From NCBI GenBank assembly GCA_964234715.1, contig OZ174279.1: a DNA stretch of 64,000 nucleotides; one strand, 5' to 3'. Within the stretch, counting starts at the first letter, position 1, and every line of letters begins with the position of its first letter. Of the stretch, positions 1 to 64,000 are shown piece by piece. The notes beneath the pieces are model-generated. The model was not told the origin of the DNA, did no database searches, and was given only the letters and a program-made list of their open reading frames with translations. This stretch comes from Podarcis melisellensis (Eukaryota). The position numbers and the translations under genes are program-made.

Positions 1-217
1 ACCTAATGCAGGTGTTTCCCACAGACTACCCATCCTCTACTACACATACAAGCCAGGACTCAGGAGCATACAGAAATCCACAATTTCCTGCAATACCACA
101 CAAGCATTCTCATAGTCCATACTAGTGCAACTAGGACAGGGTCACTTGCCCTGGGGGTGTTGGACAGAGCTGCGAAACAGGGTAGATGAAAATGGATAGA
201 TAAAAAGCCAAGTAATA

Positions 218-443
218 CAGTGGTACCTCTGGTTAAGAACTGAATTCGTTCTGGAGGTCCGTTCTTAACCTGAAACTGTTCTTAACCTGAAGCACCACTT
301 TAGCTAATGGGGCCTCCCACTGCCACTGCGCCGCCAGAGCACAATTTCTGTTCTCATCCTGAAGCAAAGTTCTTAACCCGAGGTACTATTTCTGGGTTAG
401 CGGAGTCTGTAACCTGAAGCGTCTGTAACCCGAGGTACCACTG
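218..443. mobile_element. Tc1/mariner-superfamily MITE (family A)
   Basis: TA|cagtggtacctc ... gaggtaccactg|TA; highly similar copies at 5166, 18325, 37336 and 62279. Confidence 0.9.
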
Positions 444-460
444 TATGTGCTTGCTGGGAG

Positions 461-630
461 CAGGGGCAGACTTTGGTATTATGGTGCCCTGAGTAAGGAC
501 AAAATTTGGCACCTGAAATATTTATTTGGCATCCTCTCCCTCCTTTCCATTCTGCACATGCTCTCAAGTGTGCTATGTCATAGTTGCAGCAACTCAAGCA
601 CCTGCCCACACCCCCCTAAATCTGGTGCTG
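461..630. mobile_element. Degenerate hAT-like MITE
   Basis: caggggcagacttt ... aaatctggtgctg flanked by the direct repeat (g)ctgggag. Confidence 0.5.
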
Positions 631-3429
631 CTGGGAGGCTTAAAGAGGGCAGCAGACCAGACTGAAAGCAGGCCCTTTGCTGGCTTTCTGCCTGTCGCCT
701 AACACAAGAAAGAATAACCACCCATTGAATGCGACTGATGGAGGTAGAGAAAAATCAGTGGTTATTTCTCTCTGTACCCTGCAGAAGGTTTGGGGGAGGA
801 GGGGTTACTGTGCAGCTTCTGAGCTTGACTCAAGAAGGGCAGGAGCACTATTTGAACAGGAAAGCTACAAAGGTACTCTTAAAAGTATGTAACATAAAGC
901 TTGCTTGACATTTTTTTCAGATTCTAACAATTGTTCTCCTCTGGTCAACCCAGGGCTAATTCTGTTATGTCTTTTAAAAAAGAAAAAAAGTTTATTGATA
1001 TAAACACATGTTTCCAAGAAGGTAGGTTGGTCATTTTGAATTATTATGGTGCCCTGAGGAGGAAAGAAAGAGTTGGAAGTTTGCCTCAGGCATATTCATT
1101 ACCAGTTAGGGCACAGTGTGTTAGAACATGTAGCTGTATCCTTCCCCCCCCCCCCAGGCCCTTTGCTCCTCCCCACTTCCTCTGCTTGCTTGCTTGCTTG
1201 CTTCTTTCTTTCCTCATCTAACCTAGTATTCCCCAGAAGAGGCCAATGTTGTGACTTGTGCACAATACTCCAGGGAAAGTCAGGAGGAGAAGGGGGCACT
1301 GCTTGCTTGCAAACACCAGCAGGGGAACAAAACAACACATTGTGCAAGGCCCAGTCTCTCAGAAAAGTTGCATTGGCTTGCGTGCCCTGAGTTTTGGTTT
1401 TTGTGTGCTGTTCTATACCCCAAAACAGGGTTGTTGTTGTTTGGGAAAAAAGAGAGATTTCTTCAAGCTGTGTCTTAACTGCCCACACTGTTGTCATTTA
1501 GGAGTTTTCTTTTGACAACAATAAATAAACACATAATATAAGGAAGAAACTAATTAAAATAATTTTAGAGTGCAAAATTATTTTAATGGGATAACATCAC
1601 CTAAGCAGCTATAGAATATGTTGGATATTGCACCGGTATAGTGGAAGATATGACTCATTCCATGGTGTATTGGAATATAAGATTGCTCTGCCCAGCTGGA
1701 GATGTTTGACCACATAAAACTATAGAGCTGGTGTTCAGTATTTTGAAATAGGAGAGGTTTGTCCATGGTTCTCAAAGAGGCCATCCTCTCTGAAAGAAAA
1801 GATTGGTTCTTAAAAGAAGGCCTGTACTGATGAGAAGAGAACATCCTAGGCAAATGTAAACTTCTGCCAAGTAAAAGTTGTTTCCCAGCATAGAAAGCTA
1901 GCTGTCCAGTTACATTACTTTAGGGGAAAAGTAAGAAAGTATCCTAACTGAAAGTATCATAATGGACTGGCATGTGCTCAAGGTTGCCTTAAATAACAGA
2001 AAGGCAACTACACTACATGATATGACTATAGGGTATATAAAAGCATGAGAAAGTAATTTGAGTAATTAAAATACATATATAAGTTTAATCACGTTATACA
2101 AAATACCTGCTTGAACTAAATTTCATATAGAAAATAAACACACTTTAGCTTTTCAAGTAGTCATTTGGAGTTTAGGGACACAGTATACTGAAGACCTTTG
2201 TACAGTCAATTCCCCAAACTGAAGATCTCATCAAAACTTATTAAAATAACTATTGCAGCCAATAGTTTAGAAAATGGTTATGGCGCATGGGTTTTCTCTG
2301 TACCTTATGAATATACTGCTTCAGTTAATTTGTGATGCCTACTTTGCATTCAGTTGATCCGAATAATAATGGGAACTATAGTCATATCATGTACTGTAGT
2401 TGCCTTCCTGTTATCTAAGGCAATTTAGAGATGCTGTGCTCAAGAGTTAATTTATTCATCAGTGTGCTCTATTCAACTTTTTTCTCAAGACTGCAAGAAT
2501 GAGTTTGCTCATCAAACTTTCAGTGAGCAAAAGGGAACAAAAAACTCTACTAGGAACATTTTAAGCTTTATTTCAGATTCATAGTACAATTTAAATTGTA
2601 CTTGGAATATGAATTTCAAATACACACATTTTCATTACTGTCCAGCTCAGGTTCTCAGCTGCTGCATTCTGTTTTCTCTTGACTTTTCCTGTTGCTGAGC
2701 AAAGTATGTATCCGAACAAAGGGGATAGAAGCAAAGTTCACAGGTAGCTGAACTAAAAGGAAACCCACCCTCTCGTTAAAAAAACCTCTCAAGTCAGCCA
2801 AACAAAGCAGTCATATTGTCCTTACAGGATATTTGGCAAGTTTTTAGACCCAGACACAAACATATGTTATCTGTGGTGAGTTTGCAGTGATTATTTCTAG
2901 CCTACGAGTCAGCATGGGAAATTCTCTTATGCTGATTCAGACAATTTGTCCATCCAGCTCAACATAATGCGCTGGGGTTGGCAAACTTCAGGCTTGCTGA
3001 AACTACCTTGTTTTTCACTAGATCTACTGATCAGAGTCAGGAGCAAAAGACATATTTTAAGAACGAAAAAAACAGGGCTCCTCTGAACATATTTTGAGTC
3101 TAGTAATTTATTTCCAGTAGCAGAACTGAACTGAGCTCACAAGCCTTTTGCGCAAAAGTCAGCTTTGGAATAGTTTACTTCATTTTAGTAGCCTAATCTA
3201 GGTGGAACAGGTCATTTTGCTGTGGGTATTGTTAAAAACATTGAGAGCCCTTGCCGGTTGATTGCAATTCACTCAGAGATCTAAAAGTGATCCTGATCTA
3301 CATTCTGTTCATCCCTGTCTACATTGACTGGCAATGGCTCTCCAGGCCTTCGGACAGGAGTTTTTCTCTGCCTGGAAGTGCCCAGAAATTAGCCTTTAAT
3401 CTTTTACATTATTTTTTTTAAAAAAATGT

Positions 3430-3970
3430 TTTCATTTAGTTTTACAAATGTAAATTTATAACAATACCAAATGCACAGCCGTATATAGCGATTTCTCTGA
3501 AACTTCCCACCATGGGTCTTATTGTTAACATTTTCAACTGCATATTATTTAATAATCTATATTTTGCATCTGTCCATATTGTCCAAAGTGTTTGTTACAT
3601 TACAAGTGATATTAAAATCCTGCTAATGTTTTCATCTGCTTACAGTGGTCTCCTAAATAAATTATCATTTCCCCCATTCTTTCCTGAAGTTTTCATCTTA
3701 TTTATTTCTGAGCTTTCTGGTCAGTTTTGCCATTTTAGCAGAGTCCAACAGCTTGGTTTGCCATTCCTCTCTGGTAGGGACTCTTTCTTCTTTCCATCTC
3801 TGGTCTAGTAGTATCCGTGCAGCTGTTGTCACATACATAAAAAGTCTTTTCTGCTCCTTTGGCATATTGGTACCTATAATTCCTAATAAAAAATGCTTCT
3901 GGTTTCTTTGCAAAAGTTATTTTAAACATTTTTTTTCCATTCATTATATATCATTTCCCAGAAAGCTTTT
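3430..3970 (-). mobile_element. L1-clade LINE 3' fragment
   Basis: Frameshifted ORF2 C-terminus (KKPEAF / LLGI...PTREEWQTKLLD), similar to the copies at 44.6-46.0 kb and 61.7 kb; T-rich tail on the left. Confidence 0.8.
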
Positions 3971-4246
3971 ATTGACCTCTTACATTCAAAGCACCTCAGA
4001 AACATAAACTGGAAGAGATGAGGAAAAGTCTTTCTATGAGGTAAGGTTGGAAGAAGTGGGTACATTTAGCCATAATTTACAGGAGGGTAGATTGTAGTCT
4101 AACATTAAGAGAAATGTTTCAGAGGTAACAACTGAGGCAATTACTTAAGGAGAGTGGAAGATTCTCCATCACAGAGTCTGCAACAAGGGCTGGGCAGTCA
4201 TCTGTTGAAGACACCCTCACTCTGCATCAAGGAGAGCTTTGGATTA

Positions 4247-4492
4247 CAGTGGTACCTCTGGATGCAAACGGGATCCATTCTGGAACCCCGTTCACATCCT
4301 GAAGCAAACGCAACCTGTGTCTGCGTGGGTCGCGATTCACCTCTTCCAAGCAGGCGCATGACATCATTTTGAGCGTCTGCACATGCGCAAGCGGCGAAAC
4401 CCGGAAGCAACGCGTTCCATTGCTTCTGGGTTGCCGCGGAGTGCAACCCAAAAACACTCAACCTGAAGCTACTTCAACCCAAGGTATGACTA
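4247..4492. mobile_element. Tc1/mariner-superfamily MITE (related family)
   Basis: TA|cagtggtacctc start, degenerate right TIR aaggtatgacta, CpG-rich interior. Confidence 0.7.
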
Positions 4493-5165
4493 TACTAGAT
4501 AGCCTACTGCGAGCTTCAATATATGATTCACCAATACTGAATCTATCCACATTACTGAGCTTTACAAATTGGCTCAAAGGGAAGTATATATCTGGGAAAC
4601 TACTAGTATTTCCATGTTCTTTCTCCACTCAGAGCTATAAAGTCTTGCTGCAGTGGAGAACTTCATAAATGTCCATGGTAACCTATGAACCACTCATGCT
4701 TAGCACTTTTGCACTCAGCAGTATGGGGAGATAGAAGAGAGCAGCACTGGAAATGGGAGCGCAAACAACTTTCTGTTTGTGCCAGTAGGTTGTGAGTATA
4801 GGCCTTCAGTTGTAGCAGCCTTAATGATGGCTGACCATTTATGATTTATGGTGCTTTTAGTTTCATTCCATGCTCATGCTTTATAATCTATAATAAACAT
4901 AAGATGAATGCAGTACTCATATAATCATAGAATTGGAAGGGTCATACTCAAAACGCACCAGAGAAATTAAAGGAGGCTGCTAGTCATGAGGGCTATTAAC
5001 TCCAGTATCAGAATACCAGCTGCAAGAAGGAAAATGTGACAGCATCCATAGCCTTCTTATGGGCTTCCCATAGGTATCTAGTTGGCTATTTGGTGAGCAT
5101 AATGCTGTGCTAGCACTGGTCTCATCCAGCAGGACTCCTCTTGTGTTCAGAGACATGTGGTGATA

Positions 5166-5391
5166 CAGTGGTACCTCGGGTTAAGTACTTGATTCGTTCC
5201 GGAGGTCCGTTCTTAACCTGAAACTGTTCTTAACCTGAAGCACCACTTTAGCTAATGGGGCCTCCTGCTGCTGCCGCGCCGCCGGAGCACAATTTCTGTT
5301 CTCATCCTGAAGCAAATTTCTTAACCTGAAGCACTATTTCTGGGTTAGCAGAGTCTGTAACCTGAAGCGTATGTAACCTGAGGTACCACTG
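5166..5391. mobile_element. Tc1/mariner MITE (family A)
   Basis: TIRs cagtggtacctc / gaggtaccactg with TA TSD. Confidence 0.9.
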
Positions 5392-6879
5392 TACAGTTCA
5401 GGTACCTAGGGCAGAAGCTTTAACAATTGTCCAGTCTTCAGTGTTCACCTGGTGCTAAACTATTAAGAATACTTGCTCAGTGGCTGACTTAACACAATTG
5501 CTTTTCTCCAGAGCAATTACAAACTGCTTAGAAGCAATCATCCTTTATACACCCAGTAGATCACTGTGGTCTGCTGGAACATTTCTTCGGCAACCTCTTT
5601 CTTGTTTCTACCAGGCTTAGGCAGAGCAATGGCGGCAGCTCCACTGCTGAACAAAGTTTAGATCTGGTATAGCTTTACTCTGACTTAACCAGCTTGCTTT
5701 ACTCCAGTTTCTCTTAGATATTTATTGTGAAGTATGTACTTGTAGTAACTGATAGTGAATGTGTGAAATGGGTCTGATCAGACATTGAGATTCATTTCTG
5801 CTTACTCAGAAGCTTGCCCTTTTTTGCTCGTTCATCCGTGATTAGCCAACTAGGGCAGTAAATGTTTAGAAATGAAAATATGTAGTTATGAAAATCAGGT
5901 GTGACAGGCAGTGGAAAACAATGGAAGATCCAGTGATAGATGGAAGTAGTGTGAAATACTATGCATATCAGATAAACTGTAGTCAAACAAAATTCGTTGA
6001 TACTTTGCATTAAAATGCAAGGCACGAAAGAGCTAACAACTTCACTGGCTTTACAAAGGCAACTGAAACAAAGTAGAATGCCATGGTCATTTACATTCTC
6101 ACAGTGTTGCAAATAATGGCATTTGCAGCTTAAGCACAGTTTTCATCAACAATACTTACTCCGACTATTTCAGAAGAAATAGCTTTTCTTTTTTTAACAA
6201 GGTGTCTTTCCAAAATATGCCTTATTAGTTTGTACAACATCAACTTCTCAAGAATATAGTTTTTAGGGAAGACTGAAGCCTTTGATGCTCAAAGTCATAT
6301 TTGCATGGTAGAAGGTGAAATTAGAGTTGAGCAGGTGGGAAAGAGGATGGGAATTTATGAAGGGTGCAAAGAAAGGCAATGGGAAATGAGCTTGTTTTGC
6401 AACCCCATGGCACTCTGTGGCTGTACCTATCCTCGCGTGTTAAATTTCTAGGGGGAAGCAGATGCACAATGTAGTGGAAGGGATTCTACTGATACTGCAC
6501 TGGACAGCCACAAGTCCCTGACATCCTGAGCTTGGCTGACAGCAGGCAAAGTTGAAATGCCCCCCTTGAGCTCTTTGGTTCGCTTGCTAACACCATGAGA
6601 AGCTAGCAGTTGTTGGCTCTCAGATAAGGAGACAACCTTCTCTTCCTGTAAGCTCTGTAGGAACTTGTGGCCAAAAGTCCCCCTCATCGGTGTCAAAGAG
6701 TGAAACACCCTAGGGCGAGACAGCAAGCAACCGCAGCATAGAAGCATAGTAGAACTGGAAGGGACCCACCTCAAGAGTAACCGAGTCCAACCCCCTGCAA
6801 TGCAGGGATCTCATCTTCCCTATGCAGGAATAGCATGTTTTAAGCTAGCCGAACAGCCCCCAAACTGGCCCCCAAAATA

Positions 6880-7718
6880 CAGGTGAAACTCAAAAAATTA
6901 GAATATTGTGGAAAAGTTCATTTATTTCAGTAATTCAACTTAAAAGGTAAAACTAATATATGAGATAGACTCATGACATGCAAAGCGAGATATATCAATC
7001 CTTTATTTGTTATAATTGTGATGTTTATGGCGTACAGCTGATGAAAACCCCAAATTAACAATCTCAGAAAATTAGAATATTAAATGAAATCAGCAAAATG
7101 AGGGCTGCAAATAGAGCAATACTGGACCTCTGAGAAGTAGAAGCATGCACATGTACTCAGTAGTTGGTTTGGGCCCCTTTTGCATCAATACTGCCTCAAT
7201 GCGGCATGGCATGGATGCTATCAGCCTGTGGCACCGCTGAGGTGTTATGGATATCAATATCAGCCTTCAGCTCTTCTGCATTGCTTGGTCTCATGTCTCT
7301 CATCTTTCTCTTGGCAATGCCCCATAGATTCTCTATGGGGTTCAGGTCAGGCGGGTTTGCTGGCTAATCAAGCACAGTAACCCCATGGGCATTGAACCAG
7401 GTTTTGGTACTTTGGGCAGTGTGGGCAGGTGCCAAAGTCCTACTGGAAAATGAAATCAGCATCCCCATAAAGCTCGTCTTTGGAAGGAAGCATGAAGTGC
7501 TCCAAAATCTTTTGGTAGATGGCTGCATTGACCCTGGACTTAATGAAGCACAGTGGACCAACACCAGCTGATGACATGGCTCCCCAAATCAACACAGACT
7601 GTGGAAACTTCACATTGGACTTCAAGCATCTGGCATTGTGTGCCTCCCCATTCTTCCTCCAGACTCTGGCTCCTTGGTTTCCAAATGAGATGCAAAAGCT
7701 GCTCTCATCAGAAAAGAG
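6880..7718 (-). mobile_element. 5'-truncated Tc1 transposon with degraded DD34E-type transposase
   Basis: FSDESSFCISFGNQGARVWRK...VKFPQSVLIWGAMSSAGVGPL...FIFQ*; terminus TA|caggtgaaact; direct repeat aaaattagaatat at 6894 and 7068 (IR/DR-type TIR). Confidence 0.9.
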
Positions 7719-8315
7719 ATTTGGGGAACCAGCGAAAATAGACTTTGTCTGATAACACTGCTCTTCCTTCCCTCCAGTTACAGAAACACATAGCAATTTA
7801 AAGCAGCCTGCCTGAGACAGCAGATTCCAGGGGAAGTTCCCTTTCCTGCCTTCTTCTCATCTATTCAAAATGAGCTCCAATTCAGAGCAGCAGGGTGCAA
7901 GGAGTTTCCCACACTAGCATTGGGGGAACCTGGGACCCTCCAGATGTCTTTATTGTCCAGCTCCCAGACATCATGGCCAGTGTCAGGAATGAGAGGAGTT
8001 ACAGTCCAAACACTCCTATGGATGCCAGGCTAAGGAAGACTGCTCTGCAGAAACGCGCACACACAATTCTACAGAATGTATCCCAGAACTTGTCAGGCAC
8101 ACAGATGAAGTTTTCTAGTTGAAAAGAAAGCTTTGCATTTTCCACCCAAGCTTGGTGCTTTAAATATCTTACACAGACTTAAAGTAATTTAATTTCTGGC
8201 TACTTCCAAGCACAACTGCTGTTCAGGAGTCTTTTTTCTTCATCACATAGAGCTCTATATTCTGAAAGAAGACCCCTTCTGCCTGATCATGTGAATGAAT
8301 TAGTTGACATACATA

Positions 8316-8645
8316 TTGTGGTCTAAACCACTGAGCCTCTTGGGCTTGCCGATCAGAAGGTTGACAGTTTGAATCCATGCAACGGGATGAGCTCCCATTG
8401 CTCAGTCCCAGCTCCTGCCAGCCTAGCAGTTTGAGAGCACACCAGTGCAAGTAGATAAATAGGTACCGCTGTGGTGGGAAGGTAAATGGTGTTTCCGTCT
8501 GTTCTGGCACTCGTCATGGTGTGCCGTCATGCCAGAAGCTGTTTAGTCATGCTGGCCACATGACCCGGAAAACTGTGGACAAATGCCAGCTCCCTTGGCC
8601 TGAAGCGAGATGAGCGCCACACCCCATAGTAGCCTTTGACTGGAG
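8316..8645 (+). mobile_element. Sauria SINE
   Basis: tRNA-like head (aaaccactgagcc...gccgatcagaagg) and core gtgcaagtagataaataggtaccgc...catgctggccacatgacccggaa. Confidence 0.85.
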
Positions 8646-8735
8646 TCAACAGAAGATTTAAGCCACTTGCAAATTTGAGCCATGCACCAGAAAACTTGCA
8701 TACTGCAAGTTTTAGCACCTTGTAAGAAGTCCTAC

Positions 8736-9561
8736 TGTCAGAGCTGCCCCTAGGTCCCAGCTCACAGAGGACCAACGCCAGGTCGTCGTTATGTACAAAA
8801 GTCTTTATTTAAGTTCAGCTTCCATTCCAAAGCCGCAGCGCGCAGCTCTACGTCTTAAACCCTAGACCGTCGAAGTCCCATCTGAATCTCCTCCCCCCTG
8901 ACACCAGTTTAAGATCCTAGCCCTGCTCCACCTCTTCCGTTGCTCTCTCCTCCTCTGGGTCCTCCTGCCCGCTGTGGCATTCCCCTTTCTGGACTCTTCT
9001 GACGCTGAGTCGCCTGACTCCTCCCCCTGCTTCCGGCGGGCTTTAGGACCCGGTTCCCAATCCTCATTCTCTGTTGTCCCGCGCTCCTGTACATTTGAAC
9101 TTGTCTCTCGCGCCAACCCAGTGACCTTCCTCCTGACCGTTATACTGCTCCTGTCACTGCTTCCCTCTTCCGGTAGGCTCGCTGGACTTGACCTCCCCTC
9201 CTTTGCCTGACTCTCCGATGGAGGCGTGGCCAGCCCTGACTCATCTTCTCTCCCTGGCGGGGGATACGCTGGCCCCGCTACCTGGGACTCTTCCCCCCCA
9301 CTACGCTCTGGTGGGGAAGCTGGTCCTGATCTCCAACTGCTGCTCTGGGAGTCCCCGCTGGCCCCTTGCTCCTGGAGCGTCCCTCTTGGGGCCCCCCTTG
9401 CCCTGGCCATAGGCGCCTCCTTCTGTGAATCTTCCGATTCGCTGGAGAGACTCATGGAATCTCTCGGGCCACTGTCATCTTCTCCTATGCTCCCCTCGGA
9501 TTCTTCCCCTTCGCTCTCCATCTCCTCTCTTCCCTGCACCTCTGCTCCTGAGCCCCTGACA
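8736..9561 (-). mobile_element. Solo LTR (probably Gypsy-like)
   Basis: tgtcag...ctgaca termini; TSD cctac / cctat; AATAAA on the minus strand near 8805; contains a long low-complexity ORF. Confidence 0.8.
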
Positions 9562-11464
9562 CCTATGATATTCATTTACAACTTAGCTTCCAATGCACCC
9601 ACACTTTCCCTTGGCCTTTTAGGTCACACCAAGGTGGTTTATAGATGCACATAAAACTGGCTGCATCTGTTACTAGGGGATGAATCAGACAATCTGCTTG
9701 CCAGTAGCTGAAGGCAGGGAAAGTAGCCATTAGGAGCTTGGCGGTTCTGTGAGTGTCTCATTTAATCCATGTTCTGCCTTTCAATTAAGGAGCTCAGACC
9801 AGTGCATTAGCCTTACATCAATGTGACAATGGTAGGCTAGACCAAAACATAATAATTTGCACAATGAGAACAAAGCTGGGATTTCTCAAATCTTGGCCCC
9901 ACACAGGCTAGTTGCTAGATCATGGGTTGTCTGTTAGCCCTTAGTAGAGCCAGTTAGGAGGTTAATAAATACCCACACAGAGACACACATTAATGTAAGA
10001 AAAGAAAAAAAAGGTGAGATAATGGGTTAATTATTTACATTCAGTTTTAAAATGAAAATTTTAAGCAATCTTTATTTTGAACTCCCCCTGCCCCCCACCC
10101 CCAATAGACAACACTGATAGAATTGTGGAACATCTATTATTTTACAGAGCTTCTTTTAAAAGGTGTGTGTGTAATGTAAGGGATAGCATAATACTTCTAC
10201 CTTGGCAATTAGCTGTAATGGAACAAATTGCTGAGTACTAATGACCTACATTTGGAACAGAACTATCCTCTGTGGGGTGAAGTAAGCTCAACAGTCCAGG
10301 TACATTTACTGGAAAATACTGCATCACTAAAGGTACTGTAATTGCTTTTGAAACACAGTGCATTGGAAAAAATCTCCCAGCCTGAGACGGGGAGGGGGGT
10401 GGAATCTAAAACTGAACTTGGCAGTAGATTTCTGACAAAGTCAATAATCCAGAAAGACATTAAATAGGTGTTCTGGGAGATCTTCTCTGAGTAAACAGGG
10501 AGTATTTGCTGCTAAAACCATCAGAAAATACCTCCTGGTAAAATACTGTTTTATATCCATTATGCTTTTTTATTATTATAAAAAAGTGATGTTTTGAAGG
10601 ATGCAGCCCCTGTATATTCACTGGTCTTTAACAGTCTGTGGCTAGAATCCAAAGCACTGTGAAGTTCGGAGCTACTCACTGCTTTGAATCCCCAAATGTG
10701 TATCAAGCACTCTGACAAGGAAGAAGAGGAGGTGAATCATACATACAATGTCTTAAATACTTTGAAAGCGGGTGTCTAGAAAAAAAGCTTGCAGAACTTG
10801 ACTTGCACAATGAAGCTTTCTGGCTCCCCCTCCCCATAATTGCAGACACACACACCCCACACCCCAAGAATATGATTATTACACAATTTGTACTGCTCTG
10901 ATAACCAGGGAATAGTTAGGAAGGAACCACATCCCTAAACAAACAATTTAGCTTGTGATGCTATTTGCACTAGAAGCCCCACTGGAAACAATGGGACATA
11001 TTTCTGAGTTGACATTACACTGATTGACTCCCTATAGAAATAACAGAAACACTCTTTTACTTTCTCAGCTCCACCTTTAATAGACAGACGAGAAAATCTA
11101 TTGTGGCTTGGCCCAACAGAGCATATTTCATTGAAAACACTGTTTTTCAGGAAACGGAGCTGCCTTTAAATTTTGAGCAATTATGAATACCGTACTTCAG
11201 ACCTGGTCTGGCAAGAACACGGAAGTGCCTCTCAAGTACAGAATTAGCACTACTTTGCTATAATGTGGTGGGGTGGAAGGTTTGGAGGAATCTAGCCACT
11301 CTGAAATTGCATATTCACAATCAGCCAGGCTATTTTATTGGCAGGCTACTAAAGAGCCATAAGGATGCTCCATGCAGGCATTGCTTATATGTTAATATGC
11401 CATCAGTTTGGTCTCCTTTGCAGGATAAGAAGGAAAGCTAGTGCCCCAGGGCAGGTATTGTTAA

Positions 11465-12116
11465 CAAAGCTATTGTACTACCAACCTTACTGTATGCTTG
11501 TGAAACATGGACCACTTATAAACGCCATCTCCAACTCCTCGAAAGATTCTATCAATGGTATCTCTGAAAAGTTTTACACTTGGGAAGACAGGCGAACTAA
11601 TGTCAGTGTACTGGAAGAAGCAAAGATCACCAGTGTTGAAGCAATGTCTCTTCAACATCAACTTCGTTGGACTGGTCATATGCGGAAGCCTGATGATCGT
11701 CTTCCAAAGCAACTACTGTACTCTATTCTGAACTTAAAAATGGAAAGTGTAATGCCGGTGGTCAACAAAAAAGGTTTGAAGACTCTCTCAAGGCAAATCT
11801 TTAAAAATGTATTATAAACACTGACAAATGGGAAACACTTGCCTGCAAGTGCTCCAGTTGGAGAACAGCCTTTACCAAAGGTGTCATGGACTTTGAAGAT
11901 GCTCGAACTCAGAACGCAAGGGAGAAACGTGCTAAGAGGAAGGCACGCTTGGCAAACCCTCACCATGATCAACTTCCACCCGGAAACCTATGTCCCCACT
12001 GTGGAAGGACATGTGGATCCAGAATTGGCCTCCACGGTCACTTATGGACTCACTGTTAAGACTCTGTTCATGGAAGACAACCTTACTTGGCTACGAGTGA
12101 TCGCCAGAGAAGAAGA
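11465..12116 (+). mobile_element. RTE-clade LINE 3' fragment
   Basis: Frameshifted RT C-terminus (WEDRRTNVSVLEEA...QLRWTGH...RLPKQLLY), remnant of a C-x-x-C zinc finger, (gaa)n tail. Confidence 0.85.
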
Positions 12117-13154
12117 TTGTATGTGTACAGGACATAGCTTAAGGAATATGATTTCATCAAGCAGCATGGCAATAGGGGTCCCTCCAGGGGATGGGCCCAT
12201 TTAGCTACACTGGTGTAGATGCAACAAGTCTCCACCCCAAAAATGTAAAGTGTTCCCATTATTGCCCTGGTCATTTTATAGGAATTGCAAAACTACTACA
12301 CACAGAGGAAGCATTCCTATATTTTTTCAGTACTGGAATACTCTTTCAAGCCTTTGTTTAAAAATGAATAAAAACCTTGGGCTTCAAGGAGCACATTGTT
12401 CCATTGCTTTAGTTCCAACCTGTCCGCAATCCTGTTCTTTGCCATTCAGTTACTGCGGGAGAAGAACTGTGAGCAACATTTATTTATCATGGGACGGGTG
12501 CATTTAGAACCAAGATAAAACTGCCGAGCTCCCTTGTTATTTTTGTAATTGCTAGAACGTGTAATGCCAATATAATGTTGTTCCATTTATAGTATTGAGT
12601 GTTTTTATATAGTGTTGTATTTGCTATCATGTTGCTGTTATTCCGGTTCTTAAGAAATTGGCCTTGCAATTGTTGAGTTTAATTGCTGCTATTTGTCATA
12701 AGCTGCTCACTGTTTCTTGAAGAAAGATTCTGCAAAATCCGCAGATTCTGAGGATCCGCTGTACCTAGCTGAATCAATTTTAGCTGAAAATCACTTCACT
12801 TGAATATTTAGTTCCATCACAGAACCTGTGTTCTGACTTCATTATTCTCCTACTTCCCCTTTCTTGCCCCCAGCTCCTTCCTCTGTGGACCCCCTGCTTG
12901 GTGAAGCAGAAATTTTTGCTCCACTTTCTCATAAGCAGGGATGTGTACCAAGTTTGCATTTTTTTGAAATTGCTTACCAAATATCACGCCACTCACAATT
13001 TCATGTCCCCATCAAAGTAAGTGCACATTAAATGGGATTCTGGGTTTGCAGTATTACAATGCCCTGGACCATATTACAGTATTTTTAAAATAAATGTATT
13101 CATAAACTCTATTCATAAACTCTGTTATTTTAGCTTTAGTTTATGGATGCAGAA

Positions 13155-13625
13155 TTAATCTGCACCTCCACGGACAGCTGGGAGTCCAAAATGACTCCAA
13201 GGCTGTGTACCTGGTCCTTCAGGACCACAGTTATCCCATTCAGAATCAGGGAGTCTCCCAAACCTGCCCATCCCCTGTCCCCCAGAAACAGTACTGTCAG
13301 GATTCAACCTTAATCCGTTAGGTGGCAACCACCCTCCAACCACCACCAGACACTCACACAGGATGTTCACTGCCCTCACTGGTTCTGATTTAAACAAGAG
13401 GTAGTGCTGGGTATCATCCGCATACTACTGAAGACCCAGCCCAAACCCCCTGATGATCTCTCCCAGCAGCTTCAGATAAATGTTGACAAGCATGACAAAG
13501 AGAACGGAGCCCTGAGGTACTCCACTGGTGAGCACCTAGCAGTCCTAACACTCACCCCCTCCACCACTACTTTCTGGACATGTCCCAGGAGGAATGAGAA
13601 GAACCATTGTACAACAGTGCCCCAA
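13155..13625 (-). mobile_element. L2-like LINE reverse transcriptase fragment
   Basis: Degraded RT-like peptides (LRLNPD; HSLGVILDSQLS) on the minus strand. Confidence 0.7.
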
Positions 13626-13764
13626 CTCCCAACCCCCCCTCATTTATCTTATCTTCTCATATTTATGTGTGTTTTATTTTGGTTGCTTGGACCTCTAGTT
13701 TATTATTCCTTCAGTCTCAAAGTTTATGGACCCCACCTCCTCTTGCATGCATGTCATTCCTGTT

Positions 13765-13978
13765 TTGAACAGTTTTGTTACCCTGTTTGAGTTGACAGTC
13801 GTCAACGACTGGTACATCATCATGGAAGGGGTGACATCAGAGACTTCGCACTGGAGCTGCCTCTATTTCATGATTTTCTATATTGTGACCATGGTGGTGA
13901 TGACAATAATTGTAGCCTTTATATTGGAGGCGTTCGTGTTCCGTATGAACTATAGCTGGAAGAATCAGGATTCAGGAG
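13765..13978 (+). pseudogene. TPCN1: Isolated fragment of two-pore channel 1 (second pore loop and IIS6), probable partial retrocopy
   Basis: [70 protein letters not shown] is nearly identical to vertebrate TPCN1 as recalled; no other TPCN1 sequence seen in the window. Confidence 0.88.
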
Positions 13979-14954
13979 GTTGTTATGCCTGTGCTGATTG
14001 AGTTGTTGCTAGATTTTTCCGGATCAAAATAGTCCATGCTGATACTTTCACAGAGTTAATTCCCCCTCCCCAATCCATATATTTTGCAGAGTTATTTTCC
14101 ATTGCAGCAACAAATGTGCATCCTTGGATTCTGTGTGGTCGACAAACATCATCTCTGTCTTGGTAAAGACCTGTGGGAGTTACTGGGTAAATCTGCCAGG
14201 ACATGCTATTTGCACAGTTCAAAGATGCCAAGCGACTCTCAGAACACACACAAATGAAATACGGGTCTACTGAGGAAGCTCATCAACAATTTACAATGAA
14301 ATAGGCAGCTTCTCAAACTTTTCCTTTTCAAAGCCAGCCAATTTTTGCCACTGCATTTGTTGCCCTTTTTCAAAAGCATAAAGAGCCTAGCAAAGTTGGA
14401 GCCCTGCTCATGCAGACAAATGCCACCAGATACAATTAATTGCCACATTAAGTGTCACTGCTCTCCACTCTGCATTCAGCATAATCTTATTACCCCAGTG
14501 AGCACTTCACTTACCCCAAATGGTATGACGGGGCATGAGATTATTACTGCAACTAAGAGTAAAGGTAGCAGGTTCTCCTACTGATTTCAGCATCAAGAAT
14601 ATACCATGGTCGATAGTAACAGAAGCTGCTGAGAAATCCAGTAAGAGTTTACTTAAAATCAAGCCGAAAACATTTTATCTCCCTATTTAGCATCACCTCT
14701 TTCTTCCACCTACTTGTCTCCCTGTTGAATTATAGATTGTAAGATTCTCATGGGAGGGACCAATTTTTCTTACTGTCATTCCATTACAGAACCTTGCATG
14801 ATGGTGACACACGTGAAGCAGTGTTCAAAATTCCCCAGGAATTTTGCAACTGGCGCAGGCCCAGTTGTGACCATGTGGAGATCTCTGGACGCCAGGTTGG
14901 CAACATCTGCGTCTGGCTGGCCCCTCCAGCTTTCTTGGGCAGGTAAGCAGAAGA

Positions 14955-15153
14955 GTTTATTTATTGAATTGATATCCCACCTTTTTCTCCAAGGAGTACA
15001 TGATTCACCTCCCTCCTCAGTTAATTCGTACAACCCTGTGAGGTAGGATAAGAGGCTCTGCCTGGCCCCCAGTGGGCTTCATGACTGAGTGGGGATTTGA
15101 ACCCTGATCTCCCAGGTCCTAGTCCGGCACTTTAACCACTACACCACACTGGC
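14955..15153 (-). mobile_element. MIR-like tRNA-derived SINE
   Basis: caaccctgtgaggtagg...gggatttgaaccc...taaccactacaccacactggc; similar copy at 52700. Confidence 0.75.
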
Positions 15154-16958
15154 TTCCTCCAGTACTTCTGCTATGGGGCAGATACATAAATCAAATAGGT
15201 AAATAAATATGGGGAAAGCAAAATGTCACTTAGAGAAGGATCCAAAATATTTTCTTGAAGCTTGCATTTGTTTTATTCTGGATTCAAAGAATCATAGAAC
15301 TATAGAATTAGAAGGGGCTACGTGGATTTTTGTTTTCATGTTCTGTAAACTGCTTTGAGATTTTTTTCATTTAAAATATAAAGTGGTATAGAAATGAAAT
15401 TAATGGTGATGGTGATGACGACAATGACAATAAATTCCATTGGTATCTAGACATTCCATTGTGGCAATTGTAACCTAGGTTTAAGGTGCCATTTCGTGGT
15501 TAGCTTATATACCGTAAATGAGTTTCTAACACTGACGTGGAGAATCTGTGGGCCTTCAAGTGTGGCCTGCCTAGGTGCCTAAGCTGTCTCACCACCCAAT
15601 TAATTCCTCCTGCTCCAAACTTTTCTGCCTCCCTGATGAATTCATACTCACCCAGCCTCCCAGTATCAATAACACTCCCTCCCACTCATTATACTGTATT
15701 AATAATATTCCACATCCAAGACATTGCTTTTAGAATTGTAAAACTCTTGATTTAGCCAACAGTGAAGTATCGCTCTTCAAGGGGAAAACAAAGACTTCCA
15801 CATTGGATGGCACTTCTAAAAGGCTGCTTAGCCAAAGGAAGGAGAGTTGTGGGGGCAGGAAAAAATATGAGAATATAAAACAAATGAGATCACCAAAAGA
15901 AGCATATTTCTGTTTCAAGGAGGAAGTTGGAAGAAGCCCAAAATCACTGCTGGCAGTGAGAAGTGGGAATCACATCTTGGTATACCACGTCTGGAGCTAT
16001 AAATAATAAGAAGTCACTATTTCCTGAAAACAATGCATCTCGGAAGAGCTTCCGTTTTCATAAGCTATTTTGCTTATTTAAAATGTTTTTACACATTTTA
16101 ATTAAATGTTTTCAAAAAAAGACAGCTTTTATGTGTCTCTTGACACAAAATTGTTGATGCATCTTGGAAATTAGATCTGAGCTTCTAACTGCAAAAAACA
16201 TCTCACGACATGGAAATGTGGTCCTCTAACAAAGTATTTAACCTCAGATACTATTTTCTTGTGTGGTGGTGATTTTAGTGTTATCATTTTAATATATTCA
16301 CATTTTATTTGTATTATGATTATGTATTACCTGCCCTTTGCCCTAAAGTCCCAGGGTATGTTGCAACCCTAAAAACACAAAATATTAAGAACAGTTCAAA
16401 ACAGTAGTGATGTTGATATATTCGCTTTATAAAACTTGTTATCTGCCCTGGGCTACTTGAGGAAGAGAGGGAAACAAACACGCTTCCGTGCCTCAAGATT
16501 AAAAAATAAATAAATGCAGCTGTAATACACACAGGAATAAGTTATATTGAACTCAATAAGGCTTACTTCTGAGTAAACATATCTAGCTGTTTTCTAAATC
16601 TTAGAGGATCATTATTATTATAAGCCCAGAATTTTCCCATACCCCCTAACATTTTGAGAGGAAAATTTGGGGCACATCCACACCATCCAGCCAATCCCGT
16701 CGCTCATTCGTACACCCTCTCCCTGCTTCTGCCCCCTTCCTCACCCGCCTGCCCCATCCCTCCCCTCTCCTACCTGCTACATGGACCAGACCAGCCTCTG
16801 CATCCTCCTCCAATGCCACAGACATACTTCCAGAAGGCAGCTTCCAGAAGTGCCACAGTGGATGGAGGAAGGGGAGTGATGATATGTGGCATCAAGGTAG
16901 TTCCCCCCTCCTCTGTTTCTGGGTCCCACACTCTGATGTGAGCCACCTGACTTGCACC

Positions 16959-17499
16959 CAGGCCCAGACAGAGGGGGGGCATATGGGCCACATGGCCCGG
17001 GCCTTCGATTCCAAAGGGGGCCTCAGTCAGCATATTCACAATTGCAGGGGATGCACTGGGATGCACAGTGGCCTCCAATGAGAGATGTTTCAATATATTA
17101 AAACGAATTAAGTTTTTCTTTCGATCAATGATGGCTCAAGAATGCCTAAATGGTTTAGCAATGATAAACATAAACCACGATAAGGTGAAGTTGCTTGATT
17201 TTTCCTGCATAATTCAAGAATTTGCAGAGAAGAAAGCCAGCAAAGCATTTTTAAATGTAAATACTTAAAATAATCCTTTTCCCTATGTATTTTTAAAAAG
17301 CACTGTTGTATATCTATATTTTCCATTTTGTCTTTATATGCAGATATGGTTCAAGGCTTGAAATAAAATTATTTGTCAGCATAACTTTTGTGGAAATTAT
17401 TTATATACTGTACTTATTTATAAGACTTCAGTTATCCCCAGGGTAAAAGGGCACATTATCTACCTGGCCCGGGCCTCTGCCTGGCTCTGCAAGGCTCTG
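16959..17499 (+). mobile_element. Internally deleted hAT (Tip100-like) element with transposase dimerisation-domain remnant
   Basis: Perfect 8-bp TSD cttgcacc (16951-16958 / 17500-17507); ORF 17068-17268 ASNERCFNILKRIKFFFRSMMAQECLNGLAMININHD...FAEKKA resembles the hAT C-terminal dimerisation domain. Confidence 0.85.
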
Positions 17500-18324
17500 C
17501 TTGCACCACAGCATAGAACCAAACAACGAGCCCCAAAATTGGTCATCTGAGATTGGGATCAGAAGCCAGGGTGGCTTCTGTCAATCTGGGATGTCCCAGT
17601 TAAATCGGGACACTTGGGAAGAGTATGCATTCCTAATTTAGAGTGCCTAAACCATGAGTCTTCCCATTCATTCCGCTTTTACAGAAGTGGCTCCTCTGTC
17701 CTCCAAGTCCCTGTTCAAAGAAGCTTGTCACAGGAGCTTTGTTAAATGGTGGTCTGGCAGGCCTGAGCTCCAGGTCTTTTGTGGCAGATCCCAGACTTCC
17801 TGTTCCTTAGTTTAATACTATAAAGAAGAGTTGTTACTTTGCTGAAAGGGCAGCTGGACACTGCAAAGCACAGCGTTGGCAAAATCTCAGCCACACGCCA
17901 TCTTAATTTCATACGCCTATAAATCAGCATATGGAGCTCTTATGCAAATTTGTGCCATGGGCCTACCCTGCCCCGAAAATCCTTTTATTTTCGAGTGGCC
18001 AACCCCCTCCCATGCCCTCCTAACTTTCAGGGAACAGATCAAAACAAATGTTTAGACACCAGGTTTTGGGTCTCCCAAAGGACTAGACTTCTCTGATGCT
18101 TTTCCAGTTATGATTTGGTTTTATCTTTAAGGATGAAATGTAGGGTGTTTTCTTTATTTTGTAAATGTCAGAAGCTTCCCCACATTTCACAGAAAACAAT
18201 ATTTAAAATAAATTAAAAAGATACTCAAATGTGGATGTGGTAAAACAGTAAGACAGAAGTGGCATGTGTTCCAAGTCCTCGATTCTGAGACATTAGGAAA
18301 CAGCCTGCGCTGGACAGGGTTGTA

Positions 18325-18522
18325 CAGTAGTACCTCAGGTTACAGACGCTTCAGGTTACAAACTCCGCTAACCCAGAAATATTACCTCAGGTTAAGAACT
18401 TTGCTTCAGGATGAGAACAGAAATCGTGCTCCGGCATCAGGAGGCCCCATTAGCTAAAGTGGTGTTTCAGGTTAAGAACGGACCTCTGGAATGAATTAAG
18501 TTCTTAACCAGAGGTACAACTG
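18325..18522. mobile_element. Tc1/mariner MITE (family A, reverse orientation)
   Basis: TA|cagtagtacctc ... gaggtacaactg|TA. Confidence 0.88.
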
Positions 18523-19854
18523 TATTTTCTTGGAAGGAGCAGGTCTTAGCTTAGGGCTTACCCAGCAGCACTGTCACTAGAGACGCAGGAGGCCTCAGTG
18601 GTCAGGAGTGCTTTCTTGCCTTCTTTGGCAGCTTTTGAACAGAGATGATTTACTCTTTGTAGTCCATGCTCTGCTAATTTTCAGACAAGGTTGCTGCAGT
18701 GCATTGTATGTGGTTCTTTTGTCCTAAGCTGATCACACAGAAACTCACTATGAGCCGAGTTAGTGGTTAAATGAACTTTATTTCTGAGGAGGCCAAAGAG
18801 CCTGTGTAACCAACCTCTGTGTCACCTGTGTGTCAGCCCTCCAGGAGCCAGCTGTTTATGTCATATATGTATCTTAATCAGAACAAACACTCAGAAAACT
18901 GTGGGTTCGCTTGCCAATAAGAACATCAAAAGGTTATCTAAAAGTAGCCCAACTGGTCACCAGGCTTAAAAGAGTTTAATCTCTTTCCTGGCTCTTAATC
19001 TGAGAGCTGAGCAAACTGCAGTGGTTGGACAATTAAGCAGCATAAAAGGACATCCAAGATCATTCAGGTGGATATTTTGGATGATTTCCCAGCCAGATAG
19101 CTCCTCCAGGATCCCAGTACCTGGAATGACATGCCGGTCCCTGTAAGCCCATAAAAACAGTACACTATATGACCATTGGTGCCGCTTATAAAATGTTTGA
19201 TCTCAGGGGGCAGAGGAGGGACGTTTCCTCCATGGTTTGTTTAAATAGAACCTTTAATGTCTATTCCTGAAACTGGAGCTCATTCATTTTTTAAATGCCA
19301 AATGCAGATGAAGACTTGTGGTAGGAAAATGGTGCCATCTTTGGAATCTGTTCCCTTGAGTGACTGTTCATGGCCCTGGATTGGTTAGCAGAATGCTGAA
19401 GACAACTCTAGGATTTTGGGAAACTTTCCATGACTCTCCTTGCAAGAGAGGATATTAGGATAACACATTCTTATTTTCAAATGTGGCACCCTTTAGATTC
19501 CTTTGTTCGTTGCCAGAAATAAGTACAGCTTTTTGCTCAGCGTGAACTAGGCAATGGGGAGCAAAGTAAGATAGCTGAACTTCAGTGAACCTCTGCATGC
19601 AGATGCTACAAAAGTGACGTACTTAGTGATGAAATTACCATAAGCAGTTCTCCCCGCTCAGCCAAAAGGGGATTTGTGGCCATAAGCCATTACTTCCCAG
19701 TAAAAGAAGCGATCTTCTTTGTAGCTCTGCTCTAAGCATAGTTCCTTAAAGAGATAGAATGAAAACTAGAGGAAGAAGCTGCTAAAAACTTTTCTGAATA
19801 AGCTGAGCACTCTCTAGCAACTAGCAAATTAAATAACTGATGGGGCATTGGTAC

Positions 19855-20382
19855 TGTTATGAGTTTGTGGTTACCAGACACATTCTAACCCTGGAACCAG
19901 CAAGTGCTAAAATATAAGACAGGAAGCATCCTGTGTTCGTGTAATCACCTGGGTGATGGGCCATTAAGAAAACAAATGAAAAGTGATCGGCCATTAAGCG
20001 AGAACAAGGGAAAGGTAATGGGCCTTTAAGAGAACAAAGGGAAGGGTCCCTCCTCCAACTCTTCAACAGTGAGAAGGACAAAAGGCAGAGTTGAGAATTG
20101 GAAGTTGGCTGTAATGCCACCTAGAAGTCAGAGAAGGAGAGCATCATGTTTGATTTCTGAACACTCTCGCTAGGAGAGAAACAAGATCCTTTCTGGCTGT
20201 TAATGCTGTGAACTCTTCCTCCACCATAGGATCAAGTTGTATATATGTGTAAATAAACCACATATCATAAAGACGCCACACTCTCTGCTACGCGTCATTC
20301 CCAAAAAGAAACACAAACCCTTGATAAGCACCTGAACCCGCTGAAATCTCACACTGCTCAGAGATTGGGGTGGCATGCAAGA
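19855..20382 (+). mobile_element. Solo LTR (Gypsy-like)
   Basis: tgttatg start; end gcatgcaaga (terminal CA apparently mutated); 4-bp TSD gtac / gtac; AATAAA at 20252. Confidence 0.65.
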
Positions 20383-21794
20383 GTACAATATGAGAGCTAT
20401 CTTGAAGCCATGTATCCTGTGTTCAGTCATTATGTGGAACATTAATGCAAAATTAACTGGAAGAGAGTTGCACTATAGAAGCAAGGAACAGTTTCTTTTT
20501 GTTTTCAAGGAGGAGGAGGAGGAGGAGGAGGAGGAAATTTACCAATCTTATTTATCAAGTAAGTGGCCTTGGTGTGTTCTGTGGTGTTACAAGCCAAAGG
20601 AAAGTGGGAGTTATGATGCAGATTCTTTCTGACCTATTTCTATCCATCTTATGCCATCCATTCATCACTCTTATCTTAAAGTTCCTGGATGTCCAGATGA
20701 ACCCCCAATTTGAAAAAAACAACAACTTCTGATTAAGTAGATGCTAACATGTATCAAAATAGTATAAAAGCTGCTCTTCTGACTTAAAGAAGTTGGATGA
20801 GTCATATTCTTTGTAAAATTCCCCTTTGTAGATAAACAAACTGGTCATCCTGATAACAAATATTCAGACTCAAGGAATTGTTAAAGTTTGCTTTGTTACA
20901 GCCTAGATAATGAATCAATCATTTTTGTTTGTTTCAGTTATTATTAATCAAGTGGATGAATGGTTTCTCAGTTTTTGCTTTGAGATTTACATGCCTACAG
21001 GTCTTGAAGAAAAAGAAACAGTGTGACCTCTTTTACAATTCCAAGTACACCTAATATCCATTATCCATTATCTCTGGAAAACATGTATCTATTTGAAGAC
21101 ACTCAGCAAGCAGATATGGCAAATCTTTACACAATTATTTACATTTCAAAGTCTACTGAAGAACCAAGTTTTAACGATACATTAAGCCATGGGGTGTATA
21201 AACTATAGTTCAAGTTTGAAAGCCATAAAGACACAGTTTCTTAAGGCAGAAACCCAGTTTTTCGCATATGAAGATGGATATCGCTACATCTGGGCTTGTG
21301 AGGACAGTGCAGTCCTCTACAAGTCTTCTCAAAAGGAACTCCCGTTAAGTTTAGTGGGGCTAACTCTCTGGTAAGAGGCTACAGATTGCAGTCCAATTGT
21401 GCTACAAGAAGACCTGCCCTGGAGGATTGTTGGTAAGCCATCAAGGGGGGAAAACTTGCTTTGCCTTGTCTGTTGTATATAGGAAACAATGGGGATGCTT
21501 TGTTTGAAATTGTATGGGGTTCTACTTATAATGAAGGTTAAATTTCAGGATCTCTTCTAACACAGAGCTGGTTCAGAGATCCCATGCAACATGGTTTGGA
21601 CCTACAGAAATGAGACCTGTGCTCACATGTTCCTCCCTCCCTTATATTTCTACTTCCCTCCTCTCATATTTAACTACTTATTTCAGCTCTGTTCACGTGT
21701 TACTTGCATGTGAAGCGCTCACATGTTGAAGAAGGGGAGAGGGTGTGCTGCTGTCCTGCTGACAATGTTGTGTGACATGGAGTTTTGAAAAGGA

Positions 21795-22256
21795 TCTGGC
21801 TACCAATTAGTTTCCAGGCCCAATTCAAAGTGCTGGTTTTGACCTACAGAGCCTTAAACGGCTCAGGACTGCAATACCACAAGGACTGCCTCTTCCCATA
21901 TGAACTTACCAGGACCCTGAGATCATCTTCTGAGGCTCTTCTCCATGTGTCTCCTCCTTGAGAGGTCCAGAGGATGGCATCATGAGAACGGGTCTTCTCT
22001 GCAGTGGCTCACCATCTCTGGAACGCTCTCCCCAGGGAAGTTCACCTGGTGCCTTCATTACACACCTTTAGGTAACAGGCAAAAATGTTCCTTTTTAACC
22101 AGGCCTTTGGTTGATCTGTTTGACATCCTATAACCTTTTAAAATGTGGCTCTTTTCTTGGGGTCTGTTTGTTATTGGGTTGTTGTTTTTATTCTGATTAT
22201 ATATATTTTCTGTGAATTGCTCTGAGACCTCTGCGTATAGGACAGTTTATAAATTC

Positions 22257-22290
<34 letters not shown>
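21795..22290 (+). mobile_element. L2-like LINE 3' end with (AAT)n tail
   Basis: FQAQFKVLVLTYRALNG remnant, homologous to the copy at 56780; ends in an (aat)n microsatellite. Confidence 0.75.
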
Positions 22291-22291
<1 letters not shown>

Positions 22292-23008
22292 TCCTATCAT
22301 AATGTAGATTTGTGTTTCCCGCCTTTTCTTCTTATGCCTGACTTTCAGCTAAGCTCAGAAGGATTCACCCTTCTCATTCCTAATAAACAATAGTGTAGGG
22401 GAGGCCATTCTAATTTATTGTATAGTAATATTAATTTCAACCTATATTTATTAGATATGTCAAGCTGTTTTGAAAATTCCTTCCTCACATCCACCTTCTT
22501 ATCAGTTGCCTCCCACGGTGCTGGTTCATAAGTTTATCAATCGTTTATTTCCTAGCAGGTATTTGGCAAATACAAAAAGAACTTATTAATCAGCCACAGG
22601 TCAATAAATGTCATCTCTCATTGTCCTCCTGAATTCCATCCAGTTAATTATTGTTATATCAGTCCTTAAGACAAGGCTATCTATCCTGCATAATTTTCCA
22701 GTCCTTACCTTTATTGAAAATGCCTCCTAACATTGTCTCATCAGCAGATTTCACTATCACACTCCTGCATCCTTTCCTAAACCCAATAATGAAAATATCG
22801 AGCAAGTGGCAGTCTATAACATCTTATTTTGAGCTCAAAATTGTGTCTTTTATTTTGCACATCATCCCTCCCCCCCTACCATTAACTGGTCATGGATCCA
22901 TCTCAGAATATCTTCTTCAGCCCTTAACTGTTGTTGTAAACAAAAATTGCCCCTTTGCCTTATGGGGTATCCAAGAGCCCATACAGAGTCCTTACATAGG
23001 TTCCCTAT

Positions 23009-23655
23009 TGGTAGGAGAAAATAACAGAGGCCAACCAAAGAATATTGAGAAGCAAAGCAGCTAGTAAGCTTGATCTTTATTGATCTGTTGCAACAGGGTG
23101 CTCCTCTTACCCGCAGGAAAGGAGGAAGAACCCAGAGCAATGGCGTGCAAGGCCTTATATGGACTTTTGAAATTGCCACCCTGTAGATCAAGACCACCCC
23201 CAGAAACATCATACATACATCACAGAAGGGGTGTAACCTAAGACCACCCCCCAGATACAGCATACCTACATCACAGAAAAGGCGGTCTAAAACACAAATT
23301 TGAATGTTGTTTTTCTCCTGTCGTTTATCTCCTGTCTGGCAGGTTACTTGATTGGATTTCCTGGGGAGCCTGGCCAGTCTTTTGTAATGATAAATACTTA
23401 GTTCCTGGGCCAGGTCACAGGCTCACACCCTATTCAAACACAGACATACCCTTAAGAAAGGATTTGTGAAAGAAAAGACAATGGGGAGGCTTTTCCATTT
23501 TCCTTTGACCTTGCAGAGAAAACATTTGGTCAGTATGGGACAGTTTGGAAATCAAAATGGTTCCAGGTCAGTCTTCCTGTGCTGATCTATGTACGTGCTT
23601 GGTTGGTACACTTATGAACATTTAACATATATCTAAGCCCTCAAAATTCCTATCA
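23009..23655 (-). mobile_element. Probable solo LTR (ERV-like)
   Basis: Termini tggtagga / tcctatca; minus-strand AATAAA near 23076 and TATA-like sequence near 23154; tandem ~51-bp duplication at 23189-23280; TSD not evident. Confidence 0.5.
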
Positions 23656-25520
23656 CACTGTGCCGCTGCAACCATGTTTTACATAAGAAGAAGACGTGTT
23701 TTTATTGCAATACTGAGCCAAGTTATATCAATAAATTTATTCAGACCTCCCAAATGTAGTTAATGGCACACCTATACAAATCTAATGCAAGCTTATAATC
23801 ACTCAAACTTGCATTTATCCACCTACCATTTTGGCAAGCAGCAAGGTGCTGTGGGAAAGCACCTATTAACTAGGGGGAATTTCTGTAGCAACAAACCAAA
23901 CTCTGTATCAAGAACCTGAAGTCCTCTCTTTTAGTGTTGCTTAGGGCGGGCAGAGATAAAATAAATGGAAATTTTTCCTGTCAAATCTGGACACCTGTAG
24001 GCAATGGTGTTTAACAGAGCAGAAGGTGATATGATCAACAGAAGCTAATAAGTTTTAGTATCAAGATAGATTTTGCTTTTCTGTGTTTCTCTACTCAGTG
24101 TCTGCCCTGCAATTCTTCCAATTCTGTTGTATCACCCAGACAAGGTATTGTGGTTTATAACAAATTCTGCTCCATTTCAAAGCAGGACAACTACAATCCA
24201 TGGATTATGAAGCTGGCTTCTTAAACGGGCCTGTTTGTTAGACTATGGTTCCTAGTCCAAACAACATGTCACCTTCCTCCTGCGAGTTCCTAACGTGTGG
24301 GGGTCTACTTCGACCTTTGGGTACCTCTTGATGTAATGTCATCAAATTTGGCGTGAGGGATCCTGAAGTGACCTTTGTCAGTGTTTGGATACCAGGAGCC
24401 ATTTTGATTTAAGATGGGGGACCGAAACATGAATTTGGAAGAACGTTACCCATTAGGGGCATATGTTTGGCTGCCTCTCAAGATAGTGACCCCAGATTGG
24501 GCATGAGGGTTCCTGGGTAGGGGGGCAATGGCCTTCATCAATGTTTGGATGCCGGGTGCCATCATGATTCAAGATGGTAGACTGGAACATGGCACCACTC
24601 ATTTTATTTTGGCACACGCTCAGCCACTTCTCGATATATCGTCAGGCGCCATTTAGAATCAAGATGGCAACCCAGTATGAATTCACAACTAGTCCAAGCA
24701 AAATTATTGTCATGACATGACCAAACACACAACTTACACTATCCTTTTAAGAAGCATGTTTGTTTGTTTGTTTCTAAAAATTATCAGGCAGCACCAGGCA
24801 CTCTCCATTATTAATAAACATTCACTTTCTTGTTTTCTTAATCCCAGTGTGATTGCATCCACAAAAAGTGTACTCCTCCAAGAGGAATTCTGTCGCAGTT
24901 CAGCTTCTGCCAGTGTTTGAAGGCTAACAATCACTAGCCAGCTTGAATTGTGTCTGGTGTGTCTGGGGGTAATTCCTTCATCCCATTCACGCAAGTACAG
25001 ATCGCTGGTGTTTGCACACAGAAAAATGACCTACTTGCTTTCATATTTTATTTCCCAGCTACCCAAACCCTTCCAAATTTCCCAACTACCCCCTAAACCT
25101 ATATTGAAGATACCTGATCTGACTGCTGATGTACCTAAATTAATTCAGCAGCCGAGTCTTTTTTTAGTCCTTCCAGAGATATATGGCACCTTTCCAACAT
25201 ACGCGCAAGCACAGGCTGGCTTCTGTTGCCTACCAAGTGGCATAAAAGCAGCTTTCCTATCCAAGAACACTCCATCCCTCCATGTTGCACTTAGTGGAGC
25301 TGCAACTTTCATTGATTATATTATAAATGTATAATGTACTGTTTGGAGAGCAGATGTATAGTAGTAGATAGCTAGGGCATGTGCTGAGAAGTCCTCAGAC
25401 CACAATCTCATGGCATTAGCACCGCTCCTTCTATATTGTTGAGACAATATTTGCCTTTCTTACAGCCTGTTGAAAGGGTTACTAAGATAATGCAAAGTTG
25501 TTTTGAGCTTTTTGGGGAAA

Positions 25521-25841
25521 TGTTAAATGGATGCTAGGCAATGGACATCTATTTTTCTATAATACCTGCCATAAACCATTATTTGTACCCTGCCCATATG
25601 AAATATACTCGGGAGTCCTGTAGTGATTTCATGCTCTTTATTGCAGCTTGTAAAACAGTGATTGAATCCCCCCCCCAACCTCAGGCTTTTATATACATTA
25701 TTTACACAATGAGTCCCATCTGATTGGCTGATTCTGCTTCCCTCCTGGAACCTGATTGGTCTTTTCCTGCAAGCCAATCAGTTGTTGCATTCTAGGATCC
25801 TACTTGTTTATTGTTCTAGGATCCAAGCTTAGTACATAACA
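25521..25841 (-). mobile_element. Degraded LTR-like element with repeated CCAAT boxes
   Basis: Minus-strand start tgttatgtact; three gattgg / ccaatc motifs; left boundary uncertain. Confidence 0.45.
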
Positions 25842-26292
25842 CCATCTGACTGGGTTTCCCCAGCCGCTCTGGGCTAGGATTCCAAGGCAGAAAATGCCTC
25901 CGTTGCTTTCATTTCTTACTCTCTATTTCCTCCTCTCTCTCTTTGATGTAGCCATCAAATATTCAATTTTAAGAACATATGAGGAACTCTGCAGACAGTC
26001 CCTCTAGCATCTGACTACCTCCATTAGCCAACCAGATGCCTCCAGTCCTCTCCCCTCATTGCTTCCCAACAACTGCTTTAACTGGCCTAAACATCACTGC
26101 TAGCAGCCACCGAAAGATCTGTCCTCCATAGGTTTGTCTAATTCTCCTTTAAATCACTGAAGCTGGTGCCTGTTGTGCATCTGCTGCCTTCTCATCCATT
26201 CAGGAAAAATGCATATGGGCATAAAGTGCGCAGGGAAAGCAGGCAAGGACAAGAATGGATGGGGTACCATGCCTGCAGTCACTCCCCCTATC

Positions 26293-26915
26293 TAGGGTTG
26301 CCACCTTTGGTCAGGCAAAAGACAGGGCAGGTTGGGGGTGAGGATTGGGGGGCACACACACTCTCGTGACACCAAATTCTCCCCCCTTTGTGGAGGGGGG
26401 TTCCCTGTGTTTAGCCTCCCGCCTCCCTCACCAACCTGGCCCCTCTCTTTCCCTTGACTCACGTCAGGAGCCAGGGGCAGATGGCCAGCTCCCATGGGCA
26501 ACTTGAACCACAGCTCTAGCCTCTTGCCCATGCAGGCATAGGAAAAGACTTGAGCATGGAGGAGGAGGGAAGTAGAGACGTCAGGTTGGGGTGGTGGAGG
26601 CAGCTAAGTGGCGGCAGACCCGCACCGTTCTTAACCGGTGGGTAGTGGCTGAGGTAGTGGGTAGAGGAGCGCCGGTGAGGAGGAAGGAAGGAGGTATGAG
26701 GGAGGGAGAGGAGGTCTTTTCTCTTCTCTCTATTGTCCCTCACGCTGGGCCAAGCTCCTCATCAGCTGCACCAACGATGACACGACCGCCATTTTGGGCT
26801 GGCCGAGCTCAAATACAAAAGAAAAGGTCTCCTGTTTGAAGTCCAAACAGAACAGGGGACATTTTTGTCCCCAAACAGGGTGATCCTGTTTTTTACAGGA
26901 TGGGCGGCGACCCCA
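26293..26915. mobile_element. hAT (Tip100-like) non-autonomous element with GC-rich interior
   Basis: Left TIR tagggttgccacc, right ggcggcgacccca; subterminal acagg / cctgt repeats; TSD degenerate (cccctatc / ctccctac). Confidence 0.6.
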
Positions 26916-28341
26916 CTCCCTACACACTTCACACCCACAAACATGATTTCAAACACATAAATAGAGCTTTTATGTCAGCGTCTTCCAAAATTCCATCCAT
27001 GGAGCTTTCAATTGAAATGCAAATAGCATCTCAGAGGGGTGGGTTTTTGTTGGGGCTGTGAAAGGGGGAGGAAATGTTAAAGTTCCCCTCCCCGCCCACC
27101 TCAGTTGACATCAGACACTGCTTGGCATTCCTCCCCCCCCCCCCCGCCCAGCCAATTACATAACAAAACCATGTATAGAGGGGATATCTAGCCTGGTCCC
27201 TAGGGACTGGCTGAAAAGCAGCAATTTCTTGAGGGAAAGAGTAGCTGCCTTGGTGCAGCAACTGTCTTGGGCAAGTGGCAAAAACCTTGTGCGCAGCACA
27301 CAAAACAGTTACTGCATTTCTGCAGAACAATGAAGGATCCTATTTATGCCTGTGCAGCAGAAACAAAAGGGCAAAAGCAGAGATCTGGCTTTTGCCCATG
27401 CAGGTTGGAACTGTTCCTATGGTTGAGCAATGCAAAGGCAACCTGAATGAGTACAAGTGAGTGAGTGAGTGATCTCCCTTCTCTTAGGAAGATAAATAGC
27501 ACAAACTGGTTGTGGAACTATAAGCACCCTGTACTTGCAAAGACATTAGACCCCCAAATACAAACAATTGCAGTATTTTTATTTTATTTTATTTTTTTAA
27601 TCTAAACATTCAAAACATGAAAAGTACACCATTATGCAGGGGATTAATTAAAGCTGAGCCAAATATCTTGACTCCACCACCACTTTTGCAGGGCCATTGC
27701 CGCTTGCAAAGTTCTTTTGGTTGGGGGCAAATTGTAATAACTGGGGAGGGGTCTTACCTTCAAACAAGAGATGGCTGAAGGTTTTTCTTTCTCTCACAAA
27801 AAGGAAAAGTCCTGCTGCCACTTTGAGTAGCAACTTGGCTGCTCTTAGCAGTCTGCTGGCCAGATTCCTAGGACATAATGCCCCCTGGGAATAATGCTTC
27901 ATCATAGTGTAGTGTCGTATCCAGGGGCATTCCTGGGGAGGTGGGGGGAGAGATGATAGTCCCCACTGGTAAGAGACAAGTAAATTAGTAGGAGCTGCTT
28001 CTGTTCTGGTTACACCCACACAGGTAGCAGAATCAAGGGGTAGATTCCTGTAAATGATGGAACTGCAGAACCGGCACTGTTTCCTTTCCACTATTAATCA
28101 CATTGACCCTCATTTGTCATTTTGTTGCCCATTAATCTGGTTAGATGAGTTCTTTGTAGTCTTGGGCCTTAATAACACTTGGGCCTTAATAACACTGAAT
28201 AATGCTTTTCCAGCATTTCCAGTATATTTTGATATTATTTCTGGATGTCATTTTCCCAGAATATCCAGAAATGCTTGTGGTGTTTGGAATTAGACAAATG
28301 AACTGAAGACATTCAGGTTCAGAGGTGCTTTGTCCCTGAAT

Positions 28342-28695
28342 AAAGGTAAAGGTAAAGGGGGGTGACCCCTGACCATTAGGTCCAGTCGTGGCCGACTCTC
28401 GGGTTGCGGCGCTCATCTCTCTTTATTGGCCGAAGGAGGTACAGCTTCCGGGTCATGAGGCCAGCATGACTAAGCCGCTTCTGGCGAAACCAGAGCAGTG
28501 CATGGAAACACCATTTACCTTCCCGCTGGAGCGGTACCTATCTACTTGCACTTTGACGTGCTTTCGAACTGCTAGGTTGGCAGGAGCAGGGACCGAGCAA
28601 CGGGAGCTCACCCCATAGCGGGGATTTGAACTGCCAACCTTCTGATCAGCAAGTTCTAGGCTCTGTGGTTTAACCCACAGCACCACCCACGTCCC
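28342..28695 (-). mobile_element. Sauria SINE, near full length
   Basis: (aaaggt)n tail, conserved core, head aacccacagcaccacccacgtccc. Confidence 0.9.
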
Positions 28696-29029
28696 TGAAT
28701 ACTTGCTACCAAACAATGAAGGCTGCTGCTTTCCTATCTTGCTGGTGGGCTTCCCAGAAGGACTCAGCTAGCCAATGCAGGAAATAAGACGGGCTACTTC
28801 GGACCTTTGGTCTGATCCAACATGTCCCTTCTTATGTTCTGAAATGGCTATCCATTATAAGATGACACATTTTATAAATTAGGCTTGGTGTGTTTGTTTT
28901 ACTGATGCTGCCCCTATACCAGATCACCTGACTGACACACAGAAATGTAACAGGTGAAGGATTTCCAGTACCAGAGAAGCCTTGCCTACTGCATTTCTCT
29001 GTATAGACAGCTGTTAGAGACTTGGGAAT

Positions 29030-29108
<79 letters not shown>
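29030..29108. repeat. Compound microsatellite (GT)n(GA)n
   Basis: Seen directly in the sequence. Confidence 0.95.
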
Positions 29109-29112
<4 letters not shown>

Positions 29113-29168
29113 AACTTACAATTATAAATTACATAGACTAGATTCCCCCTTGCATTTGCGTACACTAA

Positions 29169-29182
29169 CTGCCACCTGCTGG
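29169..29182 (-). promoter_or_regulatory. Candidate CTCF site
   Basis: Minus strand CCAGCAGGTGGCAG matches the CTCF core consensus; motif match only. Confidence 0.4.
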
Positions 29183-29952
29183 TTCATACAATCACTACAA
29201 CAGATTAGAATCCAAAGTACTGTATCCCTAATAAGCATACCTTGAAAGGTTCAGGAATGCGGGAGAGAATCTAGTTCCCCACTGTTCCTTTCACATAGGG
29301 TTGCCATATCCCCCAAAGTGAAAATCTGGACAAAGATCCTTTTTTAAAAATAACAATTAAAAGGGAACTGACAAGTGACTGATCCTCATAATACTGACTA
29401 CATAATACCTATAATCAGAAATAGCCAAGATTTCAACAGTTAAGCAGGTCTTAATAAAAAAAAAAAATCTGAATGCAATAACATTTTGCATCTCAAACTG
29501 CCTGACATTTTGCTGAGCTGCTGCAGAGAAAGTTATTGCACTCAGCCATGTAATCTTTGACTACTATTCTAATACCTCTTTGTAAAAAAAACAACAACCC
29601 TGCACCGAAATGGGATTTTGGTACCCATAAAATTAAATGCATTTGTAGAATTCTCCTGGTCATATAGTCCCAAAACCAGCTCCTATACAACTAAATAATT
29701 CTGATCAATAAAACATGTAAATGGCCACTTTTCCTGGTAGAAAGACAAAATGCAAATACCTGCAACTTGCTAATCAATGGACACTTATTGTTATAAGAAT
29801 TCTAAGGTGTCATAAATAACATGAATGTTCATAAGGAGACAAGGTAAACACACTTACAGTATATAAACCACGTCTGGAATAGTACAAGAGAGCTATCCTG
29901 AAGCCATCTAGAGACTCTTAATGATGCCAAATATTCCTCTGCAGAAGGAAAT

Positions 29953-30399
29953 GTTGTTGTTTAGTCATTTAGTCGTATCCGACTCTTCATGACCCCATGG
30001 ACCAGAGCACGCCGGGCACTCCTGTCTTCCACTGGCTCCCGCAATTTGGTCAAACTCATGTTGGTAGCTTCGAGAACACTGTCCAACCATCTCGTCCTCT
30101 GTCGTCCCCTTCTCCTTGTGTCCTCCATCTTTCCCAACATCAGGGTCTTTTCCAGGAAGTCTTCTCTTCTCATGAGGTGGCCAAAGTATTGGAGCCTCAG
30201 CTTCATGATCTGTCCTTCCAGTGAGCACTCAGGGCTGATTTCCTGAAGAATGGATAGGTTTGATCTTCTTGCAGTCCATGGGACTCTCAAGAGTCTCCTC
30301 CAGCACCATAATTCAAAAGCATCAATTCTTCGGCAATCAGCCTTCTTTATGGTCCAGCTCTCACTTCCATACATCACTACTGGGAAAACCATAGCTTTA
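29953..30399 (-). mobile_element. 5'-truncated BovB (RTE) LINE
   Basis: KAMVFPVVMYGSESWTIKKADCRRIDAFELWCWRRLLRVPWTARRSN is the BovB RT C-terminus; (caa)n tail; 12-bp TSD gcagaaggaaat at 29941 and 30400. Confidence 0.93.
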
Positions 30400-31826
30400 G
30401 CAGAAGGAAATATCTTGGGGGGGGGAACCACTCCCAATGGTTCTTTTCACTTACAAATCCTGTCTTAAGGGCATATTTTGTGCATGAATAGAGTAGGTAT
30501 GGATTCAAGAACGAAGGTACTTACCATCTCAAAAGAATGACCTCTTAAGCAATGAGAGGATGAATGGGTGACACTATCAGCTGTATTTTGACTGGTTCCC
30601 ACCAGTGGTGTTGCTATAGGACTTACTTATCTGCATTGCCCTGGGAACATCAAATGTACCTGCCTCTGCATTTGTCACAGGACTGCCTGGTTACCTGTGT
30701 AATTTTGGAAAAAATTGGTTTGTGTCAGCTGGTGTGGCTTGTAGATTTCTTGTGGAAGATGCCTGCCTGCCACCTGTGTTTTTAAAATGAGGCGTCTTCC
30801 CTAACTTTCCCCCAATAATTCAGACCCCTATGAACAAAGACTGCATTTAAAGAATGCACCAGAGTCAAACCTTCTTGCTGCAGAAAGAGCAGGAGCCTGA
30901 CAATAGGATCTTAACACCTGACACCACTGTTCTAATTTGACCGAGAAATTTCTTGCTTGTCAGCAGGCAGTTTGAAGTGCTTTCATATCGTGCAGCCAAA
31001 TATAACTCATTGTACCATGCACATCATATTTTCCCTTTGTCCCTGGGACTCGGGGGGACTGGCTGCATCAGGAGCTGTACTAATGGGCAAGCCGGGTACA
31101 TATAAAATATACAAATGTCAAAAAGTGAAATGTTTGTATGGTTACAAATTCCCTGCAAAAGAACACAGTACAAAAACCTTACAACAGCAGCAGTGCTATC
31201 AAACATTAAATACCAAATGCGTATCTGGCGATTTGACAAGTACCCAAGGGGTGAGCACCTGAAATGTTATAAGGGGTTGGGAGACCCATTAGCAAGGGTC
31301 TGTAATCTTGCAAGAGAAGGCTACCTGTCCACTTGTCAGTGCAAATCAATCTGGCAATCTTTCTGGCTGCTGTATGGCTCAGTCAGACAAAAAGTGCCTG
31401 CAGAGCAAATGATTCATATAACTAATAAATGATAGTAAATTACATAGATACTTAATAAAGTTACTTATTTCCTTTTTAAAAAGGGGTCTAACTAGCAAAG
31501 CACAGAACTCTTCCTTCCCCTAAGTAGGTATTTATTTATTTAGATAAATATCTAGATACTCAAAGAAACAAAGAGTCAAAACCAAACGTAAAATTAAAAG
31601 ATTGCTTCTTTTAATCCTATACCCACTTCCCTGGAAGTAAGCACTTTTGAACTCAATGGGACCAAATTCTGAGTAGGATTAAGTAGTGCAATATAAGATT
31701 GCACTGTTAAACCACTTATTTAATAGCAAAACATGACTTCTCGGAGTCAGAAGAAACTGCCTTTCAATTCAATGGGACTATCCGCAAGGAAATTGAGTAA
31801 AAGACTACAGTTTATAATTTGAAGGC

Positions 31827-31860
<34 letters not shown>
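31827..31860. repeat. (GT)n(GC)n microsatellite
   Basis: Seen directly in the sequence. Confidence 0.9.
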
Positions 31861-34800
31861 CTATATATTCCTCTGGTAACACAAAATCTAATTATCATTG
31901 GTTTGACAATTTTCGAGCAAGCCATCTGGTTCCTTTTAAAATATGTCTCTCTAAAAATAGAACACAATTAAAATTATCCCAAATTAAAAATGAAACAGGA
32001 AAATGATAGAAAGTGCATAGAATTAAATTAGCATGCTCGGTAGCAAATAGAAAGGATAGCATCATAACTGACAGCTCCACATGTCTCTTTGTGATAAGTG
32101 ATTGAGAGACCCATTCTTTCCGCTGCATTTCTGAAGTGACTGCAAGCAACTTAGGACATCATACAAAGAACAACTGGTAAGAGCCTATTTTTTTTGTTAG
32201 AGCATTATACTACACCATTCAAATAGATAATTCATTTTGTAAAGAAACTGCACACTTGTATTTTTATTTGGGAACCAGTTATTTAGGAAAGTTATCTACA
32301 GAATTGCTCGCTCTCAGTTAACAGCATTGTTCCATGTCCCCTGAGTGCTTGAATTAGCAGTCAAGAATGGATTCAAAGTTAGTTCAGAAATGAGAAAAAC
32401 TCTTCATAAGAAAATTATTGTAGCAAGAAATTTGAAATCTTTCTACCTTCTATTGGTTACTAACTTAGATTCTTCATGATTGTCTGCCAGTGTAGTTAAC
32501 AGTACAATCCCTATGCAAGTTTATTCAAGTCTGATTGAGTTCAGTGGGACTTACATTAAAGGGTATTATCTAGAGAAGGAAAAGGAGAAAGAGATACCGT
32601 ACATTATATAAGCACAATGCTTAATTAGAGTTACCTGCCTTTCTTGCTAGACTACAATATTGAGCCAAACAGGTGACATATGTTATGCTAACTAATTAAC
32701 AAATTTGGAGTGCCTTAGGTGAGAATGCCTGATGAGAGTTTTTAGCCATTCTAAGGAGTGTACAATGCATAGATCACTTACCTGAGCACTTTAGATTTCA
32801 CTATACTAATACATTCTAGTTCTGCAGACAGTCCAGCACAATGATTGTGTCACACTGAATAATCTAAATGAAGATGGCAATATTTAAAAGAATATTCAGA
32901 CATAATAGATCTTTCTTTTACACAAAGATATAGTACTAAGTGGCTTTAAGATTGCAGCCTCATCATTCCACACCTCCATAATATTATTTTGGAACAGAAT
33001 ACATTATCTTAGGCTAGTGCCAATGATAATTCGAAAGTCCAGAAATGTAGAAATATTAATTTTCAAAGATCAGGCTTGTTTTTGTCCTGGAAGATCAAGA
33101 TAAATACTACAGTATATAATCCACACTATTATACAGCAGCACTAATGCAACTAATGTAGTACTTTAAAGTAGACTTCAAACCCACAGTTATGTTGCACTC
33201 TGCAAATTTTCTATCCAGCCCAAGCCTATGCATATTTAGTTAGATAATAATATAATTCATTGAGTTTACTTCCTGGTAAGTGAGCATAGAAATGCAGCCA
33301 TCAACCCAATCCTATGCATTTTTACACATAAGTAGGTCTTCAGTTCCTCTCCAATATTTTGATACTGTTTTGCATTTTGCCTTCCTATCAGGAAAAGTGG
33401 GCATTTACAAGTTTCCTTGATCGGAATTATTTGGTTGTATAGGAGCTGGTTTTGGGACTGCTGTATATGACCAGGAGCATTCTACAAATGCATTTAATTT
33501 TATGGGTACCAAAACCTCATTTTAGTGTAGTTTTGTTTGTTTGTTTTTGGGAATAGTAGTCAAAGAAGGTGGGTGGCGTGTCCTTCCATGTTTATCACAT
33601 GGCTGAGTGCAAGAACTTTCTCCACAGCAGCTCAGCTAAATGTCAAGCAGTTTGAGATGCAAAATGTTATTGAATTGCATTGCATTTTGCAATAGAGGCA
33701 TACATTAAAAGCAGTGTCAAAATCATACAGGGTGGTAGTTAGGAAATATAGCAACTACAATCAAGATATGTCTGTTCTGAGTTCTGGAACCTAAATGTCT
33801 TTTCCTGAGTTATGTAGCGATAAGGACACTGAAGTGGTACAAGCATGACATGCCCAGATATGTACCCCACTATCTGCCAAGTTTTCTCTGCCACACATAC
33901 TTTGAAGATAATGTTTCTGGAATCTAGAGGTCATTTCATTGTTTCATCCTCGTCCAGAACTATTGGCTTGTCATAGTGTGGTTCACAGAATGCCTCTTTA
34001 GGTTATAAAACATACGTTCTTCAAATCCAATCATCCAGTCACTTTGGCCCCTGTCTGCAAAAACAGTACAGAAGCATATATCAGTCAAGATGCAACTCTG
34101 TACACACTTACCTGGAAGTAAGTGCCATTTACCAAAGTGGAACTTCTGAGAAAACATGCACGGGGCAGAATTGAATTAGAATAGAGTTCCCAGGGACTCC
34201 TGAGGGCATTTTGCTCTTTGGGGCAGAACAGCAAATACACCTTGTACCCCAAGTCAAGGTAGATAATATGCAAGTGACCAGTTAGGGGGTTTTTTTGGAA
34301 CTGACAGCAGAAAATCCCACAAGCGCCTCTCCCCCACCCTGCCAATAAAAATGGGAAAACAACTAACATCTTGCTGCCCTTTTATGATACCCCAAACCAG
34401 CTGCTCCCTCTGCCTAGCCTTAGATGCTTCTGTTTGTGGAAGATCTCCCTTAATGCTACAGCTTCAGACTGTGCCTTGAGTCTTCTGCTGATTGCAGTTA
34501 CAGAACTGGTGCTTGATCTTCTGGTTCGGTGATCTTCATTTCATGTGACTTTCTTCTGCATTTTGTGGAGGAGCAGAAGGCAAATGCTGCCAAAGCTCTC
34601 TGAGGCAGGAGCAGGGTCCCTGACAGCAGGGAAGATTAGGAAGAGAGATGGCGACAGCAGAGGCAGAAGCAGAAGCTCTGCAGCAGAGGAAGCAGGGAGT
34701 TTGGCTTCTCCAGAGTGGTCACTCCATTGTGGTTGAGAGGGGCTTCCTCACAGGGAACAAGAGGCTCAGGAATAAAGGCATGGGAGGCAGGACAGGCACA

Positions 34801-35639
34801 AAAAGCAGGAGACTTGCAAGGATGGAGCTCCCTGATCAAAAAGAGAGCCTGTATATAGGAGAAGGAACTGGGTGGGAATAACCCACTTCTGTCTAGCTGA
34901 GGCCAAAGGGGTCCAATTCTGCTTTGTCCCAGCATGGCAGCAAGTTCCCAAGCGGGACTGGATGGCAAGTCTGAAAACTGCAGAAAGCAGGATTGAAAAC
35001 ACACACACATGCAGCAGCTCATGAGTTTATCCCTCCTTGGTTCAGATGCTGAAAACTGGCTGGTTTACCTGCACCCTGTGAAAAGCAGGATCGACCTCTT
35101 TCTCACCTGACTGATGTATTCAACCATGCCCACCGGTTCCTGCTAATGTGCAGGGAGTTCAGTCCTGCTTGGTTTGAGCCTACCAGTGCCGTAAAACCCT
35201 GCAGAAAGCAGGACTGAACTCCCTATGCATCAGTTGAAGTATGTGATAGGATGTGTGTGTTTTCAAGGTCGGCTTGAGCATTACTTTTCCTCACCCCTGC
35301 AGACCAACTTCAGCAGCTGAGTGAGACAACTCACCTGTCAAAGTTGGCTCAAGGGTGTGGGGGAGATAATAAAAAGGTCTGCCAGATTAAAAAGATTTCC
35401 CACTCCTGCTCTGCTTGGTAGCATCCCAGGTCCAGCAGGCCTAGATGCCCCTCATTCTCCCCATCTGACTTATCTTGTACTCTGGCACTCCAGTGTTATG
35501 TTCCACCAGTTTATATTTAGTATTGCACCAGCATATCTGTCTTAGTGGTGATGAACCTGGCATTTTGTCAGCTGATATGGACTTCTGCCAAATCCGGTGG
35601 CAGATAATAAATAATACTAATAACAATAATAATAAAAAT

Positions 35640-36136
35640 AAAATGTATTATTTATACCCTGCCCATCTGGCTGGGCCTCCCTAGCCACTCTGGGTGGCTT
35701 CCAACAAAATATTAAAATACAGTAATGCATCAAACATTAAAAGCTTCCCTAAACAGGGCTGCCTTCAGATGTCTTCTAAAAGTCTGGTAGTTGTTGTTCT
35801 CTTTGACATCTGGTGGGAGGGTGCAGTGGCGTAGCGTGGGGGGTGCAGGGGGGCCAGCCGCACCGGGCGCAACATCTGGGGGTTAGGGTTAGGGGGTGCA
35901 AATCCACGGGTTAGGGGGCGCAAATTACTTGCCTTGCCCCGGGTGCTGACAACCCACGCTACGCCACTGGGAGGGTGTTCCACAGGGCAGGTGCCACTGC
36001 CAAGAAGGCCCTCTGCCTGGTTCCCTGTAACTTGGCTTCTCGCAGTGAGGGAACTGGCAGAAGGCCCTCGGTGCTGGACCTCAGTGTCCGGATAGAATGA
36101 TGGGGGTGGAGACGCTCCTTCAGATATACTGGACCA
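35640..36136 (-). mobile_element. L2-like LINE 3' end interrupted by a hAT MITE
   Basis: GPVYLKERLHPHHSIRTLRSS...QGTRQRAF, the reverse-strand homologue of 56950-57280. Confidence 0.8.
35824..35969. mobile_element. hAT MITE containing TTAGGG units
   Basis: Perfect TIR cagtggcgtagcgtggg / cccacgctacgccactg; perfect 8-bp TSD ggagggtg. Confidence 0.92.
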
Positions 36137-36549
36137 AGTGCAGGATTGTACCCTAAGTTATATAACTTACATTTGGTGGGTAGACACATAAATCTCATGC
36201 TATCTCTGAGACTCAGTCATCATGATTGTCCTGTGTGAGCCAAGCTGGTTTTGTCTTTAGTTTGTCCCTTGTCTGACTCCAGTGTTTTCCCTGTGGATTG
36301 AAAGGTCAGGCAGCTACTCACATAAGTCTTTTGTTCCTAGATTTTCCTCTTCCTCAGCGATGTGCAGTTGCCCACTTTTCCCCAGTGTAAGCTCACCCCA
36401 CCCCAGGTCCTTACACCCAGTGATGGAGTGGTAAACAGAGGAGCCACTGGAGTGCCTAGGATTGTGATTTCCATTAGTTGTGAGTTTCCTACTGTTCCTT
36501 ATTACTACTCCTGTTCCTTAGGCAGTTCCTCATTATTTCCAGGTGCAAC

Positions 36550-36769
36550 ATGAAGCAAGGATCAAGCTTCCTCTTTTTCTCGCTGGTGCTTCTGCTGAAA
36601 CTTTGCTGTTACATTGAAGTGATTGCTGAAGAAGACCCCCAACAGCCACCCAGGGGAGTCTGTGCCAATTGGATGTCAGGAGCACCAGGCTACCCAGGCC
36701 ACCACGGAAATCCAGGGAGAGATGGAAGGGATGGGAAGGACGGGGAAAAGGGAGAGAAAGGAGATCAAG
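36550..36769 (+). CDS. ADIPOQ: Adiponectin, first coding exon (signal peptide, variable region with Cys, start of collagen domain)
   Basis: Acceptor ttatttccag ends at 36542 and ATG is at 36550. Translation MKQGSSFLFFSLVLLL...RGVCANWMSGAPGYPGHHGNPGRDGRDGKDGEKGEKGDQ matches the adiponectin C-x-x-WM-x-G pattern. Phase-1 donor G|gtgagc at 36769/36770. Confidence 0.95.
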
Positions 36770-37335
36770 GTGAGCGCTTTCAGCCCTCCGTTCTATACAA
36801 GCCAGCAATTCCCACAAGGGCCCCGCGAACTTTAATGGGTTTAAATCTAATCAATTGGCAGGACTGAGATCAAAGGTTCACACATCACCATGCAGGCCAG
36901 ATGACACATGAAAGTACAAGAGGAAGAAAGAAAAAACATGTCACTGCAGACATAAATTGACGATTGCGTTTCCTTCCCTTTATTTATTCCGTCATTTATT
37001 TTTAAACATGATGTCGTGCCTTTCAATCCTCTTCAGGACACCAAAGGTGCATTTTTTACATAAATGCTGTAGATAACAGTAGATAAAACTACTGAAAAAG
37101 AATAACAACCAACACTACCAAAGCATAAAAAGAGCACAGCAGAAGAATCTGTAACCAATAAGCACCCAAGGACATATTCAGGACCAAAGAGGCAGTGAGT
37201 TAGGGGATCTGTGATTAGAATCTCCCTCCCCCCTTTTCTGATAATTAGCAGGAGGAGGGCGCTTTGAAAATGAAGGACATGGTGCTCTGGGAGAGAGTCT
37301 TTACACTTTCCTCCCAAATCCTTTCCCCCATTGTA

Positions 37336-37532
37336 CAGTGGTACCTCGGGTTACATACGCTTCAGGTTACAGACTCCGCTAACCCAGAAATAGTGCTTCA
37401 GGTTAAGAACTTTGCTTCAGGATGCAGCAGGAGCTGGCCCCATTAGCTAAAGTGGTGCTTCAGGTTAAGAACAGTTTCAGGTTAAGTACAGACCTCTGGA
37501 ACGAATTAAGTACTTAACCCGAGGTACCACTG
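37336..37532. mobile_element. Tc1/mariner MITE (family A) in the ADIPOQ intron
   Basis: cagtggtacctcggg ... cccgaggtaccactg. Confidence 0.88.
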
Positions 37533-37904
37533 CAAACCCATACCAGCTGCTGTTAGCACCAGTAAGGGCAGACAGGAGCAAAATTTTGTTTTATATTTTT
37601 ATTATTATTTATAATGAAAATGATAATAAAGGGTTTGAGGTGTTGGTGGGTTTTTTTTAAAAAAACAACAACTGTGATATATAAATTTTATTCAATACTT
37701 GTTTATGACTAGCTGAGACACGGATCTCATCTGCAGACAGAAGTGGGTACATGAGGCTCCATCTCACCTTTGACCATGGGCCACGTTTATTAGCTGATAA
37801 TGATTAGGGTTAGGACATTCATTTGAACACTGAAAGAATGTTTGAGGGTCTTTTGAGGTCACACTTTGTCCAGTTGCCACCTGGATTTTTAATGGATTTA
37901 AATA

Positions 37905-38283
37905 CCGTACTTTTCTGTGTATAAGACGAGGTTTGTTTCTGAGAAAAGAATCTCAAAAAGTGGGGGTCGTCTTATACATGGATTGTGCAGAGGGGATTGG
38001 TTGCTGCTGCGAGCAGCTGATTGTCAGCAGCGATTGTGCTGTTGATTGGCTGTTGCTGCGGCAACTGGGCGAGTGATTGGCAGCTGCTGGCGGCGAGTGG
38101 GCAGAGGATTTTTGGCGACTGTGATGCGTGCAATTGGCAGCATTGTTAGGTGGGTGAGTGATTTTCATTACCCCCCCCCAATCTCAACAACTCTGGGCAA
38201 TCCCCCCATTTTCTTAATTTTGAGTCCCCCAAAATAGGGGGTGTCTTATACACAGGGGGCATGTTATACACAGAAAAATATGG
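37905..38283. mobile_element. Tc1/mariner/pogo-type MITE in the ADIPOQ intron
   Basis: TA|ccgtacttttctgtgtataa ... ttatacacagaaaaatatgg; internal gattggc repeats. Confidence 0.75.
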
Positions 38284-38780
38284 TGCTTATGCCACAGCAT
38301 AAGGAAGAATGGTAGAAACAGTTTTACTGTGTCCTATTTTTCTTGAAAAGGGTGCTGGAACTCACCATGAGCGTCTCCCTCATTCTCTTAGAATAGCCAC
38401 TCACCTGAGAGGTGCCAGAACTGAGTTTCGGCGAGTTCCAGCTGGGGAAAAAGCCCTGGGTTTACTTACATCAATATTTATACCCTAATGTCCTTCCCAC
38501 ATGTTTCCAGGGCATTTCCCAAAGAATCAAAAGTACTCTTAGGACACTGAAACTGCAGTCTTCATATTCCTGAGCAGCTCTGGAGTTTACTAGAACGAAA
38601 GCAGACCTAATAAAGCTGGGAATTACTTTCGTAGACATGAGCTGCCCGCACAAATAAGTTGACTCAGAATTTTGTTCTTGTGAAGGAAAGTGAGGCTGAA
38701 ATAATCTTTTCAGCTGAGGATGTTTGGGTGAAACCTCCTAGGGATGCTCCACTCTAACAAAAAATCCATTTTCTTGGTAG

Positions 38781-39310
38781 GTGTACCAGGCCTCAAAGGG
38801 GACAGTGGAATTTTAGGATCAGCTGGTGTTGCAGGCCCTCAAGGGGCACCAGGAAGCCCAGGACTGAAAGGGGAAAAGGGTGAAACTGCCTCCAGGTATC
38901 AGTCTGCCTTCAGTGTTGGTCTAACAGCCAGAGTCCCTTATGCCAATCTTCCGATCAGGTTTACGAAGATATTCTACAATGAGCAAAATCACTATGACGT
39001 AACGACAGGGAAATTCCGGTGCATCTTTCCCGGAGTCTACTATTTTGCATATCATCTCACCGTGTACGTGGCAGATGTAAAAGTTAGCTTGTTCAAGAAG
39101 GACACGGCGGTCATCATCACTTATGACAAGTACCAGAAGGACGACGTTGACCAAGCATCTGGTTCTGTCTTGCTCCGTCTGGAATATGGGGATGAAGTCT
39201 GGCTCCAAGTATATGGAGATGAAACAGACAATGGTATCTATGCTGATAATGTTAATGATTCTACTTTCATGGGATTCTTGCTCTACCCAAACTTGGATAA
39301 TGGACAATAG
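38781..39310 (+). CDS. ADIPOQ: Adiponectin, last coding exon (rest of collagen domain and C1q globular domain)
   Basis: Acceptor ttttcttggtag ends at 38780 and the phase matches the previous exon. C1q domain reads SAFSVGL...PIRFTKIFYNEQNHYDVTTGKF...DQASGSVLL...DEVWLQVY...GIYADNVNDSTFMGFLLY. Spliced protein is 249 aa with 22 Gly-X-Y triplets. Confidence 0.96.
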
Positions 39311-39578
39311 AATATCAGGGGTGGGAGAGAGGGGGAAAATAGCCAATAATTGTTTTGGATTTTCCTTGCAGTCTACTTGTCAACGCAAGGAACCACAGCA
39401 AATTGAATTTAGATAGGTTCAAGGGCGGTTCACACATGCATGTCCACTGCTTGAACATCCAGTGATGTCCATATGAATGAGCCATCACAGATACAACCCA
39501 CTGATATCCCTTCTTCACCACAGTGCGTTTCAATAGAGTCAGTTCACACATTCAGCTGTTCAACATCAAGAGCATGTT

Positions 39579-40034
39579 AATAAAATATAGAGAAAGCAAG
39601 TGATATACATGCACATGTGATTCCGGAATCTGCCTGTATTCATCAAAGACACCTGCTCAAACCTCTTCCTTTAGAAATGGGTGTTATTTACTTACATTTA
39701 TACTGACAAATAGAGCAAACAATAAGCTTCAAAGAGAGAAGCCTAAAGCAATAGAAATTCAGTAATGAGGTGCAGCCATATAAGCATTGTTCTGCACAAA
39801 TGGAAGCAACTAATGCTTGATAATATTATCATGATGTGGCTTTCAGAGTGATTTCTCATTAGATCTGCATTGCTTTCTCAGATATATTTTAATACATATT
39901 CCTGTTTCTTTAATGAGTTACGTGTGGCTTCTGCACCTTAGCATATGCACAGGATGTCATTAGCACTTAAATAAAAATGAAGGTTTGCAACAGAATATTT
40001 GGAGCAACAAATATGTTACTGAATTACAAATAAA
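39579..40034 (+). terminator. Candidate ADIPOQ polyadenylation signals
   Basis: AATAAA at 39579, 39970 and 40029; the last is followed by a T-rich downstream tract. Confidence 0.55.
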
Positions 40035-40121
40035 AATCCTGCTCACCCACAGTTCTATTTTTTTATTTCTTTTGTGCTGAAATCAGATGGCATATATATA
40101 TTCTGATCAAACAATCTAAAG

Positions 40122-40899
40122 CAGGGGTCAGCAAACTTTTTCAACAGGGGGCCAGTCCACTGTCCCTCAGACCTTGTGGGAGGCCAGACTATATGTTGCC
40201 AGCGTTGCCCAAATGTGATTTTTTTGGGAGGGAGGGGTGTGTTTCCTCATACACCCACGCTGCTTCCTTTGTGTTTTACACATTGACAGTTATTATTTCT
40301 CTTGTAAGGCGGGGTGGGGGGCTGAGGTAAGCGCGCCATTGCTGTCAGCCCTGGAGAGCGAGTGCTCGTGTGTGGGTGAAGGGAAAAGCCATTGGCCATG
40401 CTAAGTCAGGCCTGTGCCGCTCATGCAAAAATGAGGGAAGACGAGGCGGCTGCGGCTATTTACCTTTCCATGGCTTGTACTGTGTAGCTAACAAGTGGCC
40501 TCCCCACCAGAGTGCAGAACTGTTTTGGAGTGCAGCCATCCAGGCACTCCCCACTTCCTTTGGTGGGGAGCACCGCCGCCACAGACACCAGCGGGCGTCT
40601 CTCCTGAGGTGCCTCCGAGCCCCTGATGCCACAACTGCCTTTCCTAAGGTCCATGGTAGAAATCCGATCTGTGGCTCCTTTTCCCTCTTCCCCACCCTGG
40701 AAGAAAAGATTGCTGTGTGCGCGTGACAGACGGAGAAGGGGCTTGTCTCAAGCAGCCGCCCACCTCACTTTTGACCCCCAAGCCGGGCTGAGTCACAAAA
40801 ACCATTGCACACTGCCTGGATCCCTGGAACATCCGCGGGCTGGATCTAGAAGGTTATTGGGCCTGATCTGGCTCGCGGACCTTAGTTTGCTGACCCATG
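40122..40899. mobile_element. Non-autonomous hAT (Charlie-like) element carrying a captured host gene fragment (Pack-TIR type)
   Basis: TIRs caggggtcagcaaact / agtttgctgacccatg (15/16 match); 8-bp TSD atctaaag (40114-40121) / agctaaag (40900-40907). Confidence 0.9.
40464..40654 (-). pseudogene. CRPPA: Captured exon 1 of CRPPA/ISPD (CDP-ribitol pyrophosphorylase A)
   Basis: Kozak ATG (ctaccATGG); [40 protein letters not shown] versus recalled human [40 protein letters not shown]; ends at donor AG|gtaaat; no other CRPPA exon seen in the window. Confidence 0.88.
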
Positions 40900-41659
40900 A
40901 GCTAAAGTACTATGAACTATACAATATTCATAGTGAAACCAATGATACATACTTGCTATTATTCCTTTAAAGAACACTTATCCTGGTTGTTAATGATTCA
41001 AAATATCTGTTGGTTTTTGTTCATCAGCTTCCTTGCAATTCTCTGTCAGTCTTTCCCCACCTTACGGACATAACCATTACAAAATCTATTTTCTTTTGAG
41101 AGAATACCTATGTGTTGCCCATGTGTTTTCAGTTTTCTGTGATACATTCACATACCTTCTCTCTCTCTCTCTGCCACACACAGAGCCTTCTGGTTAGCTA
41201 CTTGCCTGACAGTCTTCTTTTGTGATAATAAGAAAAGCTTGTGGAAAGTTTCATTTTCAGCAGAGTTTGCCCAAAGCTCACCGCATATCTGAATCCATCA
41301 GAAATGCCCTTGCAGGGAGAGAGTTACTTAACAGCCACAAAATTTAAAGAGAAAAAATGTCAACTTCCAATTTAGCAATGTTAAACATTACCTTTAATAG
41401 TATCAAATGCAGCAAAGTCAGGAAGCCCCACTGGGCATATTAATGTAAAGAGCAGGAGGAAACAACCACAATGAAACACAAGAGGACTAAGGATATAAAA
41501 AAGGGACTAGAATAATGACTTTGAAACATTTGTTATTTATTTAGTTCAACAGTTTTTATACCACAGAATCGTAGAGCTGGAAGGGACACCAAAGGTCTTC
41601 TATTCCAACCCTGTGCAATGCAAGAATCACAACTAGAGAGTTTGGATTTGGATTTGGAA

Positions 41660-41873
41660 TTGATATCCCGCTTTATCACTACCCTAAGGAGTCTCAAAGT
41701 GGCTCACAATCTCCTTTCTCTTCCTCCCCCACAACAAACACTCTGTGAGGTGAGTGGGGCTGAGAGACTTCAGAGAAGTGTGACTGGCCCAAGGTCACCC
41801 ATAAGCTGCATGTGGAGGAGCGGAGACACGAACCCGGTTCACCAGATTACGAGTCCACCGCTCTTAACCACTA
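41660..41873 (-). mobile_element. MIR-like squamate SINE nested in a CR1 3' fragment
   Basis: tgtgaggtgagtggggctgagaga...cccaaggtcaccc...taaccactaca; CR1-like sequence on both sides (41566-41630 and 41875-41990). Confidence 0.65.
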
Positions 41874-42954
41874 CAGATGACTATCCAACCTCTATTTAAA
41901 AACCTCCAATGAAGGAGAGTCCACCATCTTCCAACTTAGTCCATTCTACTGTTGAACAGCAATTGTCAGAAAATTCTTCCTAATGTTTACTCGGTGGGGT
42001 TCTCCTTGCACAGGCTCTGCCCCTCCCCAGCGGCACCCACTGAAAGGGTATAAGAACCCTAAATAAACCAATTCTGGAGCAGGATGGAGCAGGGCTAGTG
42101 ATGGATCCAAAGACTCACAAGTCAGTTTAGTTCCTGGAACAGGGCCTGATACATGTCTCTGATTTGAACGCTTGGAGTTGGTGAAGCAAAATAGGAGAAA
42201 AATATCTTCTGCCATGGACAGCAGTGGAGAACTGACTGCTCCACACACTCCACACAGTTAGGATTGCCTGTAAATTTTTTAATCGAAACCTCTGAAATTG
42301 TTAAAAGATCATTGACCTTTTTAAAAAGCGCAGGTAGAATTACTGTACAGTGTTTAAAACAACCATAAGGAATTACTCTTACTACATTGCCTTTTCACAG
42401 TTCAAGCCGGTCTGTACCCACGAGTGATCCCTTGGATCTTGCTGAATATTTTCCAGCGAACAACTGAAATATAAAGGATCCCTTGCTTTAGCTCATTTAA
42501 ACTGCTCAAAAGTTGAGAGAAATGGGGATATGATGCAGTCACTGCAAGAGTCCACAAGATGGTGCAAAGATATCATCCCTTTGTACAAAAACTCAAATAC
42601 TTGTTTGCTAGACAATCAACTAGTAATGCATGGAGGTAGCTGAAACTCAATTTATCTCCCCCCCCCCCAAAAAAAATCAAAATTCCATTTAGCTTATCTT
42701 GGTTTTACCATTTCAGTCTAGGTGACTCTCTATTTGCCACGTTTCCCATATGTCTATTAAATATACCCAACCGTTGCATCCCAGGTTATTGCCTTAAGAA
42801 ACATCGCTCAGGTGTGCCTTTGTAACATTTTAGTGCATTGTAAAAACACCATCTGTATCCCTGAGGCATTGGGAGCTTCTATGGCACCCAAAGGAATTAT
42901 AAATTAGGAGCTCTCTGTTTATGACCCAATGGCTCTTCCGTATAGATGGGATTA

Positions 42955-43183
42955 AAAAGGTAAAGGTGTGGGAGGGGGGCTAACCGTTAGGTCCAGTCAC
43001 GGACGACTCTGGAGTTGCGACGCTCATCTCACTTTACTGACCGAGGGAGCCAGCGTAAAGCTTCCGGGTCATGTGGCCAGCATGACTAAGCCAGCATTAC
43101 TAAACCAGAGCAGCGCACGGAAACGCCTTTTACCTTCCCACAGGAGTGGTACCTATTTATCTACTTGCACCTTGACATGCTTT
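42955..43183 (-). mobile_element. Sauria SINE, 3' part only
   Basis: aaaaggtaaagg tail and conserved core; stops abruptly where the GC-rich array begins. Confidence 0.8.
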
Positions 43184-43227
43184 GACTGTCCGGGGCGATT
43201 TAAAAGCCCCCGGACGGCTTTTGAAGC

Positions 43228-44310
43228 CTCCCCCCGCCGCCCGGCATCGGGGCATCGTCCCGATGCCGGGCGGCGGGGCAGGAACGCCTCCCCCCGCCGC
43301 CCGGCTTCGGGGCATCGTCCCGATGCCGGGCGACGGGGCGAGAAAGCCTCCCCCCCGCCGCCCGGCATCGGAACCATGTCCCGATGCTGGGCGACGGGGC
43401 GGGAAAGCCTCCCCGCGCCGCCCGGCATCGGAACCATGTCCCGATGCCGGGCGACGGGGCGAGAAAGCCTCCCCCCGCCGCCCGGCATCGGAACCATGTC
43501 CCGATGCCGGGCGACGGGGCGGGAAAGCCTCCCCCCGCCGCCCGGCATCGGAACCATGTCCCGAAGCCGGGCGGCCGGGCGGGAAAGCCTCCCCCCGCCG
43601 CCCGGCTTCGGGGCATCGTCCCGATGCCGGGAAGTGGGGCAGGAACGCCTCCCCCAGCCGCCCGGCTTCGGGGCATCGTCCCGATGCCGGGCGGTGGGGC
43701 AGGAACGCCTCCCCCTGCCGCCCGGCATCGGGGCATCGTCCCGATGCCGGGCGGTGGGGCAGGAACGCCTCCCCCAGCCGCCCGGCATCGGAACAATGTC
43801 CCGAAGCCGGGCGGCCGGGCGGGAAAGCCTCCCCCCGCCGCCCGGCTTCGGGGCATCGTCCCGATGCCGGGCGGTGGGGCAGGAACGCCTCCCCCAGCCG
43901 CCCGGCTTCGGGGCATCGTCCCGATGCCGGGCGGTGGGGCAGGAACGCCTCCCCCAGCCGCCCGGCTTCGGGGCATCGTCCCGATGCCGGGCGGTGGGGC
44001 AGGAACGCCTCCCCCAGCCGCCCGGCTTCGGGGCATCGTCCCGATGCCGGGCGGTGGGGCAGGAACGCCTCCCCCAGCCGCCCGGCTTCGGGGCATCGTT
44101 CCGATGCCGGGCGGTGGGGCAGGAACGCCTCCCCCAGCCGCCCGGCTTCGGGGCATCGTTCCGATGCCGGGCGGTGGGGCAGGAACGCCTCCCCCCACCT
44201 CCCGGCATCGGAACGATGTCCCGAAGCCGGGCGGCCGGGCGAGAAAGCCTCCCCCCGCCGCCCGGCATCGGAACATGTCCCGAAGCCGAGCGGCGGGGCG
44301 AGAAAGCCTT
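43228..44310. repeat. GC-rich 60-bp minisatellite, about 18 units, each with an internal palindrome
   Basis: Consecutive 60-nt lines are nearly identical; the unit contains ccgcccggc[a/t]tcggg...cccgatgccgggcgg. Confidence 0.97.
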
Positions 44311-44554
44311 TGTCCCCCCTGCCTGCCTTCCCAGGGGCTTTTAAATCGCCCCGGACAGCGGAGAAGTCCTCCGCTGTCCCGGGCGATTTTAAAATGCCGC
44401 CCGCCAGAAGAGGTCGGGGGAAGGCGTTTTCCATAGGAACGCATTAATTGATTTTCAATGCATTCCTATGGAAAACCGTGCATCGCAAGACGAAAAACTC
44501 GCAAGACGAAGAGACTTGCGGAACGAATTAATTTCGTCTTGCGAGGCACCACTG
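44311..44554. mobile_element. Right arm of the Tc1/mariner/Tigger-type MITE that hosts the minisatellite
   Basis: gcggaacgaattaatttcgtcttgcgaggcaccactg|TA terminus is related to the family A TIR; left TIR absent. Confidence 0.75.
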
Positions 44555-44556
44555 TA

Positions 44557-46022
44557 ATTCTATATTTTCCTTTCCCTTGACATTTTAGCACTCATCAATT
44601 TTACAACAATTTTTAAGGTATACTTTAAATTTCTTCCAGTCTTCTTCCACCGTCTTTTTCTTGGTCACGGATTCTGCCAGTCATCTCCGCCAGTCCCATG
44701 TAATCAATCACCTTTGTCTGCCATTCTTCCAGTGTGGGTAGTTCTTGTGTCTTCCAATACTTTGCTAAAAGGATCCTTGCTGCTGTGGTGGCGTACATAA
44801 AAAAACGTCCTATCCTTCTTTAACACCAATTGGCCGACCATACCCAGGAGAAATGCCTCTGGTTTCTTATGAAAGGTACATTTAAGTACCTTCTTAATTT
44901 CATTATAGATCATTTCCCAGAAGGCTTTAATCTTCGGACAGGTCCACCAAAGGTGATAAAAGGTTCCTTCAGTCTCATTACATTTCCAGCATTTATTATT
45001 GGGCAAATGATAGATTTTTGCGAGCTTGGTTGGGGTCATGTACCACCTGTAAATCATTTTCATAATATTTTCTCTTAAGGAATTACATGCCGTAAATTTT
45101 ATACCGGTGGTCCATAACTGTTCCCAATCCACAAACATAATGTCATGACCAATGTCTTGTGCCCACTTAATCATAGCTGATTTGACAGTCTCATCTAGTG
45201 TGTTCCATTTCAACAGCAAGTTGTACATTCTTGATAAATTCTTAGTATTGGGTTCTAACAGCTCTGTTTCTAATTTGGATCTCTCCATCTGGAAGCCAAT
45301 TTTCCTGTCCTGTTTAAACACCTCCATTATCTGATGGTAATGAAGCCAATCTCGTACTTTAGACTTTATTTTCTCAAAACTCTGTAATTTAATTTTTCCA
45401 CTCTCTTGCTCTAAAATTTCACAGTATTTTGGCCATTTAGATTCCATATTAGGTCTTTTCACCTCCTTAGCTTCCATTGGTGACAACCACCTAGGGGTTT
45501 TATTTTCCAACAAATCCTTATATCGAATCCAAACATTATATAATGTTTTCCTGACAATATGATTTTTAAATCCTTTGTGAGTTTTAACCTTGTCATACCA
45601 GATATATGCATGCCAACCGAATCTATTATCAAATCCTTCCAAATCCAAAATGTCTGTATTCTCAAGAAGTAGCCAGTCTTTCAACCAGCAGAAAGCTGCC
45701 GATTCATAGTACAGTCTTAAGTCCGGCAGGGCAAACCCCCCTCTGTCTTTTGCATCAGTTAATATCTTAAATTTTATTCTGGGCTTTTTGCCCTGCCAGA
45801 CAAATTTAGATATATCTTTCTGCCACTTCTTGAAACAGTCCATTTTATCCACAATCTGTAATGTCTGAAACAAAAATAGCATTCTAGGCAATACATTCAT
45901 CTTAATTACAGCAATTCGGCCTAACAAGGAAAGTCCCAAATTTGACCATATTTCTAGATCTTTCTTTACCTCTGTCCAACATTTGTCATAATTGTCTTTA
46001 AATAGGTTCACATAATTTATGC
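44557..46022 (-). mobile_element. L1-clade LINE, 3' part of ORF2
   Basis: About 430 open codons: LSLLGRIAVIKMNVLPRMLFLFQ, GGFALPDLRLYY, CCHC knuckle CWKC...HLWWTC; frameshift near the C-terminus. Confidence 0.93.
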
Positions 46023-46206
46023 ATCTAAGGATACTGCAAAAAGCACAAGAGAATGGCAGCAAATTCCATTTAAAAATCCCCAGAATTTAGACAATTGCAT
46101 TGCTATTTTTTATATATAAAAAATACATTGATTTTATTCTACAAAATCCCATGCATGCAGTTCAGTCTTCCTGGTGTTTATAATATTGTGGCCATGCTTC
46201 AGTGCA

Positions 46207-46573
46207 AGGTAAAGGTAAAGGTACCCCTGCCCGTACGGGCCAGTCGTGTCCGACTCTAGGGTTGTGCGCCCATCTCACTTAAGAGGCCGTGGGCCAGCAC
46301 TGTCCGGAGACACTTCCAGGTCATGTGGCCAGCATGACGAAGCTGCTCTGGCGAGCCAGCACCAGCAGAGCACATGGAAACACCGTTTACCTTCCTGCTA
46401 TAAAGCGGTACCTATTTATCTACTTGCACTTAGGGGTGCTTTCGAACTGCTAGGTGGGCAGGAGCTGGGACCGAAAGACGGGAGCTCACCCCGCCGCGGG
46501 GATTCGAACCGCTGACCATGTGATCGGCAAGTCCTAGGCACTGAGGTTTTACCCACAGCACCACCCACGTCCC
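46207..46573 (-). mobile_element. Sauria SINE, near full length
   Basis: (aaaggt)n tail, conserved core and head; flanked by a cttcagtgcaagg direct repeat (46197 / 46575). Confidence 0.9.
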
Positions 46574-48679
46574 ACTTCAGTGCAAGGCAGAGGGCAAAAA
46601 TAACCCAAGGCACTGGTGATTTAAAAAATCTGAGTTTTTCTTACATTTCCCTGATCCTTGGTACTGAACCCATTAAACAAGGCCACACCACACACGCACT
46701 TGTAGTTAAGTGCTGACATCATGTGGAATACTAATAGCGAACTCAGCCTCCAGTGTGCTCCCATGGCATTCTTGTCTCGAGGAATATTCCCAATACTATC
46801 AGTGCCTGGATCACTGATCAATGAAAAGCAGATTAGATCCATCTGGCTGAGGTGAAAGACCTCTTTCTCGTGCTTTCCCCACCGAAATGAAAAGGAAACC
46901 CGTGGTGTTTGCGCCTTCCTCTGCGCAGCCTGAACTGTGACCTACCTGTCTTTCAGCAATACCAGCCGCAGCGCTTTTAATCATCTCTCTGCGGGGACCC
47001 TGAAAAGAATGTCCTAATTGCTGCCCCCAATTGCTCCCTGCAATGGGGGGTCTCCCTCTTAATGACTGCATGATGCAGTTCTGCTTCAGAGAGCTGCTCT
47101 TGTGACCCGCTGGGCTCGTCCCTTTCAGAGCAGCTTGCACAGCGCAGTGCAATCAATAGCTTGACAGAAGCGCCGAAAAGGTCCCGCAATCATATTAACA
47201 GCAAGGAGGAAAGACTTGTCTGTCACAGTGCTTTTGACAGAGAGGGAAGTATCATGGGGCGAGTTCCTCCCTAGCAGCTTCCGCCGTAGCTGTATCATGT
47301 CTGACGGTGGGAATCCTTGTTTTTCCTGCAATTCAAATCCAAAAACATTCATGTTGCCTTATAAGAGCGGCGAGGAACCTCAAAGCAGCAACGCCCACCT
47401 TTCCCAGGTCTAATGTATATGATGTCAGGGGCCGGAAATGGCTAAAAGGATAGGGAGCACATTCCCGATTCTTCCTATGTCACAAAAAGTTGGCGCTTTT
47501 TTTAATTTGGTGCCTTTTCCTGTCACCTCGCCCATGTTAAAAGTTCAGCTGAAAAATTTAACTGGTTAGCAGAGAAAAAAATGGCTACTGTATTTCTTTT
47601 ACTTTGTAACTTGTTAATTCCCAAGGCTGCACATGACACACATAATAAACACAACAAAGACTCTTGTAGTATCTTAATGCAATGCATCTTAAGGACTGTT
47701 TTGCAGATTTCCATCCCTAATCATGTGTAACTCAGGATAACACTTCAGTGCATCTGATGGAGCCACTGCACAACTGTGATGGGCAAAGACACAACAGGTG
47801 ATGTTTTTCATTCTGTACAGATCTTAAAAGATATAGAAATCCCTGCAGAGTTTGAACCTCTTTTATGCAAATTTTCTTGGACAAGGCTAAAGTGTCGTGC
47901 TAATAACTCTGTAGAACAGGAACTCAGCCAGTTCTAAGCACATGTTGTAAGCCAACTACCGTATTTAGAACTGTCCCTCGTGAAAGTGTGACCCTCCTGT
48001 TCCCTGCACTGAATTTCTTTAAAACTCCCAAAATGGCCTCTGGTCTCCCATCAAGACAAGAAAGCAGCGATCCTTTTTTCTACAGCAAAGTTAAAAAGCA
48101 AAGGGACATAAATATTCTCTGTGCTGTAAAAGGACACAATTCAGGGCAATAAAAAGACAGATGAGCAGGGCAGCTGGATGCAAAAGATTGGTGGAATTTT
48201 CTACCTTTATGAAGGGTTTTTGTTTTTTTGCTGTTGTTACATTGAAATACGTACAGCAAACACTACCAGTTCAGATTCCTTCTTTTACAGTTACACCTGT
48301 CCCTTTGCTTCTCTTCTTCCTAGAAGTGAAGTTATGCCCTGTATATATCTTGTAGTGTGGCAGCATCTACACTGTGCAACTCCCAGCCTATTGACACCAG
48401 GCAGGCGCTTTTACTGTACTGTTTTCAGTGCCTGCTTAAAAAGGGGCCTTGTTTAGGCAAGCCTATTCAGACATGCAGAAGCTACATGCATTTCATCTCT
48501 TTTTAGCTACTGCTGATTTGAATCATCTTTTGTTTTTAAATACCTGCTTTTTTAATAAGAATTTTAACATTTTAATATATACTCTTGCAAACAGTTTACA
48601 GGCTGTCTTACGATTCGTTATCTATGACAATCAAGCAGCATATAGAACATTGTCTTAATTAAATAAATAAAACAAAGAG

Positions 48680-48693
48680 CCAGCAGATGGCGT
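48680..48693 (+). promoter_or_regulatory. Candidate CTCF site between ADIPOQ and COPS9
   Basis: CCAGCAGATGGCGT matches the CTCF core consensus; motif match only. Confidence 0.4.
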
Positions 48694-51600
48694 AATACAG
48701 GTTATTGGGCCTAAGGCAATGGGTGCCTTCTTTCATTGCCCGGACTATTATTTTTGTTTCGTTTTGTTGTTTCGATTCTTATACCAACCCACTTCTTTTT
48801 AAAATAAGTCAATCTCATTACAAGTTACAACCAGGGCAGATCATTTGTACTATTCATTGTCATAACCGCAACTGAGGACTTAGCAATTCGTCTGCAGTTG
48901 TTTTGTTACATCCATTCACATTAAGTAAGCGGAAAAGGTATCACAGCCTGTGGAAGTTTCTTTAAAGGTCTACACAAACTCTCGAATCCTATTGATTGCT
49001 CTCTCTTGACATAAAATTAAGCATGTGCATATATTTTTTGCAGAGTCACAGACTTGCTTCTGTTAATGAAAGCAGAACTGGGGGGTGGGGTGGGGGTTAC
49101 ATAGGGAGATTCCCTACCTGATGGGAAAGCCCCAAGCTTACTAAATTTTGAGAATTATATATTTGCTTAAAGAAATCAGTGAGTAAGTAGTGCATGCAGA
49201 CATAGACACAGACAAAATGTAAATTGCTGGAAGATACCCAGGTCACAATGAAGCTGGAATTAGAATAAAAGCCAGTTTCTTAAGCTACTGTCTAACAGTT
49301 GTTCATTTGCACCACCTCCATGTAGTGAATGCAGGTAGAAGAAACAGAATCACATCTTTTCTTAGAATTGTAGAGTTGGAAGGGAGCGGGAGTGTCATCT
49401 AGTCCAACCCCATGCATGCAGGAATCTTTTGCCCAAAGCGGTGCTCAAACCCACGACCCTAGGATTAAGAGACTCATACTCTACCGACTGAACTATCTGC
49501 TGACCGCACATTCAGCATCACTGAAAAGGGGATCCAAACACCTGCAGCTATATTTACCTGCAGCTCTTCCTAGCAATTAGAAGCCCCAATTGTCCTTGTT
49601 CAATTATATAGGCCTCTAAATGTGTGTTTTTCTCCTTCCTAGGAGCATCCCCAATACTTGCTGAAAGAAAATTGCTCTTTGGTCTTCAAGGGGTGGCATG
49701 GTCTTTAAAAACAAAACAAACTTCCAATCATTTTTGGAATAAAACCTTTTGGGATGTTTCCCATCGGTCACTAGTTTGCCACTAGTGAGGCCACAATTGC
49801 TGAGATTTTCTATGAACGTTTTTGTTCTCCAGTTTTATGTCTCTTCATAGTTAACTTCTGTGAATGCCTCATTAAGGAGGAAGGCATAAAATGGAAAGGC
49901 TTCTCTGAAGGAATAGACTTCCCTGAGGCCCCTGTATGTATTCATCGTTATTTTTATTATTTTAAAAACCTTGTCATACTTCAGTGCGATATTTTTGCCT
50001 CTCTGTGCATCATTTACAGGTACATACCTTGCATCCCATGTGTCGTTTTGCAGCCCCTTTCAATCACTTTGGGAGATATCTTTGGGGAGCTCTTCAATAT
50101 CTGCTTTGGTTTCCATCTCCGAGCAATTTGTCGTCATGAGCAAACTGGGCCATCTCACTGCTCAACCCTCCCTACTTCCAGATAATGAACAAGTTAAAAA
50201 ATCTGTCCCAATGCAGATCTTTTGAGTGTCTTCTTCCTTTCTTCCATCCATCAGGTAAGTACGTGTTTACCTTAAGTGATAGTAACTGAAGTCACTGCAT
50301 GCTACACTTTTTCTTCCAAATGTCCTTCTCCCTTTTAAGATCACCTTCAGGATTTTGGTCATAGATGAGATAGTATGCTTCCAGTACTACATTACTATTT
50401 GAGTCAAGTCAAATTTATTCCATCCGCTCACAGTGTTACCCCATCCCCCCTCATGTGCCCTTTATTACATAGTTTATCTTGCAGCTTTCACTGTCCCAGC
50501 TGTTCACATGTGGAGGTCTGGGATGTGGAGTGTTGTTCATATGCAGCATGCGGAGCTCTGTGCCAGGGGAGTGCTGCTGGTGTTACTCTGTAGGTACAAG
50601 AAACAGCAGGACACCTCCTCCCAGTCCAAGATCTTCTCAAAGCCAGCACAAAGGTTTGGACTGGAGTATCAGCCATTAGCTGTATTGCCACTGTCTTCGC
50701 TGCGTGCAGAACATTGCAAATTGGTTCCAATCTGTTTTATTCAGTTTGGGGAGTGTGAGAATACTTTTAATGGTTTATGTCAGGTTTGGTCTTAATCTGG
50801 AGTATGTGTGTCAGGTTTAAGTATACTACCCTTGTAGGAGCCCTGTTCTCAAACTTGATACAGCATTTCCCACTGGTAAATGTGAAAAACCAGAGAGGAG
50901 CAAGACTTTGTTAAAATATAAAGATGAAACTCTTGCAACATTCTCATTCTACTATGTGAAGTTTATTACATTAGATGCATATAAAGAAAGTGGGCAGATA
51001 ACTCAATGTAAAAGCATTTTTTTATTCTTCCGCCGGAGACCTCATTTTCAGATTCACTACTGCTTTTCTGATTTTGGTAATAATACTTTGTTCCACTTTG
51101 CTGAGAGCTCAGATTAATATACACAAAGAAAACCAAGCACCATTGTACTGGAGCCTGTGTTTTGATGTGCTGCATGTGGCTTTAGAATGTGTCAAAGAAA
51201 ATAGCCAGCTTCCCCACAGACTGAGGAAGCAACGCGAGCACAATTGAGATATTCATCTAAAAATTCTGCTCTATTTTGGAGGAAATATTCTGAATGCACC
51301 ATAAAGACTCTTCAGTATTTATGGAAAAGTCTTGTCATAAACCACCAGTAGTTAGAATAAGTTACAAAATAAAGAACCATACAATGGCAAGAAGCCAAAT
51401 GAGCTCTAATACAAGATTTACTCATATTCTACAGGAATATTTTCATTGGCCAAATATGCTGGGCTCCCTGGCTAAACTGGGAGTGAGGAAAGCACACACT
51501 TGGAAGTATAGTCCCAATGATCTTTCAACATGCCACTCACAAGTAAATGGATTTAGGATCGAGGTGTTAAAACCTCCCACTTGCTTCTAATTTTATTGTT

Positions 51601-51931
51601 GGGTATTTTACTAAAAATGCTACATCCTATGCATACAACATTCCAAATAACATTAAGAAAAAGCCATATTTCCAAGGGCAACAACCAGTAGTCAACTGCA
51701 TAATCAGACATGAGAGGTTTTGTTCAGATTTTATTGAAGCAAGCCTGCACAACTGCACATCTAAACATTATAAGAGGAAAATAGCTCCACAATTCTCTTC
51801 AACCACCTTTGGCCATTTCAAAGTGCTCTTTCATGGCTTGGAGACAATATTCACATTTTCCTATCTTTTGTTAGGAATAGAGTCTGCTTCTACAAGAAAC
51901 TTAGGTATTTAGCACAGCAGGAAGTTGAATT

Positions 51932-51969
51932 TCACTGGATATCGTCATCATCAAACATATCTTCAAAAT
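51932..51969 (-). CDS. COPS9: COP9 signalosome subunit 9, coding exon 3
   Basis: Acceptor tttttcttag; encodes (N)FEDMFDDDDIQ*; AATAAA on the minus strand at 51730-51735. Confidence 0.96.
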
Positions 51970-52699
51970 CTAAGAAAAACAAGGCAGTGAATTAACATCA
52001 TGCATATTAATTATTCTGATTTTTAAAAACAATTCTGAAGAGCTAAGCAACAATGCAAATTTCCCAGTAAAGTGAGAGACCTGAATCCAATTATCAAACT
52101 GTACAATAGATTCAATTGAAACCAGGAAGGAGGTTATTATTTATGGGAAAGTCTCCCTGCATGAGCGTGATTCTCTGGATACAACCCAGTGAGTTATGTT
52201 GTAAGCCTTGATATATGGACAGTTTCTTAAAATGGCTTCCTCCATCCCACCCTGTTTTAGATATTCAGGTTCCCACAAGTATGAACTCATACCACTCTCT
52301 CAGCCACAGTCACTTCTGGTTTCCTTACCATAGTTATTTTGCCCTCTCTGTAGCTATTATTTGTGCAAACACATATCTCTTCCATTCCTTAAGTGCCTTT
52401 GCAGGTGATGCACTTTGAAGCAGGCAAAGGAAACACCAAAACTCAGTGCAACACTACAGAAAACCTCCCCTATGCCCCCTGAAATTATGGAAAGCCAAAG
52501 GAAGGAAACTGTGCGCTGCTTGTCAGCAGACTTAAGGGCACTTCCCCAGAAAGTGGGTTTGTGGAAGCTTGCCCCGCATGTTCATTATAAGGGCTACTGA
52601 AAGTCACCAAAAACAATATACTGTACTAAAATGGTTACCATATGGAACCCACCAAGTCACATTTACTAAGTACCCCTGGGTTGTATTCAACTAAGTGTT

Positions 52700-52897
52700 A
52701 TTTATTTATATCCCACCTTTTTCTCCAAGGAGCTCAAGGTGACGTTCATGGTTTTACCCCTCCTCATTTAACCCCCCAAATAACTCTGTGAGGTAGTTTA
52801 GGGTGAGAAGCAGTGACTGGCCCAGAGTCACCCAGTGAGCTTCATGGCCGAGTGAGGATTTGAAGCCTGGTCTCCCAGGTCCTAGTCCGACACTCTG
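52700..52897 (-). mobile_element. MIR-like SINE in COPS9 intron 2
   Basis: Similar to the copy at 14955-15153. Confidence 0.75.
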
Positions 52898-53573
52898 AGT
52901 TGGCCCACTGAAACGAATGGACCTAAGTTAATCATGCCCATTCATTTCAATAGGCTTACTCTTGAGTATGACCAACATTGGATACAATGGAGTGGATATT
53001 CACCACATGGACCCCAAATTACAGTCTCATCACACTAGCTCTGGGCATTTCTGGAATAAACAGCTATAAATAAATGCAATTTGACGGATCAGCATACATT
53101 CTCCACATGTTACTATCACCATGCAGAAGCATTTCCCAGTAGTTTCTATATATCTGGCAACTCATTTAATAATAAAACTCCCCCCTCAAGAAAACCCCAA
53201 GACACACAATTGCCCTGGCACATGTATTTTGAGTTTAACAGATAATTTTTTTAAAAGTCTCCATCTATGGCTTAACCCTCCCCTCCTGCTATGGAAACTT
53301 TGTCCTCAGACAGGTTTTAGGCTTTAATTAAGGGAAGAAGACCCTATGATCCTCCAGATACTGCTGACCTCCCACTTCTACCATCCCTGGCCATTAACCA
53401 TGCTGGCTGGAGATGATGGGAATTGGGAGTTAGGATTCCAACAATTCTGGAGGGCCACAGGCCACACATACTTTAACTTCTAAATGGAAGCTTTTTTCTA
53501 AGTACTGGTTAGGAAATCAATTTACAATCTGCTGGACAGTGGCTAAAATAAACATGATGGGTTTAATAATTTA

Positions 53574-53687
<114 letters not shown>

Positions 53688-55099
53688 TCAAGTATAGCAG
53701 CAATATACAGAGAATCATTATTGCACTGTTCCATATACCCTTTCATCTTGGATCTCAAACTTCCAAATCTGACTGCCTATGATTTTCTGCCACTATACAC
53801 TTTCATCTCCTGCAGCCCTTACTGCAGTATAGTAGTTTAATCAGGCTTGACCCTCATTTTGTCCCTTTCAAGTGAAAGGATGCAAATAATCTTTTCATGC
53901 CCTAGGCTCCTTTGGCTAAAGGTGTGGGGTAAATAATAGCAATAATGGGAAAGCACCTGCCCAGAAATAATAATGGAAAATGAATTGCACAGAAATCCAT
54001 CAGTGTGCCAGGAGATGCCCTGCTGGGGAGATCTGCAGAACAGCAATGGAATAGAAGCAGTACCAAATGGAGCTTAGATTATGCCAGATCCAAATTTTTC
54101 AAAGTTGACCCAATAAATAGCTGACTAGGAAAAGCTACTTGCCTGGCTGATGCCATTTTGGTACCAGGCACAGATCTTTTTTTATTTCCCCCATCTTTTA
54201 ACTGTTTTTTTTTTGGAAGAAATAATTGTCACACCCAGGAAAGAATAATGATAACAGAGTTCCTCACTTGAAGTTTTACTAATTACTTAATGTAACAACA
54301 CAAATAGAAATCATCAAGAATGCAGCTGTTCTATAAGGGTTTATAAATTTAACTGGAATGTAACTGAAATTAATAAGATTTTGGAATGCAGAAAAAAACA
54401 TTGTTATAATGGGGCTATTATTGGAATAATATTGGAAAACTAATAGCAACTTATTTGTTTTTTTAAAGAGTAAAAGCATAATGCGAGGAAGTCTCATTAT
54501 TAAAACTCTGATCCAATGATCAGATGATGATTAAACATCAAACTAAAAAATGCCTTCCAACTGTTTCTGAAGAACAATGCAGGTGACAGATGTTCATACA
54601 CTGCCTTTATATGTTTAATTGTCATTCTGTTTTACTGCATGGCTTTTTAGTTCGTAACTTTTCCATAAGGCATCCTGACAGCAAATACTACTGGAAATAG
54701 AGAGGATGCAATGCTCACTTCTTGACAATGCATCCATACTTTCATTTTCTCCTCCTCATAAGACTCACAGACAACTGGATCAAGTTGCTAGGGGGAAAAT
54801 TAGCAACAAAAGGCTGAAGTTATTTTTGCCTCCCAGAGATATTCCTCTCTGTCTTTTTCAAAACCTCAGTATTATACAGGAAGCTCGAGCGTGCCTGTGG
54901 AACCCAAGTGCAAGCATGGGAGATGGGGAGCAGAACACGGGGGGTGGGGGACTGAAGGTTGGCCCCCAAAAAATCCTATCTCACCTTCACACATATTATC
55001 AGCGCATTTTTATGTCTGTTATATTCTATCGGTATTCAATTGTGGGGTTCCCCCCCCCTACGCTTTTATTCTGTTCATGTTTTTTATCTGTAAGCCGCC

Positions 55100-55720
<621 letters not shown>

Positions 55721-55956
55721 ATCCGGAGGAATAACTTTTACAAATTGGGCTGTTGTTAAAGCTTACCTGGGAATACGTCCCATTGGACTCAGCGGGGCTT
55801 GAATCAGAGAATTGAAATCAATAAGAAATAAATAAAACAATCAAACCTTCAATTCTAGAACGCGGGGAGGGGCGAGGACGGACCTAAATTATATAATTTG
55901 GTATTTGAATTATTGGTATTAGTGCTTTTTTTCTTTTAAAAAAATGTTTAGGAGTA

Positions 55957-56195
55957 CAGCCATACCTCGAATTACAGATGCTGCAGGTTGTGTTTTTTCG
56001 GCTTATGGACACGCCAAAAATCAGAAGTACCGGAACGGGATACTTCTGGGTTTCAGCGGTCGTGCATGCGCAGAAGTGCTAAATCGCGCTTTGCGCATGC
56101 GCAAAAGTGCTGGATCGCAACCCGCGCGTGCACAGACGCGGCGCTGCAGTTTGCGAACGTGCATCCCGCATGGATCGCAACCCGAGCATCCACTG
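55957..56195. mobile_element. Tc1/mariner MITE (related family)
   Basis: TA|cagccatacctcg ... cgagcatccactg|TA; CpG-rich interior. Confidence 0.7.
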
Positions 56196-56779
56196 TACTT
56201 TCATTTTCCTACTCATATTGAAATACGTCCCCTCAATGAGGCCAAACTTAGATTCACAAAATGTTTAGGGGTATGCGTACCCCCAGATAAAAAGCACTGA
56301 TATTAGTAATTGTATTATGAATTGGTATTGTTATAATGAGGCTATTATTGGAATGTAATTGAAAACTAATAAAAATTGTTATAAAAAAGACTCATAGAAT
56401 TGGAAGGGACCACGAGGGTCATCCATTCTGACCCCTGGCGATACAGGACTCTTTGTCCCCACCCCTAAAGCTGGGCTCAAACTCACAACCCTGAGATTAA
56501 TAAGAGGCCCATTGTCCTCCAACTGAGCTATCCAGAGGGTTTTAGAATTTTACTGTTGAAAAGCTTTAAAAAGATTCAAAGGAGGTAGACAAAGGCGTGA
56601 AAAAATGCCAGTGCGGTTGCTTTAAAAAATAAAAATAAATCACTCAGCCCACCTTGTGGGGAACAGAGTGGCAGGGAGTTGGGGGGATTGTGCAGGATGG
56701 CATGGGGTCCCCAGATGCCACTTTGTCCAGGGCACCTCAGACCTGGAAGCATCACTGCCTACTGCTATTCCTCAGAAGC

Positions 56780-57282
56780 TGCTTTATACCCAGAAACTAC
56801 AACTAATCCAGAATGCCGCAGCTAGACTGGTGACTGGGGGCGGCCGCCGAGAGCACATAACACCGGTCTTGAAAGACCTACATTGGCTCCCAATACGTTT
56901 CCGAGCACAATTCAAAGTGTTGGTGCTGACCTTTAAAGCCCTAAACGGCCTTGGTCCAGTATACCTGAAGGAGCGTCTCCACCCCAATCATTCTACCCGG
57001 ACACTGAGGTCTAGCGCCGAGGGCCTTCTGGCGGTTCCCTCATTGCGAGAAGCAAAGCTGCAGGGAACCAGGTAGAGGGCCTTCTCGGTAGTGGTGCCCT
57101 TCCTGTGGAACGCCCTCCCATCAGAGTCAAAGCGATAAACAACTACCTGACATTTAGAAGACATCTTAAGGCAGCCCTGTTCAGGGAAGTTTTAATGTGT
57201 GACATTTTAGTGTATTTTTGGTCTCTCTGGAAGCCACCCAGAGTTACTGGGGAAACCCAGCCACATGGGCAGGGTACAAATA

Positions 57283-57328
<46 letters not shown>

Positions 57329-57330
57329 TA
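56780..57330 (+). mobile_element. L2-like LINE 3' end with (AAT)n tail
   Basis: QKLQLIQNAAARLVTG...HITPVLKDLHWLPIRFRAQFKVLVLTFKALNG is the typical L2 ORF2 C-terminus. Confidence 0.88.
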
Positions 57331-57876
57331 ATTATACTGAAATCAGACCATTGGTTCATCTAGCTCAGTACTGTCCACACTGCCTGGCAGTGGATCTCAA
57401 GGGTTTTAAGAATGAGGCCTTCCCAGCTGTACCAAAGTCATGGGAGGTTGTGGGAGGCAAAACGTGCTTCACCACTGAGCCAAGTCTTTCTGATCCTGGA
57501 AGCAGTATGTAGTCATCAAAACTGTAGCCATGGACAGACTTATCTTCTACAAATTAGTCTAATCTCCTTTAAAAACAGTTTTAGCCGTCATATCTTGTCG
57601 TAGCAGCTTCTATACTTTAACCATGCACTGTGTGAGTGACAACCAATTCTTTTTATCTGTTCTAAATCTCCAACTTCATTGGATGACGCCTGGATCTAGC
57701 ATTATTTGAAAAGGAGAAAAACTTCCTCCACATATGCATCATTTTATATTCTTCTGTCATGTCCACCCTCACCTTTTTTTTCTAAACTAAAAGGATTCAG
57801 TTTCTCATAGCACTAATCTTAGTTGCTCTTTTCAAACTCTGCAACATCCTTTTTGAGATGCTGTTTCCCGAACCAT

Positions 57877-58198
57877 AGGTAAAAAGGTTCCCCTGACTGT
57901 TAGGTCCAGTCACGAACGACTCATCTCGCTCTATAGGCCGAGGGAGCCGGTGTTTGTCCACAGACAGCTTCCAGGTCATGTGGCCAGCATGACTAAGCAG
58001 CTTCTGGCAAACCAGAGCAGTGCACGGAAATACCATTTACCTTCCTGCCAGAGTGGTACCTATTTATCTGCCTGCACTGTGCTTTTGAAGTGCTAGGTGG
58101 GCAGGAGCTGGGACCAAACAACAGGAGCTCACCCCATCGCGGGGATTTGAACTGCCAACCTTCTAATTGGCAAGCCCTAGGTGCAGTGGTTTAGAACC
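57877..58198 (-). mobile_element. Sauria SINE
   Basis: Same core as the copies at 28342 and 46207. Confidence 0.85.
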
Positions 58199-58501
58199 AT
58201 ACTGTGTTCCTAATCATAGACGCATGCAATGTCATCACACAGATTTATAGAACTATGGATACATGAGGCTCTAGAGAAAACAGCATTAGAATTAAATAAT
58301 TCTTTATTCTGCTTGCAAAAAAGGTAAATAGTAAGTATATATATTCTAGTAAAAAAGAGGCCACACTAAGATTAACATTAGAAGTACCAGGAACAGAAGT
58401 TACGTATTTGATATAAAAGAAGCAGTGGAATAACACAGTTGTTAGAAAAGCAATTCTGGTGATCCGTTGGTATTGGAAATTGTTGGGAATCGCCAAGTGA
58501 G

Positions 58502-58750
<249 letters not shown>

Positions 58751-60128
58751 TCATGCTACCTAAACAAATACATTTTAGTCGCATTCCCTGAATGGGGCTG
58801 CTGCTACCCTTTAGCACAGTTGCCTTAATAAACAGTATGATGCTTGCATCTGTTTCCCAACATATTCAAAGTATTTTAAGCTGCTGTTTAGAGCTACGTC
58901 CTCGTGAAGCGAGTGAGAGAGAAGGTACAACAGGAAAACAGTCGCTGCAGAGGGGATGTGCTGATTAGTTAGTATGAGAAGTTGCCCTGACATCACAAGC
59001 TATATGTGGCATCCATTAAAGGTAGCCATGGAGATGAAGGAAGGTCTTCAGGGCCCACTACCATATTGGTCCAAAGATTAGCTGCTTTTGAATATTGGCC
59101 ACAGCTATCTTTAAAAGAAATAAAAATAGGCCCTAAATCTCTGGCAACATCCAGTGCTTTTTACAATTTAAAGAGAACATGGAACCTCTAGTGTTTTTTC
59201 TCACCAGGCAACTAGCACCACCTGTTGAGAAGGCTGGGTGATCCTTTTACCAAAACTATGAAGTAAATGGAAATTCCATGCAGTTTCCAAGGTCTCCTCT
59301 TAAATCACAGTTTCTTTATGTATAAAAGTGCTACCAGAGGCCACACTCCAGTTTTATACACACCAGGTTGGGGCGGAGGGAGTGTTTCTGCTACATGAAT
59401 ATGCTTCTCATTGTGTTGAATGCTGCTTTTCTCCTCCTCCTGATTGCCTCAAATGTTTGGGGAGATTGAAAGAAAAAGCAACCAGACCCCGAAACATTGA
59501 AATATGAAGTCATAGAATCCATGGTGGGCCTTTGAAGCATGGTATATAAATCCAAATAACCCTAGGAGAGTGAATAGTGCTACATAATACTTAAATTTCA
59601 AGTTCAGCTGGATGGGGCCATATAATTTAGCTTTAATCAACACTGTGCTGCCAATTTGATTAATGTGCTCTGGCCAGGGGAATCAATGGCCATCTGTCTG
59701 ACTGCAACTGGTTCCATGGAGACCCAATTCCGGGATGCAAAGTTCTAGCTTCAGAAACTAGATGGAGGCAGCACTGTTTCACATCTGCAACTCCGGATTC
59801 AGGAGTGCTGCAGCCATCCTAATTGTTATTAATTCAGTATCATTGCAATTTGTGCTATTTCATATGGTGATTTACATTCTGCCTTGCGAACAGTTTCTTA
59901 AAAAGGAAAACCTTTATGTGTGTTTGTAATTTTGGCATTTGCAGGTTTTAGTTCCTGTTCCTACTAAATGTTGAATTGATGTTTTCTTGGGGGTGTCTGA
60001 TGCGACTCAGTTTCTTTCAAATCTCCTCTGACATTTGATCAAACTTCACATTTGCAAGAATTCCCATTTTTAGACAAACTAGAGATGGGATTGAGCGAGA
60101 CAACCACAAACAAACAAAATCCCTTTAC

Positions 60129-60155
60129 CTTCTTCATCCTCGATCGGTCTGGCAT
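60129..60155 (-). CDS. OTOS: Otospiralin, 27-nt micro-exon
   Basis: tacag|ATGCCAGACCGATCGAGGATGAAGAAG|gtaaag gives (D)ARPIEDEE; phases match both neighbouring exons; resembles mammalian AKPVQEEG. Confidence 0.88.
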
Positions 60156-60433
60156 CTGTAATTAGGGAAGAAATTCATCATCAGCCACTCAGTGAAAAGT
60201 CAAAGTTTTACAAAGAGCTGCTACTCCGTCACCACAAAACTAATAAGCAGCTAAGTTTCTGGTTTTCAAAATACTGTAATAAAAGAATAATATGTTTCAA
60301 CTCTCACTACACATCGGGAAATTAAACATTCATTATATTTGAATGCTGTATCATATTCCAAGCATATTGCAATGAAGAAAGTAACTGATGGGAGGGGGTT
60401 TGAAACAATATATATCTATTGCAATAAAGTTAC

Positions 60434-60485
60434 CTGTTTGTGTGTTCACCAAAATGCAAACTATGACCACAAAGATTAACTTCAT
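60434..60485 (-). CDS. OTOS: Otospiralin, first coding exon (signal peptide)
   Basis: Acceptor ttccttgcag 5 nt before the ATG; encodes MKLIFVVIVCILVNTQT plus G; donor gtaact. Confidence 0.85.
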
Positions 60486-60793
60486 CTTTCCTGCAAGGAA
60501 TATTTGTGTCTGAAGTTTAGCCTGTATGAATAATAATAATAATAATATTAATAATAATAATAAAATCAAAATATAGAAAGGCTCAACCTACATATTTTCT
60601 TTCTGCATAAAATACACCTTTTTGTCTTATGAACAGAACACAACCCATTACATTATTAATTGCAAAACTTTTTTATTTACAAAGTACAATTCTGCTCTTT
60701 TGTCAAGCCCCCTGCAAACACCTACATTTTGCATGAAATTTGATACCTTGGAAACCACTTACTATTGGGGTTGGTTTTAACTTCAGAAATTAC

Positions 60794-60940
60794 CTTCCCT
60801 TCTTTCTTTTAAATCAGCGGACGTTTGTAGCTTTGAGTCAGCCGCAAAATCCTGAAGGAGCTTCTATTGCTGCAAAATAGCAGTACTGTTTTGAAGAGGC
60901 TGGAGGACTGTTTGTAAGGGAAGGAACGTCACTCACACAG
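60794..60940 (-). other. OTOS: Candidate non-coding first exon of OTOS
   Basis: The ATG exon has its own acceptor, so an upstream exon is needed; a good donor GAAG|gtaatt sits at 60794/60793. The 5' end is a guess. Confidence 0.4.
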
Positions 60941-61714
60941 CACACCAATCTGACTCTTTCATCCTAATCTTGAGATGTTTACAGTGTGCTGCTAATATGA
61001 ATTGGGTGGTAGAATATCAGTGGTGCAAAACTGCAAATCTTGGGAGTCTTTTATTTTTTGCCATTTCACTTGTATGGAATCCAGGATCCAACTTCAGTCA
61101 TCTTTAATATATTGTTGCGTAATCTAGTGTACCATACCTGGTGTTAAGTGCTGTGTGTATGACTCTGCTGAGTGGACAGAAAATCTCAGAGTTAATTTTT
61201 AGGACAGCCAGATAATTCAGTTTCAGTCATAGTACTTGAATTTAAAGTAGTTTGTTCCTACTGAAGCACATAAGGTTAATGCCCTAATCTTAAACTCCTG
61301 TGATAGTATGTCTGCCTTGGTTGTCTGAGGTAAGTCATAAATCATCTTAAATCCTAGCAGTATTTAATGGTGTTCTGGATTGGATTGCCTGACATTCCAG
61401 TTTATTCTCTGTAAGAGTAGATCTTTTCAACCAGAAGGCTTTAATGATGATGATGATGATACTGGCAGCAGGAATTGCTTTTGAGTTAAGTGATTATAAC
61501 TTTCATTTTTTCACCGCTATTTCAGGTGTGGGGGAACAGTTGGAACATGCTGTTTTGTGCTGTTTAAGCTGCTAAAGGTGCCTCGTGGATTTTAGTCTAC
61601 AGCAAAAAAAGTTAAGAGGGAAATTGAATTCCGAGGCATTTTGCTGCTTCTACAAAGACAGCTTAGAAAGTGCTGCAGATTTGTTGGTTCGCTTCACAAC
61701 GATTCTATTGAAAG

Positions 61715-62057
61715 ATGCAGAGGACCTACTTAACCCCAGTAAAATTAGCAAAAATGTATAGAACAAGTACCAATATATGTTGGAAATGTAAAGGGAAAGA
61801 AGGTAAATGGAATTGTAATGCAACAAAAAAATTCTGGGAAATGATATATAATGAAATGAAAAAAATGTTTAAAATAACCTTTGCTAAAAAACCAGAAGCT
61901 TTTTATTAGGAATTATAGGTACCACGATCCCAAAGATCAGAGGAAACTGGTCACATATGCTACAATGGCCGCTCGGATGCTACTAGCCCAGAGACGGAAG
62001 GAAGAGGAAACCCCGACCAAAGAAGAATGGCAAATCAAGCTGATGGACGATGCCGAA
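61715..62057 (+). mobile_element. L1-clade LINE ORF2 C-terminal fragment
   Basis: YLTPVKLAKMY...CWKC...FWEMIYNEMKK...PTKEEWQIKLMD. Confidence 0.82.
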
Positions 62058-62278
62058 AGTCAGCATGGTGCATCAGCGGAGCCAACTGCTACTGATCCTG
62101 CCTACTTTTGCCGCAGCTTCTACCCACCACCCAACCCCCAGACTGAAAAAGGTTGTCTGCTCCTGATTTAGGTGGTAGTTTGTGTCTTAAAGATGCAGGT
62201 CACTAAGTGGGCCATTATCTGCCGTGGTTTGTTAAACCTTCTAAGAACCTTCAAAGCCAATAGCTCTGTCCAGCAGTA

Positions 62279-62509
62279 CAGTGGTACCTCAGGTTAAGAA
62301 CTTACTTCGTTCTGGAGGTCCGTTCTTAATCTGAAACTGTTCTTAACCTGAGGTACCACTTTAGCTAATGGGGCCTCCCACTGCCGCCGCACGATTTCTG
62401 TTCTCATCCTGAAGCAAAGTTCTTAACCCAAGGTACTATTTCTGGGTTAGCAGAGTCTGTAGCCTGAAGCGTCTGTAACCTGAAACGTTTGTAACCCGAG
62501 GTACCACTG
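62279..62509. mobile_element. Tc1/mariner MITE (family A)
   Basis: TIRs and TA TSD. Confidence 0.9.
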
Positions 62510-63294
62510 TACTGCCCATTCCATGAAAGCTGTCATGTAAAGCTCAAGATATACAACAGCATTGTTCCTCACAGCGCTTCATACCTTCCTTACACTCCTT
62601 CCTAACTAAGGAAGAAAATTGCCTCCAGGGGTTTGATCAGAACTGCATCCTATTATCCTGAAAGATTTATAGTAGCCACCACTCTTGTTCCAAGCATTAG
62701 AGCAAGCCATGGTTGTTCATTTTCATAAGCTGAAAGAAAATATGTCTCCCTCTGAGCCCTGTATCAATGATTGCTGACCAAGTTTCAACACAACATGCAG
62801 CCCTAAGTAATTTTCCCTTCACTTCTCAAACAATTCATGCAGCCTGACAAAAAGCATCTGCAACTGAGGCACCTGCTAGGGAACACTGGGACCGAATTAG
62901 CATTGTAGTCTGTAGTTCTCATTAACCAGCATATCCCAGAATGAATTCCCATCAGTGTAGGACACAGGAGCTAGTCAAGCACCAAGGTGTATCACTTAAT
63001 CTTATATCCACCTATTTGCCATCTAAGGGAAAGGTTCTCCTCGCTCCCCACAAACATAACATACTGAAAGTATAACAGAAATGCAATTTAGTAATGCTCC
63101 CCACAATTAACTTTTTAGTGACAACTAAAGTGAAGTACTTAATATTGTGTATAAATGATTCTGGATGCATGAAATAGTTCTGTAATCCACACTATAATTT
63201 ATTTTTCAGATAGGTATATTTTACATCAGTATGCACTGGTGGCAAGAAAATGTGATGTGGAAAGTGTCTTGATCTTTAAGTTTTATCTCACCTT

Positions 63295-64000
63295 AGAATC
63301 ATAGAATCATAGAGTTGGAAGAGACCACAAGGGCCATTGAGTCCAACCCCCTGCCAAGCAGCAAACACCATCAGAGCACTCCTGACATATGGTTGTCAAG
63401 CCTCTGCTTAAAGACCTCCAAAGAAGGAGACTCCACCACACTCCTTGGCAGCAAATTCCACTCTCAAACAGCTCTTACTGTTAGGAAGTTCTTCCTAATG
63501 TTTAGGTGGAATCTTCTTTCTTGTACTTTGGAACCATTGCTCCGTGTCCGCTTCTCTGGAGCAGCAGAAAACAACCTTTCTCCCTCCTCTATGTGACATC
63601 CTTTTATATATTTGAACATGGCTATCATATCACCCCTTAACCTCCTCTTCTCCAGGCTAAACATGCCCAGCTCCCTTAGCCGTTCCTCATAAGGCATCGT
63701 TTCCAGGCCTTTGACCATTTTGGTTGCCCTCCTCTGGACACGTTCCAGTTTGTCAGTGTCCTTCTTGAACTGTGGTGCCCAGAACTGGACACAGTACTCC
63801 AGGTGAGGTCTGACCAGAGCAGAATACAGTGGCACTATTACTTCCCTTGATCTAGATGCTATACTCCTATTGATGCAGCCCAGAATTGCATTGGCTTTTT
63901 TAGCTGCCGCATCACACTGTTGGCTCATGTCAAGTTTGTGGTCAACCAAGACTCCTAGATCCTTTTCACATGTACTGCTCTCAAGCCAGGTGTCACCCAT
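63295..64000 (-). mobile_element. CR1 LINE 3' end (continues beyond the window)
   Basis: [32 protein letters not shown]...[20 protein letters not shown]; (attctatg)n tail. Confidence 0.95.

What the first reader, a model, noticed from the sequence alone, without database searches (positions are those of the whole stretch)
40122..40899. hAT transposon that has captured CRPPA/ISPD exon 1 with upstream sequence and intron start (Pack-TIR-type gene capture)
Seen: 16-bp TIRs (caggggtcagcaaact / agtttgctgacccatg) and a 7/8 TSD (atctaaag / agctaaag) bound 778 bp. Between short TE arms (~40122-40195 and ~40815-40899) lies, on the minus strand, GC-rich upstream sequence, a Kozak ATG (40654), 63 codons ending ...[10 protein letters not shown], a donor gtaaat and about 260 bp of intron-like sequence. 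Established: the peptide matches the N-terminal nucleotide-binding segment of CRPPA/ISPD, and human exon 1 ends, as recalled, at the same phase-2 Arg codon. An 8-bp TSD centred on TA is typical of Charlie-type hAT elements. Inference: the retained donor and intron indicate DNA-level capture (transduplication) rather than retroposition. Such capture is well known for plant Pack-MULEs but is rarely described in reptiles. The TSD shows the composite moved as a unit, so it may be a multi-copy family spreading a promoter-exon-donor module.
Basis: partly seen in the sequence, partly recalled or inferred. Interest (0 to 1): 0.9.

Follow-up and report, generated by a model that had tools for sequence, protein, structure and literature searches.

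The report
Lizard hAT transposon carrying CRPPA start
A 778-base cut-and-paste (hAT-type) transposon just downstream of a wall-lizard-like adiponectin gene carries a decaying DNA copy of the upstream region, first exon, splice donor and start of intron 1 of the sugar-nucleotide gene CRPPA. It is one copy of a family of dozens, so it is a clear example of a known but rare kind of gene-fragment capture in animals.

Summary
16-nt inverted ends (15/16) and an 8-bp duplication (7/8) bound window 40122-40899. Between two short arms lies, on the minus strand, about 630 bp colinear with the true CRPPA locus of Podarcis raffonei. It covers about 190 bp upstream of the conserved ATG, exon 1, the donor and the first 242 bp of intron 1 (79-80% identity, E 1e-152 or lower).

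No other CRPPA exon is in the window. The true gene has 10 exons in 50 kb elsewhere and has no arms beside exon 1. The site is 812 bp 3' of the adiponectin stop codon.

The same insertion, with the same flanks and duplication, is in Podarcis lilfordi, where it is annotated as a 69-aa "gene". It is also in two or three coded relatives.

The cargo is multicopy: about 10-70 copy equivalents and 8-33 distinct contigs per genome in three species. At least one paralogue ends at the same terminus with a different flank. A cargo-less parent MITE with both arms was found in Lacerta agilis.

This copy is dead: CpG o/e 0.44 against 0.84 in the gene, a 15-bp and a 49-bp deletion, and catalytic Arg changed to Cys. 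No RNA covers it.

It is a multicopy Pack-hAT and a new member of a known kind. This scan's earlier notes report similar captures of other genes elsewhere in this genome.

The parts
40114..40121 (.). Left target-site duplication, atctaaag
   Evidence: Read. It matches 40900-40907 at 7/8, and the same octamer is in the P. lilfordi orthologue. It fits the hAT target pattern nTnnnnAn (recalled knowledge).
40122..40198 (+). Left arm of the non-autonomous hAT element (TIR 40122-40137). Homology to the abundant parent family ends at 40194 or 40198.
   Evidence: TIR. Summed contig depth is about 1.9 million against about 40 for single-copy DNA. Hundreds of contigs diverge just before 40122 and just after 40194/40198. 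Identity to the left arm of a cargo-less MITE in L. agilis (L004 7214-7281) is 79%.
40199..40463 (-). Cargo: start of CRPPA intron 1, including donor GTAAAT at 40463-40458. Its distal 49 bp were deleted in this copy, next to 40199.
   Evidence: Aligns to P. raffonei L001 5370-5611. The P. lilfordi orthologous copy keeps 49 further bases that match L001 up to about 5664.
40464..40654 (-). Cargo: CRPPA exon 1 coding part from the conserved ATG. It has a 15-bp in-frame deletion after the ATG, and Arg is changed to Cys in the GxGxR motif.
   Evidence: ORF. Human ISPD match E 1.6e-9. 84% identity to L. agilis CRPPA residues 62-124. DNA alignments.
40655..40829 (-). Cargo: about 175 bp upstream of the conserved ATG (5' UTR and possibly core promoter of CRPPA). 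The last about 20 nt overlap the ambiguous junction with the right arm.
   Evidence: Aligns to L001 4974-5162 and to the same region of P. muralis, L. agilis and Z. vivipara. The source segment is a CpG island (GC 0.63, CpG o/e 0.84).
40810..40899 (+). Right arm of the hAT element (TIR 40884-40899). Its inner boundary lies between 40810 and 40830.
   Evidence: TIR. Depth is about 24,000 against about 40 for single-copy DNA. Identity to the right arm of the L. agilis MITE (L004 6979-7050) is 82%, and by eye the similarity continues inward to about 40810.
40900..40907 (.). Right target-site duplication, agctaaag
   Evidence: Read. It is the same in the P. lilfordi orthologue.

Best explanation
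Window 40122-40899 is a non-autonomous hAT transposon, a Pack-TIR or 'Pack-hAT'.

Origin (inferred). A parent MITE of about 300 bp lost its internal region of about 150 bp. That region was replaced by about 690 bp copied as DNA from the 5' end of the lizard's own CRPPA gene. The copied piece held about 190 bp upstream of the conserved ATG, exon 1, the splice donor and about 295 bp of intron 1. The most likely mechanism is template switching during double-strand-break or gap repair, or at a stalled replication fork. A 5-nt microhomology (TGTTG) at the left-arm junction and a patch of similarity at the right-arm junction point to this.

Spread (shown in part). A hAT transposase supplied in trans then mobilised the composite as one unit to dozens of sites. 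The capture is about as old as the split of Podarcis from Lacerta and Zootoca.

This copy (shown). It landed 812 bp 3' of the adiponectin stop codon, with the cargo antisense to that gene. This happened before the window's species split from P. lilfordi. The copy has since decayed by CpG loss and deletions. It cannot encode a CRPPA enzyme, and no transcript is seen from it.

Shown: the anatomy, the source, that it is not the gene, shared orthology, that it is multicopy, and the decay. Inferred: the capture mechanism, the trans-acting transposase, and any promoter activity.
For: Ends:
- TIRs match 15/16 and the TSD 7/8.
- The left TIR starts CAGGG.
- The flanks of hundreds of other arm copies show a TCTAGA-like target (loose ends).

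Source:
- Window 40199-40829(-) aligns with P. raffonei CRPPA L001 4974-5611 at 79-80% identity, E 1e-167 and 2e-152. The alignment is a single colinear block across the exon-intron boundary.
- The same block is found in the real genes of P. muralis, L. agilis and Z. vivipara.

Not the gene:
- tblastn with the 486-aa P. raffonei protein finds only exon 1 in the 64-kb window. It finds all exons within 50 kb of L001.
- The neighbouring gene is adiponectin.
- The real loci in four species have no arms beside exon 1.

Parent MITE: both arms are paired around about 150 bp of unrelated sequence in L. agilis, L004 6979-7281.

Mobilised as a unit and multicopy:
- Cargo depth is 700-2800 against about 40 for single-copy DNA.
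- 8-33 distinct contigs per run carry alternative letters.
- Depth is higher near both arms than in the middle.
- Several internal-deletion derivatives are shared by species.
- X9 contig 28 runs from cargo through the right arm to exactly 40899, then continues for 31 unlike letters.
- An X5 contig joins 40141 to 40856.

Orthology: L002 (P. lilfordi) is colinear with window 34182-48013 at 92-96% identity. It holds the same element, TSDs and TIR mismatch. Junction-spanning contigs are present in organisms A and B, and the left junction in E.

Decay:
- CpG o/e is 0.44 against 0.84 in the gene, with 22 against 53 CpGs. Divergence between the two orthologous copies is 27% at source CpG sites against 7% elsewhere (window copy against the real gene: 32% against 10%).
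- There are 15-bp and 49-bp deletions.
- The Arg of the GxGxR motif is Cys here, and the P. lilfordi copy has other motif changes.

Age:
- The two orthologous copies share 18 states absent from all four real genes.
- They attach on the branch between the Podarcis genes and the Lacerta+Zootoca genes.
- A diverged copy of the exon sits in a Zootoca receptor gene model.
Against: - No second full copy (arms, cargo and its own TSD) was read base by base. The multicopy evidence comes from short Logan contigs and summed depths, which the tool itself says are not copy numbers.
- The source was compared in other species, not in the window's own assembly.
- No autonomous hAT partner was identified, so the superfamily call rests on TIR and TSD features only.
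- The two arms differ about 77-fold in depth, which is unexplained.
- No empty site was found. All species examined carry the insertion.
- The microhomology at the left junction depends on an arm subfamily inferred from loose ends at 40198.
Confidence: 0.85

Rival explanations
1. The capture happened in place. A resident MITE at this site was broken and repaired with CRPPA sequence (transposition-independent gap filling, the usual origin of single-copy Pack-TIRs in animals). The composite itself never moved.
For: PMC8277862 finds that most animal Pack-TIRs are single-copy and arise this way. Microhomology at the junctions fits gap filling. No second complete copy was read in full.
Against: The cargo is multicopy in three species, with 8-33 distinct contigs. 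Depth is highest next to the arms. A paralogous contig joins cargo to the right arm and then to a different flank. A diverged copy lies in a Zootoca receptor gene. In the cited survey, in-place captures are mostly from within 5 kb in cis. Here the source is an unrelated locus.
Confidence: 0.06
2. A two-MITE composite. Two separate MITE copies inserted on either side of CRPPA exon 1, and the transposase used their outer ends to move everything between them.
For: A MITE of this family lies in CRPPA intron 1 of L. agilis, 4.3 kb from exon 1.
Against: The two arms are the complementary left and right parts of one parent MITE. Each carries a single outer TIR and no inner TIR. The CRPPA loci of four lacertids have no arm next to the captured segment. 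The L. agilis MITE is absent from the other three loci, and at this family's apparent abundance a copy in that locus may be chance.
Confidence: 0.04
3. It is the real first exon of CRPPA, or of a functional CRPPA paralogue, that happens to lie between transposon remnants.
For: There is an intact 64-codon ORF with a good ATG context and a conserved donor. P. lilfordi annotates the orthologous copy as a CRPPA gene.
Against: There are no further exons in 40 kb downstream. The real 10-exon gene is elsewhere. The catalytic Arg is lost, CpGs have decayed, and there are deletions. Homology to the gene stops at the arms. No RNA covers it in the one RNA-like run laid.
Confidence: 0.01
4. It is a retrocopy, or an RNA-mediated chimera of a CRPPA transcript with a transposon.
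For: None beyond the presence of exon sequence.
Against: The first about 250 aligned bases of intron 1 follow the exon colinearly. About 27 bp upstream of the annotated ORF start are included. There is no poly(A) tail. There are TIRs and an 8-bp TSD rather than L1-type hallmarks.
Confidence: 0.005

Closest known systems
Pack-TIRs of animals, in particular the multicopy Pack-hAT-N8_XT of Xenopus tropicalis, which carries 291 bp of the CAPSL 5' UTR (Tan et al. 2021, PMC8277862)
   Same: A hAT-type non-autonomous element whose interior is replaced by host gene 5' sequence. The parental gene is elsewhere and has no transposon. Microhomology lies at a breakpoint. The cargo is GC-rich. The element is multicopy through transposition with distinct flanks.
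   Different: This one carries a whole first exon with donor and intron start, not only UTR. Its apparent copy number is far higher: about 10-70 against 3. That survey found only 4 multicopy cases among the Pack-TIRs of 100 genomes, none reported from a lizard in the text read. The family here is old and shared across lacertid genera.
Pack-MULEs of rice and other plants
   Same: A transposon with terminal inverted repeats that acquires gene fragments as DNA, introns included, and amplifies them. It prefers GC-rich 5' ends of genes (as summarised in PMC8277862 and PMC5861414).
   Different: The superfamily differs: hAT with an 8-bp TSD and short TIRs, not Mutator with 9-11-bp TSDs and long TIRs. 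The host is an animal. No evidence of expression or small-RNA function was found here.
Non-autonomous hAT/hobo elements of Anolis carolinensis that incorporate extraneous DNA (Novick et al. 2010, PMC3014272)
   Same: Lizard hAT families whose non-autonomous members are structurally diverse because they take up foreign filler DNA.
   Different: The filler described there is mostly fragments of other transposons. Here it is a single-copy host gene's upstream region, first exon and intron start.
Helitron gene captures in vespertilionid bats (PMC4224331)
   Same: Vertebrate DNA transposons that pick up promoters and first exons and spread them in many copies.
   Different: Those are rolling-circle elements without TIRs or TSDs, and they capture by read-through. 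The paper was only seen in a search list and was not read.

Membership tests
hAT superfamily (non-autonomous member) | 8-bp target-site duplication | tested here: met
   atctaaag / agctaaag, 7/8. The P. lilfordi orthologue has an identical pair.
hAT superfamily (non-autonomous member) | Short TIRs (about 10-25 nt) beginning YARNG | tested here: met
   16-nt TIRs, 15/16. The left end is CAGGG. The right end reads CATGG, one mutated base that P. lilfordi shares. The YARNG consensus is recalled knowledge.
hAT superfamily (non-autonomous member) | Target preference nTnnnnAn | tested here: met
   This TSD is aTCTAAAg. The consensus of flanks of hundreds of other arm copies ends in TCTAGA-like letters, but agreement is low at 0.33-0.38.
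hAT superfamily (non-autonomous member) | Related autonomous element encoding a hAT transposase (DDE domain plus hAT dimerisation domain) with the same ends | not tested
   No transposase ORF lies in the element. No autonomous partner was sought because the assembly is not searchable here. The Charlie or Buster subgroup therefore stays open.
Pack-TIR (gene-fragment-carrying TIR transposon) | TIR transposon termini and TSD enclosing non-transposon host sequence | tested here: met
   Arms, cargo and TSD. A parent MITE without cargo.
Pack-TIR (gene-fragment-carrying TIR transposon) | Parental copy elsewhere in the genome, not itself flanked by the transposon | tested here: met
   CRPPA loci of P. 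raffonei, P. muralis, L. agilis and Z. vivipara hold the segment without adjacent arms. These are relatives, not the window's own assembly.
Pack-TIR (gene-fragment-carrying TIR transposon) | Multicopy class: several copies with the same junctions and different TSDs | tested here: inconclusive
   Depth 18-70 times single copy. 8-33 variant contigs. One paralogous contig runs from cargo through the arm to the terminus and then has a different flank. No full second copy with its own TSD was read.
MITE | Short (under about 800 bp), non-coding, TIR-bounded, high copy number | tested here: met
   The parent form is about 300 bp. Arm depth is 600 to 47,000 times single copy. The composite itself is 778 bp and moderately repeated.
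Functional CRPPA/ISPD gene | Full IspD cytidylyltransferase domain plus ISPD_C domain, encoded by about 10 exons | tested here: not met
   Only exon 1 is present. The Pfam IspD match is 24 bits, below the 27-bit cut-off, and covers profile positions 1-39 of 221.
Functional CRPPA/ISPD gene | Conserved GxGxR(M/L) nucleotide-binding motif | tested here: not met
   GSGEC here against GSGER in all real lacertid proteins and in human.

The most novel reading that the evidence does not exclude
This element is one instance of a lineage-wide habit. In lacertid lizards, one abundant hAT MITE lineage has repeatedly captured CpG-island 5' ends of unrelated housekeeping genes (upstream region, exon 1, donor, intron start) and amplified each to tens of copies.

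This scan's untested notes list CDAN1, UBE2G1, DCLK2, ATP6V0A2, EIF3B-like and TGM3-like cargos in the same genome, and CRPPA is now added.

That would be an animal counterpart of rice Pack-MULEs. It would scatter portable promoter-exon-donor modules that can seed chimeric or antisense transcripts. Two possible examples are the Zootoca receptor gene model with a CRPPA-derived exon, and this copy, which points into the 3' end of adiponectin.
Probability: 0.4. Interest if true: 0.65.

Novelty: new member of a known kind. Interest (0 to 1): 0.4.

Why it matters
- It is a cleanly documented vertebrate case in which a cut-and-paste transposon copied a gene's upstream region, first exon and splice donor as DNA and multiplied them. 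The source locus, a cargo-less parent element, the junctions and a cross-species orthologue are all in hand.
- Multicopy Pack-TIRs were found only four times in a 100-genome animal survey (PMC8277862). A family of dozens in lacertids, next to similar families with other cargos in the same genome, suggests these lizards are a good system for studying how DNA transposons shuffle 5' gene ends.
- It has a practical cost for annotation. The orthologous copy is annotated as a 69-aa CRPPA 'gene' in P. lilfordi. A sister copy is built into a receptor gene model in Zootoca.
- For this particular copy nothing suggests a present function.

Tried and rejected
- The search for homologous proteins with the 64-aa ORF found nothing in its length range. 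This is uninformative.
- The search of earlier findings by place near the window, by the words CRPPA/ISPD and by sequence gave nothing.
- The look-up of encoding contigs had no record for the Zootoca receptor model P0001 or for P. muralis isoform X2. The arms around the Zootoca copy therefore could not be checked.
- A search for further copies of either arm in the window and in L001 found none.
- L003 (a Logan contig for P0190) is a snake-like real exon 1, not a family copy.
- My alignment A2 used the wrong frame for the window row. Only its rows of real proteins are used. The window peptide was compared properly.
- An empty site in Lacerta or Zootoca could not be tested. Their adiponectin loci can be fetched only by an exact full protein, which would need a joined spliced model, and I left that step out.
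- The RNA-like run X15 shows no contig over the cargo. This is weak negative evidence from one run of another species.
- Rejected readings: real gene, retrocopy, two-MITE composite (see rivals).
- The L. agilis MITE lying 4.3 kb from exon 1 could be a trace of capture in cis. I do not rely on it. It is absent from the other three CRPPA loci, and with a family this abundant a copy there may be chance.

Full report
**1. What is in the sequence**

- A 16-nt inverted repeat lies at 40122-40137 and 40884-40899, 15/16 complementary. It is the only long inverted pair in the neighbourhood.
- It is flanked by atctaaag (40114-40121) and agctaaag (40900-40907).
- On the minus strand a 64-codon ORF runs from the ATG at 40654.
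- The coding sequence ends ...ATGGAAAG at 40464 and is followed by GTAAAT, so an Arg codon is split in phase 2.
- The peptide matches human ISPD (PDB 4cvh_A residues 6-46, E 1.6e-9).
- It matches the first 39 positions of Pfam IspD at 24 bits, under the 27-bit cut-off because the piece is short.
- It is 84% identical to residues 62-124 of Lacerta agilis CRPPA (E 1e-36).

**2. Where the interior comes from**

A profile-free search of protein representatives and a word-based search gave lacertid CRPPA proteins. Their loci were fetched:
- Podarcis raffonei, L001
- Lacerta agilis, L004
- Zootoca vivipara, L005
- P. muralis, L006

Window 40199-40829 (minus strand) aligns as one colinear block with L001 4974-5611 at 79-80% identity, E 1e-167 and 2e-152. 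The block holds:
- 27 bp before the annotated ORF start
- the whole annotated exon 1 (L001 5001-5369, with the conserved Met about 160 bp in)
- the donor GGTAAATAG
- 242 bp of intron 1

The same block is present in the other three real genes. Retention of intron and upstream sequence shows a DNA-level copy, not a retrocopy.

**3. It is not the gene**

- tblastn with the 486-aa P. raffonei protein finds only exon 1 in the 64-kb window. All other hits have E above 0.6.
- The same query finds every exon within 50 kb of L001, with exon 2 only 6.5 kb from exon 1.
- The window's neighbouring gene is adiponectin. The ORF at 38744-39310(+) has a C1q domain (E 3.5e-39) and collagen repeats. It matches PDB adiponectin at E 1.7e-187.
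- The element lies 812 bp 3' of that stop codon, with the cargo antisense to it.
- An RNA-like contig of a related species covers 39500-40040, probably the adiponectin 3' UTR. No such contig covers the cargo.

**4. The arms and the parent element**

Contigs of three related genomes were laid on the region.
- Single-copy depth is about 40.
- Summed depth is about 1.9 million over the left arm, about 24,000 over the right arm and 700-2800 over the cargo.
- Hundreds of contigs diverge just before 40122 and just after 40194 or 40198. This fixes the outer and inner ends of the left arm.
- The flanks of those other copies tend to end in TCTAGA-like letters, a hAT-like target pattern.

Neither arm recurs in the window or in L001. 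In L. agilis CRPPA intron 1 (L004 6979-7281) both arms occur together at 79-82% identity, in the same relative order, around about 150 bp of unrelated sequence. That is a cargo-less parent MITE of about 300 bp.

Its continuation after '...actatat' (a G-run) matches the loose-end consensus seen after 40194. Its right arm resembles the window inward to about 40810. The right junction is therefore ambiguous between 40810 and 40830, because the arm and the CRPPA upstream sequence resemble each other there.

At the left junction, the P. lilfordi copy and the real genes show that the cargo originally ended ...CATGGCAAC. It continued into the arm with a shared CAACA (TGTTG on the plus strand). This is a 5-nt microhomology if the parent was the arm subfamily that extends to 40198.

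**5. Orthologue in another species**

A 69-aa protein annotated 'D-ribitol-5-phosphate cytidylyltransferase' in P. lilfordi (P0188) led to locus L002.
- L002 is colinear with window 34182-48013 at 92-96% identity.
- It carries the same element at the same place, with the same two octamers and the same TIR mismatch.
- The two copies have decayed differently. P. lilfordi lost about 160 bp (window 40693-40854). The window lost 49 bp of distal intron next to the left arm, and 15 bp after the ATG.
- Junction-spanning contigs show the insertion also in coded organisms A and B, and its left junction in E.
- No empty site was seen.

**6. Multicopy family**

- Cargo depth is 18-70 times single copy.
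- At individual positions, 8-33 distinct contigs per run carry a letter different from this copy.
- Depth is highest next to the arms, the profile expected of a family with internal deletions.
- Several deletion derivatives recur in two species at single-copy depth.
- One contig of organism E runs from 40669 through the right arm to exactly 40899 and then has 31 letters unlike this flank.
- One contig of organism B joins 40141 to 40856.

Other copies are about 84-85% identical to this one.

A further diverged copy of the exon, with in-frame upstream sequence, sits in the Zootoca vivipara model XP_034992723.1. It occupies the place of the cysteine-rich domain, between ANF_receptor and 7tm_3, and ends at the CRPPA donor. 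Zootoca's real CRPPA is a separate, conserved gene.

I could not read a second complete copy with its own TSD, so 'moved as a unit' is strongly indicated rather than proven.

**7. Decay and age**

- The source segment is a CpG island: GC 0.63, CpG o/e 0.84, 53 CpGs. The window copy has GC 0.56, o/e 0.44 and 22 CpGs.
- Divergence between the two orthologous copies is 27% at source CpG sites against 7% elsewhere. For the window copy against the real gene the figures are 32% and 10%.
- The Arg of the GxGxR motif is Cys here (CGC to TGC). The P. lilfordi copy has other motif changes.
- The two orthologous copies share 18 states absent from all four real genes.
- In an unrooted ML tree they attach on the branch separating the Podarcis genes from the Lacerta+Zootoca genes. 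Supports are 81, 87 and 100.
- The capture is therefore about as old as the split of these genera. This fits the Zootoca copy.

**8. Mechanism**

Shown: a parent MITE interior was replaced by ectopic gene sequence, with microhomology at the junction. The product is repeated, with the same terminus and different flanks.

Inferred: capture by template switching during repair of a break or excision gap, or at a stalled fork. These are the gap-filling and FoSTeST models of PMC8277862. A hAT transposase supplied in trans then mobilised the product. The cargo may include the CRPPA core promoter, but no transcription start is known and no RNA was seen.

**9. Comparison with what is known**

- Tan et al. 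2021 (PMC8277862) list 370 Pack-TIRs in 100 animal genomes. Of these, 208 are on hAT elements. Only four are multicopy: three in Xenopus tropicalis and one in alligator. They tend to carry GC-rich cargo.
- Novick et al. 2010 (PMC3014272) describe Anolis hAT elements that incorporate extraneous DNA, mostly other transposons.
- The present element is a member of that known kind. It is notable for its copy number, its age and its complete upstream-exon-donor-intron cargo.
- This scan's earlier notes report similar hAT captures of other genes in the same genome, several of them multicopy. I did not test those notes. They are the basis of the more novel reading that lacertid hAT elements do this systematically.

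**10. Limits**

- The source comparison used relatives' assemblies, not the window's own.
- Depths from contigs are not copy numbers.
- The hAT subgroup is untested.
- A joined spliced adiponectin protein, which would have allowed fetching the orthologous site in Lacerta and Zootoca, was not built.

Noticed in passing
window 38744-39310 (+), with 39500-40040: Last exon of adiponectin (C1q domain plus collagen repeats). An RNA-like contig of a related species covers 39500-40040, probably the 3' UTR, with AATAAA at 39971 and 40030. The transposon sits about 80 bp beyond that.
   Followed up: partly
L002 6001-6210 (Podarcis lilfordi OX395130.1): The orthologous transposon copy is annotated as a 69-aa gene named D-ribitol-5-phosphate cytidylyltransferase (P0188). 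This is an annotation artefact caused by the captured exon.
   Followed up: yes
P0001 (Zootoca vivipara XP_034992723.1), residues about 440-522: A vomeronasal/calcium-sensing-receptor-like gene model (ANF_receptor 1-392, 7tm_3 544-794) contains a diverged CRPPA exon-1 copy, with its upstream sequence in frame, where the cysteine-rich domain should be. The copy ends at the CRPPA donor. It is either exonisation of a family copy or a model artefact. The locus could not be fetched.
   Followed up: partly
L004 6979-7281 (Lacerta agilis CRPPA intron 1, minus strand): A cargo-less MITE of about 300 bp with both arms of this family and an internal two-fold repeat of about 60 bp, 4.3 kb from CRPPA exon 1. 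It is absent from the same intron in P. raffonei, P. muralis and Zootoca.
   Followed up: partly
window 40122-40198 against 40840-40899: The two arms of the element differ about 77-fold in summed contig depth (about 1.9 million against about 24,000). The left arm may be shared with a much more abundant element that continues with a G-run or poly-A after 40194/40198.
   Followed up: no
window 43226-44299: A 60-bp GC-rich minisatellite with a palindromic unit, 17.9 copies, 91% matches. It leaves all six frames open for about 1.4 kb. The region is not colinear with P. lilfordi.
   Followed up: partly
window 44704-46062 (-): A 452-aa ORF without a Pfam hit. Its C-terminal Cys/His motif and overall look suggest the 3' part of an L1-type ORF2.
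   Followed up: no
window 40934-40938, with L002 5512-5871: P. lilfordi has an extra 359-bp repeat inserted just beyond the element. Copies of that repeat lie at window 56944-57300 and 35628-35821. Organism E may share the insertion, because its contig breaks at 40934.
   Followed up: no
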